Below are positions 1 through 64,000 of a stretch of DNA of 64,000 bases, one piece after another. The notes under the pieces are model-generated. The model ran no database searches and was not told the DNA's origin. It saw only the letters and a program-made list of their open reading frames with translations. The DNA lies in assembly GCA_030705955.1 (NCBI GenBank), contig JAUZPL010000012.1, forward strand, positions 6,833 to 70,832. The letters are read 5' to 3'. Source of the DNA: Bacillota bacterium (GTDB lineage Bacteria; Bacillota; Bacilli; Bacillales; Cytobacillaceae). The first letter of the stretch is position 1, and the number at the start of each line of letters is the position of its first letter. A program made the position numbers and the translations under genes.

Positions 1-160
1 CTCTTAATTTATTTGTGTAAACAATAATATCTAATCCCTCAGGATATTGTGGTGCGTAGAGGAAAAGCTCCCACCAAGGAAAAAGTAAAGAGACTCCGAT
101 TAAAATGGATGAACCAATCAAAGAGAGTGTTGAAATAATAGAAAGCTTCTTACCATTCAA
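1..160 (-). CDS. Partial membrane protein directly downstream of nosZ (possible nos-cluster accessory membrane protein); runs off window start
   Basis: Not in ORF track (truncated). Minus-strand TTG at 160..158 follows GGAAGGTG. Hand translation MNGKKLSIISTLSLIGSSILIGVSLLFPWWELFLYAPQYPEGL is TM-like. Confidence 0.4.
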   Translation of the reverse strand, partial: MNGKKLSIISTLSLIGSSILIGVSLLFPWWELFLYAPQYPEGLDIIVYTNKLR

Positions 161-241
161 GTTAACCACACCTTCCTAGTAGAAATCAAAATAGTTTCTG
201 AATCTCCATAACATTGTCACATTTCCAAGTTGATAATAATG

Positions 242-280
242 AAAAAAAGGATGGGTACCAATTAGAAAATTGATACCCAT
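242..280 (-). terminator. Rho-independent terminator/attenuator between nosZ and the downstream membrane gene
   Basis: Minus strand reads ATGGGTATCAATT-ttct-AATTGGTACCCAT (13-bp stem, 1 mismatch) followed by CCTTTTTTT, 11 nt after the nosZ stop. Confidence 0.6.
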
Positions 281-290
281 TCTGTCATCA

Positions 291-2180
291 TTAGTTGTTT
301 GGTTTAACTAGGAAGTAACCGTTCATTTCCTGGTGGAGAGCAGAACAGAAGTTTGTGCAATAAAGTGGGAATGTACCTGCTTTATCAGCAACAAAATCAA
401 GTGTCTTCGTTTCACCTGGTTGTACTTCCATATTTAAATCGTAATTATTGATGGCAAAACCATGGGTAATGTCTTCATCACGGTCAATATTCGTTAAATG
501 AATTCTGACATGGTCACCTTGGTTAACTTCGATGGTATCTGGACGTTTTGCCTTTGAATCAAAGACAAATCTAGAGCGCATTGCAATACCATAAACATCT
601 ACTGTATTACCATTGCGGACTATTCTTGTATCAGTTGTTTTATAAACGGCATCCTTATTGTTTTTGTCCTCCGGATACACATTAATGGTATGAATCTTAT
701 CCGCTTTAATCATTTGTGCATAGTGTGGTTCTGGGTTGGCAGGAACCGTATCGATAACTCTCATTTTTGGCCCATCCAGATCAATTAATTGCATAGTTTC
801 TGGGTGAGAAGGTCCAACAGATAAGAAGTTATCTTTTGCAAGCTTATTAAGGGAAACGAGCCAATGTCCATCAGGAGAAGCTGTATCACCTTCAGCAGCA
901 GCAGCGTGTCCTGGTGAATATTGAACAGGTACACGGTCAACTACTTCGCCAGTTTTGTAGTTCCATTTCACAATTTCAGAAGAGATAAACATAGTTGTAT
1001 AGGCAAAACCTTTATTATCAAATTGAGTATGAAGTGGTCCAAGAGCGTTTTCTGGATTTACTTCTCTTTCCATAACAGATTTATAGTTTAGAACGGGAAT
1101 TCCATTTCTTTCGCCAGAAAAATCTTTGTCTTTAATAGCTTTAAAAGCTTTTTCAAAAGAGAATACTGTCATTGCTGGTGCTAGTTTACCAGAAGCGATA
1201 AAGTATTTTCCGTCTGGAGTTACGTCAACACCATGTGGAGATTTTGCAACAGGTACTAAATAAATTCCCTGATTTTCCTTTTCAGGGAAAATCATCTTTT
1301 GGCCGTCTACGTTTGTATACTTGCCATCCTTCACTTCTTGGGCAAGCTCTTTCCAGTTGAAAAGAACGATATAGTCACGGTCTGCTTGCGATGCATTAAT
1401 TTCCATTGTCGTTGTTGCTTCTTCGGTGTTATAAGTTGTAATAACACCCCATCCATCAGAGCTTTTCTTACCAGCATCAGATAAATCATAAGACCATGGT
1501 GGAAGAGCTACTTGGTAAGCGATATTTAATTTTTCATTCTTTTTATCAAATGTTAAAGCTGACATTACTCCATAATAATCTTTGCTGTAATTATCAAGTG
1601 ATGCATATTTTTGACCGAGTGGAGTAGCAAATCGAGTTGGTAAGAATAAGTATTCAGTATTTGGAGTTACAAAAGCAGCACAGTGTGGGCCGCTTGTGTT
1701 CGGTACTTTAATGATGTCTTTTGTTGTAAATGTTTTTAAATCCATAACGGCAGCACGGCTGTTTGCTACGTCTGTAGCAAATAAATATTTACCATCATAA
1801 TCCCCATTTGTTTCAGAAAGGGCTGGATGGTGGAAATCCCCCCATGTATAACCGCCAAGCATTTTTTTCGATGCAGCATCATAGCCGTATCCAGTGGCAG
1901 AGTCTGGTGAGAAGATTGGTACAGTACGAATTAAACGCATGGAAGGAACACCGTAAACAAACAATTGTCCAGAGTGCCCACCAGATGCCATTAAATAATA
2001 GTCATCCTTTTTTCCTAGTGGAACATATACTTTTTCAGCATCGCCATTACTAGTAGTTGTAGTAGAATTAGATGCTGCTGTTTTTGTTTTTGAACCTGGA
2101 GAAATATCAGCAAAGATAATGACTGCCACTACCAGGCCAAATACCAAGCCGGAAATAATTGGTATCAATTTCTTTTTCAT
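291..2180 (-). CDS. nosZ: Nitrous-oxide reductase NosZ, Sec-type (clade II/atypical)
   Basis: 629 aa. C-terminal CuA motif CTNFCSALHQEM (C-X3-C-X3-H-X2-M) and DFHHP histidine cluster. N-terminus is a hydrophobic Sec-type signal/anchor with no twin-arginine, followed by a Ser/Thr-rich linker. RBS AAGGGTGGTG. Confidence 0.92.
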   Translation of the reverse strand: MKKKLIPIISGLVFGLVVAVIIFADISPGSKTKTAASNSTTTTSNGDAEKVYVPLGKKDDYYLMASGGHSGQLFVYGVPSMRLIRTVPIFSPDSATGYGYDAASKKMLGGYTWGDFHHPALSETNGDYDGKYLFATDVANSRAAVMDLKTFTTKDIIKVPNTSGPHCAAFVTPNTEYLFLPTRFATPLGQKYASLDNYSKDYYGVMSALTFDKKNEKLNIAYQVALPPWSYDLSDAGKKSSDGWGVITTYNTEEATTTMEINASQADRDYIVLFNWKELAQEVKDGKYTNVDGQKMIFPEKENQGIYLVPVAKSPHGVDVTPDGKYFIASGKLAPAMTVFSFEKAFKAIKDKDFSGERNGIPVLNYKSVMEREVNPENALGPLHTQFDNKGFAYTTMFISSEIVKWNYKTGEVVDRVPVQYSPGHAAAAEGDTASPDGHWLVSLNKLAKDNFLSVGPSHPETMQLIDLDGPKMRVIDTVPANPEPHYAQMIKADKIHTINVYPEDKNNKDAVYKTTDTRIVRNGNTVDVYGIAMRSRFVFDSKAKRPDTIEVNQGDHVRIHLTNIDRDEDITHGFAINNYDLNMEVQPGETKTLDFVADKAGTFPLYCTNFCSALHQEMNGYFLVKPNN

Positions 2181-2197
2181 TTAGTTAACACCACCCT

Positions 2198-2656
2198 TTA
2201 ATTTGCTTGCTTTACTTCAGATGCTTTTTTCAAAAGAGCTAAAACTTGTTTCCGCTGATCATCAGTCAATGGCTTGCTGCCAAGAACGCCTGACATAACA
2301 GCTGAATTTGGTTTAGTTAAAAATTGCTCAATTGGTATACCATGTTTGTTTTGAACCTCATTAAACGCCTGTGATAGGTCAGGTCCAACTTGGCCAGCAT
2401 GAATGCCTAATGCACTTACAGAGTGACATCCTAAGCAACCTCTTTGAGAAAGAATGTTGTTTTGGTCAACCGCTGTAGAAGATGTTTGGGTGCTTCCCGC
2501 ACTAGCTGTAGCTTGAGTTCCCGAACTGGCAGGAGCGGTAGCAGCAGCTTCCTCAGGCGGCGTATCTCCAGGACCTCCCGAAGCAGCATATATTAGATAA
2601 CCAAGACCAACGCCAATAATCACACTCAATACAAAGCTAAGAATTGCCTTGTTCAT
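2198..2656 (-). CDS. Membrane-anchored c-type cytochrome co-transcribed with nosZ (NosC-like electron donor)
   Basis: Single CLGCH haem-c motif, N-terminal TM helix, Ala/Ser/Thr-rich linker. Start moved from 2686 to the ATG at 2656, which sits behind AAAGGAGGGG. Stop is 17 nt before the nosZ start. Confidence 0.8.
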   Translation of the reverse strand: MNKAILSFVLSVIIGVGLGYLIYAASGGPGDTPPEEAAATAPASSGTQATASAGSTQTSSTAVDQNNILSQRGCLGCHSVSALGIHAGQVGPDLSQAFNEVQNKHGIPIEQFLTKPNSAVMSGVLGSKPLTDDQRKQVLALLKKASEVKQAN

Positions 2657-2717
2657 TTTTTCCCCTCCTTTTTGTCTAATGAACAACTACATCCTAATGG
2701 GAATGAATCGTCAAAAG

Positions 2718-2733
2718 TATGATGTACATCACA
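2718..2733 (-). promoter_or_regulatory. Fnr/Crp-family binding site upstream of the cytochrome c-nosZ operon
   Basis: Coding-strand TGTGATGTACATCATA fits TGTGA-N6-TCACA with 1 mismatch; the inner 12 bp TGATGTACATCA is a perfect palindrome. TAGGAT (-10-like, 2691..2696) lies 32 nt centre-to-centre downstream, placing the box near -41.5. Confidence 0.6.
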
Positions 2734-2928
2734 CCTTTTTGCTAGTTCTGTGAAAATTTTGTGAAACGGCTTACAGTGACGGGCTTTAAAAAATTGAACT
2801 TTTTGTGAATCTAGCTACAATATAACTAGGAATTTTTTGGTTATTTTTTTGGAAGAAATGAGCTGAATAATAGAGGTGGAGTTTTAATAAGGGAAAAAGA
2901 TAGTTAAAGATGCAGTTGCAAATAAGCA

Positions 2929-2966
2929 TAAAAAAGGATTAGGCCAAGAATAATCGGCCTAATCCT
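2929..2966 (-). terminator. Terminator downstream of bshB2
   Basis: AGGATTAGGCC-N10-GGCCTAATCCT hairpin, T-run on the minus strand. Confidence 0.7.
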
Positions 2967-3005
2967 TTCTATATAAGTACTTATAAATTCTTAACCCACT
3001 AAATC

Positions 3006-3671
3006 CTAAAATGTAAAGGTCCAGAATCTTTCATAGTTAATCCTTGCTAGTACTTGTGGGTCCTCATTTTTTAGTCTTTCTGACATATCCTTAAACATCT
3101 GTTCAGTTTGGGATCGATGGGCCATAATCGCTGCAAGTTTTTTATCAGCTACAGCACGAATATCATGTACAATATCTGCTTCCCCAAGATCCTCTATACA
3201 ATTTTTTGAAAAGGCTACACAGTTTACCTTTGGACGTTGTTCTGCAGGGATTTTTTGAACGGCACGAATAACTGCAGCCCCTGTAGCATCATGGTCAGGG
3301 TGGACTGAATAACCTGGATAAAATGTAATAATAAGTGATGGATGAACCTCTTCAATGATAGAATGAATAAGATTTGACAGCTTTTCATCATCCTCAAATT
3401 CAATGGTCTTATCACGAAACCCAAGCATTCTTAAGTCTTGAATTCCAATAGCCGCTGCTGCCTCTATTAATTCTTTTTTTCGAATGTCCGGGAGCTTCTC
3501 TCGAGTTGTAAAAGGAGGGTTCCCCATATTACGTCCCATTTCCCCAAGAGTTAGACAAGCATAAGTAACGGGTGTTCCGTTAGCAACATGTGTCGCAATT
3601 GTTCCTGAAACTCCGAAAGCCTCATCATCAGGATGAGGAAAGACGACAAGAACATGGCGTTCCTTTTTCAT
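3006..3671 (-). CDS. bshB2: LmbE/PIG-L family deacetylase (bacillithiol biosynthesis BshB2/YojG-like)
   Basis: 221 aa. N-terminal VVFPHPDDEAFG and HPDHDATG metal-binding motifs. Adjacent to yojF, as in B. subtilis. Confidence 0.8.
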   Translation of the reverse strand: MKKERHVLVVFPHPDDEAFGVSGTIATHVANGTPVTYACLTLGEMGRNMGNPPFTTREKLPDIRKKELIEAAAAIGIQDLRMLGFRDKTIEFEDDEKLSNLIHSIIEEVHPSLIITFYPGYSVHPDHDATGAAVIRAVQKIPAEQRPKVNCVAFSKNCIEDLGEADIVHDIRAVADKKLAAIMAHRSQTEQMFKDMSERLKNEDPQVLARINYERFWTFTF

Positions 3672-3689
3672 TGTTATTCCCCTTCCTGC

Positions 3690-4052
3690 CTATTTAAATG
3701 GTGTTCTGCTAATTTCAAGTGAAACGGCAAGCTTTCCTTCGGAATCATGTCCCGCTAAAAGCAGCCGGTCCTGTTCATCCATTTCAAAATGTGTAATTCC
3801 TTCAGCATAGACCCAGCCTAGATTTATTTTTAATCCTACGCGATATGGCCCATTTCCTGTTATTTTCCCTAATTCATATTTGACAAGGGCATTTCGGATG
3901 TAAGCTCCGGCGGAAAAGAAACTTTCATTATTATGTGATGCATAGGCGCCGTTTGTTGTTTCGAGATGAAGATATACATCCTTATTCGCTAGTCGACTAA
4001 TTGCTTCCTGTACAGTATTCAGTTCAACTGGTTCCAACGCACTCGCCTCCAT
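3690..4052 (-). CDS. yojF: YojF-like DUF1806 protein
   Basis: 120 aa with VYLHLETTNGAY...GNGPYRVGLK...AGH...GKLAVSLEIS, recalled as matching B. subtilis YojF. Confidence 0.75.
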   Translation of the reverse strand: MEASALEPVELNTVQEAISRLANKDVYLHLETTNGAYASHNNESFFSAGAYIRNALVKYELGKITGNGPYRVGLKINLGWVYAEGITHFEMDEQDRLLLAGHDSEGKLAVSLEISRTPFK

Positions 4053-4471
4053 TTCTTAGATTTCTTTTTATTCAACATTTTTATCATACTAAATCCTAAT
4101 TCAAAATGCGAAATCCTTGCTTCAAATATTACGCTTCTAGAAATTAATTGACAAAAGAATGACAATTAGACATTTACTAACACAACTATACTTTTTACGT
4201 GATAATTCTTACTGTTTCAAAAAAATACGGTCATTATGATAGAGGTAGCTCATTATTAGAAAAATGCAATTTCTTTATGAAGTAAAAAGTGGTTACTAAC
4301 ATTTATAAGTTGAATAACTTTCCATTCACAGAATTTACAAATTATTGACACAATTACGCTTCCTAATTGTAACATTTCTGCCATCATTTTTCTCGATTTT
4401 ACTATAAAGTAAGGATAAGCCTATCACTTAATCTAGTTAAAAATTTATTCCATATAAAAGGAGGGAAAACA

Positions 4472-5233
4472 ATGAACCGTAAAGGTTGTCCCGATGAATA
4501 CCCCATCACATTGATCGTAAATGGTTTTGAAATAGCGGTTTTTCAATTAACAAAGCATGATCTAGAAGATTGGACCTATGGTTATTTGTTTTCCGAAGGA
4601 TTTATTCATTTTGCAGAAGAGATAAGGACCATATATATGAATGAAGAAATGGGGACCATACAGGTTGAATTATGCACAGATTTTGATAGTGAACAATGGT
4701 TTACAAAGAAGAAGCATTATACCGCCGGTTGCGGAAGAGGAGTAACCTTTTTTTCCATGACAGATGTCAAAAGCTTTGACAAAGTTCATTCACTCCAAAC
4801 ATACTCACTTAGTTATTTATTAAAAAAGCGAAGTGAATTTGCTCAGAATTCTCCGTTCTACTTGGAAACTGGCGGAATGCACGGAGCATGTATTGTTGAT
4901 AAGGATGGGACAATTACAGTCCGTGAGGATATTGGCCGCCACAATGCTGTAGATAAGATAATTGGTTATGCATTAAGGAATCATCTCCTGCCAGAGAATC
5001 TTATTTTACTAACAACTGGAAGGGTTTCATATGAAATGTTGTCGAAGGCAGCTAAATTTGGGTTTGCCATTATTGGTTCTAGAACTGCAGCAACTAAGCA
5101 AGCTATCCAACTAGCAAAATACTTAAATATTGAAGTAATTGGCTATTTGCGTGGGAAAATGGCAACCACTTATACCACGTTTGGCAGAGTGACAAACGAT
5201 TTGAATGAAAGCGCTGCCTTGGAAATGCTTTGA
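4472..5233 (+). CDS. fdhD: Formate dehydrogenase accessory sulfurtransferase FdhD
   Basis: 253 aa with GGMHGA, DIGRHNAVDK and the TAGCGRG loop. Strong RBS AAAGGAGGGAAAACA. Confidence 0.85.
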   Translation: MNRKGCPDEYPITLIVNGFEIAVFQLTKHDLEDWTYGYLFSEGFIHFAEEIRTIYMNEEMGTIQVELCTDFDSEQWFTKKKHYTAGCGRGVTFFSMTDVKSFDKVHSLQTYSLSYLLKKRSEFAQNSPFYLETGGMHGACIVDKDGTITVREDIGRHNAVDKIIGYALRNHLLPENLILLTTGRVSYEMLSKAAKFGFAIIGSRTAATKQAIQLAKYLNIEVIGYLRGKMATTYTTFGRVTNDLNESAALEML

Positions 5234-5315
5234 AAGGGGGAATTTACAGAGAAATTTTAAAAAGAGAGAGTAAAAAAAGGGATGTTCAAAACAATTTTGG
5301 GAAGGAGAGACTAAA

Positions 5316-8303
5316 ATGGTTGAAATGAACCTAAGCCGCCGGCAATTTTTGAAATTGTCAGGAGCTGCAGCAGCAACCTTAGCAGTGGTTGAGTTAGGCT
5401 TTAATGAAAAGAAAGCTTATGCACAATCAAAAGAATTTAAAATTGCTAAGACAAAAGTTACTCCAACAATTTGCTGTTATTGTGGTGTAGGCTGTGGAAT
5501 TTTAGTCCACACAAATGACAAAACAGTGGTTTATACGGAAGGGGATCCGGATAACCCAATTAATGAAGGAAAGCTATGCAGTAAAGGAACAACAATTAGA
5601 CAGCTTTATACCTCTGAAAAACGTTTAACAAAACCATTATACCGTGCACCAGGAAGCAGTAAGTGGGAAGAGAAAAGTTGGGATTGGATGCTTGATACCA
5701 TTGCCAAACGGACAAAAGAAACCCGTGATGCTTCTTTTAAAATAACTGAAAATGGATTTACGGTTAACAGAACTGAAAAAATTGCCAGCCTTGGTGGTGC
5801 GGCACTTGATAATGAAGAAACCTACCTGCTTGCGAAACTAATGAGAGGGCTTGGCGTTGTTTATCTAGAACACCAGGCACGGATATGACACAGTTCAACG
5901 GTTGCCGGTCTGGCACCTTCATTTGGTCGTGGAGCAATGACAAACCATTGGAATGATTTGCAGCATACCGATTGCGCACTGATAATGGGCGCAAACCCTG
6001 CTGAAAACCATCCAATAAGCTTTAGATGGCTTACAAAAGCAAGGGAAAACGGGGGCAAGATCGTTTCGGTGGACCCACGTTTCACCAGAACATCTTCTCA
6101 GGCAGATGTTTATGCACCTCTCCGTTCAGGTACTGATATCGCGTTCCTTGGCGGAATGATAAATTATACACTTCAAAATAATCTGTTCCATAAAGAATAC
6201 GTTGCGGCCTATACAAATGCTTCTTTTATTGTAAAAGGAGGGTATGACTTCAACGACGGTCTTTTCTCTGGATACAATGCTGAGAAAAGGGCCTACGATA
6301 AAACAAAATGGGCACTTGAAACAACACCAGATGGAAAACCAGTCAAGGATCCAACACTTCAAAACCCGAGATGTGTATTCCAATTAATGAAAAAACATTA
6401 TTCACGGTATGATATAGACTCCGTTATAGCTGTAACAGGAACACCAAAAGAAGATTATCTGAATGTTTGTAAAACCTTCTGTGGTACAGGTGAGGTAGGG
6501 AAATCAGGAACCATCATGTATGCAATGGGAACTACACAGCACACAGTGGGAACACAAAATGTTCGCTCTTATGTCATCCTACAGCTTCTTTTAGGAAACA
6601 TCGGAATCCCTGGCGGTGGGATCAATGCGATGCGTGGAGAATCCAACGTTCAAGGGTCAACAGACTTTGCTTTATTATATGATAACCTGCCTGGATATCT
6701 TGCAGCACCAAAAACATTGGTTCCAGAGCATGCAACACTTGAAGGATATCTGAAGATAGAAACACCAAAAACAGGATATTGGAGCAACAAACCAAAATTT
6801 GTTGTGAGTCTTCTAAAAGCTTGGTATGGAAAAAGTGCAACGAAAGATAATGAATTTGGTTATCAATTCTTGCCAAAGGCAAGTGGTAACTATTCACATA
6901 TCAATCTCTTTAAAGCGATGTATGACGGGAAAATGGATGGTGCATTTCTTTTTGGAACAAATCCAGTTGTTGGCGGACCAAACGCTGGCAAAGAAAAAGA
7001 GGCGCTCAGCAAATTGAAATGGCTAGTGGCCATCGATCTTTGGGAAACAGAAACAGCCTCATTCTGGCAAAAAGAAGCTGGGAACAATCCATCAGATATC
7101 CAGACAGAGGTATTCCTACTTCCTGCAAGTGCATCGTATGAAAAAGAAGGAAGTATTTCGAATAGTTCTCGCTGGATGCAATACCGTTGGAAAGCGATCA
7201 ATTCCAGAGGGGAAGCAAGACCAGACCTTGAGGTTATTCATGAACTCGCACTAAGGCTGAAGAATCTATATGCCAACAGTGCAAATCCAGCAGATAAACC
7301 ATTCCTTGCCCTTGATTGGAACTTCGGTTCAGGTGATGAGGTAGATATCGACCTAGTTGCGAAAGAAATTAATGGCTATGACATCTCTAAAGGAAAATTA
7401 ATGAAAACCTTCGGTGATTTAAAGGACGACGGTACAACTTCTAGCGGTAACTGGATTTATTCAGGGTTCTATCCAGGAGAAGGCATGAACCTATCAAAAC
7501 GCCGTGATAGCAAGGACACTGGTGGAGAAAATTACCTAAACTGGTCCTTTGCTTGGCCAGCTAACCGTCGTATCATTTATAACCGTGCTTCTGCAGACCC
7601 AAGCGGAAAGCCATGGAGCGAGAAAAAAGCAGTTATTCACTGGGATGCGCTTCAGAATAAGTGGGTTGGAAACGATGTACCTGACTTTAAAGCAGTTACA
7701 GCACCAACAGCTCCTGGAGGAACAGGTGCATTCATGATGAACAAAGATGGTGTAGCTCTATTGTTTGCACCAACTTTAAATGATGGTCCGTTCCCAGAGC
7801 ATTATGAACCATTTGAAAGCCCTGTACCAAATCCATTCTCTAGTCAACAGTTGAATCCAGCAGCAGTTGTCATTGAAGGGGATTTCAACAAAAAAGGGGA
7901 TAAGAGCCAATTCCCAATTGTTGCGACAAATTATCGTGTAAGTGAACACTGGCAATCAGGCTCCATGACAAGAAACCAAGAATGGCTTTCTGAACTTGTG
8001 GGTCATATGTTCGTTGAGATTAGTGAGGAATTAGCAGCTGAAAAAGGTATTAAGAACAAAGATCAAATTATTGTTAGTTCAGCCCGTGGTGAAGTCAAAG
8101 CTTATGCAATGGTAACCAAACGCTTTAAGCCATTCACCATCCAAGGGAAGAAAATTCATCAAATTGGGATGCCATGGCACTTTGGCTATAAAGGTTTTGT
8201 GACTGGTGATACAGCGAATCGATTAACACCACATATTGGTGATGCCAACTCATTTATTCCTGAATATAAGGCATTCCTCTGTAACGTAAGGAGGGCTGAC
8301 TAA
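5316..8303 (+). CDS. fdhA: Formate dehydrogenase alpha subunit (FdnG/FdoG-like molybdo/tungstopterin enzyme), Tat-exported, selenocysteine-containing; read through TGA 5886..5888
   Basis: Track ORFs 5316..5888 and 5937..8303 share one frame (621 nt apart). Tat motif SRRQFLK and Fe-S motif CCYCGVGCG. Active site HQARI-U-HSSTVAGLAPSFGRGAMTNHW. Confidence 0.85.
5886..5925 (+). other. Selenocysteine UGA codon plus SECIS hairpin
   Basis: UGA, then 11 nt, then GGUUGCCGGUCUGGCACC (5900..5917). This compares with the E. coli fdhF minihelix GGUUGCAGGUCUGCACC: same spacing, bulged U and GGUC loop. Confidence 0.8.
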
Positions 8304-9130
8304 TGACGGAATATGTTAAATATGTTGATGTAACCAAATGTGATGGCTGTCGTGCTTGTATGGTTGCTTGTAAAAACTGGAATGACCTTCCCGCTGAACA
8401 AACAGAATTTCTAGGCAGTGTGCAGTCCCATAAGAAGACAACTGCTGATACATGGAATGTTTTGCAATACATCGAGCATGACAATGCAAAGGGTAATTTA
8501 GAGTACCTTTTCCGTCATTCAAGCTGCTTCCATTGTACAGATGCTGCATGTGAAAAGGTTTGTCCGGAACATGCAATCAGCTACACAAAATATGGGACCG
8601 TTGTGGTGGATCAAGATAAATGTGTAGGTTGTGGATATTGTGTGAATAACTGTCCATTTGAAATTATTGCGTTAAAAGAATACAAAGACAAAAACGGCAA
8701 AGAGTACAGAAAAGCTCATAAGTGCACGATGTGTACAGATCGTCTTGATGAAGGACTTCAGCCAGCTTGCGTAACAACCTGTCATACAGGGGCTATGGAG
8801 TTTGGAAATAAGACTGACATGCTAAAGAAAGCTGAGCAGCGTGTAAATGAAATTAAAAGCCGTTTTCCAAACGCAAATATTTATAATCCACAAGGAGTGG
8901 GCGGCACGCATACAGTTTATGTATTAGCTGAAAGGCCTTCCGTTTATGGGCTCCCTGAGAATCCAAAAGTGCCAACCTCCGCAGTATTATGGAAGGATTA
9001 CGCTCAGCCAATTGGTAAGATGATGCTTGGTGCAACAACAATGGCTGTTGTAGGTGCTTATATTTCCAACAAAATATTTAATAAGGAAGGAAAGGGACAT
9101 GACGAAGACGGAGGTGGAAGCCATGAGTAA
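8303..9130 (+). CDS. Formate dehydrogenase beta (4Fe-4S ferredoxin-type) subunit with C-terminal TM anchor
   Basis: 275 aa. Several CxxCxxCxxxCP clusters (CDGCRACMVAC, CVGCGYCVNNCP, CTMCTDR). Hydrophobic C-terminal helix. Start overlaps the alpha-subunit stop (TAATG). Confidence 0.85.
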   Translation: MTEYVKYVDVTKCDGCRACMVACKNWNDLPAEQTEFLGSVQSHKKTTADTWNVLQYIEHDNAKGNLEYLFRHSSCFHCTDAACEKVCPEHAISYTKYGTVVVDQDKCVGCGYCVNNCPFEIIALKEYKDKNGKEYRKAHKCTMCTDRLDEGLQPACVTTCHTGAMEFGNKTDMLKKAEQRVNEIKSRFPNANIYNPQGVGGTHTVYVLAERPSVYGLPENPKVPTSAVLWKDYAQPIGKMMLGATTMAVVGAYISNKIFNKEGKGHDEDGGGSHE

Positions 9131-9833
9131 TCAGAAAAAGCCCGTGGTGGAAGTAAGACGTTTTTCGAAGGCATTTGTACTAGCACATGCCGTTAACGCA
9201 ATTTCTTTCTTAGCGTTATATATAACAGCCCTTCCAATGTATACTGACTTTTTTAACTGGCTGTATCCAGTTCTAGGCGGTCCAGCACAAGCTCGCTTAC
9301 TACACAGAATTTTTGCTTGTATATTTGTCACACCTACTATTATCTATTTAATTTTTGATGCAAAAGGATTTTTCTATTGGATGAAGGAGCTCATCACATG
9401 GAAAAAGCGGGATCTCCAATTTTTCTCGGAATTTGTTAAGGATCTCTTTGGTCTGAAATTTAAGCATGTAAAACAAACATTCTTTAATGCAGGAGAAAAA
9501 GTTAACTCTATCCTGCAAATCATTTGTGCAATTTTGATTATTTGTTCAGGGATTACTATGTGGTTTTCACAATACTTCCCAAGAGCAGTAGTCCAATGGG
9601 GGTATTTCTTCCACAATGTTGGATTTGCTCTAGCTATAGCCGTTGTTGTTGGGCATATTTATTTGAGTGTAATTCACAAAAACTCACGACCGGGCTATTC
9701 AGGTGTCGTTACAGGAAAAGTTCCTGCATGGTGGGCAAAAGATCACTATACCGAATGGTATGAGGATGAGGTTAAGAAAGGCAACTTCCCTAAGATACCT
9801 GATCCAAAACATACCAAGCATAAAGGTGCTTAA
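9123..9833 (+). CDS. Formate dehydrogenase gamma (cytochrome b, FdoI/FdnI-like) subunit
   Basis: Four predicted TM helices with conserved His. Start moved to ATG 9123, behind GGAGGTGG and overlapping the beta-subunit stop. Confidence 0.75.
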   Translation: MSNQKKPVVEVRRFSKAFVLAHAVNAISFLALYITALPMYTDFFNWLYPVLGGPAQARLLHRIFACIFVTPTIIYLIFDAKGFFYWMKELITWKKRDLQFFSEFVKDLFGLKFKHVKQTFFNAGEKVNSILQIICAILIICSGITMWFSQYFPRAVVQWGYFFHNVGFALAIAVVVGHIYLSVIHKNSRPGYSGVVTGKVPAWWAKDHYTEWYEDEVKKGNFPKIPDPKHTKHKGA

Positions 9834-9907
9834 GAATTGTAATAAATGGGGAATGGCTGTCAAATACCATGGCAGCCTTTCCTTAAAATGAAAGAGGTGG
9901 CAATCCT

Positions 9908-10717
9908 ATGAAAACATCTGTCGTATCCAAGGAATATCAAAATTTGCAAAAGGAAATTGCAGGGATACAAGAAAAGTGGAAAAATAGACTTAAACCTGAA
10001 TGGATCACAACTAAGCTTGACAAAGCTTCTTTAGAATCAGGTATTCCAGTACTTGCTTTAACCTCTTTTAACGTGAATATTCCACTGTTTTTACAGTGTA
10101 TAGAGGAAATAATAGAATTGTTAGAGAAATATAATGGAAACCTCTCAGATCAGCTATCCAGTTTAAAAAGCGGTTTAAACGATGTAGTAGCAGAGTACTG
10201 GGTTGAGGAGGCACTGTCATTAAATACCTTATATTTTAGCGGCTTTGCCCATGAGAATCATTTGGATGAATGGCTTCCACAATTTATTGCTGAAACTGCA
10301 ATTAGACCATATTTACAGCTTACGGCTGAAATGGTACAAGATCAGGTTCAGTATGGGAAACCGGGTGTAGGCTGTCCAGTTTGTGGTGAGCCTGTTCGTT
10401 TAGCACAGCTTGAAGAAGATGGTAAAAAAATTCTGCATTGTCCAAGATGCCTATGTCATTGGAATGCTAGCAGGTTAACTTGTTCCCATTGTGGAAATAG
10501 TAATCATGAAAAAATTCAATTTTTGACAATTGATGAAGATCCAGCCTCACAAATTCAAGTTTGTGAAGAATGTAAAGGGTATACAAAGATTATTGATACA
10601 AGGCAATACATTACAAAACCAATTGCCTCTTTACTTGATCTTTCCACGATCCATCTAGACTTTATTGCACAAGAAAATGGATATATGGCTATAGGAGAAA
10701 AGAAAGAATCCAATTAA
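9908..10717 (+). CDS. fdhE: FdhE formate dehydrogenase maturation protein
   Basis: 269 aa with four CxxC pairs (CPVCG, CPRC, CSHCG, CEEC) in the C-terminal half. Confidence 0.8.
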   Translation: MKTSVVSKEYQNLQKEIAGIQEKWKNRLKPEWITTKLDKASLESGIPVLALTSFNVNIPLFLQCIEEIIELLEKYNGNLSDQLSSLKSGLNDVVAEYWVEEALSLNTLYFSGFAHENHLDEWLPQFIAETAIRPYLQLTAEMVQDQVQYGKPGVGCPVCGEPVRLAQLEEDGKKILHCPRCLCHWNASRLTCSHCGNSNHEKIQFLTIDEDPASQIQVCEECKGYTKIIDTRQYITKPIASLLDLSTIHLDFIAQENGYMAIGEKKESN

Positions 10718-10734
10718 TAAGAAGGTGCAGGGAA

Positions 10735-11346
10735 ATGGTTGCAGGGGCTATTATTTTATCAGGTGGAAAATCAAGTAGAATGGGTACAAATAAGGCCCTT
10801 CTTAAAATAAATGAAATAACCAATATTGAACGAGTTAAAAATCAACTAATGGAATCCTTTCAAGATATCATTCTTGTAACCAATGAACCGAATGAATATG
10901 AGTTTTTAAATATAAGGATGACTTCCGATCAGTATCCCGGAAAGGGACCACTTGCGGGTCTTCATGCAGGTTTAGTAGATTCAGATCATGATGTAAATTT
11001 GGTTGTTGCCTGTGACATGCCGTTTGTCTCTAACGAGTTAGCTTGCTATTTTGTAGAGGCAATTGGTGATTATGATGCTGTTATTCCTATTATTAATGGA
11101 AAACAGCATCCTTTGTTTTCTGTTTTTAAAAAGCATGTTATAGATCAAATAGAGGATAGCTTAAAAAGTGACCGTCTTCGAATGAAACATCTGCTTGAGC
11201 AGATTCATGTTCGTTTTATGACGGAAAAGGACTTGGAGAAGGTTAGGTTAGAGAATCTAGAAAGAATCTTTTTTAATATGAATAACCCCACAGAATATGA
11301 AGATGCAAAAAAATGGGCGAAAGAAGACAATCAAAAAGGGGTGTAA
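10735..11346 (+). CDS. mobA: Molybdenum cofactor guanylyltransferase MobA
   Basis: 203 aa with N-terminal LSGGKSSRMGTNKALL motif. Confidence 0.85.
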   Translation: MVAGAIILSGGKSSRMGTNKALLKINEITNIERVKNQLMESFQDIILVTNEPNEYEFLNIRMTSDQYPGKGPLAGLHAGLVDSDHDVNLVVACDMPFVSNELACYFVEAIGDYDAVIPIINGKQHPLFSVFKKHVIDQIEDSLKSDRLRMKHLLEQIHVRFMTEKDLEKVRLENLERIFFNMNNPTEYEDAKKWAKEDNQKGV

Positions 11347-11350
11347 ATTC

Positions 11351-12580
11351 ATGAAGTTTTTTAAAGTAAAGACAGTTGAAGAAACATTTGCATTAATCGA
11401 TGAATGTGTACCTGTAATAGAAAAAACGGAAATTCGAGCACTTGAAGAGGCTCTTCATTATATTTTAGCAGAACCTATTATAGCAAAAGAAAATGTTCCG
11501 GGATTTGACCGTTCCACTGTAGATGGTTATGCGGTTATGGCTGAGGATACATATGGTTCATCAGAGTCAATGCCAGGCTTTTTATCGGTAGTCGGGGAAG
11601 TAAAAATGGGAGAAGAAGCAACACATTCTATTGGACATGGTGAGGCCATTTATGTTCCAACAGGGGGAATGCTCCCACCAGGCAGTAACAGTGTGATCAT
11701 GATTGAGCATTGCGAAGAAATTGCCGGCCTTTTAAATACATATAAGCAAATTGCACCTGGAGAAAATATTATTCGAGCTGGAGATGACATCAAAGAAGGA
11801 GAAGTCCTCCTTCAAAAAGGGGCGAAGCTTAGACCACAGGAATTAGGAGCCATTGCTGCTCTGGGAATTTCCCATGTAACAGTATATAGAAGAATAAAAG
11901 TAGCATACCTTTCATCAGGAGATGAAATTGTCCCATTTCAAACAGAAAGGCTCGAGATTGGGCAAATAAGGGATATCAACCATCTAACCATAATTGGGCT
12001 GGCACAGGAATGGGGTCATGATGTCGAATATGGCGGAATTGTTAAAGACAATGTTGAAGTCTTTTTGCAAAAAGCACGTGAACTCTATGAAAACGCAGAT
12101 TGTTTAATACTTTCTGGAGGAAGTTCAGTTGGTGCTAAAGACTATACCACAGATGTCATTGAATCACTTGGAAAGCCCGGTGTATTTGTTCATGGTATTT
12201 CAGTTAAGCCGGGAAAGCCCACTATTTTGGCTATTGCAGACGGAAAGCCTGTTATTGGGCTGCCAGGGCACCCAGCATCAGCCATGATTATTTTCCGTCT
12301 ATTCGGACAAAGAATTTTACAAAAGCTAAAAGGGGAACGATTAGAGAAAAAGCCTGATCGTATTTATGCACGAATAACAAAAAATATCCCTTCCTCACCA
12401 GGTAGATCTGACTATATCAGAGTGAAATTAGTTGATCGGGAAGGTGAATGGTGGGCAGAGCCTATCATTGGAAAGTCCGGCCTTATTACAACATTGGTTA
12501 AAAGCGATGGCATCGTTGAAATCATGTCTGAAAAAGAGGGAATTGCACAGGGAGAATATGTTCCTGTTATTTTAACGTAA
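11351..12580 (+). CDS. moeA: Molybdopterin molybdenumtransferase MoeA
   Basis: About 409 aa. Start moved to ATG 11351 behind AAAGGGGTG. MoeA motifs FDRSTVDGYAV, GGSSVGAKDY, PGKP, LPGHPAS. Confidence 0.85.
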   Translation: MKFFKVKTVEETFALIDECVPVIEKTEIRALEEALHYILAEPIIAKENVPGFDRSTVDGYAVMAEDTYGSSESMPGFLSVVGEVKMGEEATHSIGHGEAIYVPTGGMLPPGSNSVIMIEHCEEIAGLLNTYKQIAPGENIIRAGDDIKEGEVLLQKGAKLRPQELGAIAALGISHVTVYRRIKVAYLSSGDEIVPFQTERLEIGQIRDINHLTIIGLAQEWGHDVEYGGIVKDNVEVFLQKARELYENADCLILSGGSSVGAKDYTTDVIESLGKPGVFVHGISVKPGKPTILAIADGKPVIGLPGHPASAMIIFRLFGQRILQKLKGERLEKKPDRIYARITKNIPSSPGRSDYIRVKLVDREGEWWAEPIIGKSGLITTLVKSDGIVEIMSEKEGIAQGEYVPVILT

Positions 12581-12618
12581 CTTAAAGTAATTCTTACAAT
12601 TGACTAGAGAAGAAATGT

Positions 12619-12727
12619 CTAGCTCCAGCGCCTAGCCCTTCGAGGTCTTAAGCCGTCCCCCTCCGGAGGTCAGGACCGTCCTGTGGGTGCCGTCTTAAGC
12701 TTGTCGGGGCTGACCAAGGCGCTTGCA
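12619..12727. repeat. GC-rich (~65% by hand count) imperfect long palindrome / structured element between the two moeA genes
   Basis: AGCGCC..AGCCC (12627..12638) pairs with GGGCT..GGCGCT (12707..12723). Inner CTTAAG arms and CAGGAccgTCCTG. No ORF. Confidence 0.6.
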
Positions 12728-12753
12728 CTTTTCTGATTAGGGGGGACCTTTAA

Positions 12754-14688
12754 ATGGATCAAAAACGATATAAACGAAAAATTTATTTACAAGACAAACC
12801 CCGGGAGGAGGCTAAAAGTGAATTACTGGCTGCCTTCCAATTGCCCATTGAAAAAGAAATTATAAAATCTACAGATGCATTAGGCCGTTCCACGGCAGAA
12901 CCGATTTTTGCCCATGCCTCTATGCCTCACTATCATGCTTCGGCGATGGATGGAATAGCTGTTTTAGCTGAAGAGACTTATTTTGCACATGAACATCATC
13001 CGCTCCATTTAAGGCTGGGTGAACAATTTGTTTTTGTGGATACAGGTAATGCGATTCCTTCACCATTTAATGCTGTCATTATGATTGAGGATGTAAACAT
13101 GATTGATGAAGAAACCATTGAAATTATTGAACCCGCAACACCTTGGCAGCATATTCGGCCAATTGGAGAAGATATTGTCCAGGAGGAGATGCTTTTTCCT
13201 CAGGGTCATATTTTAAGGCCAGCTGATTTAGGAGTTTTGCTTGCATCAAAACTCACGATGGTACCAGTCATTAAAAAACCGCTTGTAACCATTATTCCAA
13301 CTGGAAATGAGCTTGTAAATGCAGATTCTGCACTAATGTCCGGCCGAATTATCGAATTCAATGGGACCGTTTTTGCAAACTTTGTTAGCCAATGGGGCGG
13401 TGAACCCATTCTTCAGGACATCGTAAGAGATGAGCCCGAGAAAATCAAAGAAGCCTTATTAAAGGCAGCAGAGGTTTCAGATATTGTCGTTATAAATGCA
13501 GGTTCATCAGCTGGCTCAAAAGACTATACTGTCCATATCATAAATGAAATTGGAACTGTTTTTACTCATGGGGTCGCCGCAAGGCCTGGGAAGCCCGTCA
13601 TCCTAGGGAAAATAAACGGAAAAATAGTGGTAGGTGTGCCCGGATATCCTGTTTCCGCTTATCTTGCCCTAGAATGGTTTGTGAGACCGCTTATTTGTAA
13701 GTATTTAAATATACCAGAACCAAAAAGGCAAACACTTCCTGTTAAGCTAGGTCGCCGAATTGTTTCATCCATGGGCGCAGAGGATTTTGTCAGAATGAAT
13801 ATAGGCTATGTGAATGGACAGTATGTCGCCAATCCCTTAACAAGAGCTGCTGGTGTGACCATGTCCTATGTAAGAGCAGATGGAATGCTTATTGTTCCTA
13901 CTGATCAGATTGGATATGAACAGGGTGACATAGTGGAGGTGGAGCTGTTAAAGCCACTCCATGAAATTCAACATGCCATTGTATTTTGTGGAAGCCATGA
14001 TTTAACGATAGACCTCATTTCCGCTAACATTAAGAAAGAGCGCCATGATATGAAGGTAGTTTCTTCTCATGTAGGCAGTATGGCAGGAATTATGGCGATA
14101 AGAAAAGGCGAAGCACATGTAGCGGGCATTCATTTGCTTGATACCGATACAATGCAATATAATGTTCCGTATGTAAGTAAATTATTATCCGGTCTTGATG
14201 TCGTATTATATCCATTTCTAAAGCGGAAGCAAGGATGGATGGTCGCTAAGGGAAATCCATTAGAAATTAAAAGTGTGGAGGACCTTGTAAAACGCAACGC
14301 TCATTATATTAATCGTCAAAAAGGTGCCGGTACGAGAATTTTATTTGACTTATTACTAAAAGAAGCGGGATTGTCTCCAGAACAAATAACAGGCTATGGC
14401 CGTGAAATGTTCTCCCACCTTGCTGTTGCTGCAGAAGTAAAAGGAAATGAAAATGCAGTTGGTCTCGGGATTTACCCTGCAGCAAGGTCCATGGATTTAT
14501 CGTTTGTGCCTGTTGCAGACGAAGAGTATGATTTAATTATGACAAGGTCCTTTTTTGAAAGCGAAAAAGGTGTACTACTTCGAAGCGTGATTGAATCCCC
14601 TTCCTTTAAACTAGAGGTAGAAAAAATTGGCGGTTATGAGGTAGTAGCAGGAACAATGTCAAAAACATTGCAGCTGGTGACGGAGTAA
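12754..14688 (+). CDS. MoeA-like molybdopterin transferase fused to a C-terminal periplasmic-binding-protein-like (putative oxyanion-binding) domain
   Basis: 644 aa. N-terminal ~400 aa has MoeA motifs (SAMDGIAV, AGSSAGSKDY, RPGKP, VPGYPVS). C-terminal ~235 aa resembles PBP type-2 / LysR-effector fold domains. Confidence 0.75.
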   Translation: MDQKRYKRKIYLQDKPREEAKSELLAAFQLPIEKEIIKSTDALGRSTAEPIFAHASMPHYHASAMDGIAVLAEETYFAHEHHPLHLRLGEQFVFVDTGNAIPSPFNAVIMIEDVNMIDEETIEIIEPATPWQHIRPIGEDIVQEEMLFPQGHILRPADLGVLLASKLTMVPVIKKPLVTIIPTGNELVNADSALMSGRIIEFNGTVFANFVSQWGGEPILQDIVRDEPEKIKEALLKAAEVSDIVVINAGSSAGSKDYTVHIINEIGTVFTHGVAARPGKPVILGKINGKIVVGVPGYPVSAYLALEWFVRPLICKYLNIPEPKRQTLPVKLGRRIVSSMGAEDFVRMNIGYVNGQYVANPLTRAAGVTMSYVRADGMLIVPTDQIGYEQGDIVEVELLKPLHEIQHAIVFCGSHDLTIDLISANIKKERHDMKVVSSHVGSMAGIMAIRKGEAHVAGIHLLDTDTMQYNVPYVSKLLSGLDVVLYPFLKRKQGWMVAKGNPLEIKSVEDLVKRNAHYINRQKGAGTRILFDLLLKEAGLSPEQITGYGREMFSHLAVAAEVKGNENAVGLGIYPAARSMDLSFVPVADEEYDLIMTRSFFESEKGVLLRSVIESPSFKLEVEKIGGYEVVAGTMSKTLQLVTE

Positions 14689-14702
14689 AAGAGGTGCATT
14701 TG

Positions 14703-15167
14703 ATGAATTATGAGATTTCAAAAGAAGCCATTGATATCCAGGCTATTATTAATAAAGTGGTCCGGCGTGACGTAGGTGCCATAACGACCTTTATTGGAAC
14801 GGTTCGTGAATTAACAAAAGGGAAAAAAACGTTGTTTCTTATATATGAGGCCTATGAATCGATGGCTGTAAAAAAGCTCGAACAAATTGGCAAGGAAATA
14901 GAAGAACGTTGGCAAGGCTCCGTGGTTGCGATAACCCACCGTGTAGGCAGGCTGGAAATCACAGATGTAGCGGTGGTCATTGCGGTATCAACTCCCCATC
15001 GTGCAGATGCTTATGAAGCCAATCGATATGCAATTGAACGTATAAAGGAAATTGTTCCGATTTGGAAGAAAGAGCATTGGGAGGATGGAGAGTCCTGGAT
15101 GGGTAATCAATTAGAAACAGTGGCATATCCAAAAGGACGGCCAGAGGAGAAGGATCTAAATGAATAA
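14703..15167 (+). CDS. moaE: Molybdopterin synthase catalytic subunit MoaE
   Basis: About 154 aa. Start moved to ATG 14703 (AAGAGGTG 6 nt upstream). FIGTVRE and PIWKKE motifs. Confidence 0.85.
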   Translation: MNYEISKEAIDIQAIINKVVRRDVGAITTFIGTVRELTKGKKTLFLIYEAYESMAVKKLEQIGKEIEERWQGSVVAITHRVGRLEITDVAVVIAVSTPHRADAYEANRYAIERIKEIVPIWKKEHWEDGESWMGNQLETVAYPKGRPEEKDLNE

Positions 15168-15393
15168 AGTGATGTTTTTTGCCCATTTACGGGATAAAGT
15201 TGGGAAAGAATGTTTATTAATAGAGGCATCAGGAAAAACAGTTGCTGAATTAAAGGCAGAAATAACAAAAGAATATAGCTTGGACAAAATGGATACCGTT
15301 ATGACGGCTATTAATGAGGAATTTGCAGGAAATGAAGAAATAATCCAGGATGAGGATGTTATTGCCTTTATACCGCCGGTAAGCGGTGGATAA
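15160..15393 (+). CDS. moaD: Molybdopterin synthase sulfur-carrier subunit MoaD
   Basis: 77 aa ending in the PPVSGG di-glycine. Overlaps the moaE stop. Confidence 0.85.
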   Translation: MNKVMFFAHLRDKVGKECLLIEASGKTVAELKAEITKEYSLDKMDTVMTAINEEFAGNEEIIQDEDVIAFIPPVSGG

Positions 15394-15409
15394 GGGGGGA
15401 AACCATACA

Positions 15410-16429
15410 ATGAAGGATCGATATTCACGGCAAACTTTATTTCCTGGCATAGGAAAAAAAGGGCAGGAAAAAATTAGTCAAAAACACGTGCTCATTATTG
15501 GAGCAGGCGCCCTTGGATCCGGAAATGCTGAAGTATTGACAAGAGCAGGTGCAGGGAAAATAACCTTAATTGACAGGGATTATGTTGAAGAAAGTAATCT
15601 TCAGCGCCAGCAGCTTTATACGGAAGAGGATGTATGGGAAAAACTTCCGAAAGCTGCTGCAGCTAAAAAACGGCTGAATGCAATCAATTCCGATGTTGAA
15701 ATTATTTCAATTATAGGTGATGCGACACCAGAAGTATTAGAGGATCAAATAAAGGGTATAGATGTCATCATTGATGCAACAGATAATTTTGAAACAAGAA
15801 TGGCCATAAATGATATCTCACAAAAATATAATGTTCCATGGATTTACGGAGCATGTGTTGGCAGTTTTGGGATGAGCTTCACCATTATCCCTGGAAAAAC
15901 TCCATGTTTAAACTGCCTTCTAAGGACGATACCTATGCAAGGCATGACATGTGATACAGGAGGAATTATTTCTCCAGCCGTTCAAATGGTCATCGCCCAT
16001 CAAACCGCAGAAGCTTTAAAAATACTGGCAGAGGATTATGAATCGCTAAGAAACTCCTTTGTCAGCTTTGATTTATGGCGCAATCAATACACAAGTATGA
16101 AAATGTCAAAGGCTAAATTTTCAGGCTGTCTATCCTGTGGGGACAATAGAACCTACCCTTACCTTGATCGCGATAGCATGACCAAAACAATGCTGTTATG
16201 TGGCAGAGATACAGTACAAATTCGTCCACCTGTTACAGGAGAAATTTCACTAGAACAGCTTGCAGGGCAGCTTTCCACCCTCGGGTATAAGGTAAAAGGG
16301 AACCCCTATTTATTATCCGTTGAAATGGAAAAAGAACGTATGGTTATTTTTAAGGATGGGAGAGCTCTCATTCACGGAACAAAAGACTTAACACACGCAA
16401 AGTCTATTTATCAAAGGATATTAGGATAA
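15410..16429 (+). CDS. moeB: MoeB/ThiF-family adenylyltransferase (MoaD activation)
   Basis: YSRQ start motif and Rossmann IIGAGALGS. Start moved to ATG 15410 behind AAGGGGGGA. CxxC pairs (CLNC, CLSC). Confidence 0.8.
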   Translation: MKDRYSRQTLFPGIGKKGQEKISQKHVLIIGAGALGSGNAEVLTRAGAGKITLIDRDYVEESNLQRQQLYTEEDVWEKLPKAAAAKKRLNAINSDVEIISIIGDATPEVLEDQIKGIDVIIDATDNFETRMAINDISQKYNVPWIYGACVGSFGMSFTIIPGKTPCLNCLLRTIPMQGMTCDTGGIISPAVQMVIAHQTAEALKILAEDYESLRNSFVSFDLWRNQYTSMKMSKAKFSGCLSCGDNRTYPYLDRDSMTKTMLLCGRDTVQIRPPVTGEISLEQLAGQLSTLGYKVKGNPYLLSVEMEKERMVIFKDGRALIHGTKDLTHAKSIYQRILG

Positions 16430-16435
16430 ATGGCT

Positions 16436-16470
16436 GCCAGCTCGTACAAAATGTACGGGCTTTTCTTTTC
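16436..16470 (+). terminator. Terminator of the fdh-Moco transcription unit
   Basis: CGTACA-aaa-TGTACG core hairpin followed by TTTTCTTTTCT. Confidence 0.55.
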
Positions 16471-16596
16471 TCAAAATTCACGTTGATTAAATTGGAAAAG
16501 TCTATCATATACTAAACCTAAATGAAAAATGCTTATTAATCGAAGAATAGGTTGACATCATGTACAATGAAGATAGATTGCGAGGTGTAGATTGCA

Positions 16597-16860
16597 ATGA
16601 CAATTTCTTTTCAAAAGCTATTATCAAAAATAGAAGAAGAATTAAAACTGGCAAAATTAAGTGCCAAAGAGGAAAGTTTAAGGGAAAAGGTTTACTCTAT
16701 TAAAATATTATGCGAGTTAATCCTTGATGAAAAACAAGCGGAGCATGAAGGCACCCCCACATTTGCAGTAACTGAACAGCAAATAACCTTTACTCTAAAT
16801 CCAACAGGAAAAATAATAGCAGAAGAAGATGCAAATGGAGAATCATTATTAGATTTTTAA
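16597..16860 (+). CDS. ywdI: Small YwdI-like protein
   Basis: 87 aa coiled-coil-like protein, placed before the DUF423 gene as in B. subtilis ywdI-ywdK. Confidence 0.5.
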   Translation: MTISFQKLLSKIEEELKLAKLSAKEESLREKVYSIKILCELILDEKQAEHEGTPTFAVTEQQITFTLNPTGKIIAEEDANGESLLDF

Positions 16861-16875
16861 GAGAGGAGAAAAAGA

Positions 16876-17247
16876 ATGAAGATCTTTATTATTTTAGGGG
16901 CTATTAATGCCTTTTTAGCCGTTGCACTTGGCGCATTTGGAGCGCATGGCCTTGCTGACAAGCTTGAGCCAAAGTATTTGGATATTTGGAAAACGGGAGT
17001 TACTTATCAAATGTTCCATGCAACTGGCTTGCTAGTGATCGGTCTATTAGTAGGTAAAATAGCGCAAAGCTCCCTTTTTATGTGGTCTGGGTGGCTCATG
17101 CTGATAGGTATTATTTTATTTAGCGGAAGTCTTTACATTTTAAGTGTTACAAAAATAGGCATATTAGGCGCCATTACACCTTTAGGAGGTCTATGCTTCC
17201 TAGCCTCTTGGGTTCTTGTTATCATTGGTGCTGTAAAACATTTATAG
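16876..17247 (+). CDS. ywdK: DUF423 membrane protein (YwdK-like)
   Basis: 123 aa, four TM helices, GAFGAHG motif. Confidence 0.75.
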   Translation: MKIFIILGAINAFLAVALGAFGAHGLADKLEPKYLDIWKTGVTYQMFHATGLLVIGLLVGKIAQSSLFMWSGWLMLIGIILFSGSLYILSVTKIGILGAITPLGGLCFLASWVLVIIGAVKHL

Positions 17248-17279
17248 AAAAAGGAGCCAAAAAAATGGCTCCTTTTCTA
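17246..17279. terminator. Bidirectional terminator between ywdK and gerQ
   Basis: AAGGAGCCA-aaaaaa-TGGCTCCTT flanked by an A-run and a T-run. Confidence 0.75.
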
Positions 17280-17285
17280 TGTGTT

Positions 17286-17729
17286 TTATCTTGGAGGATA
17301 TGTTGATAATGAAGGTGCTGCAGCGAATGGATATTCATATTCAATTGGTTCCTTAAACTGAATGTAGTCAACCGCAACCATAGGAATTAAATAGCGGGCA
17401 CCTGTTTGGGGATCACTTAAAATAACATGATCTCGGCCTGCTGCTTCAATAACTCCATCAAATTCTTTTGCATTCCATTCTTTATTATTTTCAAATGTTG
17501 CAAAAAGCTTAATTAATTTCCCTTTGTTCAATCTTAAAATATTTTCAATATAGGATTGCTCTATTGGCAATTGTCCTGGTAATTGTCCGCTAACAGTAGT
17601 AGGAGTAGGGGCGCTTGTAGGCATTGGAATATTCATGCCTACAGAAGGCGGTACTTGTTGACTAGGGTAAGGAGTTTGTTGCCCACCACCTGTATAAGGC
17701 TGAAATCCTTGTGGAAAGTATTGATTCAT
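17286..17729 (-). CDS. gerQ: Spore coat protein GerQ
   Basis: 147 aa. Gln/Pro-rich N-terminus, conserved C-terminal domain (LIKLFATFENNKEWNAKEF...DHVILSDPQTG). Confidence 0.8.
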   Translation of the reverse strand: MNQYFPQGFQPYTGGGQQTPYPSQQVPPSVGMNIPMPTSAPTPTTVSGQLPGQLPIEQSYIENILRLNKGKLIKLFATFENNKEWNAKEFDGVIEAAGRDHVILSDPQTGARYLIPMVAVDYIQFKEPIEYEYPFAAAPSLSTYPPR

Positions 17730-17907
17730 TATTTTTCCCTCCTAAAAAAGTAATTAAAAAAATGAATAGGTATCCTTTGTAAAAAGGAGCCTAACTCTAT
17801 ATCTCACCTCTCTTTAAAGAGTACCTCATCCAATTTGGAAAGAATCGCTGTTTAAATAGTATGAGAGGACATATAGAAAAATGCCTGTATAAGAGGAAAA
17901 AATGGAA

Positions 17908-17938
17908 TAAAAAAAGGGTGACGAGCAATAGTCACCCC
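17908..17938 (-). terminator. Terminator downstream of chdC
   Basis: GGGTGAC-N8-GTCACCC with a T-run on the minus strand. Confidence 0.7.
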
Positions 17939-17944
17939 ATTCAC

Positions 17945-18691
17945 CTATTTAACGTTTAAAAAGCTTGGAATTCGTCCTTCTGATAAAAGATTCCCCACAA
18001 AGAAGGCTCCAAATTCACCATACCGTGCACTAACCTCATCAAACCGCATTTCATATACAAGTTTTTTAAATTGAAGAACATCGTCTGCAAAAAGTGTGAC
18101 GCCCCATTCATAATCGTCAAACCCGACAGACCCCGTAATAATTTGTTTCACCTTACCGGCATACTTACGTCCAATCATACCGTGGCTATACATTAATTTT
18201 TTTCGTTCCTCCATCGGAAGCATATACCAGTTATCATTGCCCTGGCGTCGCTTATCCATAGGATAGAAGCAAATATACTCTGTTCTTGGAAGTCTAGGGT
18301 AAAGGCGTGCCAGAATTTGTGGGTTTTGATATGGATCCTCGCCTGCTGGAAGGTAGTTGCTAAGTTCTACAACAGATACATAGGAATGAGCTGGAATTGT
18401 AAACTCAGCAAGCTTGCTCTTGTTAAATTCTGTTTCAATTTCATTCAATTCTGCCATGGTCGGTCTTAAAATCATCATCATAAAATCTGCCTTTTGACCA
18501 ACAATCGTATACAAGGCGTGACTGCCTTCTTTACGATCCTGCGTGGAATTCCATTTTTCAATCAGACTTAAAAACTCGTGGATTGCACTTTGACGTTCAT
18601 CACTAGAAAGCATTTTCCAAGTAGTCCAATCTATGGTCCTTAAATCGTGCAAACAGTACCAGCCATCTAATGTTTGTGCTGCTTCACTCAT
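17945..18691 (-). CDS. chdC: Coproheme decarboxylase (HemQ/ChdC, chlorite-dismutase family)
   Basis: Start moved to [16 protein letters not shown] behind TAGGAGTGA. Matches my recollection of YwfI/HemQ. Confidence 0.85.
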
Positions 18692-18959
18692 TATAATCAC
18701 TCCTAAATAATAATTGTACTTAATAATTATCATTACTATATCATAGTTTCACCAAGAGAAGCATGAATAAAACCCTAGAGCTTTTTTTCAATAAAAATTA
18801 GAAGGATAATTTTATCAAAGCTACAAATAGTAACAATAGCCATTATAATTATTTGAAAACAAAAACATTTTTAGGAAAGTAGAATTCTTGATGTATATCC
18901 TTGAATTTTAAAATGAGTAAAGTATGCTAATAAAGTAGAAAAACAAAGGAGGATTTATT

Positions 18960-19931
18960 GTGAGTGATTTATTTGAAGGATTAAAACAAAAAATTTCTGG
19001 ACGCAATTTAAAAATTGTATTTCCAGAGGGATTAGATGAAAGAATTTTAAAGGCTGCTGGGCGCCTTGCCGAGGAGAACCTGCTCACACCAATTTTAGTA
19101 GGTAATATTGAAGAGGTACAGAATAAAGCAAAAGAATTAGGTGTATCATTGGATTCTGCAGAAATCTATGATCCAAAAAACTATGCTGGCATGGATGAAC
19201 TTGTTGCTTCTTTTGTTGAGCGCCGTAAAGGAAAAGCGACAGAAGAGGATGCAAGAAAAATTCTCCTTGATGAAAACTACTTTGGAACAATGTTAGTCTA
19301 TTTAAATAAAGCAAATGGACTTGTAAGTGGTGCTGCTCATTCCACTGCAGACACCGTGCGCCCAGCTTTACAAATTATTAAAACAAAACAAGGTGTAAGT
19401 AAAACATCAGGCGTATTCATTATGGTGCGTGATGATGAGAAATATGTATTCGCTGATTGTGCTATTAATATTGCACCCGATAGCAATGATTTAGCAGAAA
19501 TTGCAATTGAAAGTGCAAAAACAGCTAAAATGTTTGATATGGATCCTCGTGTAGCAATGCTAAGTTTCTCAACAAAGGGATCTGCAAAGTCAGATGAGAC
19601 TGAAAAAGTATCAGCGGCAGTGAAGGAAGCAAAGCTTCGTGCTCCAGAACTTGTTCTTGATGGTGAATTCCAGTTTGATGCTGCATTTGTTCCATCTGTA
19701 GCGAAGAGCAAGGCACCAGACTCTCCAATTCAAGGGGATGCAAATGTATTTATTTTCCCAAGCTTAGAAGCAGGAAACATCGGCTACAAAATTGCACAAC
19801 GCCTTGGAAACTTTGAGGCAGTAGGTCCTATTTTACAAGGATTAAACGCTCCTGTGAATGATTTATCACGTGGCTGTAACGATGAAGATGTATACAAGCT
19901 TTCATTAATTACAGCTGGACAAGCTATATAA
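18960..19931 (+). CDS. pta: Phosphate acetyltransferase
   Basis: 323 aa with GTG start and RBS AAGGAGGA. Recognised as Pta by overall sequence (e.g. the SRGCN motif). Confidence 0.9.
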
Positions 19932-19943
19932 GTTTTGTTCTGG

Positions 19944-19984
19944 AAGAGCTAGTTCCAAATTAGGGACTAGCTCTTCATTTTTGG
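19944..19984 (+). terminator. pta terminator
   Basis: GAAGAGCTAGT-N12-ACTAGCTCTTC followed by ATTTTT. Confidence 0.8.
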
Positions 19985-20016
19985 TACTATTAAAGTATAT
20001 TAAAGGGGGGCGCAAT

Positions 20017-20850
20017 ATGAACGCTTTGCTTCAACAGGAGGAATGGCGGGTTATTGATCAATCTGCTGTTGGAATGCATTTTCATGCATTGCAGTCATTT
20101 GGAACAGACGATACGCTGTGTGCTTCAGTTGGGACAGGAAAGGCTCCGGCTACTGCACGTACTTGGGTACATCATAAAACAATAGTCCTTGGAATTCAGG
20201 ATACGAAACTGCCTCATTTAGAGGAAGGAATTCACTTTTTAAATGAACAGGGTTATCAATCAATTGTTCGAAACTCTGGTGGATTAGCGGTTGTATTAGA
20301 TGAAGGTGTTCTAAATATTTCATTAATTTTACCAGAAACTGAAAAGGGTATTGATATTAATCGTGGCTATGAGGCCATGTGGGAATTAATAAAAAATATG
20401 TTTGCTGATTTTCATGAGCAAATTGAAGCGAAAGAAATTATTGGCTCCTATTGCCCCGGGAGTTACGATTTAAGTATTTCTGGAAAAAAATTCGCTGGTA
20501 TTTCACAGCGCCGTTTAAAAAAAGGAGTAGCCGTTCAAATTTATCTTTGTCTTTCTGGCTCCGGAAGTAAACGAGCCCAGCTAGTAAAAGAATTTTACGA
20601 GATTGCCATAAAAGGGGAACAAACAAAATTTGCCTATCCCAAAATTGTACCTGAAGTGATGGCATCTCTTTCTGAATTGCTTCATGATCAGTTTACAACA
20701 TCCGATATCCTACTCCGGCTATTTAAAGAATTAAAGAAGAATAGCGGACAATTATACAGCGGACAACTAAATGAATACGAATTAGAACTGCTTCCAAACT
20801 ACTATCAAAGAGTGGTTGAAAGAAATGAACAATATATAAAGAGCCGTTAA
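20017..20850 (+). CDS. lipL: Octanoyl-[GcvH]:protein N-octanoyltransferase LipL (lipoate-protein ligase family)
   Basis: Start moved to ATG 20017 behind AAAGGGGGG. Position and sequence are YwfL-like. Confidence 0.75.
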
Positions 20851-20917
20851 TCATAGGATTTACGGCTCTTTTATCATGAAGATGCTGTGCTCTTTCTTCT
20901 CTCCCAATTATTTCTAT

Positions 20918-21652
20918 CTATTCAGCTACTTTTTCTAGGTTCCCGTTACGGTCCATTTTGAATTTAGTAGCTGGTCTTTCTTCCTCATCGAATAAGACAA
21001 GCTTTCTTGCCCGATTCATAATTTTCATTAAGGTCTCATAATCTTCTTGAATGGTAACAGAATTTTGCTCCAGATCCTTAATTTTTGCATCCATTTCTGC
21101 ATTTTGTTTTCGTAACTCAGCCATTTCTCTTTTTAATCTTTCATTCTCACTTTTTAATGCATCATTTTGCAGATTGGAATGATTTAAGTTTGCCAAATAA
21201 TCAACCACTATATCTAATGAAAGACCAGAATTTTGTGGTCGGAAAGTGGAAACAATCGGTTTTACATACGTTTCTGTAGCCATCTCAACTTCAGTTTCTA
21301 CATGATAAGTGGGCATTACTTCCTCTTCACTTACCGGTATTGGCATTGACTCTAATTCTTCAGAAACACCTACAGGCGGACTGTATAATAACTTTTTCTT
21401 TCCTCCTTGGTCCTTTCCAAGAACTCGTTGTCTTTGTTTTCTTTGTTTCTTTGATAACTGAAGAGCTTTCTCATAGTGGTGTCTTACAACTGCATTCCAT
21501 CTAAAGCCGCAGGCAGCAGAGGTTCGATTTAGTTTATCACCAACCTCTTCAAATGCATTAAGCTGTGTACTGCCTTCCCTTACATGCCTTAAAACGGTTT
21601 CAGCTAAAAGTAAATCATTTTCATCTGTCCAAGCATCTTGACGAACTTTCAT
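20918..21652 (-). CDS. rsfA: Prespore transcription regulator RsfA (Myb-like)
   Basis: N-terminal [35 protein letters not shown]...[10 protein letters not shown] motif. Confidence 0.8.
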
Positions 21653-21920
21653 TTCTTCAACTCCCTTTAACTATTTACAATTAACATCATTAGGCCTTTT
21701 AAGCTAGGACTAACGAGTTTTTAAAAGTTCTAGTCTAAGGATTTCCAAATTTTTAAAGGTTTATACCAAATGGAATGAAAGGATAGTAGATTTTTTTTAA
21801 GTTTATAAGAGGTAGCTCCTTGATTTCAAAAGAAAGAAAATGTAAAATAAAGTTTGTTTTTAAAGTTTACAAATTGGATAATCTAAGTAATATTCATATA
21901 GAAGAAGGGACTTGGAAGAG

Positions 21921-22142
21921 ATGTCGAATGAATTTCGGGTTTGTGACGACTGTCAAGGTGTAAATTTGAAGACATTGATCCCTCGTTTAAAAGAGCTTGA
22001 TCCTGATGCAGAGATCAAGATTGGTTGCCAATCCTATTGTGGACCAGGTCGGAAAAAGACCTTTGCGTTTATAAATAATCGCCCGGTTGCCGCTTTAACC
22101 GAAGAGGAATTAATGGAAAAAGTAAATAAAAAGTTGAAATAA
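21921..22142 (+). CDS. DUF1450 small Cys-rich protein
   Basis: About 73 aa with CDDC...[11 protein letters not shown] 21921 preferred over TTG 21912. Confidence 0.6.
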
Positions 22143-22254
22143 TCACCTTTATCACGTTTAAGGTGATTTTCTTTTTTGGCTAAAATTGTTGAAATATGGG
22201 TGATTTGCCTATCAAATGGGGATATAATAGAAACAAGAATAGGAGGGTAGGGTA

Positions 22255-23553
22255 ATGGTATATTCGGCAGAAAAACTGAGTGAAGAAAAAGTGTTCAAGG
22301 ATCCTGTACATCGCTATGTTCATGTAAGGGATAAAGTTATTTGGGATCTAATTGGAACAAAGGAATTTCAGCGTCTTAGAAGAATTAAACAGCTGGGTAC
22401 GACCTTCTTAACCTTTCACGGTGCTGAACATAGCCGTTTTAACCACTCTCTTGGGGTATATGAAATTGTTCGCCGTATTATCGATGATGTATTTGCCGGT
22501 AGACCGGAATGGAACGATTCTGACCGTCTCCTTACATTATGTTCAGCCCTTCTTCATGATTTGGGACATGGCCCTTTTTCACATTCCTTTGAAAAGGTGT
22601 TTCAATTGGACCATGAAGATTTTACACGTGCCATTATCTTAGGAGATACCGAGGTAAATAAAGTACTAACAAAGGTTTCCCCAGACTTTCCAGCAAAGGT
22701 AGCTGAAGTCATTGCAAAAACCTCAGAAAAAAAGTTGGTTGTCAGTTTAATTTCAAGCCAAATTGATGCAGATCGAATGGATTATTTGCAGAGGGATGCG
22801 TATTTTACTGGTGTAAGCTATGGACAATTTGATATGGAACGAATTCTAAGGGTGATGCGCCCGAGAGAAGATCAAGTCGTTATTAAACAAAGTGGAATGC
22901 ACGCGGTTGAAGATTATATTATGAGCCGCTACCAAATGTACTGGCAAGTATATTTTCACCCTGTTTCCCGCAGCGCGGAGGTTATTCTTTCAAGAATTCT
23001 CCACCGTGCAAAGGATTTATTTAATGAAGGGTACTTATTTAAATATCCTCCCCATCATTTCTTTTCATTTTTTAAAGAAAAGGTGGATGTAGAGGATTAC
23101 TTAAAATTAGATGAAGCTGTAATAGTATACTATTTTCAAATTTGGCAGGAAGAATCAGATTTTATTCTCAGTGATCTTTGTAGTAGGTTTATAAATCGAA
23201 ATTTGTTTAAGTTTGTGGAATTTGATCCTGCAAAAGAATATAAAAAACTTGGTGAATTAACTTCGTTATTTAAAAAAGCAGGAATAGATCCGGAGTATTA
23301 TCTTGTTGTGGATTCCTCATCTGATTTACCGTATGACTTTTATCGTCCGGGGGAAGAGGAGGAGCGACTTCCTATTCACCTCCTGATGAAAAATGGAGAG
23401 TTACGTGAGCTTTCACGAGAATCTGAAATTGTTGATGCTATTTCTGGGAAAAGAAGAACAGACCATAAGCTTTATTTCCCGGCAGACCTGATTCACGATG
23501 AGACAAACAAGAAAAATATGAAAAAACAAATTAAAACCCTTTTAGAGATATAA
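22255..23553 (+). CDS. ywfO: HD-domain phosphohydrolase (YwfO-like)
   Basis: 432 aa with HSLGV...LLHDLGHGPFSH...DADRMDYLQRD motifs. Confidence 0.85.
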   Translation: MVYSAEKLSEEKVFKDPVHRYVHVRDKVIWDLIGTKEFQRLRRIKQLGTTFLTFHGAEHSRFNHSLGVYEIVRRIIDDVFAGRPEWNDSDRLLTLCSALLHDLGHGPFSHSFEKVFQLDHEDFTRAIILGDTEVNKVLTKVSPDFPAKVAEVIAKTSEKKLVVSLISSQIDADRMDYLQRDAYFTGVSYGQFDMERILRVMRPREDQVVIKQSGMHAVEDYIMSRYQMYWQVYFHPVSRSAEVILSRILHRAKDLFNEGYLFKYPPHHFFSFFKEKVDVEDYLKLDEAVIVYYFQIWQEESDFILSDLCSRFINRNLFKFVEFDPAKEYKKLGELTSLFKKAGIDPEYYLVVDSSSDLPYDFYRPGEEEERLPIHLLMKNGELRELSRESEIVDAISGKRRTDHKLYFPADLIHDETNKKNMKKQIKTLLEI

Positions 23554-23589
23554 GAGATTCGGTTTAAATGGAGCAGGAGATGAAGAACG

Positions 23590-24099
23590 TTGTTAAACGA
23601 TCATGCCAAACTAATGAACGCAATTTTAGTTTCCGGTGAAATTGTTGGGCGGAAAAGGCTTCAAAAAATGATTTTTATCGCCAAAAAACTATCCTTTTCA
23701 TTTCAGGAAAAATTCCAATTTCACTTTTATGGCCCTTACTCCGAAGAATTAACCTTGAGAGTGGAAGAACTATGCAATATGGGGTTTTTGGACGAAATAA
23801 GGGAGAAAAAAGGTGGATATTATCAATATCGATATACCTTAACTGAGCCAGGAAAAGAGTTTTTAAGTTTAAATAAAATAGAAATGCCCTTTTTACAAGA
23901 TTGCCTCCAAGACATGAACACAAAAAATGCTAGATTTTTGGAACTAGTCTCAACGGTCTTATATTTTGATAATCTACCGAAAAGTGAAGTAGTAAATAAA
24001 GTATTTACTTTAAAAAGCAGTCAACACTATATCGAAGAAGAAATCAATGAGGCTTATTTGTATATCGAATCCATAAAAGAAAAAGCTAAGCTCCAATAA
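23590..24099 (+). CDS. ywgA: YwgA-like protein
   Basis: 169 aa. Position and sequence match YwgA as I recall it. Start uncertain (TTG 23590 or a later ATG). Confidence 0.6.
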   Translation: MLNDHAKLMNAILVSGEIVGRKRLQKMIFIAKKLSFSFQEKFQFHFYGPYSEELTLRVEELCNMGFLDEIREKKGGYYQYRYTLTEPGKEFLSLNKIEMPFLQDCLQDMNTKNARFLELVSTVLYFDNLPKSEVVNKVFTLKSSQHYIEEEINEAYLYIESIKEKAKLQ

Positions 24100-24121
24100 G
24101 GAGACTTAGCTTTCTTTCGTT

Positions 24122-24307
24122 TTATTTATCACTAAATCTTACTCCGCCTTGGGCATAGTGATTTTTTGTCATTTCTTCAATAAAGACAGTAACATTTTCT
24201 TTTGGAGCGCCTGTTGTTTCACTGACAACTTCTGTTACTTTTTCAACTAAAGCCTTTTTTTGTTCCTCTGTACGTCCAGTGAGCATTTTAACGGTTACAT
24301 ATGGCAT
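24122..24307 (-). CDS. ywhB: 4-oxalocrotonate tautomerase family enzyme (YwhB)
   Basis: Start moved to MPYVTVKM, because the family needs Pro as residue 2 (catalytic Pro1 after Met removal). 61 aa. Confidence 0.8.
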   Translation of the reverse strand: MPYVTVKMLTGRTEEQKKALVEKVTEVVSETTGAPKENVTVFIEEMTKNHYAQGGVRFSDK

Positions 24308-24464
24308 GTGCATGTCCTCCCTTTTATCTATAAAATAAGTTTTTCATATCTTAAGTAAAAGTGCAAGAAAGCTTCTTAAGAAAATTTTCCTTTTATAACT
24401 CATTTCATGTATACTAATTTCAACAGCTTTCCGTCTTAGGCAATTAGGAAGGAGGAGTGAAAAA

Positions 24465-25124
24465 ATGGATCAATTACAGCGGTATCTCGCGTATCCATTA
24501 CGGGATATTCCTTATGTTGCAATTACCCTAATGATTGCTTTTACCGTTCACGAATTTTCACATGCGTATGTGGCATATAAATTTGGCGATCCTACAGCCA
24601 AAAAACAAGGGCGTCTGACATTAAATCCATTTCAACATCTAGATCCAATAGGAACATTGTTGATTTTTATTGCAGGTTTTGGCTGGGCACGACCTGTTCC
24701 CGTAAATAGCTTTTACTTTAAGAAGCCTCGTCTTGCAGGAGTGCTTGTTACGGTTGCTGGGCCACTTAGCAATTTAATATTAGCAGCGTTGGGTATTATT
24801 ATTTGGTATGCCTTCAATCTAACAAGTGAAACTTCACCTAATTTTTATGAATTTCTTAACCTATTTATTGAACTTAATGCTGTTTTATTTGTTTTTAATT
24901 TACTGCCATTTCCTCCGTTAGATGGATATCGGATTATTGAAGATTTGGTTCCAAGAGGATTTCGAGCAAAAATGACCCAAGTAGAAACATATGGGGCCAT
25001 TATTTTTCTTGCAATTGTCATTATTCCACAGCTAGGCGAATATACAATTCAACCGATTTTTAACATTGTTGTTCCATCACTTTTAAATGGTTTAGATCAC
25101 TTTTTTTCTCAATTGTTTATGTAG
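24465..25124 (+). CDS. ywhC: Site-2 protease family (M50) membrane metalloprotease (YwhC-like)
   Basis: HEFSHA zinc motif, polytopic, LPFPPLDG motif. Confidence 0.8.
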   Translation: MDQLQRYLAYPLRDIPYVAITLMIAFTVHEFSHAYVAYKFGDPTAKKQGRLTLNPFQHLDPIGTLLIFIAGFGWARPVPVNSFYFKKPRLAGVLVTVAGPLSNLILAALGIIIWYAFNLTSETSPNFYEFLNLFIELNAVLFVFNLLPFPPLDGYRIIEDLVPRGFRAKMTQVETYGAIIFLAIVIIPQLGEYTIQPIFNIVVPSLLNGLDHFFSQLFM

Positions 25125-25145
25125 GGTAAGGAGGCAACAAGTTTC

Positions 25146-25646
25146 ATGGAAAAAAAGAAGCTGGGTTTTAATATTATAAAAAGTGACCCAACAGATGGGC
25201 ACCGGGGTTATGGAAAAGGTGCTTTAAGCCTTGATAATGTATCTCCTGTGATTATTGATGTGGAAGCAGGAGAGGCAACCATTGATGTTGGAGCCATGCA
25301 TGCTAGAAGTGTAATTGAAAAAGGAATAAAATTTCTTCCTTCAAAAGAAGAGGTACCAAATGGAAAACCACACTGGCTGGTCTGGGTCACCATTGATAGA
25401 GATGAAAATGGGCCATATTATGCTGGGGTGACTGCCTGCGAAATGACGGTTGACCGCGAGATTCGAAGAGGCTATAAATCCCTTCCAGAACATGTGAACC
25501 GGATGGATAAATCCCTCAAAAGACATATTATAGTCGACCATATGGATAATCGATCAAAAAAAATATTAGCCAATTTTCTTCGTGAACATAATGAAGAATA
25601 TTGGAACCATTCCTCTGAAAAGCTGAAAGAGGACTTATTCGTGTAA
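25146..25646 (+). CDS. ywhD: YwhD-family protein
   Basis: 166 aa, syntenic between ywhC and pbpG. Confidence 0.65.
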   Translation: MEKKKLGFNIIKSDPTDGHRGYGKGALSLDNVSPVIIDVEAGEATIDVGAMHARSVIEKGIKFLPSKEEVPNGKPHWLVWVTIDRDENGPYYAGVTACEMTVDREIRRGYKSLPEHVNRMDKSLKRHIIVDHMDNRSKKILANFLREHNEEYWNHSSEKLKEDLFV

Positions 25647-25760
25647 TAAACACTATCCAAATGTGGCAAATTTTCGAAATTGAAATCAAAGTGTATTGTA
25701 GTTTTTAAATAAAACAAGTAAACTATAAGCAACGTGAATACACGTTAAACTAGGACAGAA

Positions 25761-25800
25761 AAAGCTCCCTGTATAGTACTTGGGGCTTTTTTATTTTTTT
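25761..25800 (+). terminator. Probable ywhD terminator
   Basis: AAAGCTCCC-N12-GGGGCTTT followed by TTTATTTTTTT. Confidence 0.55.
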
Positions 25801-25896
25801 ATAAAAGATCAACAGGAATAAAAATGAAGAGAAAATAACTTATGCCAGGCGCCCGCCTGGCATTTTGAATGGCAAAAAAAGGTGAATTTAAAGAAG

Positions 25897-26025
25897 ATGA
25901 CGGGTAAAAAGTGCAAAGTGACGGGTAAAAGGGGAAAACCTGCTGGTAAAACAAAAAAACCGACTGGTAAAAAACAAAAAGTGACGGGTAAAGAGGAAAG
26001 ACCCTTTCATCAGGAGGATACTTGA
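25897..26025 (+). CDS. Hypothetical Lys-rich micro-ORF inside repeat unit 1 (42 aa, MTGKKCKVTGKRGKPAGKTKKPTGKKQKVTGKEERPFHQEDT)
   Basis: Hand translation. A heptad K-x-T/A-G-K-x-x follows the 21-nt DNA period. The only SD-like AAGGTG is 12 nt upstream, and the opposite strand is also open, so coding status is unproven. Confidence 0.2.
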   Translation: MTGKKCKVTGKRGKPAGKTKKPTGKKQKVTGKEERPFHQEDT

Positions 26026-26104
26026 ATAAAAATGAAGAGAAAATAACCTATGCCAGGCACTTGCCTGGCATTTAGAATGACAAAAAAAGGTGAATTTAAA
26101 GAAG

Positions 26105-26239
26105 ATGACGGGTAAAAAGTGCAAAGTGACGAGTAAAAGGGAAAAACCTGCTGGTAAAACAAAAAAACCGACTGGTAAAAAACAAAAGGTGACGAGTAAA
26201 GAGGAAAGACCCTTTCAACGGGAGGATCTTTTAATCTAA
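26105..26239 (+). CDS. Hypothetical Lys-rich micro-ORF inside repeat unit 2 (44 aa, MTGKKCKVTSKREKPAGKTKKPTGKKQKVTSKEERPFQREDLLI)
   Basis: Paralog of 25897..26025. In the repeat core, 3 of 4 differences are non-synonymous. Confidence 0.2.
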   Translation: MTGKKCKVTSKREKPAGKTKKPTGKKQKVTSKEERPFQREDLLI

Positions 26240-26271
26240 AAATGAAGAGGACCTGCCTGGTGCATATTAAA

Positions 26272-26320
26272 ATCCCACAAAAAAAAGAAAAAACCCGCTG
26301 GACTCCTCATTTCCAACGGG
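26272..26320 (-). terminator. pbpG terminator
   Basis: ACCCGCTGG-N11-CCAACGGGT with a long T-run on the minus strand. Confidence 0.7.
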
Positions 26321-26326
26321 TAAAAA

Positions 26327-28393
26327 TTAATGCCCCCAATGTAAAATCCGCTGATACCATGGAATTTGCTTTGTTTGTTTCTCCATCTGTTTTAAATCGG
26401 ATTGTGGCAGGTGGTCCGTACAATATTCTGTTGGTTCGGTCCCAGTTACGAAATAAGTGAATCGTCTGACCGGACAATCACTTGTCGCGAGCTTACCATT
26501 TGTAGGATCTACATAAACGCCTACTACTCCTTCTTTTGGAGCCTTGAATTTTTTGATAGGCTGATCCTTTAATGCATCTTCCATAAAATGAGCCCAAATA
26601 TATTTAGCATAGGTTTTCTCGGCTACGAGGTCGATGGATTGAGCCTTATCGTAGCCTGTCCAAACAGCTGTTACTAGCTGCGGGGTAAAGCCAATCATCC
26701 AGCTATCTGTTTCGGTAGAACCAGATTTTCCTGCATATGGACGGGATAGCAGCTTAAGAACCGTGCTGCCTGTCACGCTTGAATATCCATTTAATTTAGG
26801 GTCAAAAATACCTTTCAACATTTGAGTCATCACAAATGCTTTTGCAGGATCAAGAATTTGCTCATGATCAGGTTCTTTTTGATAGATGACTTTTCCGTTA
26901 AAGTCTTCAACCCGTGTAATAAGAGTAGGAGTTACCTTTTTTCCTCCATTGGCAAATAGACTATAAGCACTGGCCATATCAATAATGCGAACACCTGAAG
27001 ACCCAAGAGCAAGGGAAGGAACCTTCTTCATTTTTGTTGAAATGCCAAACTTTTTGGCTGTTTGGACTAATGTATCCTCTCCCATAAATAAATGAGTTTT
27101 TACCGCAAAAATATTATCTGAAAGAGCAAGTGCCTGGGCCAATGTAATTTCCCCATCAGCATATTTATTATTAAAATTATGTGGGGAATAAGTAGCACTC
27201 CCATCATCAAAGCGAAAGGTTGTAGGTTCACTCCTCATTGTTGTGGAAGGAGTAAAGCCTTGTCCAAGGGCTGCATAATAAAGAATGGGCTTGATGGTAG
27301 AACCCGGCTGTCTAATTGCCTGCACAGCTCGATTAAAAGGGCTTTTTGCATAGTCCCTTCCACCAATCATCGCTTTGACATTCCCTGTATTTGGGTCCAT
27401 TGCAACTAAACCGGTCTGAATATCCGACCCACTTGCAATGGTTTTCTTGACCTCATCCTCAGCAGCCTGCTGGTCCTTTAGATTAAGGGTGGTATACACT
27501 TTTAAACCGCCTAAAGCAATCGTACGGTCATCTAAGTGAAGCTGGTTTTTAAGTGCATTTTTAACAGCATCCTGAAAGTATGGTGCCACACCCATATGTT
27601 GATGTGGGTACTTTCCAACAAATGTAAGGGGAGCTTGTGCTGCTGAATTGGCAGTCTTTTTATTGATATACCCATTGTCAATCATAGACTTCAGGACAAT
27701 ATCCTGCCGCCTTTTGGCATTTTTAATGGAAACGAGAGGAGAATAAATCCCAGGTCCCTTTGGAATTCCTGCAAGCATAGTAGCTTCTGCAAGGGTTAAA
27801 TCAGAAGCATTTTTTCCAAAATAATATTGGCTTGCGGCTTGAACACCATAAGCTCCATTTCCATAGTAAATGGTATTTAAATATCCCTCGAGGATATCAC
27901 TTTTTGAATAATTCATTTCAAGGCGTAGTGTATAAAAAGCCTCAAGTAACTTTCTTGACCATGTTTTATCATATTCAAGGAAAAGATTTTTTGCATATTG
28001 CTGGGTAATCGTACTGGCCCCTTGTACTTTATTGAATGCCCTAATATCAGCAAATGTTGCACTGGCAATACGCTTAAAGTCAAAGCCATGGTGATGATAA
28101 AAATTTTTATCCTCAATAGAGACCGTTGCATCAACCAAGTCAGGAGAAATATCCTTCATATGCACCCAGTACCGCTTTTGGCCGTTGTCACTTTCCCCTA
28201 TCACTTTGCCGTCATCAGAAAAGTATAAACTTGACTGTGGGACTGCTAGCGGAGGTGCCCCTAAAACCTTTGCGTAGGCAAGAACGCCACAGAGGAGAAG
28301 AAGCATACAAACCATGCCTATCAAACTGATGATGATAAAAGCACGAAGATATTTAATTGTTTTTCGAAACCCTTGATCAGTCATGATTTCCAC
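26327..28393 (-). CDS. pbpG: Class A penicillin-binding protein (transglycosylase/transpeptidase; PbpG/PBP2D-like)
   Basis: 688 aa. N-terminal TM, GT51 motifs (EDKNFYHHHGFD, GASTITQQ), SxxK-type STIKP, SDN, KSGST. Confidence 0.85.
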   Translation of the reverse strand: MEIMTDQGFRKTIKYLRAFIIISLIGMVCMLLLLCGVLAYAKVLGAPPLAVPQSSLYFSDDGKVIGESDNGQKRYWVHMKDISPDLVDATVSIEDKNFYHHHGFDFKRIASATFADIRAFNKVQGASTITQQYAKNLFLEYDKTWSRKLLEAFYTLRLEMNYSKSDILEGYLNTIYYGNGAYGVQAASQYYFGKNASDLTLAEATMLAGIPKGPGIYSPLVSIKNAKRRQDIVLKSMIDNGYINKKTANSAAQAPLTFVGKYPHQHMGVAPYFQDAVKNALKNQLHLDDRTIALGGLKVYTTLNLKDQQAAEDEVKKTIASGSDIQTGLVAMDPNTGNVKAMIGGRDYAKSPFNRAVQAIRQPGSTIKPILYYAALGQGFTPSTTMRSEPTTFRFDDGSATYSPHNFNNKYADGEITLAQALALSDNIFAVKTHLFMGEDTLVQTAKKFGISTKMKKVPSLALGSSGVRIIDMASAYSLFANGGKKVTPTLITRVEDFNGKVIYQKEPDHEQILDPAKAFVMTQMLKGIFDPKLNGYSSVTGSTVLKLLSRPYAGKSGSTETDSWMIGFTPQLVTAVWTGYDKAQSIDLVAEKTYAKYIWAHFMEDALKDQPIKKFKAPKEGVVGVYVDPTNGKLATSDCPVRRFTYFVTGTEPTEYCTDHLPQSDLKQMEKQTKQIPWYQRILHWGH

Positions 28394-28486
28394 TTGATCA
28401 CCCCCATTGGTAAAAATATCTATAGTAGCATTATGAAAAAAATGAAAGGGTTTTAAACATTTTTCAAGGGAAAATGAAAATTTTTC

Positions 28487-28514
28487 TTGAAATTTCGCAA
28501 GAATCCTCTATACT
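28487..28514 (+). promoter_or_regulatory. Putative sigma-A promoter of speEB
   Basis: TTGAAA-16 nt-TATACT. Confidence 0.45.
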
Positions 28515-28594
28515 TTTTCTCATGTTTGTAATGGATTGACAGGGTTCGGGCAAAATAAATAGAACCATGATTTGTGGTAGAAAGGTGATAAAAT

Positions 28595-29422
28595 ATGAGC
28601 ATTTGGTTTACGGAGAAACAAACTAAAAACTTTGGAATTACCATGAAAGTGAACCAAACTTTACATACAGAGCAAACAGAGTTTCAAAAGCTTGATATGA
28701 TTGAGACTGAAGAATGGGGCAACATGCTTTTATTAGATGACATGGTCATGACTTCTATTAAAGATGAATTTGTCTATCATGAAATGGTTGCGCATATTCC
28801 TTTATTTACTCACCCAAATCCAGAAACTATTTTGGTAGTGGGCGGCGGTGACGGCGGCGTCATACGTGAAGTGCTTAAGCATCCAAGTGTGAAAAAGGCC
28901 ACCCTTGTAGATATTGACGGAAAGGTTATTGAGTATTCGAAAAAGTACTTACCTGAAATCGCCGGCAAATTAGACGATCCTCGTGTGGATGTAAAGGTTG
29001 GCGATGGATTCATGCATATTGCTGAAAGCGAAAATGAATATGATGTGATCATGGTCGATTCCACAGAACCAGTTGGCCCAGCAGTTAATCTATTTACAAA
29101 AGGCTTCTATGCAGGTATTTCAAAGGCGCTAAAGGAAGATGGGATTTTTGTGGCCCAATCGGACAACCCATGGTTTAAGGCAGATTTAATCCGTAAAGTT
29201 CAAAAAGACGTAAAGGAAATCTTCCCAATCACGCGATTGTATACAGCTAATATCCCAACCTATCCAAGCGGGTTATGGGCATTTACGTTAGGGTCGAAAA
29301 AATACGATCCATTACAGGTAAGTGACGACCGTTTCCACGAAATTGAAACAAAATACTATACAAAAGAACTTCATAAAGCTGCTTTTGTATGTCCAAAATT
29401 CGTTAGTGATTTAACGAAGTAA
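28595..29422 (+). CDS. speE: Spermidine synthase
   Basis: 275 aa with [11 protein letters not shown] motif. Confidence 0.9.
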
Positions 29423-29471
29423 AGCATTAGTGCGGTAGGGGTCAGGCCCCACGAGAAAGTGAGGGAAGAAA

Positions 29472-30344
29472 ATGCGTTTTGACGAATCTTATTCTGGAAA
29501 CGTTTTTATTAAAAGTCATCCTAATTTTGAAGAGAGTACGGCTGTTTTATATGGTATGCCAATGGACTGGACCGTTAGTTTTCGACCAGGATCCCGTTTT
29601 GGTCCAACTAGAATACGTGAAGTATCCGTCGGTCTTGAGGAGTATAGCCCGTATTTAGACAGGGAATTAGAGGATGTTAAATATTTTGACGCAGGTGATA
29701 TCCCACTTCCATTTGGGAACGCCCAAAAGAGTCTTGACCTAATCGAAGAATTTGTAGACAAGATCCTAGCAGCAGGAAAGTTTCCGTTTGGGTTGGGTGG
29801 CGAGCATCTTGTTTCCTGGCCAGTCATGAAGGCTGTTTTTAAAAAATACCCAGATTTGGCCATTATTCATATGGATGCCCATACAGACCTTCGTGAGCAA
29901 TATGAAGGGGAGGCGTTATCTCATTCCACCCCAATTCGCAAAATTGCAGAACACATTGGACCACAAAATGTTTTTTCTTTTGGGATTCGTTCTGGTATGA
30001 AGGAAGAATTTGACTGGGCAAAACAGGTTGGCATGCATATTTCAAAATTTGAAGTTCATCAGCCGTTAATGGAAATTTTGCCCAAACTTGCCGGTCGTCC
30101 TGTTTATGTGACAATTGATATTGATGTCCTTGATCCAGCACATGCACCTGGAACAGGTACAGTGGATTGTGGCGGTATTACCACGAGAGAGTTGCTGGCA
30201 TCCATTCACGAAATTGCTAAGTCAGATGTTAAAGTAGTTGGTGCTGATCTAGTGGAGGTTGCTCCTATTTATGACCCATCTGAACAAACAGCCAATACAG
30301 CAAGCAAGCTGATTCGCGAAATGATTCTTGGTTGGATAAAATAA
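29472..30344 (+). CDS. speB: Agmatinase
   Basis: 290 aa, ureohydrolase motifs HMDAHTD, DIDVLDP, GGIT. Confidence 0.9.
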   Translation: MRFDESYSGNVFIKSHPNFEESTAVLYGMPMDWTVSFRPGSRFGPTRIREVSVGLEEYSPYLDRELEDVKYFDAGDIPLPFGNAQKSLDLIEEFVDKILAAGKFPFGLGGEHLVSWPVMKAVFKKYPDLAIIHMDAHTDLREQYEGEALSHSTPIRKIAEHIGPQNVFSFGIRSGMKEEFDWAKQVGMHISKFEVHQPLMEILPKLAGRPVYVTIDIDVLDPAHAPGTGTVDCGGITTRELLASIHEIAKSDVKVVGADLVEVAPIYDPSEQTANTASKLIREMILGWIK

Positions 30345-30350
30345 ATGAGT

Positions 30351-30382
30351 GCCTGTCCTAACTTAAAGGGCAGGCTTCTTTT
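30351..30382 (+). terminator. speB terminator
   Basis: GCCTGTCC-N9-GGGCAGGC followed by TTCTTTT. Confidence 0.7.
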
Positions 30383-30408
30383 GAATTGTTAGATAAATAC
30401 GGTATAAT
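30381..30408 (+). promoter_or_regulatory. Putative sigma-A promoter of ywiB-argS
   Basis: TTGAAT-16 nt-TATAAT. Confidence 0.5.
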
Positions 30409-30429
30409 AAAGGGCAAAAGGAGTACAAC

Positions 30430-30894
30430 ATGTCCGTAAAAATAAAAGTGAAAACGTCTATTTTTCAGGAAACTGGTGAAGAAATAATAGAATTAACAGC
30501 ATGTGGCCATTTCTATCAAAAAGGGCAAGCTTGTTTCTTGCAGTATGATGAGGAAGCGGAAGTTGGGCGTATTCGAACTATTTTGAAGTGGGCTGGAGAA
30601 GAAGTGTCCATTTTACGAAGTGGTGCGGTAAAGATGCGAATGCCTCTAGTGCTGAATAGAGAGATAAAAGGCAGTTATGAGTTGCCCTTCGGTAAATTAG
30701 AAACGGCATCTACAATGAAAGAAATCAGCCATTCCTACAACGCTGAAAATGGCGAAGGCTACATAGACTTACTTTATGATTTTTCCATGCAAGGGACCCA
30801 TGCAGGTACATACCATTTAGAAATCTCGTTTCAGGAGGAAGATAGCAATGAACATAGCGGAGCAAGTTCAAAGCAAATTAAAACAGGAAATTAA
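30430..30894 (+). CDS. ywiB: DUF1934 protein (YwiB-like)
   Basis: 154 aa, immediately upstream of and overlapping argS, as in Bacillus. Confidence 0.7.
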
Positions 30895-32518
30895 GGCAGC
30901 AGTAGTAAAGGCGAATTTGGCTGCAGAGGATCAGATACCAGATGTAATTTTGGAAGTTCCGAAAGAAAAGACACATGGAGATTATTCCACCAATATGGCC
31001 ATGCAGCTAGCGCGAGTTGCTAAGAAGGCCCCAAGGATGATTGCGGAGGAGCTTATTAGTCATTTCGATCATTCAAAAGCTTCAATTGATAAAATTGAAC
31101 TTGCTGGACCTGGGTTTATTAATTTTTACATGAATAACAGCTATTTAACTGACCTCATTCCAACCATCATGGAAGCTGGAAAAACATACGGAGAGTCCAA
31201 TGTTGGCAATCATCAAAAGATTCAAGTTGAGTTTGTATCAGCTAACCCAACAGGAGACCTTCACCTTGGACATGCCCGTGGTGCAGCTGTAGGAGATTCA
31301 CTTTGCAATGTGTTAGCAAAAGCCGGATATGATGTTTCCCGTGAATATTATATCAATGACGCCGGTAATCAAATTAATAATTTAGCTCTTTCTGTTGAGG
31401 CACGTTATTTTCAAGCGCTTGGAATGGATAAAGAAATGCCTGAAGATGGCTATCATGGAGCAGATATTATCGAAATTGGAAAAGGCTTAGCAGCAGAGTA
31501 CGGTGATAAATATGTAAATATCGATGAAACAGAACGGTTTAACTTTTTCCGTGAATATGGTTTGAAAATTGAAATGGCGAAGCTAAAACAAGATTTGGAA
31601 GATTTCCGTGTTGGGTTTGATGTCTGGTTTTCCGAAACATCCCTTTATCAAAATGGAAAAATTGATAATGCACTAGATGCACTTCGCAAGGCAGGATATA
31701 TATACGAGGAAGAAGGAGCAACCTGGCTTCGTTCCACTGATTTCGGTGATGACAAAAATCGGGTGTTAATAAAAAATGATGGCTCTTATACGTATTTGAC
31801 ACCAGATATTGCTTATCATAAAGACAAACTTGACCGGGGATTTGAAAAATTAATTAATATATGGGGCGCAGACCATCATGGCTACATTCCAAGGATGAAA
31901 GCTGCTATCCAAGCATTAGGTTATGACCGCGATGCCCTTGAGGTGGAAATTATCCAGCTCGTACACCTTTATAAAAACGGGGAAAAGATGAAGATGAGCA
32001 AACGGACAGGAAAGGCTGTTACGATGCGTGATCTTGTTGAAGAAGTGGGTCTTGATGCTGTACGGTATTTCTTTGCCATGAGAAGCTCAGATACACATAT
32101 GGATTTTGATTTAGATTTAGCTGTTTCTGAGTCAAATGAAAACCCTGTATTTTATGCTCAATATGCGCACGCAAGAATTTGTAGTATTTTACGACAAGGT
32201 GAAGAACAAGGAATCCAAGCAGAAACAAATGCTGACTTTTCAATGATTCAAGCTGAAAAGGAAATAGATTTATTGAAAAAGCTTGGCGAGTTTCCACAAG
32301 CAGTTGGAGAGGCTGCTTTAAAGAGGGTACCACACCGTGTTACCAACTATATTTTTGAACTAGCCTCTACCTTTCATAGCTTTTATAATGCTGAAAAGGT
32401 TTTGGACAGTGAGAATTTAGAACGGACAAAGGCACGTCTAGCATTAATCAAAGCTGTGCAAATTACATTAAAAAATGCGCTTGCCTTAATTGGAGTATCT
32501 GCACCGGAAAAAATGTAA
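30848..32518 (+). CDS. argS: Arginine--tRNA ligase
   Basis: 556 aa with HIGH-type [12 protein letters not shown] and MSKRTGK motifs. Confidence 0.95.
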
Positions 32519-32528
32519 AACACCCATT

Positions 32529-32567
32529 AGCAGTCTAATTCATCACATGTATTAGGCTGCTTCTTTT
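32529..32567 (+). terminator. argS terminator
   Basis: AGCAGTCTAAT-N11-ATTAGGCTGCT followed by TCTTTT. Confidence 0.75.
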
Positions 32568-32681
32568 ATGGAGTTTAACCGTAATTGAGTATAAAAAAAC
32601 TGGTCAAACCCTTTCATTTCCACTATACTGTCAAAAGGAATTATAATAGATTAAAATAATTTTAAATAGGAGAACTAATAC

Positions 32682-34187
32682 ATGCAAAAAGAAACAAACC
32701 GAAAAATGGCAACAGTCGCGATGCTTGTGGCTACCTTCCTAGTTGCGATTGATGTGACAGTTGTTAGTACGGCTATGCCACGAATCGTCGGCGATTTAAG
32801 TGGCTTAAAACTCATTAGTTGGGTATTTGCGATCTATACCCTAACAACGTCTGTAACTACTCCTATATATGGAAAGCTTGCAGATTTATATGGACGAAAA
32901 GTGATCTTCATCATTGGGGTAATTTTATTTGTAGTCGGTTCCATGTTATCAGGTGCTGCCCATACGATGCCGCAGCTTATTTGGTTTAGAGCGTTTCAAG
33001 GAATTGGAGCAGGTGCTGTAATGCCAGTTACCTTTACTATTATTGGAGACCTCTATCCAGGTGAACAACGGGCTAAAATGTCAGGAATTTTTAGCTCCAT
33101 TTGGGGAGTTGCAGGACTTTTAGGGCCGCTTGTTGGAGGATTTTTTGTTGACCAAGTATCCTGGCGTTGGATTTTTTACATTAACCTTCCTGTAGGTTTA
33201 CTTTCATTAGTATTAATCACTGTTTTCTTCCACGAAACTTTAGGAGAAAAAAAATCACACAAAATCGATTACCTTGGTGCAATTTCCTTTATAATCGGAA
33301 TTTCTTCCCTTCTTTATGCACTTCTTAACGGTGGTCCGGGTCAAAAATTCGCCTGGAACTCAGGACCGATGGTTGGATTATTTGCACTAGCGATTATCTT
33401 CATCATTCTATTTATGTTCCTTGAAACTCGTGTGAAGGAGCCGATGCTGCCTCCAACACTTTTTAAGATCCCTGCAATTTTAGTTTCGAATCTCATTGGC
33501 TTCTTGGCATCAGGGGTTTTAATTGGCGTGAACGTATACTTGCCAATGTGGATTCAAACGATTCTTGGTCATAGTGCGACAAGTTCTGGTTTAACACTTA
33601 TGCCATTGTCAATTGCCTGGCCAATTGGTTCCACATTTGCAGGACGTTATATGTATAAAATTGGTTCTAAGTTCACAGCTATAATTGGCGCTATTCTCGT
33701 AGCATTAGGCTCCACTTGGCTTTTAGCCTTAAGCTTACAATCTCCATATTGGTACTTTGTAGGACTTATGGTTGTAATTGGACTTGGAATGGGTTATTCC
33801 ATGACACCTACAACTGTCCTTGTTCAATCTGCAGTTGGCTGGCAAATGCGTGGAGCGGCAACCGCATCAAATTCATTTATGCGCTCCATCGGCCAAACAG
33901 TTGGGGTTGCTGTTTTTGGGACTATTTTTAACAATGCAATCATTAATTATGGAACCAAATTAGGTGGAGGGAATTCCAAAGGAGGAAACTTCAGTAACTT
34001 GATTGGCTCCGGGAACCTTAGTAAACTCCCAGCTCCCATACTAAAGATGATTAGAGAAACATTAGCACATGCCCTCCATGAAATATTCATTCTAGCATTT
34101 ATTCTCGGGCTTGCTGTTTTAGTCGTAACCCTGTTCTTACCTTCACACTCAAAAGTATTAGAGCAACAAAAAAACGTCCAACATTAA
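32682..34187 (+). CDS. MFS transporter, 14-TMS drug:H+ antiporter (DHA2/EmrB-QacA) type
   Basis: 501 aa with GKLADLYGRK motif A and many TM segments. Confidence 0.8.
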   Translation: MQKETNRKMATVAMLVATFLVAIDVTVVSTAMPRIVGDLSGLKLISWVFAIYTLTTSVTTPIYGKLADLYGRKVIFIIGVILFVVGSMLSGAAHTMPQLIWFRAFQGIGAGAVMPVTFTIIGDLYPGEQRAKMSGIFSSIWGVAGLLGPLVGGFFVDQVSWRWIFYINLPVGLLSLVLITVFFHETLGEKKSHKIDYLGAISFIIGISSLLYALLNGGPGQKFAWNSGPMVGLFALAIIFIILFMFLETRVKEPMLPPTLFKIPAILVSNLIGFLASGVLIGVNVYLPMWIQTILGHSATSSGLTLMPLSIAWPIGSTFAGRYMYKIGSKFTAIIGAILVALGSTWLLALSLQSPYWYFVGLMVVIGLGMGYSMTPTTVLVQSAVGWQMRGAATASNSFMRSIGQTVGVAVFGTIFNNAIINYGTKLGGGNSKGGNFSNLIGSGNLSKLPAPILKMIRETLAHALHEIFILAFILGLAVLVVTLFLPSHSKVLEQQKNVQH

Positions 34188-34192
34188 AAAAT

Positions 34193-34235
34193 GAAAAAGA
34201 CCTTAAGGCCATTTTATAGCCTTAAGGTCTTTTTA
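34193..34235. terminator. Bidirectional terminator between the MFS gene and cls
   Basis: AGACCTTAAGGC-N9-GCCTTAAGGTCT flanked by an A-run and a T-run. Confidence 0.8.
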
Positions 34236-34247
34236 GATATTTAATCA

Positions 34248-35480
34248 TTATAGAAAAGACGACAGGAGACCACCAATACCTTCTTTAATGGAACGAATCG
34301 GATTCAGTTTGTTTAAAGTTTGTAGTGTTAAAGGCTCTGAATCTTGAATATCCTTTTGAATAATCTTCTTTAGCCTTTTGGTGAACTCTGGATCATAAAT
34401 ATAGCAATTAATTTCTTTATTGATAAACAAGCTTCTTTTATCAAAATTGGCAGTCCCAATGTCACAAAGCTGATCATCAATAATCATGGTTTTGGCATGG
34501 TAGAATCCATTCTTAAACTGAAATACCTCTACACCGGCTTTTAAAAGCTTACGTAAATAAGGGTAAGATGCTTCCTGAACGAGAATATGGTCCGCAGTGT
34601 AAGGAGCAATTAGGTTCACGTTTACTCCCCTATGAACAGCATCCACTAAACAATGAAGAATTTTTTGACTAGGAATAAAATAAGGAGTTCCAATGGTTAT
34701 GGAGCTTTTAGCCTCTTGAATAATCTTTATATACGAATCTTCAAGAAAACAACCCTCAGTAGGAAAAAATTTGTGCTTTATAGAACCCTTCATTGGCTGG
34801 ATGGGGTAATAGGAAGAAGTGTCCGACAAATTCTCGCCAGCGTATTCCAGCCAGTCATGAAAAAACTGCTTTTGTAGAAATAGTACAGATTCCCCGGTGA
34901 TTTTTAGATGGTAGTCACGCCATGGACTTAGCTTTGGATCCATATCAATATACTCTTTCCCGATATTAAAGCCTCCAAGATAGCCAATCGTTCCATCTAT
35001 AATGGAAATTTTCCGGTGATTACGTACCTGGGAGGAATAAAAGAAAAAAGGAAACTTGATGCGGTTGCTAAAGGCAAATAATACACCCGCTTCTCTCAAG
35101 TCCTTTATGGTTTTGTGTTTAACTTTATAGCTGCCAAGACGGTCAAGAAGGAGGCGGACCTCAACACCCTCCTGTGCCTTTTCTTTTAACAGTGTAACAA
35201 ATTCATGGCTAACGGCATCATCTTTTAAAATATAAAATAATACGTGAATATGCTTTTTAGCCCTTTTCAATTCCTGAAAATAGTCGGCAAACAGTTCCTT
35301 TCCATGTGGAAAAATATCAAAATTTCCATATAGAAGAGGGGACTCCTCATTTTTCAAGGATGCACGATGCTTTTTTCTCCCCAAATAAAAGTCTACATTT
35401 AGCCAAATAAAAATCAGCAATAAAATGAAAATCAAATTCACTGAATCCTCTCCTATAAGTATTTCTATTAGGTTTTCCAA
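34248..35480 (-). CDS. cls: Cardiolipin synthase (phospholipase D family)
   Basis: Two HKD motifs (HRKISIIDG, HAKTMIIDD) and an N-terminal TM helix. Confidence 0.85.
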   Translation of the reverse strand: MENLIEILIGEDSVNLIFILLLIFIWLNVDFYLGRKKHRASLKNEESPLLYGNFDIFPHGKELFADYFQELKRAKKHIHVLFYILKDDAVSHEFVTLLKEKAQEGVEVRLLLDRLGSYKVKHKTIKDLREAGVLFAFSNRIKFPFFFYSSQVRNHRKISIIDGTIGYLGGFNIGKEYIDMDPKLSPWRDYHLKITGESVLFLQKQFFHDWLEYAGENLSDTSSYYPIQPMKGSIKHKFFPTEGCFLEDSYIKIIQEAKSSITIGTPYFIPSQKILHCLVDAVHRGVNVNLIAPYTADHILVQEASYPYLRKLLKAGVEVFQFKNGFYHAKTMIIDDQLCDIGTANFDKRSLFINKEINCYIYDPEFTKRLKKIIQKDIQDSEPLTLQTLNKLNPIRSIKEGIGGLLSSFL

Positions 35481-35516
35481 AATGGATAATTCCTATTAGA
35501 CATTCCAATAAAACTG

Positions 35517-35544
35517 TTGACTGAATGCTCATTCATTATATAAT
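35517..35544 (+). promoter_or_regulatory. Near-consensus sigma-A promoter of the fadF-like gene, overlapped by a 14-bp palindromic operator
   Basis: TTGACT-16 nt-TATAAT. The perfect inverted repeat TGAATG-CT-CATTCA (35522..35535) sits in the spacer. Confidence 0.6.
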
Positions 35545-35609
35545 AGAATCATATAAGGGTTCAGAAAATTTAGTTGTTTTGAAATCTTCTTTTAAAAACA
35601 CAAGGGGGA

Positions 35610-37721
35610 ATGTGTGTGAATTGGCTGTTATGGATAAACTTGATTGCATTTCTATTTGTAACCGCTTACGGAATTAGCCTTTTCGTTTATGTGGTCAAAA
35701 CAAGAATAGAGTATATCAAATTAGGGAAGAAAGCTGAGTTTGATAATGATGTAAAGAAAAGGCTGAGAAAAATTTGGATTAATGTTTTTGGACAAAAGAA
35801 ACTTTTAAAGGATAAAAAAAGTGGTACGATCCACGTCATGTTTTTTTACGGATTTCTCCTAGTCCAATTTGGGGCAATTGATTTTATTTGGAAAGGCTTG
35901 AGGCCAGGGTCACATATCCCATTAGGGCCGCTTTATCCTGCATTTACTTTTTTTCAGGAAATTGTCGCACTCGTTATTTTAGTGGCTGTTATATGGGCAT
36001 TTTATCGCAGGTATATTGAAAAGCTAGTCCGTTTAAAACGTAGCTTTAAATCAGGTCTTGTTCTCTTGTTTATTGGGGGGTTGATGATTTCAGTTTTGGT
36101 AGGAAACGGAATGGGACTTATTTGGCATGGTGAGGACCCAACCTGGTCAGAGCCTGTCGCGTCTCTCATTTCCATTATTCTTGCTTGGGTGGGAAAAACG
36201 GCATCAATTGCTATATTCTATGTAGCTTGGTGGATTCATTTATTATTCTTGCTTTCTTTTTTAGTGTATGTTCCTCAATCAAAGCATGCACACTTACTAG
36301 CTGGTCCAGCCAATGTTTATTTAAATCGTTTGGAACCTCCAGGTAAACTGAAAAAAATAAATTTTGAAGACGAATCACAAGAATCCTTTGGTGCAGGAAA
36401 AATTACCGATTTTACCGATTTGCAGCTTCTTGATTTATATGCATGTGTAGAATGCGGCCGTTGTACAAATGTTTGTCCGGCAACTGGAACTGGAAAAATG
36501 CTCTCACCAATGGATTTAATCGTAAAAATGCGTGACCACTTAACCAATTACGGAGCGTCTGTCACGTCCAAACAACCATGGGTTCCTACGTATGCTTTTA
36601 GCCATACAAAAGGAAATCAGCTAGCACTTGCTTCTGCCGGCTTTGGTGTAGATGAGGCAGCAGCAGCTTCCGCCTATAGTCCAAGTTTAATTGGTGATGT
36701 CATCACCGAAGAAGAGATTTGGGCCTGTACTACCTGTCGTAATTGTGAAGACCAGTGTCCGGTTATGAATGAACATGTAGAAAAAATTATTGATTTACGA
36801 CGGTATCTTGTTTTAACAGAAGGAAAAATGAAGCCAGATGCACAAAGAGCCATGCAAAATATTGAACGCCAAGGAAACCCATGGGGTCTTAACAAAAAGG
36901 CTCGTGAAGATTGGCGGAACATTCGTGAAGATGTGGTTGTGCCGACAGTGAAGGAAATGAGTAAAGCCGGAGAAGAATTTGAATACCTTTTCTGGGTTGG
37001 ATCCATGGGTTCTTATGACAATAGGAGCCAAAAGATTGCCCTTTCCTTTGCAAAGCTGTTAAACGAAGCGGGTGTGAAGTTTGCCATTCTGGGTAACAAA
37101 GAAAGAAATTCAGGGGATACTGCACGCCGTCTTGGAAATGAGTTCCTTTTCCAAGAGCTAGCCACAGCAAATATTGAGGAAATGGAAAAAAACAATGTCA
37201 AGAAAATTGTAACCATTGATCCTCATGCCTTTAATACATTTAAAAATGAGTACCCAGATTTTGGATTAAGGGCTGAGGTATACCATCATACGCAAATACT
37301 TGCAAAGCTAGTGAATGAGGGAAGACTTGTTCCAAAGTATGAGGTCAATGAAGTCATTACTTATCATGATTCCTGTTATTTAGGACGCTATAACGATGTA
37401 TATGATCAGCCAAGGGATGTACTAAAGGCAATTCCAGGAGTACAGCTCGTGGAAATGGAGCGAAGCCGAGAAAATGCGATGTGCTGTGGAGCCGGCGGGG
37501 GATTAATGTGGACAGAAGAAAACACAGGCCAACGTGTGAATGTAGCAAGAACGGAGCAAGCACTTGAGGTCAATCCAACTATCATTAGTTCCGCGTGTCC
37601 ATACTGCTTAACCATGTTATCAGACGGAGCAAAAGCAAAAGAAGTAGAAGAAAAGGTACACACCTATGACATTGCTGAGATCTTAGAAAAATCTATTTTT
37701 GGTGATGCAGCCGCATCATAA
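35610..37721 (+). CDS. fadF: Membrane-anchored Fe-S oxidoreductase (FadF/YwjF-like; N-terminal haem-b-type membrane domain, two 4Fe-4S motifs and CCG domains)
   Basis: CVECGRCTNVCP and CTTCRNCEDQCP ferredoxin motifs, C-terminal CCG-type Cys motifs, about 5 N-terminal TM helices. The true start may be GTG 35616. Confidence 0.75.
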   Translation: MCVNWLLWINLIAFLFVTAYGISLFVYVVKTRIEYIKLGKKAEFDNDVKKRLRKIWINVFGQKKLLKDKKSGTIHVMFFYGFLLVQFGAIDFIWKGLRPGSHIPLGPLYPAFTFFQEIVALVILVAVIWAFYRRYIEKLVRLKRSFKSGLVLLFIGGLMISVLVGNGMGLIWHGEDPTWSEPVASLISIILAWVGKTASIAIFYVAWWIHLLFLLSFLVYVPQSKHAHLLAGPANVYLNRLEPPGKLKKINFEDESQESFGAGKITDFTDLQLLDLYACVECGRCTNVCPATGTGKMLSPMDLIVKMRDHLTNYGASVTSKQPWVPTYAFSHTKGNQLALASAGFGVDEAAAASAYSPSLIGDVITEEEIWACTTCRNCEDQCPVMNEHVEKIIDLRRYLVLTEGKMKPDAQRAMQNIERQGNPWGLNKKAREDWRNIREDVVVPTVKEMSKAGEEFEYLFWVGSMGSYDNRSQKIALSFAKLLNEAGVKFAILGNKERNSGDTARRLGNEFLFQELATANIEEMEKNNVKKIVTIDPHAFNTFKNEYPDFGLRAEVYHHTQILAKLVNEGRLVPKYEVNEVITYHDSCYLGRYNDVYDQPRDVLKAIPGVQLVEMERSRENAMCCGAGGGLMWTEENTGQRVNVARTEQALEVNPTIISSACPYCLTMLSDGAKAKEVEEKVHTYDIAEILEKSIFGDAAAS

Positions 37722-37750
37722 ATTTACTTAGTAAGACTTTAACCTACGGT

Positions 37751-37820
37751 AGAAGTTGGATTTATAATTCATAAAATCTTAAGAATTTTGTGTAAAATAA
37801 TTCAACTTCTGCCCTTTTTT
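37751..37820 (+). terminator. Long imperfect hairpin plus T-run after fadF
   Basis: AGAAGTTG...CAACTTCT arms enclosing an AT-rich inner stem, followed by GCCCTTTTTT. Confidence 0.45.
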
Positions 37821-37871
37821 ATGTAAAATAGGATTAGGTATAAAGCGCTTACATTTTGTTTGGTTGTACAT

Positions 37872-37885
37872 TGAGCGAGCGTTCA
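37872..37885 (+). promoter_or_regulatory. Second operator-like inverted repeat upstream of the thiolase gene
   Basis: TGAGCG-AG-CGTTCA has the same TGAxxG-N2-CxxTCA architecture as 35522..35535. It lies 37 nt before ATG 37922. Confidence 0.4.
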
Positions 37886-37921
37886 GTCGAAAGAAAAATG
37901 GCGAATAAGGGAGAGATTTTT

Positions 37922-39112
37922 ATGGGGAAAACAGTGATTTTAAGTGGTGTAAGAACACCTTTCGGGAAATTAGGGGGAGCATTAAGCAGTTTTACAGCGT
38001 CTGAATTAGGGGGATTCGTTGTAAAGGAGGCTCTAAACAGAGCAAATGTGGAGCCAAAGGACGTTCAGGAAGTCATTCTAGGTACAGTGCTTCAGGGTGG
38101 GCAAGGACAAATTCCATCAAGGCAAGCTGCCAATCATGCTGGATTACCTTGGAATGTTAAAACAGAAACCATCAATAAAGTTTGTGCCTCAGGAATGCGA
38201 AGTGTGACATTAGCAGACCAAATCATCCGCTTGGGAGATGAGGAGGTTATTGTAGCAGGCGGAATGGAGTCAATGAGCAACGCACCATATATACTTCCGA
38301 AAGCACGGTGGGGCCTCAGAATGGGAGATTCCAGTGTAAAGGATTTAATGGTCTATGACGGGCTAACATGTACATTTACTGGTGTTCATATGGGTACTTA
38401 TGGAAACACCACTGCAAATGAATTGGAACTAAGCCGAGTTTCTCAGGATGAATGGGCTTATCGAAGCCATCAAAGGGCTGTTGAAGCGATTGAAACGGGA
38501 AAATTTGCAGAAGAAATTGTTCCAGTTTTGGTACCGCAGCGAAAAGGGAACCCGCTTGTGGTAGATACTGATGAAGCACCTAGAAAGGATACTACATTAG
38601 AAAAACTGGCAAAATTAGCACCGGTTTTTAACTTTGATGGAACCATTACTGCAGGAAATGCTCCTGGTGTCAATGATGGTGCAGCAGCACTTGTATTAAT
38701 GAGCGAGGAACGTGTAATCAAAGAGGGAAGAAACCCTGAAGCCATCATTCTTGCCCATGCGGCTGTTGCAGGAGAGCCAAAGGATTTTCCAAAAACACCG
38801 GGCCTTGTGATAAATGAGCTACTCGAGAAGAGTGGTAAAACACTTGAAGAAATTGATCTATTTGAAATTAACGAAGCCTTTGCAGCGGTCACATTAGCAA
38901 GTGCCAAATTAGCAAATCTTGATCTAGAAAAGGTCAATATAAATGGCGGTGCGGTCGCCCTAGGCCACCCAATTGGAGCAAGTGGTGCCAGAATCATTCT
39001 TACCCTTATGCACGAATTAAAACGCCGCGGCGGGGGAATTGGAATTGCAGCCATTTGCAGCGGCGGCGGCCAAGGAGATGCCATCATGATTGAGGTTCCG
39101 AAAAAAGGATAA
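37922..39112 (+). CDS. Acetyl-CoA C-acetyltransferase (thiolase II, MmgA-like)
   Basis: Start moved to [16 protein letters not shown]. Active-site motifs [30 protein letters not shown]. Confidence 0.9.
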
Positions 39113-39137
39113 TCTTTTAAAAGTGGAGGGGAATGGG

Positions 39138-39986
39138 TTGAAGATTGAAAAGGTAATGGTTGTAGGAGCAGGGCAAATGGGGTCTGGAATAGCTCAGGTT
39201 TGTGCCCAAGGGGGATATCAAGTCATTCTAAATGATCTGAAACCAGAGTTTACCGAACGTGGATTAGGTGTAATCAATAAGAACCTTTCCAGGCAGGTAG
39301 AAAAAGGTAGATTGACAGATTCAGAGAAACAAGGAATTTTAGCACGTCTCACAACCTCAACAGACTTAAATGATGCTGGTGCGGTAGACCTCGTCATTGA
39401 AGCAGCCGTGGAAAATATGGAAATGAAGACAAGTATTTTCTCAAAGCTGGACAAAATTGCACCATCATATGCCATTTTAGCAAGTAATACATCGTCACTC
39501 CCCATTACGGAAATTGCTGCAGTAACGAAGCGTCCAGATAAGGTTATCGGTATGCATTTTATGAATCCAGTTCCTGTCATGAAGCTTGTTGAAATTATCC
39601 GTGGCTTAGCTACAGCAGATGAAGTTTACCAAGCCATTGAAGAAATGACAAAATCACTAGAAAAGGTACCTGTCGAAGTGAATGATTTTCCTGGCTTTGT
39701 GTCAAACCGCATTTTAATGCCAATGATTAATGAAGCCATTTATACCCTTTATGAAGGGGTTGCTTCTGTAGAGGCGATTGATGAGGTCATGAAGCTCGGG
39801 ATGAATCATCCAATGGGACCACTTACTTTAGCAGATTTTATTGGACTTGATACCTGTCTATATATTATGGAAACCCTCCACGAAGGCTTTGGAGATGATA
39901 AATACCGCCCATGCCCATTGCTTCGAAAATATGTTAAAGCAGGATGGTTAGGTAAAAAATCAGGACGCGGCTTTTATGCATATTAA
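39138..39986 (+). CDS. 3-hydroxybutyryl-CoA dehydrogenase (MmgB/Hbd-like)
   Basis: Start moved to TTG 39138 behind [19 protein letters not shown] Rossmann motif. Confidence 0.88.
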
Positions 39987-40031
39987 AAAAGCCGCTTCAC
40001 GTAAGCATTCAATGGGTGGGGGGGTCACAAT

Positions 40032-41165
40032 ATGAATCTTACATTTACTGAAGAACAAAAAATGATGAAAAAAATGGTTCGTGATTTTGCTGTAAAGGAG
40101 ATTACTCCCTGTATTGAAAAGATGGAAAAGGATGAGTTTCCTCGTGAGGTTATTCGCAAGATGGGGGAATTAGGTTTAATGGGCATTCATGTGCCTGAAA
40201 AATACGGTGGTGCTGAAATGGATTTCACTTCTTACATCATTGCCATACATGAATGTTCAAAAGTAAGTGCAACAGTGGGGGTTATTCTCTCTGTCCATTC
40301 ATCTGTTTGTACGAATCCAATCCTCTATTTTGGTACGGAAGAACAAAAACAGAAATACGTAACCAAACTGGCATCTGGAGAATATTTAGGTGCATTCTGT
40401 TTAACCGAGCCTAATGCCGGGTCTGATGCAGGAAGCTTGAAAACAAGAGCAGTAAAGGATGGAGACCACTATATCATAAATGGGTCAAAAATGTTTATCA
40501 CAAATGGTGGTGAAGCGGATGTTTATCTTGTTTTTGCCTCTACAAATCCAGAGCTTCGAAGCAAGGGAATTTCTGCTTTCATCGTTGAAAAAAATACTCC
40601 CGGCTTCATCGTGGGCAAAAATGAAAAGAAGATGGGTCTTCATGGGTCAAGAACCGTACAGCTAACATTTGAGGAAATGAGAATACCTGTTCAAAACCTT
40701 CTTGGAAAAGAAAACGAGGGGTTTAAAATTGCCTTGGCTAATCTTGATGTGGGAAGAATCGGGATTGCAGCACAAAGCCTGGGAATTGCTGAAGCTGCAC
40801 TTGAGGCTGCAACATCCTATGCAAAGGAACGGCAACAATTTGGAAAAACTATTGCAACTCAACAAGGAATTGCATTTAAGCTTGCGGATATGGCAACAAA
40901 TGTAGAAGCTGCAAAACTATTACTCTATCGGGCGGCCAATTTGCGTGCCAACGGAGAAAAGTGTGGACAGGAAGCAGCTATGGCAAAATTATTTGCTTCA
41001 AGAACAGCAATGGAGACAGCGACAGAGGCCATTCAAATATTTGGCGGATATGGTTATACGGAGGATTATCCAGTAGAAAGATATTTTCGCGATGCAAAAA
41101 TAACGGAAATCTATGAAGGCACAAGTGAGATTCAAAGGATTGTCATAAGTAAAGGATTGTTTTAA
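40032..41165 (+). CDS. Acyl-CoA dehydrogenase (short-chain, MmgC-like)
   Basis: 377 aa with [11 protein letters not shown] and YEGTSEIQR motifs. Confidence 0.88.
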
Positions 41166-41191
41166 ACACTCATTATCAGGAGGAAATAGGG

Positions 41192-42331
41192 ATGAACTTT
41201 AAACTATCAGAAGAACATGAAATGATTCGAAAAATGGTTCGTGACTTTGCCCGCAATGAGGTTGCACCTACTGCAGCACAAAGGGATGAAGAAGAGAAGT
41301 TTGATCGTGAAATTTTTAACCAAATGGGTGAACTGGGATTAACCGGTATCCCATGGCCCGAAGAATACGGGGGCATTGGCAGTGATTACTTAGCATATTG
41401 TATTGCTGTTGAAGAGCTTTCAAGAGTATGTGCTTCTACTGGTGTAACTCTATCGGCACATACCTCTCTAGCAGGCTGGCCTCTTTTTAAATTTGGAACA
41501 GAAGAACAAAAACAAAAGTATTTGCGTCCAATGGCTGAAGGAAAGAAAATTGGTGCTTATGGTTTAACAGAGCCAGGCAGCGGATCTGATGCTGGCGGTA
41601 TGAGAACAACTGCCCGTCTTGAAGGAGACCATTATGTACTGAACGGTTCAAAGATTTTTATTACAAATGGTGGAGTAGCCGATATCTACGTTGTTTTTGC
41701 CTTAACAGACCCAACCAATAAACAAAAAGGGACAACAGCCTTTATTATCGAAAAGGATTTCCCAGGCTTCTCTGTTGGGAAAAAAGAAAAAAAACTCGGC
41801 ATTCGTTCCTCACCAACAACTGAAATTATTTTTGAAGATTGCAAGGTTCCTGTTGAAAACCGTTTAGGCGAAGAAGGGCTGGGATTCAAAATTGCGATGA
41901 TGACCCTTGATGGCGGCCGTAACGGGATTGCTGCCCAGGCAGTAGGGATTGCCCAGGGGGCCTTAGATGCAGCAATTGACTATGCGAAAGAACGTCATCA
42001 GTTTGGAAAACCAATTGCTTCTCAACAAGGAATTGGCTTTAAATTAGCTGATATGGCGACAAGTATCGAAGCATCAAGACTATTAACCTATCAAGCCGCA
42101 TGGTTAGAATCCAATGGACTTCCATATGGAAAAGAATCAGCAATGTCAAAACTATTTGCTGGAGATACAGCCATGAAGGTAACAACAGAGGCTGTGCAAA
42201 TATTTGGCGGATATGGTTATACAAAGGATTATCCAGTGGAAAGATTTATGAGGGATGCAAAGATTACTCAAATTTACGAAGGAACACAGGAAATTCAGCG
42301 ACTTGTCATTTCAAGAATGATAACAAAATAA
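41192..42331 (+). CDS. Acyl-CoA dehydrogenase (butyryl-CoA dehydrogenase-like paralog)
   Basis: 379 aa with [11 protein letters not shown] and YEGTQEIQR motifs. Confidence 0.88.
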
Positions 42332-42357
42332 AGATTGAATTAAAGGCGGTAAAGCGT

Positions 42358-42996
42358 GTGAAGAAGCGGGAAGTAAAGGCATCTGTTAAGGATGAACGCT
42401 TAGTAGAAAAAAGACGGGATCAAATGATCAAGGGGGCTGTAAACCTTTTTAAACAAAAGGGGTTTCACCGGACCACAACAAGGGAAATTGCTAGGGAAGC
42501 TGGCTTTAGTATTGGCACACTTTACGAATATATTCAGACAAAGGAAGACGTCCTTTATCTAGTATGTGACAGTATCTATGATCATGTTCAAGAACGCCTT
42601 CAGGAGGACCTAGACCAAAAAGTAGGTACCCTACATAGCCTTCGCCTTGGAATAGCCTATTACTTCCGAGTGATGGATGAAATGCAGGATGAAGTGCTTG
42701 TCATGTACCAGGAGGCAAAATCACTGTCCAAGGATGCACTTCCCTATGTATTAAAAAAAGAGTTTGAGATGGTCAACATGTTTGAAAATCTGCTAACTCG
42801 ATGTGTAGAAAACGAAGAAATTCATTTAACGGAAAAACAAATCAACATGATTGCTCATAATATCTTTGTCCAAGGTCAAATGTGGGGATTTAGGCGCTGG
42901 GCGTTACAAAAAGCCTATACATTGGAAGAATATATTGAATTACAGACAGAGCTTTTATTTTCTGGAATAGAAAAAAGAACAGGGGGAAGAGGATGA
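42358..42996 (+). CDS. TetR/AcrR-family transcriptional regulator (FadR/YsiA-like candidate repressor of the cluster)
   Basis: Start placed at GTG 42358; the track ORF from 42100 overlaps the ACAD gene. [26 protein letters not shown]. Stop overlaps the icmF start (ATGA). Confidence 0.75.
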
Positions 42997-45900
42997 GCAC
43001 AATAGAAATATACAAGCCGAAGCATCATATCAGGTTCATCACTGCATCAAGCCTCTTTGATGGCCACGATGCCTCCATTAATATTATGAGGAGAATTCTT
43101 CAGTCAAGTGGTGCAGAAGTAATTCACTTAGGGCATAACCGTTCCGTTGAAGAGGTAGTGAATGCTGCTATTCAGGAGGATGTGCAAGGAATTGCAATTT
43201 CCTCCTATCAAGGCGGCCATGTGGAGTATTTTAAGTATATGTATGATTTATTAAAGGAAAAAGGAGCACCAAATATCCGTATTTATGGGGGCGGAGGAGG
43301 AGTGATTCTTCCAAGGGAAATAAAAGAGCTCCATGAATACGGAATGGCAAGAATTTTTTCCCCAGAAGATGGTCGAACATTGGGTCTTCAGGGAATGATT
43401 AATATCATGCTAAAAGAGTGTGACTTTTCGACGGTTTCATCAAACGCAGCAGAGCAAATTGAAAAACTCCAATCGGGTGACCGGAATGCAGTAGCAAAGC
43501 TCATTACACTTGCTGAGTTAAATGTCGATGAAAATGCGGAAACAGCGGCTGCAGTTGAAGCTGTTATGGAAAAAATAAAGCAATTATCAAAGTCCATTCC
43601 TGTTGTTGGAATTACAGGCACTGGTGGTGCAGGAAAAAGCTCCCTAACAGATGAATTAATCCGACGTTTTATTCAGGAGCTCCCTGAAAAGAAGATCGCT
43701 ATTTTATCCGTTGACCCAACGAAGCAAAAAACAGGCGGGGCCCTTTTGGGGGATCGTATTCGTATGAATGCTATTTTTCACTCCAATGTTTATATGCGCA
43801 GCCTGGCAACAAGATTATCAAAAAGTGAGCTTTCTTTGGCAATTAAGGATGCGGTGGCAGTTGTAAAGGCAGCTGGATTCGATCTTGTGATCGTAGAAAC
43901 GAGTGGAATTGGGCAAGGGGATGCTGGAATTACGGAAATTTGTGATGTTTCCTTATATATAATGACCAGTGAATTCGGTGCCCCTTCCCAATTAGAAAAA
44001 ATCGATATGATTGATTTTGCTGATTTAATTGTCATCAATAAATTTGAGAAAAAAGGCTCAGAGGATGCAAAACGTCAAGTACAAAAGCAATATCAACGCA
44101 GTCATATGCTTTTTGAAAAGGATTCATCTGAAATGCCGGTGTATGGAACGATTGCCAGCCAGTTTCACGATCCTGGAACAAATGCTTTATTTGCAGCTTT
44201 AATTGAAAAAATCAATGAGAAAACGGGTGCGAATTGGGAAACTTCTTTTCATAAAAATGCTCTTGTTGAAAAGCAAAATGTCATTATCCCCAATGATCGC
44301 CGTTACTATTTAAGAGAAATATCCGAAACAGTTCGAGGCTATCATCAAAAGGCAGAGGAGCAAGCAAATCTCGCTAGGAAATTATTCCAGCTTGAGGGAG
44401 CCATTTCAGCTGTTCTTGGTAATGAAGAAGTAGTTGCTGTACTAAACAAGATTAAACAAGAAACAGAAGCTAATTTATCACCTGAGTCGAAAAAAGTTTT
44501 GGATAATTGGGGAAAAACGCTTGAAGCCTATAGTGGGGACCAATTGATCACAAGAATTCGCGACAAGGAAATTATCACTGCTTTAAAAACAAAAAGCTTG
44601 TCTGGGTTAGATATTCCGAAAGTGGCCTTACCTAAATACAAGGATTATGGGGAAATTTTACGCTGGGTTTATAAAGAAAATGTACCAGGTTCTTTCCCGT
44701 ATACCGCAGGGGTATTTTCATTTAAAAGAGAAGGGGAAGATCCAAAGCGTCAGTTTGCTGGTGAAGGGACTCCTGACCGGACAAATAGAAGGTTCCACTA
44801 TCTATCAAAGGATGATCCTGCAAAGCGTTTAAGTACGGCCTTTGATTCTGTGACGTTATATGGGGAAGATCCCGATTATCGCCCAGATATTTATGGGAAA
44901 ATTGGAGAAAGTGGTGTCAGTATTTGTACATTGGATGATATGAAAAAACTGTATGCAGGCTTTGATCTGTGTCATCCATCCACATCGGTTTCTATGACTA
45001 TTAATGGACCGGCACCCATTATTTTAGCTATGTTTATGAATGCAGCCATCGAACAGCAGGTGAAGAAAAAAGAAGAAGAATGGAATCGTTCTTTAACAGA
45101 GGAAGAGCTTGCTAGGGTAAAAGCATACACACTTAAAACGGTTCGTGGAACTGTTCAGGCGGATATTTTGAAGGAAGATCAAGGTCAAAACACTTGTATC
45201 TTCTCAACTGAATTTGCCTTAAGAATGATGGGAGATATTCAACAGTATTTTATAGATCATCAAGTGCGCAATTATTATTCTGTTTCAATATCTGGGTATC
45301 ACATTGCTGAAGCGGGAGCTAACCCTATTTCTCAGCTAGCTTTCACACTTACCAACGGTTTTACGTATGTGGAGTATTATTTAAGCCGCGGGATGAAAAT
45401 TGATGACTTTGCACCAAATCTATCCTTCTTTTTCTCAAACGGTTTAGATCCTGAATACACAGTTATTGGCCGTGTAGCACGTAGAATTTGGGCAACCGTT
45501 ATGCGCAATAAGTACGGGGCAAATGAACGAAGCCAGAAATTAAAATACCATATCCAAACTTCAGGCAGATCCTTGCATGCGCAGGAAATTGATTTTAACG
45601 ATATCAGAACTACCCTTCAAGCATTAATGGCACTGCATGATAATTGCAATTCTCTTCACACAAACGCCTATGATGAAGCCATTACGACACCAACCGAGGA
45701 ATCTGTGCGCAGAGCCATGGCCATTCAAATGATTATTACGAAAGAACATGGCCTCACCAAAAATGAAAATCCGCTGCAGGGTTCCTTTATTGTAGAAGAG
45801 CTGACAGACCTTGTCGAAGAAGCTGTTCTGCAAGAATTTGAAAAGCTAAATGATCGCGGCGGAGTGCTTGGATCAATGGAAACACAATATCAACGTGGAA

Positions 45901-46250
45901 AGATCCAAGATGAATCGATGTATTATGAAATGAAAAAGCATTCAGGAGAACTACCGATTATTGGTGTGAATACGTATTTAAACCCGAACCCGCCATCAGA
46001 AGAAACAGTGGATAATATGACCATTGCCAGGGCAACCAAAGAAGAAAAGGAATGTCAGATTCAAAATGTAAAGGAATTCCAACAAAGAAATCAGGATGCT
46101 TTAGAGAAGGCGCTGCAAAGTCTAAAAGAAGTAGCTGTTCAAAATGGTAATATATTTGCAGAATTAATGGAAACTGTACAAGTGGCAAGTCTTGGTCAAA
46201 TAACAAAGGCTCTTTATGAAGTAGGAGGCCAATATCGCAGGAATATGTAA
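42993..46250 (+). CDS. icmF: Fused isobutyryl-CoA mutase IcmF (B12-binding domain, MeaB-like G-protein, mutase domain)
   Basis: 1085 aa. N-terminal B12 domain ([16 protein letters not shown]), P-loop [13 protein letters not shown]-terminal methylmalonyl-CoA-mutase-like barrel. Confidence 0.88.
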
Positions 46251-46257
46251 GGAATAG

Positions 46258-46288
46258 AACAATGGCTTTTTTCCAGCCATTGTTTTTC
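46258..46288 (+). terminator. icmF terminator
   Basis: AACAATGGC-N8-GCCATTGTT followed by TTTT. Confidence 0.75.
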
Positions 46289-46365
46289 GTTTACTAGAAG
46301 AAAGTTTTATTTTCCTATTTAATCATAATTAGTTAAAATAAATAGTAGAATACCCCGCATGGGAA

Positions 46366-46593
46366 ATGGGCAGGAGTAACCAAATGAAATTAACATATAT
46401 AATTGTGATATTACTTGTGTTTGCCTGGCCATTATCCTATCTTTATCAACTTCAATTAGGAGCAGTATCCTTTTTATTGTTGGCTATTTTCTTCCTAGTT
46501 GTTGCTGTAAAGGAGTCTAAAAAATATAATCGTCTTAAAGACCTAGATAAAAAACTAACAGAAAAGGAAAAATTCAAGCAAAACAGCAGATAG
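46366..46593 (+). CDS. Small two-TM membrane protein with Lys-rich tail
   Basis: 75 aa (or 69 aa from ATG 46384), hydrophobic N-terminal two-thirds. No recognisable family. Confidence 0.4.
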   Translation: MGRSNQMKLTYIIVILLVFAWPLSYLYQLQLGAVSFLLLAIFFLVVAVKESKKYNRLKDLDKKLTEKEKFKQNSR

Positions 46594-46702
46594 AACTAGC
46601 ATAAACGGCAATTATTTGTTTATAATGAAGAATATGTATTCTGGGAGAAAAAGCGTTTAACCACTCAAACCTTGAGTGTGAATAGAGAAAGGAAGTGCAG
46701 TC

Positions 46703-47308
46703 TTGAGTTTAAATCAATACTCAAAAGAGCAATTACAAGAGATGTCACTCATTGAAATTGCGTATGAATATTTAAAAAATAGTACACAAGCGGTAGCATT
46801 TAATCAATTAATCGGAGAAATCGCTGCAGCCTTGGAGCTTAGCGATGAAGTAGTAAAATCCAGAATTGCCCAATTTTATACGGATTTGAATATAGACGGC
46901 CGTTTTCTTGCAGTTGGTGAAAACCGTTGGGGACTTCGTGTTTGGTATCCAGTTGACACTGTGGAAGAAGAAGTGGTTATAACCGTTAAGGCGAAGAAGA
47001 AGAAGGCTAAGAAGGTTGTGGACGAAGACGATCTAGAGCTTGATGACTTTGATGAGGTAGACGAAGATTTAGAATATGAGGAATTAGACTTATTAGATGA
47101 AGACGATGATGATGTAGTTGAAGATGACTTCGATGAACTTGATGTGGATGATGATTTCGAGGAAGAGGACGAAGTCGTGGAAGACGCGGAGGAATTTGAA
47201 GATCTTGACGATGAATTAGAAGAAGATTTAGATGAAAGCCTTGAGGAAGACCTCGATAAGGACCTTGTTGAAGATCTTGATGAGGATTTAGAAGAGGAAG
47301 AAGACTAA
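46703..47308 (+). CDS. rpoE: RNA polymerase delta subunit
   Basis: Conserved HARE-HTH N-terminal domain (MSLIEIAYEYLK...) and a long Asp/Glu C-terminal tail. Confidence 0.9.
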   Translation: MSLNQYSKEQLQEMSLIEIAYEYLKNSTQAVAFNQLIGEIAAALELSDEVVKSRIAQFYTDLNIDGRFLAVGENRWGLRVWYPVDTVEEEVVITVKAKKKKAKKVVDEDDLELDDFDEVDEDLEYEELDLLDEDDDDVVEDDFDELDVDDDFEEEDEVVEDAEEFEDLDDELEEDLDESLEEDLDKDLVEDLDEDLEEEED

Positions 47309-47319
47309 ATGTAATCAGC

Positions 47320-47348
47320 TTGACTTTTTTAAGACCTGCTTGTAAAAT
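47320..47348 (+). promoter_or_regulatory. Putative pyrG sigma-A promoter
   Basis: TTGACT-17 nt-TAAAAT, with GGGCTCC starting 7-8 nt downstream (47356). Confidence 0.5.
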
Positions 47349-47392
47349 CATTTTTGGGCTCCTTAAAAAAGGAACGGTTCACTTAAAACTAA

Positions 47393-47428
47393 AGCTCTCC
47401 CTTACCTAGGTAGGTGGAGTGCTTTTTT
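47393..47428 (+). terminator. pyrG leader attenuator / rpoE terminator
   Basis: The pyrimidine-rich 5-prime arm AGCUCUCCCUUACC pairs with GGUGGAGUGCU and is followed by U6. Confidence 0.45.
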
Positions 47429-47606
47429 ATTTTTAGAATAAAAATATAGAACGATTCTTCTTAATTGGGATTAATCGGGTTATAAGAATGAATCGTTTTA
47501 CCTCCCCAACACCGATTGTGACAAAGTAAATAGTGTGAAAAATAATTTTCGCAAATTTGCCGTAAACAGATTAGATAATGTACAAACTGTAATTGAGGGG
47601 GAATAA

Positions 47607-49208
<1,602 letters not shown>

Positions 49209-49218
49209 GATGAGAAAA

Positions 49219-49262
49219 AGCCAAACCCAGTGCAAATTGCATAGGTTTGGCTTTTCTTTTTT
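49219..49262 (+). terminator. pyrG terminator
   Basis: AAGCCAAACC-N14-GGTTTGGCTT followed by TTCTTTTTT. Confidence 0.8.
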
Positions 49263-49379
49263 AGCTAATAGGAAAGAATAAATTTTTGAGACCAAAATTT
49301 ATTCTTTCCTAACGCATAAGGGCAACTACGCCTCTGTCTTCGCCCTTAGGGGCTCGCCAATCGGCGAGTTTTCTTTAAA
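49263..49379 (+). repeat. Structured intergenic repeat, family 1, full-length copy A
   Basis: AGGAAAGAATAAATTT-N9-AAATTTATTCTTTCCT hairpin, TAAGGGC-N18-GCCCTTA hairpin, CTCGCC-aatc-GGCGAG followed by TTTTCTTT. Homologous to 62573..62693 (inverted) and 56237..56291. Confidence 0.85.
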
Positions 49380-49908
49380 GGTCATATTCCGATAACATCT
49401 CATCAATTTCAAATTTTAACCCATAGTATACAAAAAGGGCGGCCATAGAATGGGGGAATCCAAAGCGGTTTCCAAATTCATCTGGAAGCAATCCTTTCGT
49501 TAACCTGAGGTCAATATGAACATCCGCAGAATCCGTTAAAGGGCTTTCTGCGTCTTCATCCTCAATCGTTGATATAGAAACAAATGGAATCCCCTTGTCC
49601 CAAAGGTTGGAAGCAAGCTCCTTTGCTTCATCATCGGTTGAATGTCGAGAAATAAGTAATACACGATCTGCCTCAGTTAATTCTTCAAACTGTGCTTTAT
49701 TTAAAGCCTTTGCACCCTTTAATGGCTCTGCCCCTTCGAGAGCTTCAACCTCTACCGCTTTCATTTCCTTTGTTCCAAAAATATAAATGATCCCGTCTCC
49801 TATTGGCGCCTGTGCAAGTAAACGTGCACCATCCTCTAAAGAAAACTCTTCATTCTCTAAAATTTTTTTAAACAAGCCCGTTAACTGGGTTGAAAATATT
49901 TTTAACAT
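49375..49908 (-). CDS. ywjG: DUF2529 protein (YwjG-like)
   Basis: 177 aa, syntenic between pyrG and spo0F. Confidence 0.7.
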   Translation of the reverse strand: MLKIFSTQLTGLFKKILENEEFSLEDGARLLAQAPIGDGIIYIFGTKEMKAVEVEALEGAEPLKGAKALNKAQFEELTEADRVLLISRHSTDDEAKELASNLWDKGIPFVSISTIEDEDAESPLTDSADVHIDLRLTKGLLPDEFGNRFGFPHSMAALFVYYGLKFEIDEMLSEYDL

Positions 49909-50091
49909 AAAAACCTCCTATATGGAACATTTGCATTTTTTATTATACACATTTTAGTGTCTAGTAACGAAATTATGTAAAATGTTACAATTTTACTAAG
50001 AATTAAAGGAGTTTTGAAAATTAAGTAGAAATATACCAAAGGGATTAGTACATAAATAAACTTTTAAGAAAAATGGGGAAGAGGTGGAGTT

Positions 50092-50463
50092 ATGAAAGAG
50101 AAAATATTAATTGTCGATGATCAATTCGGAATTAGAATTTTACTGAATGAGGTATTCCAAAAGGAGGGGTACAATACGTTTCAGGCAGCTAATGGAGTAC
50201 AAGCCCTTGATATTGTGAAAAAGCATGACCCCGATCTTGTTCTATTGGATATGAAAATCCCAGGTATGGATGGAATTGAAATTTTAAAAAGAATGAAAGT
50301 AATTGATCCAGATATACGGGTTATTATTATGACGGCCTATGGCGAATTAGATATGATCCAGGAAGCAAAGGAACTTGGAGCCATTACACATTTTGCGAAA
50401 CCATTTGATATTGATGATATTCGAGAAGCAGTCAGAAAGCATTTGCCTCAAAAAACAAATTAG
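50092..50463 (+). CDS. spo0F: Sporulation phosphorelay response regulator Spo0F
   Basis: 123 aa single receiver domain; [14 protein letters not shown]...[19 protein letters not shown] is close to B. subtilis Spo0F. Confidence 0.92.
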
Positions 50464-50706
50464 GTAATGTTTAACAAATAAATAGTACCAACACTTGTTT
50501 ACGCTTTCATTATGACACTTAATAAAAATGCGTCTGATTAATGGCAATTCTTACTTCATTTTGGTATGATACATATGGACTTTTAATGGTTGTCTTTCTT
50601 TCATAATGAACGAGAGGTTCATACATATTCAGCAAAATTGAGGGAAAACCTTAATATGGAAAGCTCTTGTTTAGGAAGACAACGATAATACAAAGGAGGA
50701 AGAAAA

Positions 50707-51564
50707 ATGCCTTTAGTTTCAATGACTGAAATGCTAAAAAAAGCGAAAGCAGAAGGCTACGCTGTTGGGCAGTTCAATATTAATAATCTAGAATTTACAC
50801 AAGCAATTCTTCAAGCAGCCGAAGAAGAAAAATCACCAGTAATCCTTGGTGTTTCTGAAGGTGCAGGACGATATATCGGAGGCTTTAAAACCTGTGTTAA
50901 AATGGTTGAAGGCTTAATGGAAGATTTTAAAATCACGGTTCCAGTTGCAATTCACCTTGACCATGGTTCAAGCTTTGAAAAATGTAAAGAATCAATCGAT
51001 GCGGGCTTTACATCTGTTATGATTGATGCTTCACACCATCCATATGAAGAAAACATTGAAATCACGACAAAAGTGGTTGAATATGCACATGCAAAAGGAG
51101 TTTCTGTTGAAGCTGAATTAGGAACAGTTGGCGGACAAGAAGACGATGTTGTAGCAGATGGCATTATCTACGCTGATCCAAAAGAATGTGAAGATCTTGT
51201 GAAACGCACTGGTATCGATGCTCTTGCTCCTGCATTAGGTTCTGTTCATGGACCTTACAAAGGCGAACCAAAGCTTGGTTTTAAAGAAATGGAAGAAATT
51301 GCAAAAATAACTGGCCTACCTCTTGTACTTCACGGTGGAACAGGTATCCCAACAAAGGATATTCAAAAATCTGTTTCATTAGGAACAGCAAAAATCAATG
51401 TGAATACTGAGAACCAAATTGCATCTGCAAAAGTGGTTCGTGAAGTATTGGCTGCAAAACCAAATGAATATGATCCACGTAAATATTTAGGACCAGCTCG
51501 TGATGCTATTAAAGCTACCGTTATTGGTAAAATCCGTGAGTTTGGATCAGCTGGAAAAGCCTAA
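50707..51564 (+). CDS. fbaA: Class II fructose-bisphosphate aldolase
   Basis: 285 aa with HLDHG and VLHGGTG motifs. Confidence 0.93.
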
Positions 51565-51582
51565 AAAATATAAATCTCCATT

Positions 51583-51612
51583 AAAACCGCCCTTTAAAGT
51601 AGGGGCGGTTTT
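51583..51612 (+). terminator. fbaA terminator
   Basis: AAAACCGCCC-N9-GGGGCGGTTTT. Confidence 0.8.
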
Positions 51613-51914
51613 AACGCGTTAAAAAGAATTTGAAAATTTCGTCGAAAATAATCATGGAATGTAATATCCTGTTCTTGCCTTTATTTTTAGCATGAAGTGT
51701 CATTCCTTTAGGAATCCCATTCTATTTACTAGGAGGTTTTTTCCATTTTGTCGAAAATTTTTTAAATATCGATACATGAAAATTAGATTTTCGTGTAAAC
51801 TATAAATAGACAAGCTGTCGGAAAATGCCTTTTTGTATTGGTAAAAAATACCTAAAGCCTAATCCTTCGAATAACCATTCGTGACTTTGACATAAGGCTA
51901 GAAGGGAGTAGAAA

Positions 51915-53204
51915 ATGGAAAAGCTTATGATTGCTGGCAGTGATCCGTTAAAAGGAACAGTTAGAATTAGCGGTGCTAAAAATAGTGCTGTAGCCCTTAT
52001 TCCAGCAACAATTTTGGCTGAATCTCCTGTCACCATTGAAGGATTGCCAGATATTTCGGATGTGGAAATTCTAAAAGACCTACTAGAAGAAATCGGCGGT
52101 TCAGTTCAATTTTGTGAGGATGAAATGACAGTAGATCCCTCTAAAATGATCTCTATGCCTTTACCAAATGGAAAGGTAAAAAAATTGAGGGCATCCTATT
52201 ATTTAATGGGTGCTATGCTAGGTAGATTTAAAAAAGCAGTTATTGGTTTACCTGGTGGCTGTCACCTGGGGCCACGACCTATTGACCAGCACATAAAAGG
52301 CTTTGAAGCTCTTGGGGCAAGTGTGACCAATGAGCAAGGTGCCATTTATTTACGAGCAGAAGAGCTGCGTGGAGCACGGATTTATCTTGATGTGGTCAGT
52401 GTAGGAGCTACAATCAATATTATGCTTGCGGCAGTGAGAGCAACGGGACGGACTATCATTGAAAATGCAGCAAAAGAACCTGAGATTATTGATGTAGCAA
52501 CACTCTTGACCAATATGGGCGCAAAGATCAAAGGAGCAGGTACCGATGTCATCCGTATCGAGGGAGTAGACACTCTTCATGGCTGCCGTCATACGATTAT
52601 CCCGGACCGGATTGAAGCAGGGACCTATATGATTCTAGGTGCAGCTGTGGGAGATGGTATTCTAATTGATAACGTGATTCCTCAGCACTTGGAATCATTG
52701 ATTGCCAAATTACGAGAAATGGGAGTCCAAATTGAAACAAGTGATGATCAGATATTTGTAGAAAAAGGCACTAAGCCGTTTAAAGCTATAGATATTAAAA
52801 CACTTGTGTATCCAGGCTTCCCAACTGATCTGCAACAGCCATTTACTAGTTTATTAACGAGAACAGAAGGCACTAGCATGGTCACGGATACCATTTATGG
52901 TGCCCGTTTTAAACATATTGATGAGTTAAGAAGAATGAATGCAAATATTAAAGTGGAAGGCCGCTCCGCCATCATAAACGGTCCTATTCTGCTTCAAGGT
53001 GCAAAGGTAAAAGCAAGTGACTTAAGAGCAGGTGCAGCATTAGTCATTGCCGGCTTAATGGCAGATGGAATAACCGAAGTTACTGGCCTAGAGCACATTG
53101 ATAGAGGCTATAGTCATCTAGTAGAAAAACTTCAAGGGCTTGGTGCAACTGTTTGGCGCGAAAATTTAACCAAAGAAGAGCTTGAGCATCTAAAAAATAT
53201 ATAG
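51915..53204 (+). CDS. murAB: UDP-N-acetylglucosamine 1-carboxyvinyltransferase (second paralog)
   Basis: 429 aa with [13 protein letters not shown] and [11 protein letters not shown] motifs. Confidence 0.92.
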
Positions 53205-53294
53205 AAACTCTTTTATTGTTGACTTTTGGAACCGATATCAATAAACAATGTCAATAGTTAATAAAAGTAAAGAGAACTAGGAGGACTGAAACCG

Positions 53295-54257
53295 ATGGAA
53301 AGAAGTTTAACAATGGAGCTTATTCGCGTGACGGAAGCTGCTGCTCTTGCCTCTGCACGTTGGATGGGACGCGGAGTGAAAGATGAGGCAGACGATGCTG
53401 CAACAACTGCGATGCGGAATGTGTTTGACACCATCCCAATGAAAGGAACCGTGGTGATTGGGGAAGGGGAAATGGACGAAGCTCCAATGCTTTATATTGG
53501 CGAAAAGTTAGGAAATGGCTATGGGCCTCGTGTGGATGTAGCTGTTGATCCACTAGAAGGAACCAATATTGTCGCTTCTGGAGGATGGAATGCTTTAGCG
53601 GTTCTAGCTGTGGCAGACCACGGCAATCTTCTTCATGCCCCAGATATGTATATGGAAAAAATCGCAGTAGGGCCAGAAGCGGTTGGAATGGTCGACATTA
53701 ATGCGTCTGTTTTAGATAATTTAAAAGCAGTGGCCAAAGCAAAAAATAAAGATATTGAAGATGTTGTTGCTACCGTACTTAATCGTCCACGTCATGAACA
53801 CATTATTCACCAACTCCGTGAAGCAGGTGCGAGAATCAAACTCATCAATGATGGGGATGTAGCAGGCGCCATCAATACGGCATTTGAATCTACTGGTGTC
53901 GACATTTTATTTGGCTCAGGCGGGGCACCTGAAGGAGTCATTGCAGCGGTTGCCTTAAAATGCCTTGGTGGAGAACTCATTGGTAAACTTCTTCCTCAAA
54001 ACGATGCTGAAGTAGAACGCTGCATGAAAATGGGTCTTGACCTCAATCAAATCCTCCATATGGAGGACCTAGTAAAAGGCGATGATGCCATTTTTGCTGC
54101 AACCGGTGTGACAGATGGAGAATTATTAAAAGGTGTACAATTTAAAGGTTCGTATGGTGTGACGCATTCGGTTGTTATGAGGGCAAAATCTGGAACGGTA
54201 CGCTTTATAGATGGCCAGCATAGTTTGAAAAAGAAACCAAACTTAGTCATTAAATAA
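53295..54257 (+). CDS. glpX: Class II fructose-1,6-bisphosphatase
   Basis: 320 aa; [27 protein letters not shown] is close to B. subtilis GlpX. Confidence 0.92.
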
Positions 54258-54363
54258 AGAGTAATGTAGAGTGACCGGATCTTAGTCGGGTCTGGTCCTT
54301 CTCACCCAATGAAAGACTCCTTTATAAAAAAACTCCTTCTAAGAACAAATTCCGAAAAAGTAG

Positions 54364-54393
54364 TTGATTAAAATTTATAAGTAAGGGTAAAAT
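54364..54393 (+). promoter_or_regulatory. Putative rho promoter
   Basis: TTGATT-18 nt-TAAAAT, followed by a leader of about 170 nt that is G-poor and C/U-rich. Confidence 0.4.
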
Positions 54394-54568
54394 AGTATTT
54401 GTTTTTTTCTGCATTTTTTCCTTTTCTTTTAAACTTCTTAATACCTTCAATTCATTGTAATCAATTCCTCAAATTTTTCTGTCCGGATTGAATCAGTGCA
54501 AAAAATGAGAACATTCAAGTAATCTGTACAGCTTAAATAGAGCGAAAATTTTAAAGTGTGGTGTACAA

Positions 54569-55834
54569 ATGGACATATCAATTTCAGGCTTAGAAAATTT
54601 GAAGTTAAAGGAGCTATATGAATTAGCTCGAGAATATAAGGTTTCCTATTATAGCAAATTAACAAAGAAAGAATTAATTTTTGCCATTTTAAAAGCACGT
54701 GCTGAACAACAGGGATATTTCTTTATGGAAGGCGTTTTGGAAATCATTCAATCAGAAGGGTTTGGATTCCTAAGGCCAATCAACTATTCCCCAAGCTCAG
54801 AAGATATTTACATCTCGGCGTCACAAATTCGCCGCTTTGACCTACGTAACGGTGATAAAGTATCTGGTAAGGTTCGCCCTCCAAAGGAAAATGAACGATA
54901 TTATGGACTTTTACATGTGGAAGCAGTGAACGGCGATGATCCGGAATCTGCAAAAGAACGTGTTCACTTCCCGGCATTAACGCCACTATACCCAGATCGG
55001 CAAATGAAGCTGGAAACAAGTCCTAAACATTTATCAACTCGAATCATGGATGTTATTGCACCAGTAGGCTTCGGTCAACGTGGATTAATTGTAGCTCCAC
55101 CAAAGGCTGGTAAAACCATGCTGTTAAAAGAAATCGCGAATAGCATTACAACGAATCATCCAGAAGCTGAATTAATTGTTTTGTTAATTGATGAACGTCC
55201 TGAAGAGGTTACAGATATTGAACGTTCAGTTCAAGCTGATGTTGTTAGCTCAACATTTGACGAGGTTCCAGAAAACCATATTAAAGTGGCTGAGCTTGTA
55301 CTTGATCGGGCTATGCGTTTAGTTGAACATAAGCGGGACGTAATTATCTTAATGGATAGTATCACTCGACTTGCCCGTGCCTATAACTTGGTCATACCAC
55401 CAAGCGGACGTACGTTATCAGGTGGTATTGACCCAGCAGCCTTCCATCGTCCTAAACGTTTCTTTGGGGCTGCCCGGAATATTGAAGAAGGCGGAAGTTT
55501 AACGATTCTTGCTACGGCCCTTGTCGATACAGGATCTCGTATGGATGACGTTATTTATGAGGAATTTAAAGGGACAGGAAATATGGAGCTACACCTTGAC
55601 CGTTCTCTTGCTGAGCGTCGAATTTTCCCTGCTCTTGACATTCGTCGTTCCGGTACACGTAAAGAAGAACTACTGCTTCCAAAAGATCAGCTTGATAAGC
55701 TATGGTTAATTCGTAAATCAATGTCTGATTCACCAGACTTTGCCGAGCGTTTCTTGAAAAAGTTAAAACAAACCAAGTCAAATGAGGAATTTTTTGCTGC
55801 ATTGGGTGAAGAAATTAAGACGCGCCGTTCCTAA
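54569..55834 (+). CDS. rho: Transcription termination factor Rho
   Basis: 421 aa with Rho N-terminal domain, cold-shock-like RNA-binding domain and Walker A PPKAGKT. Confidence 0.95.
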
Positions 55835-55854
55835 TTTTTACCTTGAAACCTATC

Positions 55855-55883
55855 TTGCAAAATATGTCTCTGCTTGTTATAAT
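55855..55883 (+). promoter_or_regulatory. Putative rpmE sigma-A promoter
   Basis: TTGCAA-17 nt-TATAAT. Confidence 0.55.
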
Positions 55884-55971
55884 GTGTACAGTGTGTTTTT
55901 AGTACTGCCAAGCTTGTAGCTGGTAGATAACTCTGTTTCGAAAGACTCAGGGCGAAAAGGAGCTGAAAAGA

Positions 55972-56187
55972 ATGAAAACAGGAATTCATCCAAATTATAA
56001 AACAGTAACGGTGACTTGTGCTTGCGGAAATACTTTTGAAACTGGATCAGTTAAAAAAGAAATTCGCGTTGAAACTTGTTCTGAATGTCACCCATTCTAT
56101 ACTGGTCGTCAAAAATTTGCTGAAGCTGGCGGACGTGTTGACCGTTTCAACAAAAAATACGGCATTAAACAACAACAACAACAATAA
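55972..56187 (+). CDS. rpmE: 50S ribosomal protein L31 (Zn-ribbon type A) with a C-terminal QQQQQ extension
   Basis: 71 aa with CACG...CSEC zinc-binding cysteines. The last five sense codons are (CAA)5. Confidence 0.93.
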
Positions 56188-56198
56188 TCGCTCAGGAG

Positions 56199-56233
56199 AA
56201 CAGGCAAGAAGCAATCTGTCTTGCCTGTTTTTT
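56199..56233 (+). terminator. rpmE terminator
   Basis: AACAGGCAAGA-N9-TCTTGCCTGTT followed by TTTT. Confidence 0.85.
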
Positions 56234-56236
56234 ATT

Positions 56237-56291
56237 GGCTAATATGAAAGTATAAGGGCAACTCTTCGCCAATCGGCGAGTTTTCTTTAAA
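56237..56291 (+). repeat. Family 1 repeat, internally deleted copy B
   Basis: GGCTAATATGAAAG-TATAAGGGCAACT-CTTCGCCAATCGGCGAGTTTTCTTTAAA keeps both ends of copy A but lacks the AT-rich hairpin and part of the middle hairpin. Confidence 0.75.
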
Positions 56292-56333
56292 AATTTTATT
56301 TGATTGGTTCGCAAAGGAAGGAGACGCCGTTTT

Positions 56334-56963
56334 ATGTATGTGATGAAGCAAAGCGGATGGGTTGAGGTTATCTGCGGTAGTATGTTTTCAGGTAAATCGG
56401 AGGAATTAATCCGTCGAGTGAAACGGGCACAATTTGCCAAACAAAAAATAGCAGTATTTAAACCAAAAATTGATAATCGTTACAGTGAACAAGCTGTAGT
56501 TTCCCATAATGGCTCTTCCTTTATAGCAAAGCCAATTTCCCATTCCATTGAAATATTGCACCATGTTGAAGCGGAGATGGACGTCATTGCCATTGATGAA
56601 GTTCAATTTTTTGATGAAGGAATTGTTCGAGTGGTTCAACAGCTAGCAGATAGCGGCTTCCGTGTCATTCTTGCTGGGCTTGACCAGGATTTCCGTGGCG
56701 AACCTTTTGGACAAATGCCTGCCTTAATGGCAATAGCAGAACAGGTGACAAAACTGCAGGCAGTTTGTACGGTTTGTGGATCTCCTTCAAGCAGGACCCA
56801 ACGTTTAATTGATGGAAGCCCAGCTTCATATTATGATCCAGTTATTCTGGTTGGGGCATCTGAAGCCTACGAACCACGCTGTCGTCACCATCATGAGGTA
56901 CCGCAAGCCCCAAATCGGAACGAAGACAAACAATCAGAAGAAATATTTCAAAAAACCACTTGA
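56334..56963 (+). CDS. tdk: Thymidine kinase
   Basis: Start moved to [26 protein letters not shown] (matches the B. subtilis Tdk N-terminus). C-terminal CxxC zinc motif. Confidence 0.9.
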
Positions 56964-56987
56964 GGACGTACTCAGGTGGTTTTTCTT
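56954..56987 (+). terminator. tdk terminator
   Basis: AACCACTTGAG-N6-CTCAGGTGGTT followed by TTTCTTT; overlaps the stop codon. Confidence 0.7.
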
Positions 56988-57051
56988 TGGAAAAAATTAC
57001 GTTATAGATAGAAATGAAGGCGGGGAATGATACAAATAGGAGGTGTTGAAC

Positions 57052-57486
57052 TTGAAAAAGTGGGTTTTCTTCTCCATTTTAGGGGCCATAATTTTAACTG
57101 GATGCAATCAAGGTGCAAACGATGCAGCATATGATTTGCGCAAAGATAAAAGTGCTCCACAATTCATGTCGAACCGTGTTACCGGGAATGATATCAATAA
57201 TCAAAACCCAAATTTTCTTCCTTTAAAAGGAACTAAAGGTGGGGCCGTATCTTCCCAAGGTCACAGAGTAGATGTAGAAAAAGCAAAACAGGTCATTAAA
57301 AGCACAAAAGAGTTTACCCCAGGGTCCATTTGGATGAATGGCGACCGGATGTGGGTAACCGTTTATAAAAAGGGAATGTTTACACAAAGGGAGAAAATAG
57401 CAGCGGAAGCACGAGTTCACCGCCAATTAATAGAAGCTTTGCCCCGATATAATATAGAAGTAAATGTTCGACAGGACAGAAGGTAA
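57052..57486 (+). CDS. YhcN/YlaJ-family sporulation lipoprotein
   Basis: Lipobox ILTGC. C-terminal domain has the family pattern (WVTVY...ALPRYNIEV). Start TTG 57052 is preferred (GGAGG 8 nt upstream). Confidence 0.65.
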   Translation: MKKWVFFSILGAIILTGCNQGANDAAYDLRKDKSAPQFMSNRVTGNDINNQNPNFLPLKGTKGGAVSSQGHRVDVEKAKQVIKSTKEFTPGSIWMNGDRMWVTVYKKGMFTQREKIAAEARVHRQLIEALPRYNIEVNVRQDRR

Positions 57487-57514
57487 ACATGCTCTAGATA
57501 GGGCATGTTTTTTT
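57486..57514 (+). terminator. Terminator of the lipoprotein gene
   Basis: AAACATGC-N9-GCATGTTT followed by TTTT. Confidence 0.75.
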
Positions 57515-57566
57515 AAACTAATTTCACAAATATGTTGATTAAAGCCTTTGTAACAAAGCTTAATAT

Positions 57567-57618
57567 AAAATGGAAAGGGAATCCAGAAAGGAAGTATGTA
57601 CTCACCTTCTGGATTCCC
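57567..57618 (-). terminator. Hairpin downstream of the tupA-like gene
   Basis: GGGAATCCAGAAAGG-N13-CCTTCTGGATTCCC. The T-run on the minus strand is weak. Confidence 0.5.
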
Positions 57619-57630
57619 TTCACTCATCTT

Positions 57631-58725
57631 TTAGCGTTTTGAAGCATTTGGAACGAATAAAGGTTTACCATATTTGGTTTTTCCATATTTACCAATTAGC
57701 TTTTGTCCTTCTGGGCTAACTAGCCAATCAATGAATGTTTTACTTACATTAGGTTTATCTGTACCTACTACTTCAATAATTCCGTAAGGATTTAAAAGTT
57801 CCTTTTGACCTTTTAATAAACAAACTAATGAAGTCTTATTAGTTAGGAAAGTAGCTTCATCTGAAAGGGTATAGCCACCTAATTCATCCGCCATACGTAA
57901 AGTATCTCCCATGCCAAGGCCAGCTTTTTTATACCAGTCACCGCTTGGAGTAATGTTCGCATCGCTCCAGAGAGTAAGTTCTTTAGCATTTGTACCGGAT
58001 TTATCTGCTCTAGAAATAAAGATTGATTTGGTATCGGCAATTTTCTTAAAGGCATCTTGAACTGTTTTTGAATCCTTAATATGGGCTGGATCATCTTTTG
58101 GTCCAGCTATTAAAAATTGATTGTACATTAAATTCCAAGCATATGTGCCACGACCTTCTGCCACGAATTTATCTTCGCTTTTTCGATCATGAACCATTAA
58201 AACATCAGCGTCACCTTGTTCCCCCATTTTAATGGCTTGCCCAGTTCCAACTGCGACAACCTTTACATCAACATCATATTTTGCTTCAAATACTGGGATA
58301 ATGGCATCTAATAAACCAGAATCTTGAGTACTTGTTGTTGTTGCAAGGATAAATGAGCTTTCTAGCTTAGGTTTTACGGCAACAGGCTTTGATGCAACAG
58401 GCTTTGTAGTAACAGGTTTTGAAGCAGTTGTATTGGCAACTACTGCCTTTGTATAATTAGCGTAAACATATCCATAATGGCTATTCCAAATAATTTTATA
58501 CCATGTTTTATTTTTAGTTGTTGAAACAACCTGTAATTCCTTCCCCTTTTTAGCAACTCCTATTTTCTTGTATTTGGCACCGGCGTTTGAATGTACACAA
58601 ACATCTTTTGTTGCGGTTACTTTCTTTATGACTTTTGGAGTTGAAGCTGCAAATGAAGGTGCTACAAAAGAGAAAACTAAAAATAATGCAGTTAAAACCG
58701 AAAATACTAAGTTACCCCTTTTCAT
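57631..58725 (-). CDS. tupA: Secreted SH3b-domain protein fused to a TupA-like tungstate/molybdate ABC substrate-binding domain
   Basis: 364 aa. Signal peptide ending SFAAS, SH3-like segment (VHSNAGAKYKKIGVAKKGKELQVV...WYKIIWNSHYGYVYANY), KPV-repeat linker, then ATTTSTQDSGLLDAIIPVFE and a PBP fold. Confidence 0.65.
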   Translation of the reverse strand: MKRGNLVFSVLTALFLVFSFVAPSFAASTPKVIKKVTATKDVCVHSNAGAKYKKIGVAKKGKELQVVSTTKNKTWYKIIWNSHYGYVYANYTKAVVANTTASKPVTTKPVASKPVAVKPKLESSFILATTTSTQDSGLLDAIIPVFEAKYDVDVKVVAVGTGQAIKMGEQGDADVLMVHDRKSEDKFVAEGRGTYAWNLMYNQFLIAGPKDDPAHIKDSKTVQDAFKKIADTKSIFISRADKSGTNAKELTLWSDANITPSGDWYKKAGLGMGDTLRMADELGGYTLSDEATFLTNKTSLVCLLKGQKELLNPYGIIEVVGTDKPNVSKTFIDWLVSPEGQKLIGKYGKTKYGKPLFVPNASKR

Positions 58726-58810
58726 TATTTACCCCCCTAAAATATTTAAAATCGTAAAGTCAAGTTTAGAATAATAGGTATAATACTCCTTGTAAATGCT
58801 TTCTTTTCCA

Positions 58811-58850
58811 TTTTGTTAAGTTTTGTTAAGTTTTATTAAGTTTTGCCAAA
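58811..58850. repeat. Four tandem 10-bp repeats in the divergent tupA/tupBC control region
   Basis: TTTTGTTAAG TTTTGTTAAG TTTTATTAAG TTTTGCCAAA, i.e. helical-phase T-tracts about 85-125 bp upstream of the tupA start. Confidence 0.8.
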
Positions 58851-59119
58851 TTTGTGAATTTTTTTCAGTGGATTTTATTATATTAATATATTAAAAATTA
58901 TGTAAAATTAACCATTTTAACAAAATTAATATTTTTTAAAATAATATTTATACAAATAGATAAGTTCACGAATTTGTCATATATGAAGGAGCATTTAGGT
59001 TGTGATGTAAACAACATACTAATAAGAAGTAAAGAAATTTTGTATAAAAGTTTTCCATCTTGCTAGATATTTTAAAAAAATATACGATTGTTTTATCAAA
59101 AATGGGTGGAGGAAAAAAG

Positions 59120-59812
59120 ATGAAAGAGTGGATCTCATTATTTAAAGAGGAAACGATTTTAGAGATTATTAAACTCTCCTTACAAGTTTCATTGACCGCT
59201 CTCATTATAGGAGGAATAATTGGAATTTTGGCGGGAACCACCTTGGGGATTTATTCCTTTAGGGGAAAAAAAATAATCCTCTCTGTTGTTTATACACTTA
59301 TGGGTGTTCCCCCTGTTTTAATAGGGGTTGTTGTCTATCTTCTCCTATCAAGGCATGGCGTATTGGGTTCTCTTCAGTTGCTATTTACACCAACTGCCAT
59401 GATCATTGCCCAAATTATTTTAGTCACTCCAATTGTAACAGGATTAACATACTCTGCGATTTCATCAAATGAAAGAAAGTTTTCTCCAGCTGCGCTCACC
59501 CTAGGGGCAAACGATTTTCAATTATGGATGGTTTTACTTAGGGAGTCTAGGAGGGGAATTATCACCGCCTGTTTATCAGCATTTGGTAGAGCCATCTCTG
59601 AAGTTGGCGCCGTAATGCTTGTAGGTGGAAATATAGAAGGAAGTACACGTGTAATGACAACCGCTATGATATTGGAAACCCGCCAAGGAAACTTTAATGT
59701 CGCCCTCGCACTAGGTGCAGTATTGCTATTCATTAGCTTTTTTATTAATTTCTTTGTCCTTTGGAGATTTATGTTTACAAAAACCTCTTTTCAGGAGGCG
59801 ATTCAACTTTGA
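59120..59812 (+). CDS. tupB: ABC transporter permease (TupB-like)
   Basis: Start moved to ATG 59120 behind GGTGGAGG. About 230 aa, 5-6 TM helices, EAA-like loop (GRAISEVGAVMLVGGN). Confidence 0.7.
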   Translation: MKEWISLFKEETILEIIKLSLQVSLTALIIGGIIGILAGTTLGIYSFRGKKIILSVVYTLMGVPPVLIGVVVYLLLSRHGVLGSLQLLFTPTAMIIAQIILVTPIVTGLTYSAISSNERKFSPAALTLGANDFQLWMVLLRESRRGIITACLSAFGRAISEVGAVMLVGGNIEGSTRVMTTAMILETRQGNFNVALALGAVLLFISFFINFFVLWRFMFTKTSFQEAIQL

Positions 59813-60528
59813 AAAGTATGGTACTTCTTAATCAATTGACGGTTAAAACAGCAAATAAAACCCTTCTTGAAATAGGGAGTCTTGAAATAGAAAAGGGAGA
59901 AAGATATACCATAATGGGTCCCAGCGGTGCTGGAAAAAGTACGCTATTAAAGTGTGTGGCCACCCTTAAGCCTTATAGTGGAGGGGAAATTTATTTATTT
60001 GACGAAAAACTGGTAAATAAAAATAAAAAGCGATTAAGGAAAAAAATGGTCTATGTGGCACAACAGGAAGTTATGTTTAACGGAAATGTGGAAGATAATG
60101 TGGGTCTAGGACTTAAATTTCGAAGATTTGTAAAGAAGGAGAGACAGGAAAAGATAAAAAAGGTATTAAAACTAGTTGGTCTTGAAGGATATGAAAAAAG
60201 AAATGTTGAATCTCTTTCAGGCGGAGAGCTACAACGGATAGCTTTAGCCAGAGCCCTTGTTCTTGAACCGGAGCTTTTGCTTTTGGACGAGCCTACAGCC
60301 AATTTAGATCCTTTTAATGTTCAAATGATGGAACAAGCTATTATTCATTACTGTCAAAGCAAAGGCGCCACTCTTATACTTGCCACGCATAATATGAATC
60401 AGGCTAAAAGGATTGGACAACATGGCCTATTTATAATGAGTGGGAAAGTAATAGAGTCAGGTGATCTTCCAAATTTATTGGATCATCCTAATACAAAAGA
60501 ATTAATAGAGTTTCTTGAGTGGGCTTAG
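59809..60528 (+). CDS. tupC: ABC transporter ATP-binding protein (TupC-like)
   Basis: Walker A GPSGAGKST, signature LSGGELQR, Walker B LLLDEPT. Start is TTG 59809 (GGAGG 10 nt upstream, overlaps the tupB stop) or ATG 59818. Confidence 0.75.
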   Translation: MKSMVLLNQLTVKTANKTLLEIGSLEIEKGERYTIMGPSGAGKSTLLKCVATLKPYSGGEIYLFDEKLVNKNKKRLRKKMVYVAQQEVMFNGNVEDNVGLGLKFRRFVKKERQEKIKKVLKLVGLEGYEKRNVESLSGGELQRIALARALVLEPELLLLDEPTANLDPFNVQMMEQAIIHYCQSKGATLILATHNMNQAKRIGQHGLFIMSGKVIESGDLPNLLDHPNTKELIEFLEWA

Positions 60529-60660
60529 TAGTACCTAATATAATTCCCTAAAGGACAGTATTTGATTCCATAAAAGCATCCCGCAATATTTGGTTTTGAC
60601 TCAAGTATTTCACCTATACTATAATTAGAATGTTATGGACAAAAAACTGAGGTGAATAGT

Positions 60661-61734
60661 GTGTTTGATCGTCTTCAATCTGTAGAAGATCGTTATGAGA
60701 GACTAAATGAATTGTTAAGTGATCCAGAAATTATTAATGATTCAAAAAAACTAATGGAATATTCAAAAGAACAAGCAAATATTCAAGAAACCGTGCAAAC
60801 ATTCCGTCAATATAAAGAAACTCGTGAACAATACCAGGACGCAAAAGCGATGCTAGAAGAAAAGCTTGACCCTGAAATGCGAGAAATGGTTAAAGAAGAA
60901 GTAAATGAATTAGAAGACCAAATTGGTGAATTAGAAGAAAAACTTAAGCTTCTTATGATTCCAAAAGACCCTAATGATGATAAAGACGTTATTTTTGAAA
61001 TTCGCGGTGCAGCAGGTGGAGATGAAGCAGCTCTTTTTGCAGCAACTCTTTATCGGATGTATAACCGGTATGCTGAGTCACAGGGCTGGAAAACGGAAGT
61101 CATTGACTCCAATCCAACTGGTATCGGCGGGTTTAAAGAAATTGTATTTATGATTAACGGCACAGGTGCCTATTCCAAATTGAAATTTGAGAATGGAGCC
61201 CATCGTGTACAACGTGTTCCGGAAACGGAATCTGGTGGACGAATCCATACTTCAACTGCGACAGTTGTCTGCATGCCAGAGGCGGAAGAAGTGGAAGTTG
61301 AAATTAATGATAAAGATATTCGCTTTGATGCATATGCCTCAAGTGGTGCAGGCGGACAAAGTGTTAATACCACGATGTCGGCAGTTCGATTAACCCATAT
61401 TCCAACTGGCATTGTTGTAACCTGTCAGGATGAAAAGTCCCAGCATAAAAATAGGGACAAAGCGATGAAGGTTTTACGTGCGCGTATTTACGATAAATTT
61501 TTGCAAGAAGCACAAGCTGAATACGATCAAGCCCGCAAATCAGCGGTTGGAACAGGTGATCGTTCTGAACGGATTCGTACCTACAATTTTCCGCAAAATC
61601 GTGTAACCGATCATCGAATTGGTCTTACAATTCAAAAATTGGATCAGGTTTTAGAAGGTAAGCTCGATGATGTCATTGATGCATTAATTCTTGATGATCA
61701 ATCTAGAAGACTTGAGGGTGCTTCTAATGAGTAA
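60661..61734 (+). CDS. prfA: Peptide chain release factor 1
   Basis: PxT-type region and the GGQ motif (SGAGGQSVN). Start GTG 60661 preferred (GAGGTG 6 nt upstream); the track start is 60652. Confidence 0.93.
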
Positions 61735-62593
61735 AAAGATATATGAAGCCCTAAACTGGGCTTCTTCTTTTTTTAAAAATGCCGGTCGGGACGAAAATGC
61801 TGGTGAACTTCTTCTTAGGCACCTTACAAACATGTCCAGATCCCAGCTGTTAGCTAATTTGCGCGAGGACCTTCCCGATGAGGTGTGGGCTTCGTTTGAA
61901 AAATCGGTATTTGAACATGAAAAGGGAATGCCAATCCAATATATTATGGGATTTGAGGAATTTTACGGACGTCGCTTTCTTGTGAATGAATCTGTATTAA
62001 TTCCAAGGCCGGAAACAGAAGAGCTTGTCTTAGAAATGGTGCGGAGAATTCAAACAAAATTCCCAAACCAAAAGGAAATGAGTGCTGTAGATATTGGAAC
62101 TGGCAGTGGAGCCATTGCGGTTAGTTTAAAATTAGAGCTTCCTGATTTACATGTAATGGCATCAGATATTTCTCTCGATTCATTAGCGGTTGCAAAAGAA
62201 AATGCAGTGAATCTTGGAGCACAGGTGGAGTTTGTTCAAGGGGACTTACTGCTCCCTTTTATGGATCATAAATTTGATGTCGTCATTTCAAATCCGCCGT
62301 ACATTCCGCTGAGTGATAAACCATTAATGTCGGAGGTAGTTACAGACCACGAACCACATCGTGCGTTGTTTGCTGGGATGGATGGACTTGATTTTTATCG
62401 GAGGTTTATGAAGGAATTGCCTTTAGTGTTAAAAAAAGAAGCGATAGTTGGCTTTGAAATCGGTGCAGGGCAGAGCGAGGCAGTAGTAAGGCTATTTCAA
62501 CATTCCTTTCCAAATGTAATGACTGAAGTTGTTTATGATATAAATGGTAAAGACAGAATGGTGTTTGCGGAGTTTATAAAGAAAACTCGCTGA
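61727..62593 (+). CDS. prmC: Release-factor glutamine N5-methyltransferase PrmC (HemK)
   Basis: Start moved to ATG 61727, overlapping the prfA stop. [12 protein letters not shown] motif and NPPY catalytic motif. Confidence 0.9.
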
Positions 62594-62693
62594 TTGGCGA
62601 GCCCCTAAGGGCGGTTCATGAGGCGTAGTTGCACTTATGCGACATAGGAAAGTATAAAATTTGGGCTTGAAATTTTATACTTTCCTATTAGCC
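62573..62693 (-). repeat. Family 1 repeat, full-length copy C (inverted relative to copy A)
   Basis: The reverse complement aligns with copy A along its whole length: same three hairpins, scattered substitutions. It overlaps the last 7 codons and the stop of prmC. Confidence 0.85.
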
Positions 62694-62701
62694 AAGCTAA
62701 G

Positions 62702-62735
62702 AATCCTCGGATGAAACAGTTCCGGGGATTTTTTT
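62702..62735 (+). terminator. prmC terminator
   Basis: AATCCTCGGA-N9-TCCGGGGATT followed by TTTTT. Confidence 0.75.
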
Positions 62736-62814
62736 AGTAGATTTCATTCTTTTAATAGTTTAAGATTCTAACACTTTGTCCACAATGAAGATATCAGAGG
62801 GGACGGTGTTTAGA

Positions 62815-63567
62815 ATGAAAAAGAAAACAATGGTGTGGGCATATCTACTACTATTATCCTTAGGAACCATCCTAAGTTTATGGATACCGAAAAATGAAGT
62901 AACAGCTGCAAAAGAGGAAGTGACGATTCCTGGTCAAGCAATTCGGCTAAGGATTCTTGCAAATAGTGATACGGGCTCTGATCAAGCATTAAAAAGGCAA
63001 GTAAGGGATGCAGTGAATGCGAAGATTTCTGTTTGGGTAAAAGACTTAACATCCATAAAAGAAGCGCGAAAGGTGATTCAATCAAAGCTTCCAGAAATTC
63101 AAGCAACGGCAGAAGAGGTTGTAAAGCAGCAAGGCTCAAATCAAGCGATAAACGTGAAATTTGGGAAAGTACAGTTTCCAACAAAGTTATATGGTGATTT
63201 TCTTTACCCAGCAGGTGAATATGAAGCGATTCTTATCACATTAGGCACTGGAAAAGGAGCAAACTGGTGGTGTGTGCTATTCCCGCCGCTGTGTTTCCTT
63301 GATTTTTCAAATGGTGTGGCAGTAAGTAAAGGATTCGAAGATAAGAACAAGGATGGAGTAAGCAGCTCGGATGTACAAACGGACGGTAAAAAGGTAGAAA
63401 ACCAGGATACTCAGGTAAAATTAGAACAACCAGCAGTAAAAAAGCAAGACCAACAAAAGTCAGAAAAACCTCAAAAGAAAGCTGCACCAGTATATACTAC
63501 ACAAGATGAGCAGCCAATGAAGGTTAAATTCTTTGTAGTGGAATTGTGGGAAAAGCTATTCGATTAA
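62815..63567 (+). CDS. spoIIR: Stage II sporulation signalling protein SpoIIR
   Basis: Start moved to MKKKTMVW. The conserved IPGQAIRLRILANSD motif matches B. subtilis SpoIIR. Confidence 0.88.
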   Translation: MKKKTMVWAYLLLLSLGTILSLWIPKNEVTAAKEEVTIPGQAIRLRILANSDTGSDQALKRQVRDAVNAKISVWVKDLTSIKEARKVIQSKLPEIQATAEEVVKQQGSNQAINVKFGKVQFPTKLYGDFLYPAGEYEAILITLGTGKGANWWCVLFPPLCFLDFSNGVAVSKGFEDKNKDGVSSSDVQTDGKKVENQDTQVKLEQPAVKKQDQQKSEKPQKKAAPVYTTQDEQPMKVKFFVVELWEKLFD

Positions 63568-63655
63568 TGACCTCTATTCGGGGTCTTTTTTTAGTTCTAT
63601 TTTTTCTATTAATTCATATTCATAGTAATAGATTAAATAAAACGAGGTGGAGACG

Positions 63656-64000
63656 ATGGAAGAGACTATCCGTTGTGCGAATAAACAAGATATAACAGTA
63701 TTGAAAGATTTTCTTACAAATGCCCATCTTGGAACAGATGGAATCACAGAAGAAACCGTACAATACTTTTTACTGCTTGAAGAAGAAGAGGGAAAGGTAA
63801 CAGGCAGCCTTGGAATTGAGCCCTTTGAAAACGTTGGTCTGTTGCGTTCATTAGTGGTGACTCCTGGTAATGCTGAACGTGATATTTGGCTATTATTCGG
63901 ACAAGCCCTTCAGTTAGCTAAGGAAAAAGGAATAAAAGAGTTATATTTAGCAACTAATAAAAATGAGGTACTCCCGCTCTTTGTCACATTAGGATTTAAA
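63656..64000 (+). CDS. GNAT-family N-acetyltransferase, 5-prime partial (runs off window end)
   Basis: Not in track. ATG 63656 behind GAGGTGG. Hand translation MEETIRCANKQDITVLKDFL...VGLLRSLVVTPGNAERDIWLLFGQALQLAKEKGIKELYLATN has a GNAT-like beta-alpha pattern. Confidence 0.55.
   Translation, partial: MEETIRCANKQDITVLKDFLTNAHLGTDGITEETVQYFLLLEEEEGKVTGSLGIEPFENVGLLRSLVVTPGNAERDIWLLFGQALQLAKEKGIKELYLATNKNEVLPLFVTLGFK

Follow-up and report, generated by a model that had tools for sequence, protein, structure and literature searches.

The segment 5316..8303 of the window (the whole 64-kb stretch of DNA analysed here) is very probably a single gene, fdnG, for a Tat-exported protein that contains selenocysteine and forms the catalytic subunit of FdnGHI, a membrane-bound formate dehydrogenase of the FDH-N type. 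It is divided by one in-frame UGA, which is followed by an mRNA hairpin, and it lies in an operon with the maturation genes fdhD and fdhE together with cofactor genes. The first-pass annotation had proposed a selenocysteine formate dehydrogenase with an E. coli-type hairpin at this position, and the comparisons below support that interpretation with some corrections. The features are as follows.

4472..5233, + strand: fdhD, sulfurtransferase maturing formate dehydrogenase (TIGR00129, 168 bits; cutoff 140.9)
5316..8303, + strand: fdnG, FDH-N-type catalytic alpha subunit, 995 aa, predicted selenocysteine at residue 191
5316..5420, + strand: twin-arginine (Tat) export signal, MVEMNLSRRQFLKLSGAAAATLAVVELGFNEKKAYA (RRQFLK motif in the translation)
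5883..5941, + strand: predicted bacterial SECIS, fdnG type (Rfam RF01989, SECIS_3)
5886..5888, + strand: UGA, predicted selenocysteine codon, residue 191 (alignment to 1H0H and 8CM4; conserved TGA)
5900..5917, + strand: apical minihelix GGUUGCCGGUCUGGCACC, bulged U at 5902, loop around GUC at 5908-5910
8303..9130, + strand: fdnH-like iron-sulfur beta subunit (TIGR01582, 234.8 bits; below the equivalog cutoff of 334.7)
9123..9833, + strand: fdnI-like cytochrome b gamma subunit (TIGR01583, 90.3 bits; below the cutoff of 115.85)
9908..10717, + strand: fdhE-like accessory protein (TIGR01562, 55.9 bits; cutoff 187.65; C-terminal half only)
10735..16429, + strand: molybdenum/tungsten cofactor genes following the operon (NCBIfam matches and synteny with metagenome contig L001)

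The fdnG reading frame and its product

Two open reading frames, 5316..5888 and 5937..8303, share one frame (offset 621 nt, or 207 x 3), as the first-pass annotation had it, and the TGA at 5886..5888 is the sole break between 5316 and 8303; translation of the 995 codons gives this single internal stop, with no other stop or frameshift. When both strands of the 64 kb are considered, 5886 is the only place at which open stretches longer than 120 codons lie on either side of a single TGA. A ribosome-binding site of the AAGGAG type lies immediately 5′ of the ATG at 5316. The translation contains both a Tat motif (SRRQFLK), with cleavage of the signal probably occurring after AYA, and a [4Fe-4S] motif of the form Cx2Cx3C...C (CCYCGVGCG...LCSKG). 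At the syntenic locus L001, the N-terminal fragment of the orthologue matches PF04879 and, weakly, PF10518 (TAT_signal).

The joined product scores 1286.9 bits against TIGR01553 (formate dehydrogenase-N alpha subunit, FdnG; cutoff 814.2), with the match spanning residues 6-992 and profile positions 2-1008 of 1009, and it aligns along its full length with 1H0H, 8CM4 and 1KQF. Such an alignment had been suggested as a check, and in it the TGA falls on the selenocysteine column. The peptide around the stop reads HQARI-*-HSSTVAGLAPSFGRGAMTNHW, just as first given, and the TGA lies opposite the selenocysteine (printed X) in the HQARIxHS block of Desulfovibrio gigas 1H0H and D. vulgaris FdhA 8CM4, structures whose names both read 'selenocysteine-containing'. 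HQARI-UGA-HS also matches E. coli NQARV-U-HG column for column (the QAR-x-(U/C)-H block). With these alignments and the hairpin described below, the assignment of TGA 5886 as a genuine selenocysteine codon is supported.

Strong purifying selection acts on both fdnG parts, the N-terminal 190 codons and the C-terminal 804 codons (dN/dS about 0.04-0.12, with synonymous sites near saturation at pS 0.54-0.76). Automated gene callers had been expected to split such a gene and they do so; fragments of about 787 aa starting from MTNHW make up more than 100 of the best 120 database homologues, and the JGI gene calls on the syntenic contig are of 190 aa and 789 aa.

The SECIS hairpin

The sequence GGTTGCCGGTCTGGCACC begins exactly 11 nt past the TGA, at 5900..5917, with the spacer CACAGTTCAAC occupying 5889..5899, in agreement with the spacing first reported. 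With up to three mismatches allowed it occurs once in the window, against 0.02 occurrences expected by chance. The E. coli fdhF sequence first given for comparison was also correct (UGA, 11 nt and GGUUGCAGGUCUGCACC), and the likeness to the fdhF element (RF01988, SECIS_2) includes the 11-nt spacing, arms GGUUGC...GCACC, the bulged U and GGUC in the loop. However, the window apex is 18 nt rather than 17 nt and the flanks are unlike, and the element scores only 27.3 bits with SECIS_2, below the threshold of 70, whereas E. coli fdhF itself scores 87.1 bits. With RF01989 (SECIS_3) the match at 5883..5941 covers the full model, 1-59, at 64.2 bits (E = 1e-12), marginally above the gathering threshold of 63 (by 1.2 bits) and with one non-standard lower-stem pair, A10/C46; SECIS_3 gives 84.3 bits for E. 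coli fdnG and 63.2 bits for three relatives. No match at gathering score was obtained in the same scan for the Mesobacillus selenatarsenatis locus. By covariance model the hairpin is therefore classed as the fdnG/fdoG type and not the fdhF type, so that the description of it as E. coli-like stands for the 11-nt spacing, the bulged U and the GUC-containing loop, and not for the fdhF assignment.

The apical minihelix at 5900..5917 is presumably the SelB-binding part. Over 40 distinct sequences including E. coli fdnG, 100% of the cells in the apex helix are paired, and two apex pairs have changes on both sides; relative to the E. coli fdnG apex, the window apex has A-U replaced by U-A, A-U by C-G and A-U by G-U, with pairing kept throughout. 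The lower stem is weak, with 79% paired, and columns 10/46 (A10/C46 here) are unpaired in 39 of the 40 sequences. Folding of the hairpin, another suggested check, did not set it apart, since a 45-nt segment gave -11.3 kcal/mol with z = -0.46, no better than shuffled sequence. Because the folding energy is insignificant, the hairpin is judged here by covariance model and conservation instead.

We propose that a ribosome meeting the UGA at 5886 would encounter the hairpin 11 nt downstream (apex 5900..5917), which would recruit SelB-GTP-Sec-tRNA(Sec). The selenocysteine inserted as residue 191 would then serve as a ligand of the Mo or W centre, beside His192, and electrons from formate would presumably pass to the quinone pool.

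Selenocysteine machinery

Searches near the locus returned no components of the selenocysteine system. An NCBIfam scan of ten suitably sized window ORFs gave no sel gene match. tblastn searches of the window and 81 related loci (each within 10 kb of fdn) with E. coli SelA, SelB and SelD, and with SelA, SelB, SelD, YedE and YedF of Enterococcus gilvus and Ligilactobacillus salivarius, gave no match at E <= 1e-3, and ARAGORN reported no tRNA in the window or in 60 related loci. In a plasmid collection SelA and SelB were found only in Proteobacteria, Clostridia and Lactobacillales (proline-reductase-linked clusters), with none in Bacillaceae. SelA, SelB, SelD and tRNA-Sec are presumably encoded elsewhere in the source genome, and selenium would be incorporated at residue 191.

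Conservation among Bacillaceae and alternative readings of the UGA

The codon at the TGA position was compared across 77 species-representative genomes of Neobacillus, Mesobacillus, Cytobacillus, Robertmurraya, Peribacillus, Heyndrickxia and their relatives. It is TGA in 76 and TGC in the remaining one, and the metagenome contig L001 also has TGA there. Genomes with this TGA include those of Neobacillus drentensis JC05 (NZ_CP091110.1) and Neobacillus sp. OS1-33 (NZ_CP133262.1). All 78 TGA sequences carry an identical 20-nt hairpin apex. In the same 78 sequences, just 5 of the 239 four-fold sites in fdnG have zero entropy, and these are exactly the third positions of codons 195-199, compared to a gene-wide mean entropy of 1.46 bits at four-fold sites. 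Selenocysteine thus appears to be the rule in the Neobacillus/Mesobacillus/Cytobacillus group. The first-pass remark that its use is uncommon in Bacillaceae is true of B. subtilis, in which selenocysteine is not encoded (PMC10221552), and fails for this clade.

A natural control is provided by cysteine-type homologues, which read HQARICHS with STVPGL and in which the apex has decayed. In the metagenome-assembled variant L065 the codon is TGC, the apex does not fold and SECIS_3 finds no match, and TGC likewise accompanies loss of the hairpin in P0001-P0006. L065 and P0003 (Robertmurraya siralis) belong to the window's enzyme family, being 67-69% identical at full length, but have TGC/Cys in place of UGA/Sec and STVPGL in place of STVAGL, and are without a SECIS. 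Non-selenocysteine formate dehydrogenases are also known in B. subtilis, namely ForCE and FdhED (PMC10221552).

These data bear on how the UGA is read. Translation through the codon with a residue other than selenocysteine, for example cysteine carried on tRNA-Sec or near-cognate Trp or Cys, whether from scarce selenium or from partial loss of the sel system in the species, is very unlikely. The sel genes of the source genome are unverified, Cys forms do occur in related Bacillaceae, and the FdhA family is where Sec-to-Cys conversions are concentrated (PMC1794560), all of which would fit such readthrough. However, in lineages that abandoned selenocysteine the codon became TGC and the hairpin disappeared (L065 and P0001-P0006), whereas in the window both are intact and match those of 77 other sequences exactly.

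It is extremely improbable that the two parts are made as separate polypeptides that assemble without readthrough, an Fe-S domain of 190 aa and a Mo-binding part of 788 aa restarted at the ATG at 5937. In favour of this, the ATG is 48 nt past the TGA and has GGAG just 5′ of it, but only 2 nt separate the two, and both are within the universally conserved GRGAM coding block, which the uninterrupted Cys forms share. Separate translation would moreover lose the 16 residues from the TGA to the ATG, including the metal-ligand position and the neighbouring His, and would leave the C-terminal piece without a Tat signal. A SECIS constraint, and not a translation restart, accounts for the lack of synonymous variation in codons 195-199. 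The remaining alternative, that the TGA is a nonsense mutation or sequencing error in an fdnG pseudogene, is close to refuted, since two-gene calls and the lack of sel genes in the sequence searched are outweighed by a TGA common to 76 of 77 independent genomes and a metagenome contig, by strong purifying selection on both halves with no further stop or frameshift in 995 codons, and by a neighbouring hairpin conserved at synonymous sites.

Operon organization and comparison with known formate dehydrogenases

The selenocysteine-containing FdnG favoured here would be produced from an operon that is kept at about 77 of 81 related loci. fdhD is found at 77 of the 81 loci and the fdnH-like gene at all 81. 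The best NCBIfam families of the beta and gamma genes, and their order, fit FdnGHI, with scores under the equivalog cutoffs. The start of the fdnI-like gene at 9123 is our probable placement (the longest ORF starts at 9054), and its L001 counterpart is 237 aa with PF01292; the L001 counterpart of the fdhE-like gene carries PF24860 (FdhE_C). The cofactor genes are mobA, moeA, a moeA fused to a periplasmic-binding-like domain, moaE, moaD and moeB, conserved at 74-77 of the 81 loci; mobA and both moeA genes have direct NCBIfam matches, and moaE, moaD and moeB are named by synteny with L001 (Pfam labels).

Among characterized systems, E. coli FdnGHI (1KQF; fdnG b1474, Sec196) shares the TIGR01553 family, with a full-length alignment of 970.6 bits, the Tat signal, the UGA in the QAR-x-U-H block and the order fdnG-fdnH-fdnI. 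Its fdnG SECIS is also alike: it follows the UGA after 11 nt, and its 18-nt apex has a bulged U and a loop with GUC. The window differs in its Gram-positive host, its lower SECIS_3 score (64 versus 84 bits), beta and gamma subunits that fall below equivalog cutoffs, and an operon extended by fdhD, fdhE and a complete cofactor gene set. The top-scoring solved structures are the D. gigas W-FDH (1H0H) and D. vulgaris FdhAB (6SDR, 8CM4), at 1044 and 1022 bits, which have the HQARIxHS selenocysteine block in common with the window FdnG; however, these are soluble periplasmic alpha-beta dimers using tungsten, whereas the window locus has a membrane cytochrome b subunit.

The closest relatives are the FdnG orthologues of Neobacillus, Mesobacillus and Cytobacillus, annotated either as split genes or as selenocysteine proteins, which are 66-84% identical (84% for the best-matching genome) and have the same TGA, 20-nt apex and operon. 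That of Mesobacillus selenatarsenatis SF-1 (P0041) is annotated as 'formate dehydrogenase O alpha subunit / selenocysteine-containing'. We found no functional difference between these and the window, which represents a further species.

Implications for annotation and physiology

Because the same arrangement is present in 76 of 77 related species, the reading is correct yet ordinary. Among bacterial selenoproteins FdhA is the most widely distributed (PMC1794560, PMC13326102), Rfam has a curated family for the fdnG-type SECIS, and an identical arrangement is present in dozens of sequenced Bacillaceae species; the feature is already known in kind and leaves existing knowledge unchanged. A literature search for selenocysteine in Neobacillus or Mesobacillus yielded no papers. 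The 190-aa and 788-aa calls should be merged as one selenoprotein with a predicted Sec at residue 191, and the organism recorded as probably using selenocysteine, in a respiratory formate dehydrogenase that depends on selenium. The comparative data also form a textbook case of an RNA structure constraining coding synonymous sites, with the Cys variants as a natural control. That the 20-nt apex does not vary at all across 78 or more species could mean that SelB in this clade recognizes its RNA unusually strictly.

Adjoining the fdn operon is a clade-II nitrous-oxide reductase cluster with a nosZ-like gene (291..2180), and a nos cluster is also beside the fdn operon at 35 of the 81 related loci. 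Given this adjacency, the nos cluster and the selenocysteine FDH-N may constitute a functional module for formate-driven N2O respiration in Neobacillus-type soil Gram-positives. These suggestions, the respiratory module and, separately, the strict SelB-RNA recognition, are considered rather unlikely. If the module is real, the capacity for formate-driven N2O respiration would depend on selenium supply.

The fdnG reading frame and its product

The fdnG gene begins with the ATG at 5316, preceded by an AAGGAG-type ribosome-binding site, and its frame is open as far as the TAA at 8301..8303, with a TGA at 5886..5888 as the sole interruption; the two ORFs listed in the first-pass annotation (5316..5888 and 5937..8303) do share one frame, with an offset of 621 nt, or 207 codons. 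Apart from 5886, no position in the 64-kb window has a single TGA between two long open stretches. Replacing the stop gives a 995-aa product that matches the formate dehydrogenase-N alpha family over its whole length (NCBIfam TIGR01553; 1286.9 bits, cutoff 814.2). Among solved structures it aligns end to end with the tungsten formate dehydrogenase of D. gigas (1H0H) at 1044 bits, with FdhA of D. vulgaris (8CM4 and others, named 'selenocysteine-containing') at 1022 bits, and with FdnG of E. coli (1KQF) at 971 bits. In these alignments the TGA occupies the position of the selenocysteine (shown as x) in the common block EHQARIxHS, the Sec/Cys active-site block proposed in the first-pass annotation. 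At the N-terminus, the translation contains a twin-arginine motif (SRRQFLK) and an iron-sulfur motif (Cx2Cx3C...C).

A SECIS element downstream of the TGA

The 11 nt directly 3' of the TGA are CACAGTTCAAC, and these are followed at 5900..5917 by GGTTGCCGGTCTGGCACC, which places the hairpin exactly 11 nt after the UGA, as first described. This 18-mer is single-copy in the window with up to three mismatches permitted (0.02 expected by chance). The Rfam SECIS_3 model matches 5883..5941 in full, with 64.2 bits against a gathering score of 63 (E = 1e-12), whereas SECIS_2, the fdhF type, scores only 27.3 bits in the window (threshold 70). In a scan of E. coli K-12, SECIS_3 hits fdnG at 84.3 bits and SECIS_2 hits fdhF at 87.1 bits, which identifies the two models as the fdnG and fdhF elements, respectively.

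SECIS elements read from the UGA
Window: UGA-CACAGUUCAAC-GGUUGCCGGUCUGGCACC
E. coli fdnG: UGA-CACGGACCAAC-GGUAGCAAGUCUUGCUCC
E. coli fdhF: UGA-CACGGCCCAUC-GGUUGCAGGUCUGCACC

The 11-nt spacer, two G-C pairs, the bulged U, and a loop with GUC are common to these three elements. The window and E. coli fdnG elements share the same 18-nt design, with three pairs exchanged in the window and pairing retained. The fdhF minihelix given for comparison in the first-pass annotation is accurate, but the element is better classed as fdnG-type, in agreement with the orthology of the encoded protein. The folding energy of the hairpin alone is uninformative (z = -0.46).

Conservation of the codon and hairpin

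Among the 120 best matches of a protein search, more than 100 are close homologues (68–83% identical) stored as fragments of about 787 aa starting MTNHW, from Neobacillus, Mesobacillus, and unnamed Bacillus species. These are genes that gene callers broke at the same point, as had been anticipated for automated pipelines, and one is already annotated 'selenocysteine-containing'. A scan of one genome per species yielded 80 Bacillaceae loci. Identity reaches 84% in the best of them (Neobacillus novalis and others), and the species of the window is therefore absent from that collection. The codon is TGA in 76 of the 77 loci covering the site, and TGC in one, the metagenome-assembled genome L065; the syntenic JGI metagenome contig L001 also has TGA. 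The 20-nt apex ACGGTTGCCGGTCTGGCACC is without variation across 78 TGA sequences. Over the 239 four-fold degenerate codon columns of fdnG with the amino acid conserved, mean third-position entropy is 1.46 bits, and the only five columns with zero entropy are exactly codons 195–199 (T-V-A-G-L), which build the apex. Across 40 distinct sequences, E. coli among them, pairing is 100% in the apex helix, with both-side changes at two pairs, and weaker, at 79%, in the lower stem. Between the window and its relatives dN/dS is 0.04–0.12 in both the N-terminal 190 and C-terminal 804 codons, with synonymous sites near saturation.

Cysteine-type homologues, which read HQARICHS, serve as a natural control for Sec-to-Cys replacement: L065 (Bacillota bacterium OH_PBlB_115, 9950) and the proteins P0001–P0006, P0104, and P0117. 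The Sec forms have STVAGL, whereas L065 and all six Bacillaceae-like proteins (P0001–P0006, including that of Robertmurraya siralis) have STVPGL, and the former SECIS apex of L065 has six substitutions and forms no hairpin. This pattern of codon, apex, synonymous sites, cysteine control, and dN/dS across relatives cannot be explained by a nonsense mutation, by a sequencing error, or by decay of a pseudogene.

Mesobacillus boroniphilus JCM 21738 (NZ_BAUW01000015.1) has the only broken copy among 79, its frame stopping about 50 codons past the TGA through a frameshift or draft-assembly error in that genome. The fdnG locus of 'Paenibacillus sp. BSR1-1' (NZ_JAQMWQ010000011.1) is 83% identical to the window and clusters with Neobacillus loci, which suggests that the genus label of that assembly may be wrong.

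Among bacterial selenoproteins, FdhA is the most widespread (PMC1794560, PMC13326102), and selenoproteins of Bacillales were counted as early as 2006 (PMC1794560, Table 2). The impression in the first-pass annotation that selenocysteine is uncommon in Bacillaceae is accounted for by B. subtilis, which does not code for it (PMC10221552), but does not extend to the Neobacillus, Mesobacillus, Cytobacillus, Robertmurraya, and Peribacillus group, where Sec-FdnG is the rule (TGA in 76/77). The window fdnG adds one more orthologue to a kind that is already known and annotated, and the value of the finding lies in correcting the annotation and in a neat example of SECIS-driven synonymous constraint.

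Probable selenocysteine insertion and the sel genes

Standard bacterial selenocysteine insertion at UGA 5886 is the best-supported reading; the original observation is confirmed, and its interpretation as a selenocysteine formate dehydrogenase is supported. The frame, protein family, alignment, SECIS, and selection are documented directly in the sequences. By analogy with the well-studied E. coli FDH-N (PMC13188914, PMC1794560), from which the decoding machinery, selenium content, metal, and physiology are carried over, the apex hairpin would tether SelB carrying GTP and Sec-tRNA(Sec) while the ribosome arrives at the UGA, and selenocysteine would be inserted as residue 191, next to His192, to become the ligand of the bis-MGD cofactor of Mo or W. 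The Tat signal would carry the folded FdnG subunit across the membrane, and FdnG with the FdnH-like and FdnI-like subunits would deliver electrons from formate into the quinone pool.

There are no tRNA genes in the 64-kb window, and ARAGORN found none in the 60 related loci scanned with it, out of 81. The ten window ORFs of suitable size for sel genes all encode other proteins, and neither the window nor the flanking 10 kb of the 81 loci gave a tblastn match to E. coli, Enterococcus, and Ligilactobacillus queries for SelA, SelB, SelD, YedE, and YedF; the sel genes are thus unlinked to fdn in this clade, and from the selection on codon and hairpin we infer that they are present elsewhere in the genome. 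Complete selD-yedF-selB-selA clusters adjoin proline reductase genes on the lactic acid bacterial megaplasmids Enterococcus gilvus pCR1A and Ligilactobacillus salivarius pMP1046A, making selenocysteine a plasmid-borne trait there.

Genes neighboring fdnG

The fdn neighborhood is kept as a block in about 77 of the 81 related loci.

Neighbors of fdnG and the basis of their naming
fdhD: above equivalog cutoff (NCBIfam)
fdnH-like gene: best family correct, score below equivalog cutoff
fdnI-like gene: best family correct, score below equivalog cutoff
fdhE: weak match
mobA and two moeA genes: NCBIfam matches
moaE, moaD, moeB: named from synteny with JGI contig L001

The second MoeA paralogue (12754..14688, forward strand; PRK14498, 702 bits) is fused to a periplasmic-binding-protein-like domain, its L001 counterpart being assigned to PF12727; it lies directly 3' of the standard moeA, and the pair is kept in 77 of 81 loci. 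A 364-aa protein (57631..58725, reverse strand) matches tungstate-binding TupA over its C-terminal 240 residues (192.8 bits, below the cutoff of 400) and is extended at its N-terminus by about 120 aa; this protein could be relevant to W versus Mo use by the formate dehydrogenase. About 3 kb upstream of the fdn operon are a nitrous-oxide-reductase-like gene (291..2180, reverse strand), with a C-terminal cupredoxin motif in its translation and a PF18764 (nos_propeller) counterpart in L001, and beside it a small cytochrome-c-like ORF (2198..2686, reverse strand); in 35 of the 81 loci a NosZ homologue lies no more than 10 kb from fdnG. A 432-aa ORF (22255..23553, forward strand) has no NCBIfam match at E <= 1e-10, and downstream of rho there is an Rfam L31-Firmicutes ribosomal-protein leader (55931..55962, forward strand; 36.8 bits, threshold 33.3).

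Follow-up and report, generated by a model that had tools for sequence, protein, structure and literature searches.

The 680-bp spacer described here (25647-26326) lies between the stop codons of the converging genes ywhD, whose product belongs to the YwhD family (PF08741), and pbpG, which encodes a class A PBP with orthologues carrying Transgly and Transpeptidase domains; its length and its flanking genes agree with the first-pass annotation of the window, that is, the whole 64-kb stretch of DNA analysed. The repeat array that fills this spacer has ywhC, ywhD, pbpG, speE and speB as its neighbours, a syntenic set of housekeeping genes that stand in the same order (ywhC-ywhD-pbpG-speE-speB) in B. 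subtilis. The spacer holds the following features:

25759..25791, plus strand: predicted intrinsic terminator of ywhD, an inverted repeat (dG -14.9)
25816..26023, no strand: full unit 1, from Tandem Repeats Finder, a repeat search and direct comparison
25842..25863, no strand: hairpin of unit 1, 9-bp stem ATGCCAGGC/GCCTGGCAT, loop GCCC (dG -16.2 kcal/mol)
25897..26001, no strand: sub-repeats r1-r5 of unit 1, 5 x 21 nt in register, GGTAAA invariant
25897..26025, plus strand: candidate 42-aa Lys-rich ORF (MTGKKCKVTGKRGKPAGKTKKPTGKKQKVTGKEERPFHQEDT), with AAAGGTGA at 25878-25885
26024..26231, no strand: full unit 2, from the same three sources as unit 1
26050..26071, no strand: hairpin of unit 2, same stem as in unit 1, loop ACTT (dG -16.2 kcal/mol)
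26105..26209, no strand: sub-repeats of unit 2, 5 x 21 nt, with GGTAAA changed to AGTAAA in both r2 and r5
26105..26239, plus strand: candidate 44-aa paralogous ORF, stop codon shifted relative to the 42-aa ORF
26232..26326, no strand: degenerate third unit, from a gapped local alignment colinear with unit positions ~4-158
26292..26321, minus strand: predicted intrinsic terminator hairpin of pbpG (dG -16.0), U-tract encoded at 26280-26292

The ywhD terminator is flanked by an A-run on its left and a T-run on its right side, and is therefore potentially bidirectional. It also marks the left edge of the array-filled part of the spacer.

Two full units and a decayed third copy

Tandem Repeats Finder describes 25816-26249 as a repeat of period 208 (2.1 copies, 92% matches, 0% indels), and the repeat search pairs 25816-26023 with 26024-26231 at 93%. 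The two tandem 208-bp units proposed in the first-pass annotation are thus present, with boundaries within one base of those claimed, and the approximately 15 differences counted by hand between them become 14 substitutions in the direct comparison, 11 of them transitions, with no indel (6.7% divergence); the longest run identical in both units is 51 nt. No further copy of the unit was found in the 64-kb window, and the left flank of the array contains neither a partial unit copy nor any homology to the unit. Terminal inverted repeats flanking the array are absent except for the T-run and A-run of the two terminators, and the combination of terminal inverted repeats and target-site duplication that would mark a dispersed element does not flank the unit. 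What is present instead is a set of head-to-tail imperfect copies in non-coding DNA, with a period of 208 bp and a nested period of 21 bp, as in minisatellites, whose units measure 10 bp or more.

The start of a third unit had also been noted. It is indeed present, but the extent then given to it (~18-30 nt) was too short, since the deleted copy aligns colinearly as far as 26326, so that its end coincides with the pbpG stop codon. In this copy an 18-nt deletion removes the left hairpin arm, and further deletions of ~48 and ~16 nt are accompanied by a 14-nt insertion. The gapped alignment nevertheless scores 55.2, whereas 1000 shuffles give 20.9 +/- 4.1 and reach at most 38.2, and the best of 166 native A-rich windows scores 39.6; the part of it that aligns without gaps was also picked up by the repeat search. 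The pbpG terminator has arms with homology to the r2/r3 junction and to r4 of the unit; the sharing of a motif between the array and this terminator (arm at 26315) was correctly recognized at the outset, and the colinear homology reaches further than was claimed. A third copy colinear to the pbpG stop codon, together with terminator arms derived from the unit, makes local growth a better explanation than the arrival of a foreign element.

Comparison with related genomes and databases

Five related ywhD-pbpG spacers, from Neobacillus and related bacteria with YwhD proteins 85-90% identical, were compared with the present one. They measure 228, 121, 158, 76 and 142 bp, where the present spacer spans 680 bp, and the array is absent from all of them, a fact not seen in the first-pass annotation; such absence from the orthologous locus of related species is a further property of minisatellites. 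BLASTN of the spacer against the five relatives gave a sole match, 25690-25770, upstream of the ywhD terminator. Each of the five related spacers contains a single terminator, the orthologue of the ywhD hairpin, in which compensatory changes are seen. Because close relatives lack the array, it does not belong to any conserved regulation of ywhD or pbpG. Exact-protein look-ups with YwhD, the 47-aa form of the first ORF, YwhB and SpeE brought up no other assembly of the species.

The unit, the 42/44-aa ORFs and a 78-aa antisense ORF were unmatched in protein databases, Pfam, NCBIfam, Rfam, plasmids, phages, and metagenome and viral pattern scans. For both plus-strand ORFs, a word-indexed search of 5.8 billion proteins gave no match. 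When 1.84 billion representatives were searched exhaustively with HMMER, only five weak matches emerged, all to long proteins, of which the three inspected were low-complexity repeat proteins; Pfam and NCBIfam models did not match the array ORFs. The best Rfam scores were 14-22 bits against thresholds of 44-128, and BLASTN searches of 72,556 plasmid and 50,697 phage sequences yielded chance matches only (E about 0.6). Transition-tolerant patterns over the ORF start and the hairpin, which detect close relatives only, returned nothing from two scans of metagenomes and one of viral contigs. At least 119 unrelated stretches of genome contigs fit the pattern GGTAAAA-N14-GGTAAAA-N14-GGTAAA; most are other repeats with a period of 21 or 63 bp, from Bacteroidota and further phyla, and when the unit was aligned to them by BLASTN, the matches listed went no further than the motif.

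Sub-repeats and predicted curvature

Each unit contains five 21-nt repeats with a GGTAAA core, as originally described, in register and with the core invariant in copy 1. The sub-repeats of unit 1 form two subtypes, with r1, r2 and r5 reading (A/G)TGACGGGTAAA and r3 and r4 reading CC(T/G)(G/A)CTGGTAAAA, and their pairwise identity is 11-17/21 (52-81%). That repeats of such limited identity keep an exact 21-nt register and one open frame in both units is an observation that speaks against neutrality. The motif GACGGGTAAAA, with at most one mismatch, occurs nine times in the window against 1.0 expected, seven times in the array and once at 26315, in the pbpG terminator arm. Invariance of the GGTAAA core has a P value of 0.066, and its conservation is compatible with chance. 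The cores GACGGGTAAA and TTTACCCGTC were also compared by eye with consensus sites for Spo0A, AbrB, CodY, CcpA, PhoP and PurR, none of which matched convincingly, and with GerE, RacA, Noc, parS, dif and Ter sites, again with no convincing likeness.

The curved-DNA signature attributed to the array is borne out by two calculations. For AA periodicity at 10.5 bp the array ranks in the top 7 of 1272 windows scored, and only two of those that outrank it lie clear of the array and its flank. By a wedge model, no other segment of the 64 kb is predicted to curve as strongly as the 105-bp array of unit 1 (end-to-end/contour ratio 0.726, compared with 0.948 +/- 0.034), and the array of unit 2, at 0.794, falls in the lowest 0.5%. 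As a period of 21 bp corresponds to two helical turns, however, small bends sum in phase and strong curvature is predicted almost automatically. The same would be predicted for any 21-bp tandem repeat, and nothing indicates that curvature was selected.

These features could be read as an architectural protein-binding array, in which each unit offers five phased sites of 21 bp with the core GAC-GGTAAA. On intrinsically bent DNA these would attract, in the manner of iterons, a protein that is sequence-specific or senses curvature, and the array could insulate the two convergent genes topologically or transcriptionally. Consistent with this reading are the strict register of the five direct repeats, a 6-bp core that does not vary in unit 1, a predicted curvature unsurpassed in the 64 kb and the persistence of both copies, and the parallel change of the r2 and r5 cores in unit 2 could mean co-ordinated site specificity. 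By contrast, the core invariance is of the order expected by chance (P as given above) and the core is mutated at two of the five sites in unit 2, the curvature is that of any tandem repeat of this period, and by eye the sites are unlike the consensus sites of Bacillus regulators considered above. The surroundings offer no rep or initiator gene, no cluster of DnaA boxes (matches in the window are at chance level, with none inside the array) and no plasmid or phage similarity, the neighbourhood consists of syntenic housekeeping genes, and close relatives do without the array. A dedicated binding array is therefore unlikely.

Candidate open reading frames

The 42/44-aa ORFs on the plus strand and the 78-aa ORF on the minus strand reported earlier are all present in the ORF list; counted from GTG instead, the former comprise 47/49 aa. 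Most differences between the copies are non-synonymous, as had been stated: within the ORFs, 7 nucleotide differences are non-synonymous and 1 is synonymous, and the substitutions include G to S twice and G to E, inside the conserved heptad. With this 7:1 ratio and a moved stop codon, no purifying selection between the 42- and 44-aa ORFs is detected. The earlier judgement that the Shine-Dalgarno sequence (SD) is poorly placed was too strong: AAAGGTGA forms a duplex of -8.5 kcal/mol with a 10-nt gap to the ATG, which puts it between the 75th and 90th percentiles of the real genes in the window (median duplex -10.8, median gap 6, 90th-percentile gap 12.8), whereas a duplex of -8 or better is found at 11% of random sites. 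The codon score of the 42-aa ORF is 0.11, compared with 0.43 +/- 0.17 for genes and -0.88 +/- 0.41 off frame; its frame is the best of the six, yet lies ~2 SD below real genes. That both ATG-initiated ORFs retain the same moderately good SD and the best-of-six codon frame is a second observation that counts against neutrality. The likeness to histone H1 or SASP proteins suggested in the first-pass annotation gained no support, as no homologue was found in the protein sets, Pfam or NCBIfam.

On one reading, the two ORFs are tandemly duplicated micro-genes of recent and possibly de novo origin, translated from AAAGGTGA-N10-ATG into very basic peptides of 42/44 aa with an x-T-G-K-x-x-K heptad, which would resemble H1 tails and bind nucleic acid. 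The frame is indeed open in both units from the same start and SD, the SD duplex and its gap fall inside the range of real genes, and the codon score of this frame exceeds that of the other five; moreover, the period is divisible by 3, the variation among sub-repeats is partly synonymous (ACG/ACT, CCT/CCG) and the plus strand has the strong purine skew of coding strands. But an open frame in a 21-nt repeat requires just one stop-free 7-codon unit, and an equally good SD is found at one in nine random positions (the 11% above). Codon usage ~2 SD below genes, the excess of non-synonymous differences, the shifting stop codon, an unconvincing promoter (the sole candidate being a 9/12 match, in unit 2 only) and the lack of any homologue in the sets of 5.8 billion and 1.84 billion proteins, Pfam and NCBIfam all point away from a gene pair, which we consider improbable.

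Hairpins

The inverted repeat ATGCCAGG-N6-CCTGGCAT is found exactly twice in the 64 kb, against 0.01 expected. Its stems are identical in the two units, as first described, but the structure is better drawn with a 9-bp stem and a loop of 4 nt, three of which differ, than with a loop of N6. With flanks included, the hairpins fold at -17.2 kcal/mol, and both are terminator-like on the minus strand, that of unit 1 with the tail AAGTTATTTT; the hairpin of unit 2 overlaps a weak sigma-A-like match (9/12) on the plus strand. The argument that stem identity reflects structural selection did not stand, because with 14 changes in 208 nt zero changes at 18 stem positions are expected ~29% of the time, and the clustered substitutions in the loop are explained equally well by a mutational hot spot.

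A repeat-containing sRNA, or an extension of the pbpG 3'-UTR, might use these hairpins. On the minus strand such an RNA would have a pyrimidine-rich body with CCUCC/CCCC anti-SD-like motifs and end in a hairpin and U-rich tail, while transcripts of the plus strand would be rich in purines and interrupted by the hairpins. The repeats might act by sequestering an RNA-binding protein or by base-pairing with SD regions. The stability of the hairpins and their terminator-like form on the minus strand, a plus-strand fold z-score of -2.26 and a stem that is kept while the loop varies are in line with this proposal. However, the minus-strand z-score is only -1.27, the centroid structures hold little besides the hairpins, and the U-tails are interrupted (AAG/AGG ahead of the T-run); furthermore, no minus-strand promoter was found within the array, the pbpG terminator precedes the units on that strand, no Rfam score comes near threshold and no orthologues were found. 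We hold an RNA gene to be as doubtful as the micro-genes.

Origin of the array

The first-pass annotation was right to leave coding sequence, iteron or binding array, and sRNA all open, and none of the three has since gained positive support: the array as such shows no sign of encoding a protein or an RNA, or of serving as a dedicated binding site. Our preferred reading, with a probability of roughly 0.6, is that of an orphan array of minisatellite type which arose on site from the 3' flank of pbpG by slippage or unequal recombination and is likely to have only incidental activity. It would be a lineage-specific nested tandem repeat filling transcriptionally dead space between ywhD and pbpG, and its incidental activities would probably be those of a pbpG terminator, of back-up hairpins and of bent DNA.

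Such growth may have begun in A-rich DNA directly 3' of pbpG, where slipped-strand mispairing would have produced the array of 5 x 21 nt. Through unequal recombination or slippage, a block of ~208 bp (hairpin, A-run, 21-mer array and tail) would next have become a head-to-tail series of about three copies, of which the one proximal to pbpG decayed through deletions. The inserted DNA would have put pbpG ~530 bp from the bidirectional terminator that ywhD and pbpG appear to have in common in the relatives, and the decayed third copy would supply the hairpin that now terminates pbpG. Any pbpG read-through could be halted by the two -16 kcal/mol hairpins with their T-rich minus-strand tails.

Some features sit less easily with neutrality. 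Recombination between adjacent direct repeats is usually far faster than the accumulation of 6.7% divergence, and the persistence of adjacent 208-bp repeats to this level may hint at selection keeping both; alternatively, the copies could derive from diverged alleles. The parallel G-to-A changes in r2 and r5 of unit 2 are also unlikely to be independent neutral events. Repeats born from a terminator flank might thus have acquired a nascent function, either as a translated Lys-rich, histone-tail-like micro-protein (two diverging paralogues behind a fortuitous AAAGGTGA) or as a curvature-dependent binding platform. If such an activity were under selection, this would account for the survival of two direct repeats of 208 bp through 6.7% divergence without collapse, but we give this proposal little credence, and the locus would become an example of the birth of a gene or cis-element de novo in a bacterium only if peptides or a binding protein were demonstrated.

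An assembly artefact, in which two strain variants of a single 208-bp segment were concatenated or the copy number is wrong, is very improbable: although the contig comes from a MAG (YwhD is identical to MDP4084211.1, 'MAG: Bacillota bacterium'), the array is known from one assembly of the species and a divergence of 6.7% falls within the between-strain range, a longest inter-unit identity of 51 nt means that k-mers of at least 55 or 150-nt reads resolve the copies, the tandem junction ..GGATACTT|GAATAAAAATG.. requires spanning reads, a third copy follows with its own deletions and a different junction, and a single copy would likewise be missing from the relatives.

If the minisatellite reading is right, the ORFs of 42-78 aa should stay unannotated as genes, and the locus would suit strain typing or checks of assembly quality in this Neobacillus-like lineage.

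Comparison with known systems

Lysine-rich, H1-like proteins of bacteria include AlgP, Hc1/Hc2 and the C-terminal tails of actinobacterial HU, which are longer and conserved. The ORFs of the array share with them a proline/alanine/lysine-rich composition and tandem basic motifs, on a short scale, but differ in that the 42/44-aa sequences have no detectable homologue and no detectable purifying selection. Phased A-tracts bend DNA in the manner known from kinetoplasts; the array resembles such DNA in having A-tracts every 10-11 bp and strong predicted curvature, whereas its phasing follows from the 21-bp tandem period.

The iterons of theta-replicating plasmids are direct repeats of 17-22 bp bound by Rep initiators. 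Five repeats of 21 bp in exact register are likewise direct repeats of this size in helical phase, and the array further recalls iterons in the number of its repeats (four to seven in such arrays), in a period of about two helical turns, in a conserved core with a variable spacer and in intrinsic bending. Unlike iterons, it comes without a rep gene, DnaA boxes, an AT-rich unwinding element or plasmid similarity, in a chromosomal housekeeping context.

The closest parallel is with intergenic minisatellites and VNTR loci, such as MIRU-VNTR in mycobacteria and the MLVA loci used for typing Bacillus and Paenibacillus (for general background, see PMC5072193 and PMC5179023). The array shares with these loci intergenic head-to-tail repeats of tens to hundreds of bp with imperfect units and a decayed terminal copy, short ORFs running through the repeats, an origin attributable to slippage or unequal recombination, and lineage specificity. 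It differs from MIRUs, a dispersed family found at many loci, in being known at one locus, with no family in the databases searched; and copy-number polymorphism, the practical property that defines a VNTR, is to be set beside a copy number known here from one assembly. Two features are unusual for a minisatellite, namely the nesting of repeats at two levels (21 nt within 208 nt) and the apparent recruitment of one copy as a terminator. The locus thus provides a probable example of a nested duplication enlarging the intergenic space between convergent genes, and of a decayed repeat copy being recruited as a terminator once a gene had been cut off from the terminator it formerly shared.

Architecture of the repeat array

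The 680-bp spacer between ywhD and pbpG contains a tandem repeat with a period of 208, 2.1 copies, 92% matches and 0 indels, arranged as follows:

25146–25646, + strand: YwhD-family gene
25816–26023: repeat unit 1 (five 21-nt sub-repeats, r1–r5, at 25897–26001)
26024–26231: repeat unit 2 (r1–r5 at 26105–26209)
26292–26321: pbpG terminator hairpin (ΔG −16.0)
26327–28393, − strand: class A PBP gene (pbpG)

The first-pass annotation had described two 208-bp units without indels, which is right to within one base, and its estimate of about 15 differences compares with 14 substitutions (11 transitions) counted by direct comparison. The hairpin it placed in each unit is present in both, with a perfect 9-bp stem (ATGCCAGGC-N4-GCCTGGCAT; ΔG −16.2 kcal/mol), and this motif is found at two sites in the window where 0.01 would be expected. 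Each unit also carries an A7 run followed by AAAGGTGA and, as previously described, five consecutive 21-nt sub-repeats, which share GGTAAA and keep strict register. The motif GACGGGTAAAA (at most one mismatch) is found nine times in the 64 kb against 1.0 expected, eight of these lying inside the spacer.

Three of the 14 inter-unit differences fall in the hairpin loops (25851–25854 versus 26059–26062); one is G-to-A and the other two are C-to-T (at three of four positions), resembling what a hot spot for deamination would produce in a loop that is extruded or single-stranded. Separately, an identical G-to-A substitution, turning GACGGG into GACGAG, is seen in both r2 and r5 of unit 2 at window 26132 and 26195, which lie 63 nt apart and correspond to unit positions 109 and 172, with micro-conversion, a hot spot and co-ordinated selection as possible causes.

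Genomic context and database searches

YwhD is 100% identical to MDP4084211.1, a protein of a metagenome-assembled Bacillota bacterium, the next best matches (82–90%) being metagenome proteins and named Neobacillus species. The order HD-domain protein, ywgA-like, tautomerase, M50 peptidase, ywhD, PBP, speE, speB is the same in relatives, and agrees with the B. subtilis order ywhB-ywhC-ywhD-pbpG-speE-speB.

YwhD identity and ywhD–pbpG spacer length in five related loci
L001: 90%, 228 bp
L004: 85%, 121 bp
L124: 85%, 158 bp
L126: 85%, 76 bp
L128 (YwhD protein P0009; N. pocheonensis per NCBI): 87%, 142 bp

When the spacer was compared with these five loci by BLASTN, the sole match was window 25690–25770, just upstream of the ywhD terminator, and no part of 25816–26326 was matched; on this sequence comparison, the array is lineage-specific. 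L004, L124, L126 and L128 have a single hairpin between both stop codons; an A-run and a T-run lie on either side of it, and it therefore probably terminates both genes. In the window, some 530 bp separate the ywhD hairpin (25759–25791) from the pbpG stop, and a terminator of its own, made of repeat-derived sequence, has apparently been acquired by pbpG.

Upstream of the ywhD terminator, a block of about 80 nt is conserved in related loci (window 25690–25795 aligned with L001 1418–1520, L124 1931–2000, L128 1898–1950 and L004 4515–4600), including RTAAACTATAA, a small CGTG..ACACG hairpin and ACTAGGACA. This block has no Rfam match and could be a conserved 3′-UTR element or a small RNA with a TATAAT-like box. 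The ywhD terminator stem itself shows compensatory substitutions (GCTCCCTG/GGGGC versus GCTCCGGA/TCCGGAGC).

No further copy of the unit was found in the 64-kb window, and the only BLASTN matches among 72,556 plasmids and 50,697 phages were at chance level. Rfam (E up to 10) returned nothing close to any threshold, and transition-tolerant patterns had zero matches in metagenomes (two scans) and viral contigs (one scan). A loose-pattern scan of genome contigs listed unrelated 21-bp periodic repeats; among these listed matches are 21-bp-period GGTAAA(A) arrays, some apparently intergenic, from distant phyla (Kapaibacterium, Desulfacinum, Compostibacter; L041 6741–6924, L061 6028–6139, L074 3595–3750), which have the motif alone in common with the unit and are not homologous.

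A decayed third copy as the probable pbpG terminator

The unit-start 13-mer TAAAAATGAAGAG recurs at 26237, and a gapped local alignment of 26232–26329 with the unit is colinear up to 26326 (score 55.2, against 20.9 ± 4.1 and a maximum of 38.2 for 1000 shuffles, and a maximum of 39.6 for 166 native A-rich windows). Thus, the array extends over 25816–26326 and adjoins the pbpG stop codon; the third unit exists as previously noted, and is more than the mere start then recognized. It has lost its left hairpin arm to an 18-nt deletion, together with most of r1–r2. The array motif earlier noticed in one arm of the pbpG terminator is confirmed, and both arms are unit-derived, being exactly the third copy's r2/r3 and r4 homologues (AAAAAGAAAAAACCCGCTGG and CCAACGGGTAAAAA; direct-repeat families D2 and D3).

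An array abutting the pbpG stop, with a unit-derived terminator, argues for growth in place from the 3′ flank of pbpG, one decayed copy now serving as the putative terminator, and against a foreign mobile element. Arrival of such an element is disfavoured by the colinear third copy and by the left end, where neither terminal inverted repeats nor a flanking partial copy was found.

A 72-aa ATG ORF (26242–26460, +) begins in the third copy and runs antisense into the pbpG 3′ end, with GGGAGGA 15 nt upstream. No Pfam family matches it, and although probably spurious it might be reported by gene callers.

Alternative functions of the array

A binding or architectural array is unlikely. As a prediction, the curved-DNA signature claimed earlier holds: among 1272 windows scored for AA periodicity at 10.5 bp the array is in the top 7, and with two exceptions the windows that score higher overlap the array or its flank. 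A wedge-model trajectory (Bolshoy-type angles) gives the 105-bp array of unit 1 a predicted end-to-end/contour ratio of 0.726 (window 0.948 ± 0.034) and the 416 bp of both units one of 0.281 (0.819 ± 0.11). Tandem repeats of 21-bp period all add bends in phase, so curvature does not speak for selection. Invariance of the 6-bp core in unit 1 falls short of significance (P = 0.066), two of the five sites of unit 2 have a mutated core, and there is neither a rep gene nor a DnaA-box cluster.

We consider an sRNA or 3′-UTR element improbable. Fold z-scores are −2.26 (plus strand) and −1.27 (minus strand), and the centroid structures contain little besides the hairpins. These are terminator-like on the minus strand only (tails AAGTTATTTT and AGGTTATTTT), and the only promoter-like match within the array (9/12) is on the plus strand of unit 2. 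Structural selection, previously proposed from the invariant stems, does not follow: between the two copies, 0 changes in 18 stem positions has a probability of 0.933^18, about 0.29.

Equally improbable is a micro-protein. The ORFs reported earlier exist (42/44 aa from ATG, plus strand; 78 aa, minus strand), those on the plus strand being 47/49 aa if counted from GTG. Of the six frames, that of the ATG ORFs scores highest for codon use (0.11, 0.06), well over off-frame sequence (−0.88 ± 0.41) but about 2 SD under real genes (0.43 ± 0.17). The ribosome-binding site, described as poorly placed, is mediocre rather than absent: AAAGGTGA lies 10 nt upstream of the ATGs at −8.5 kcal/mol (window genes: median −10.8, median gap 6, 90th percentile 12.8; 11% of random positions reach −8 or better). 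Changes between copies are indeed mostly non-synonymous (seven versus one synonymous), two of them replacing G by S in the conserved heptad, and the stop codon is shifted. The coding case is weak because an open frame over a 21-nt repeat requires just one stop-free 7-codon unit. The array ORFs have no Pfam or NCBIfam match, and a word-indexed search of 5.8 billion proteins found no relative of the 47-aa or the 78-aa ORF. An exhaustive phmmer search of 1.84 billion representatives yielded five weak matches (E 6e-9 to 3e-4), all of them long proteins (232–1185 aa); the three read carry SRVTGH/ATGKDSH-type repeats, a compositional similarity rather than homology.

An assembly artefact is very improbable, since the units share no identical run longer than 51 nt and unit 2 is followed by a third copy that is distinct.

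The only hints of constraint are that 208-bp direct repeats at 6.7% divergence have not been collapsed by recombination, that sub-repeats 52–81% identical to each other hold an exact 21-nt register, and that r2 and r5 of unit 2 share a change. Alternatively, these could stem from diverged alleles recombining unequally, from a low rate of indels across a small number of events (about 16 substitutions, with 1–2 indels expected), and from a mutational hot spot or micro-conversion.

Origin of the array

We favour, with a probability of roughly 0.6, a genuine nested tandem repeat, orphan and lineage-specific, that originated in place and has incidental roles at most. Most likely, it arose beside pbpG through slippage and unequal recombination; the decayed third copy would supply the pbpG terminator, the unit hairpins may act as back-up terminators, and the predicted bent DNA would be an incidental by-product. 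In kind, the array would be a bacterial minisatellite.
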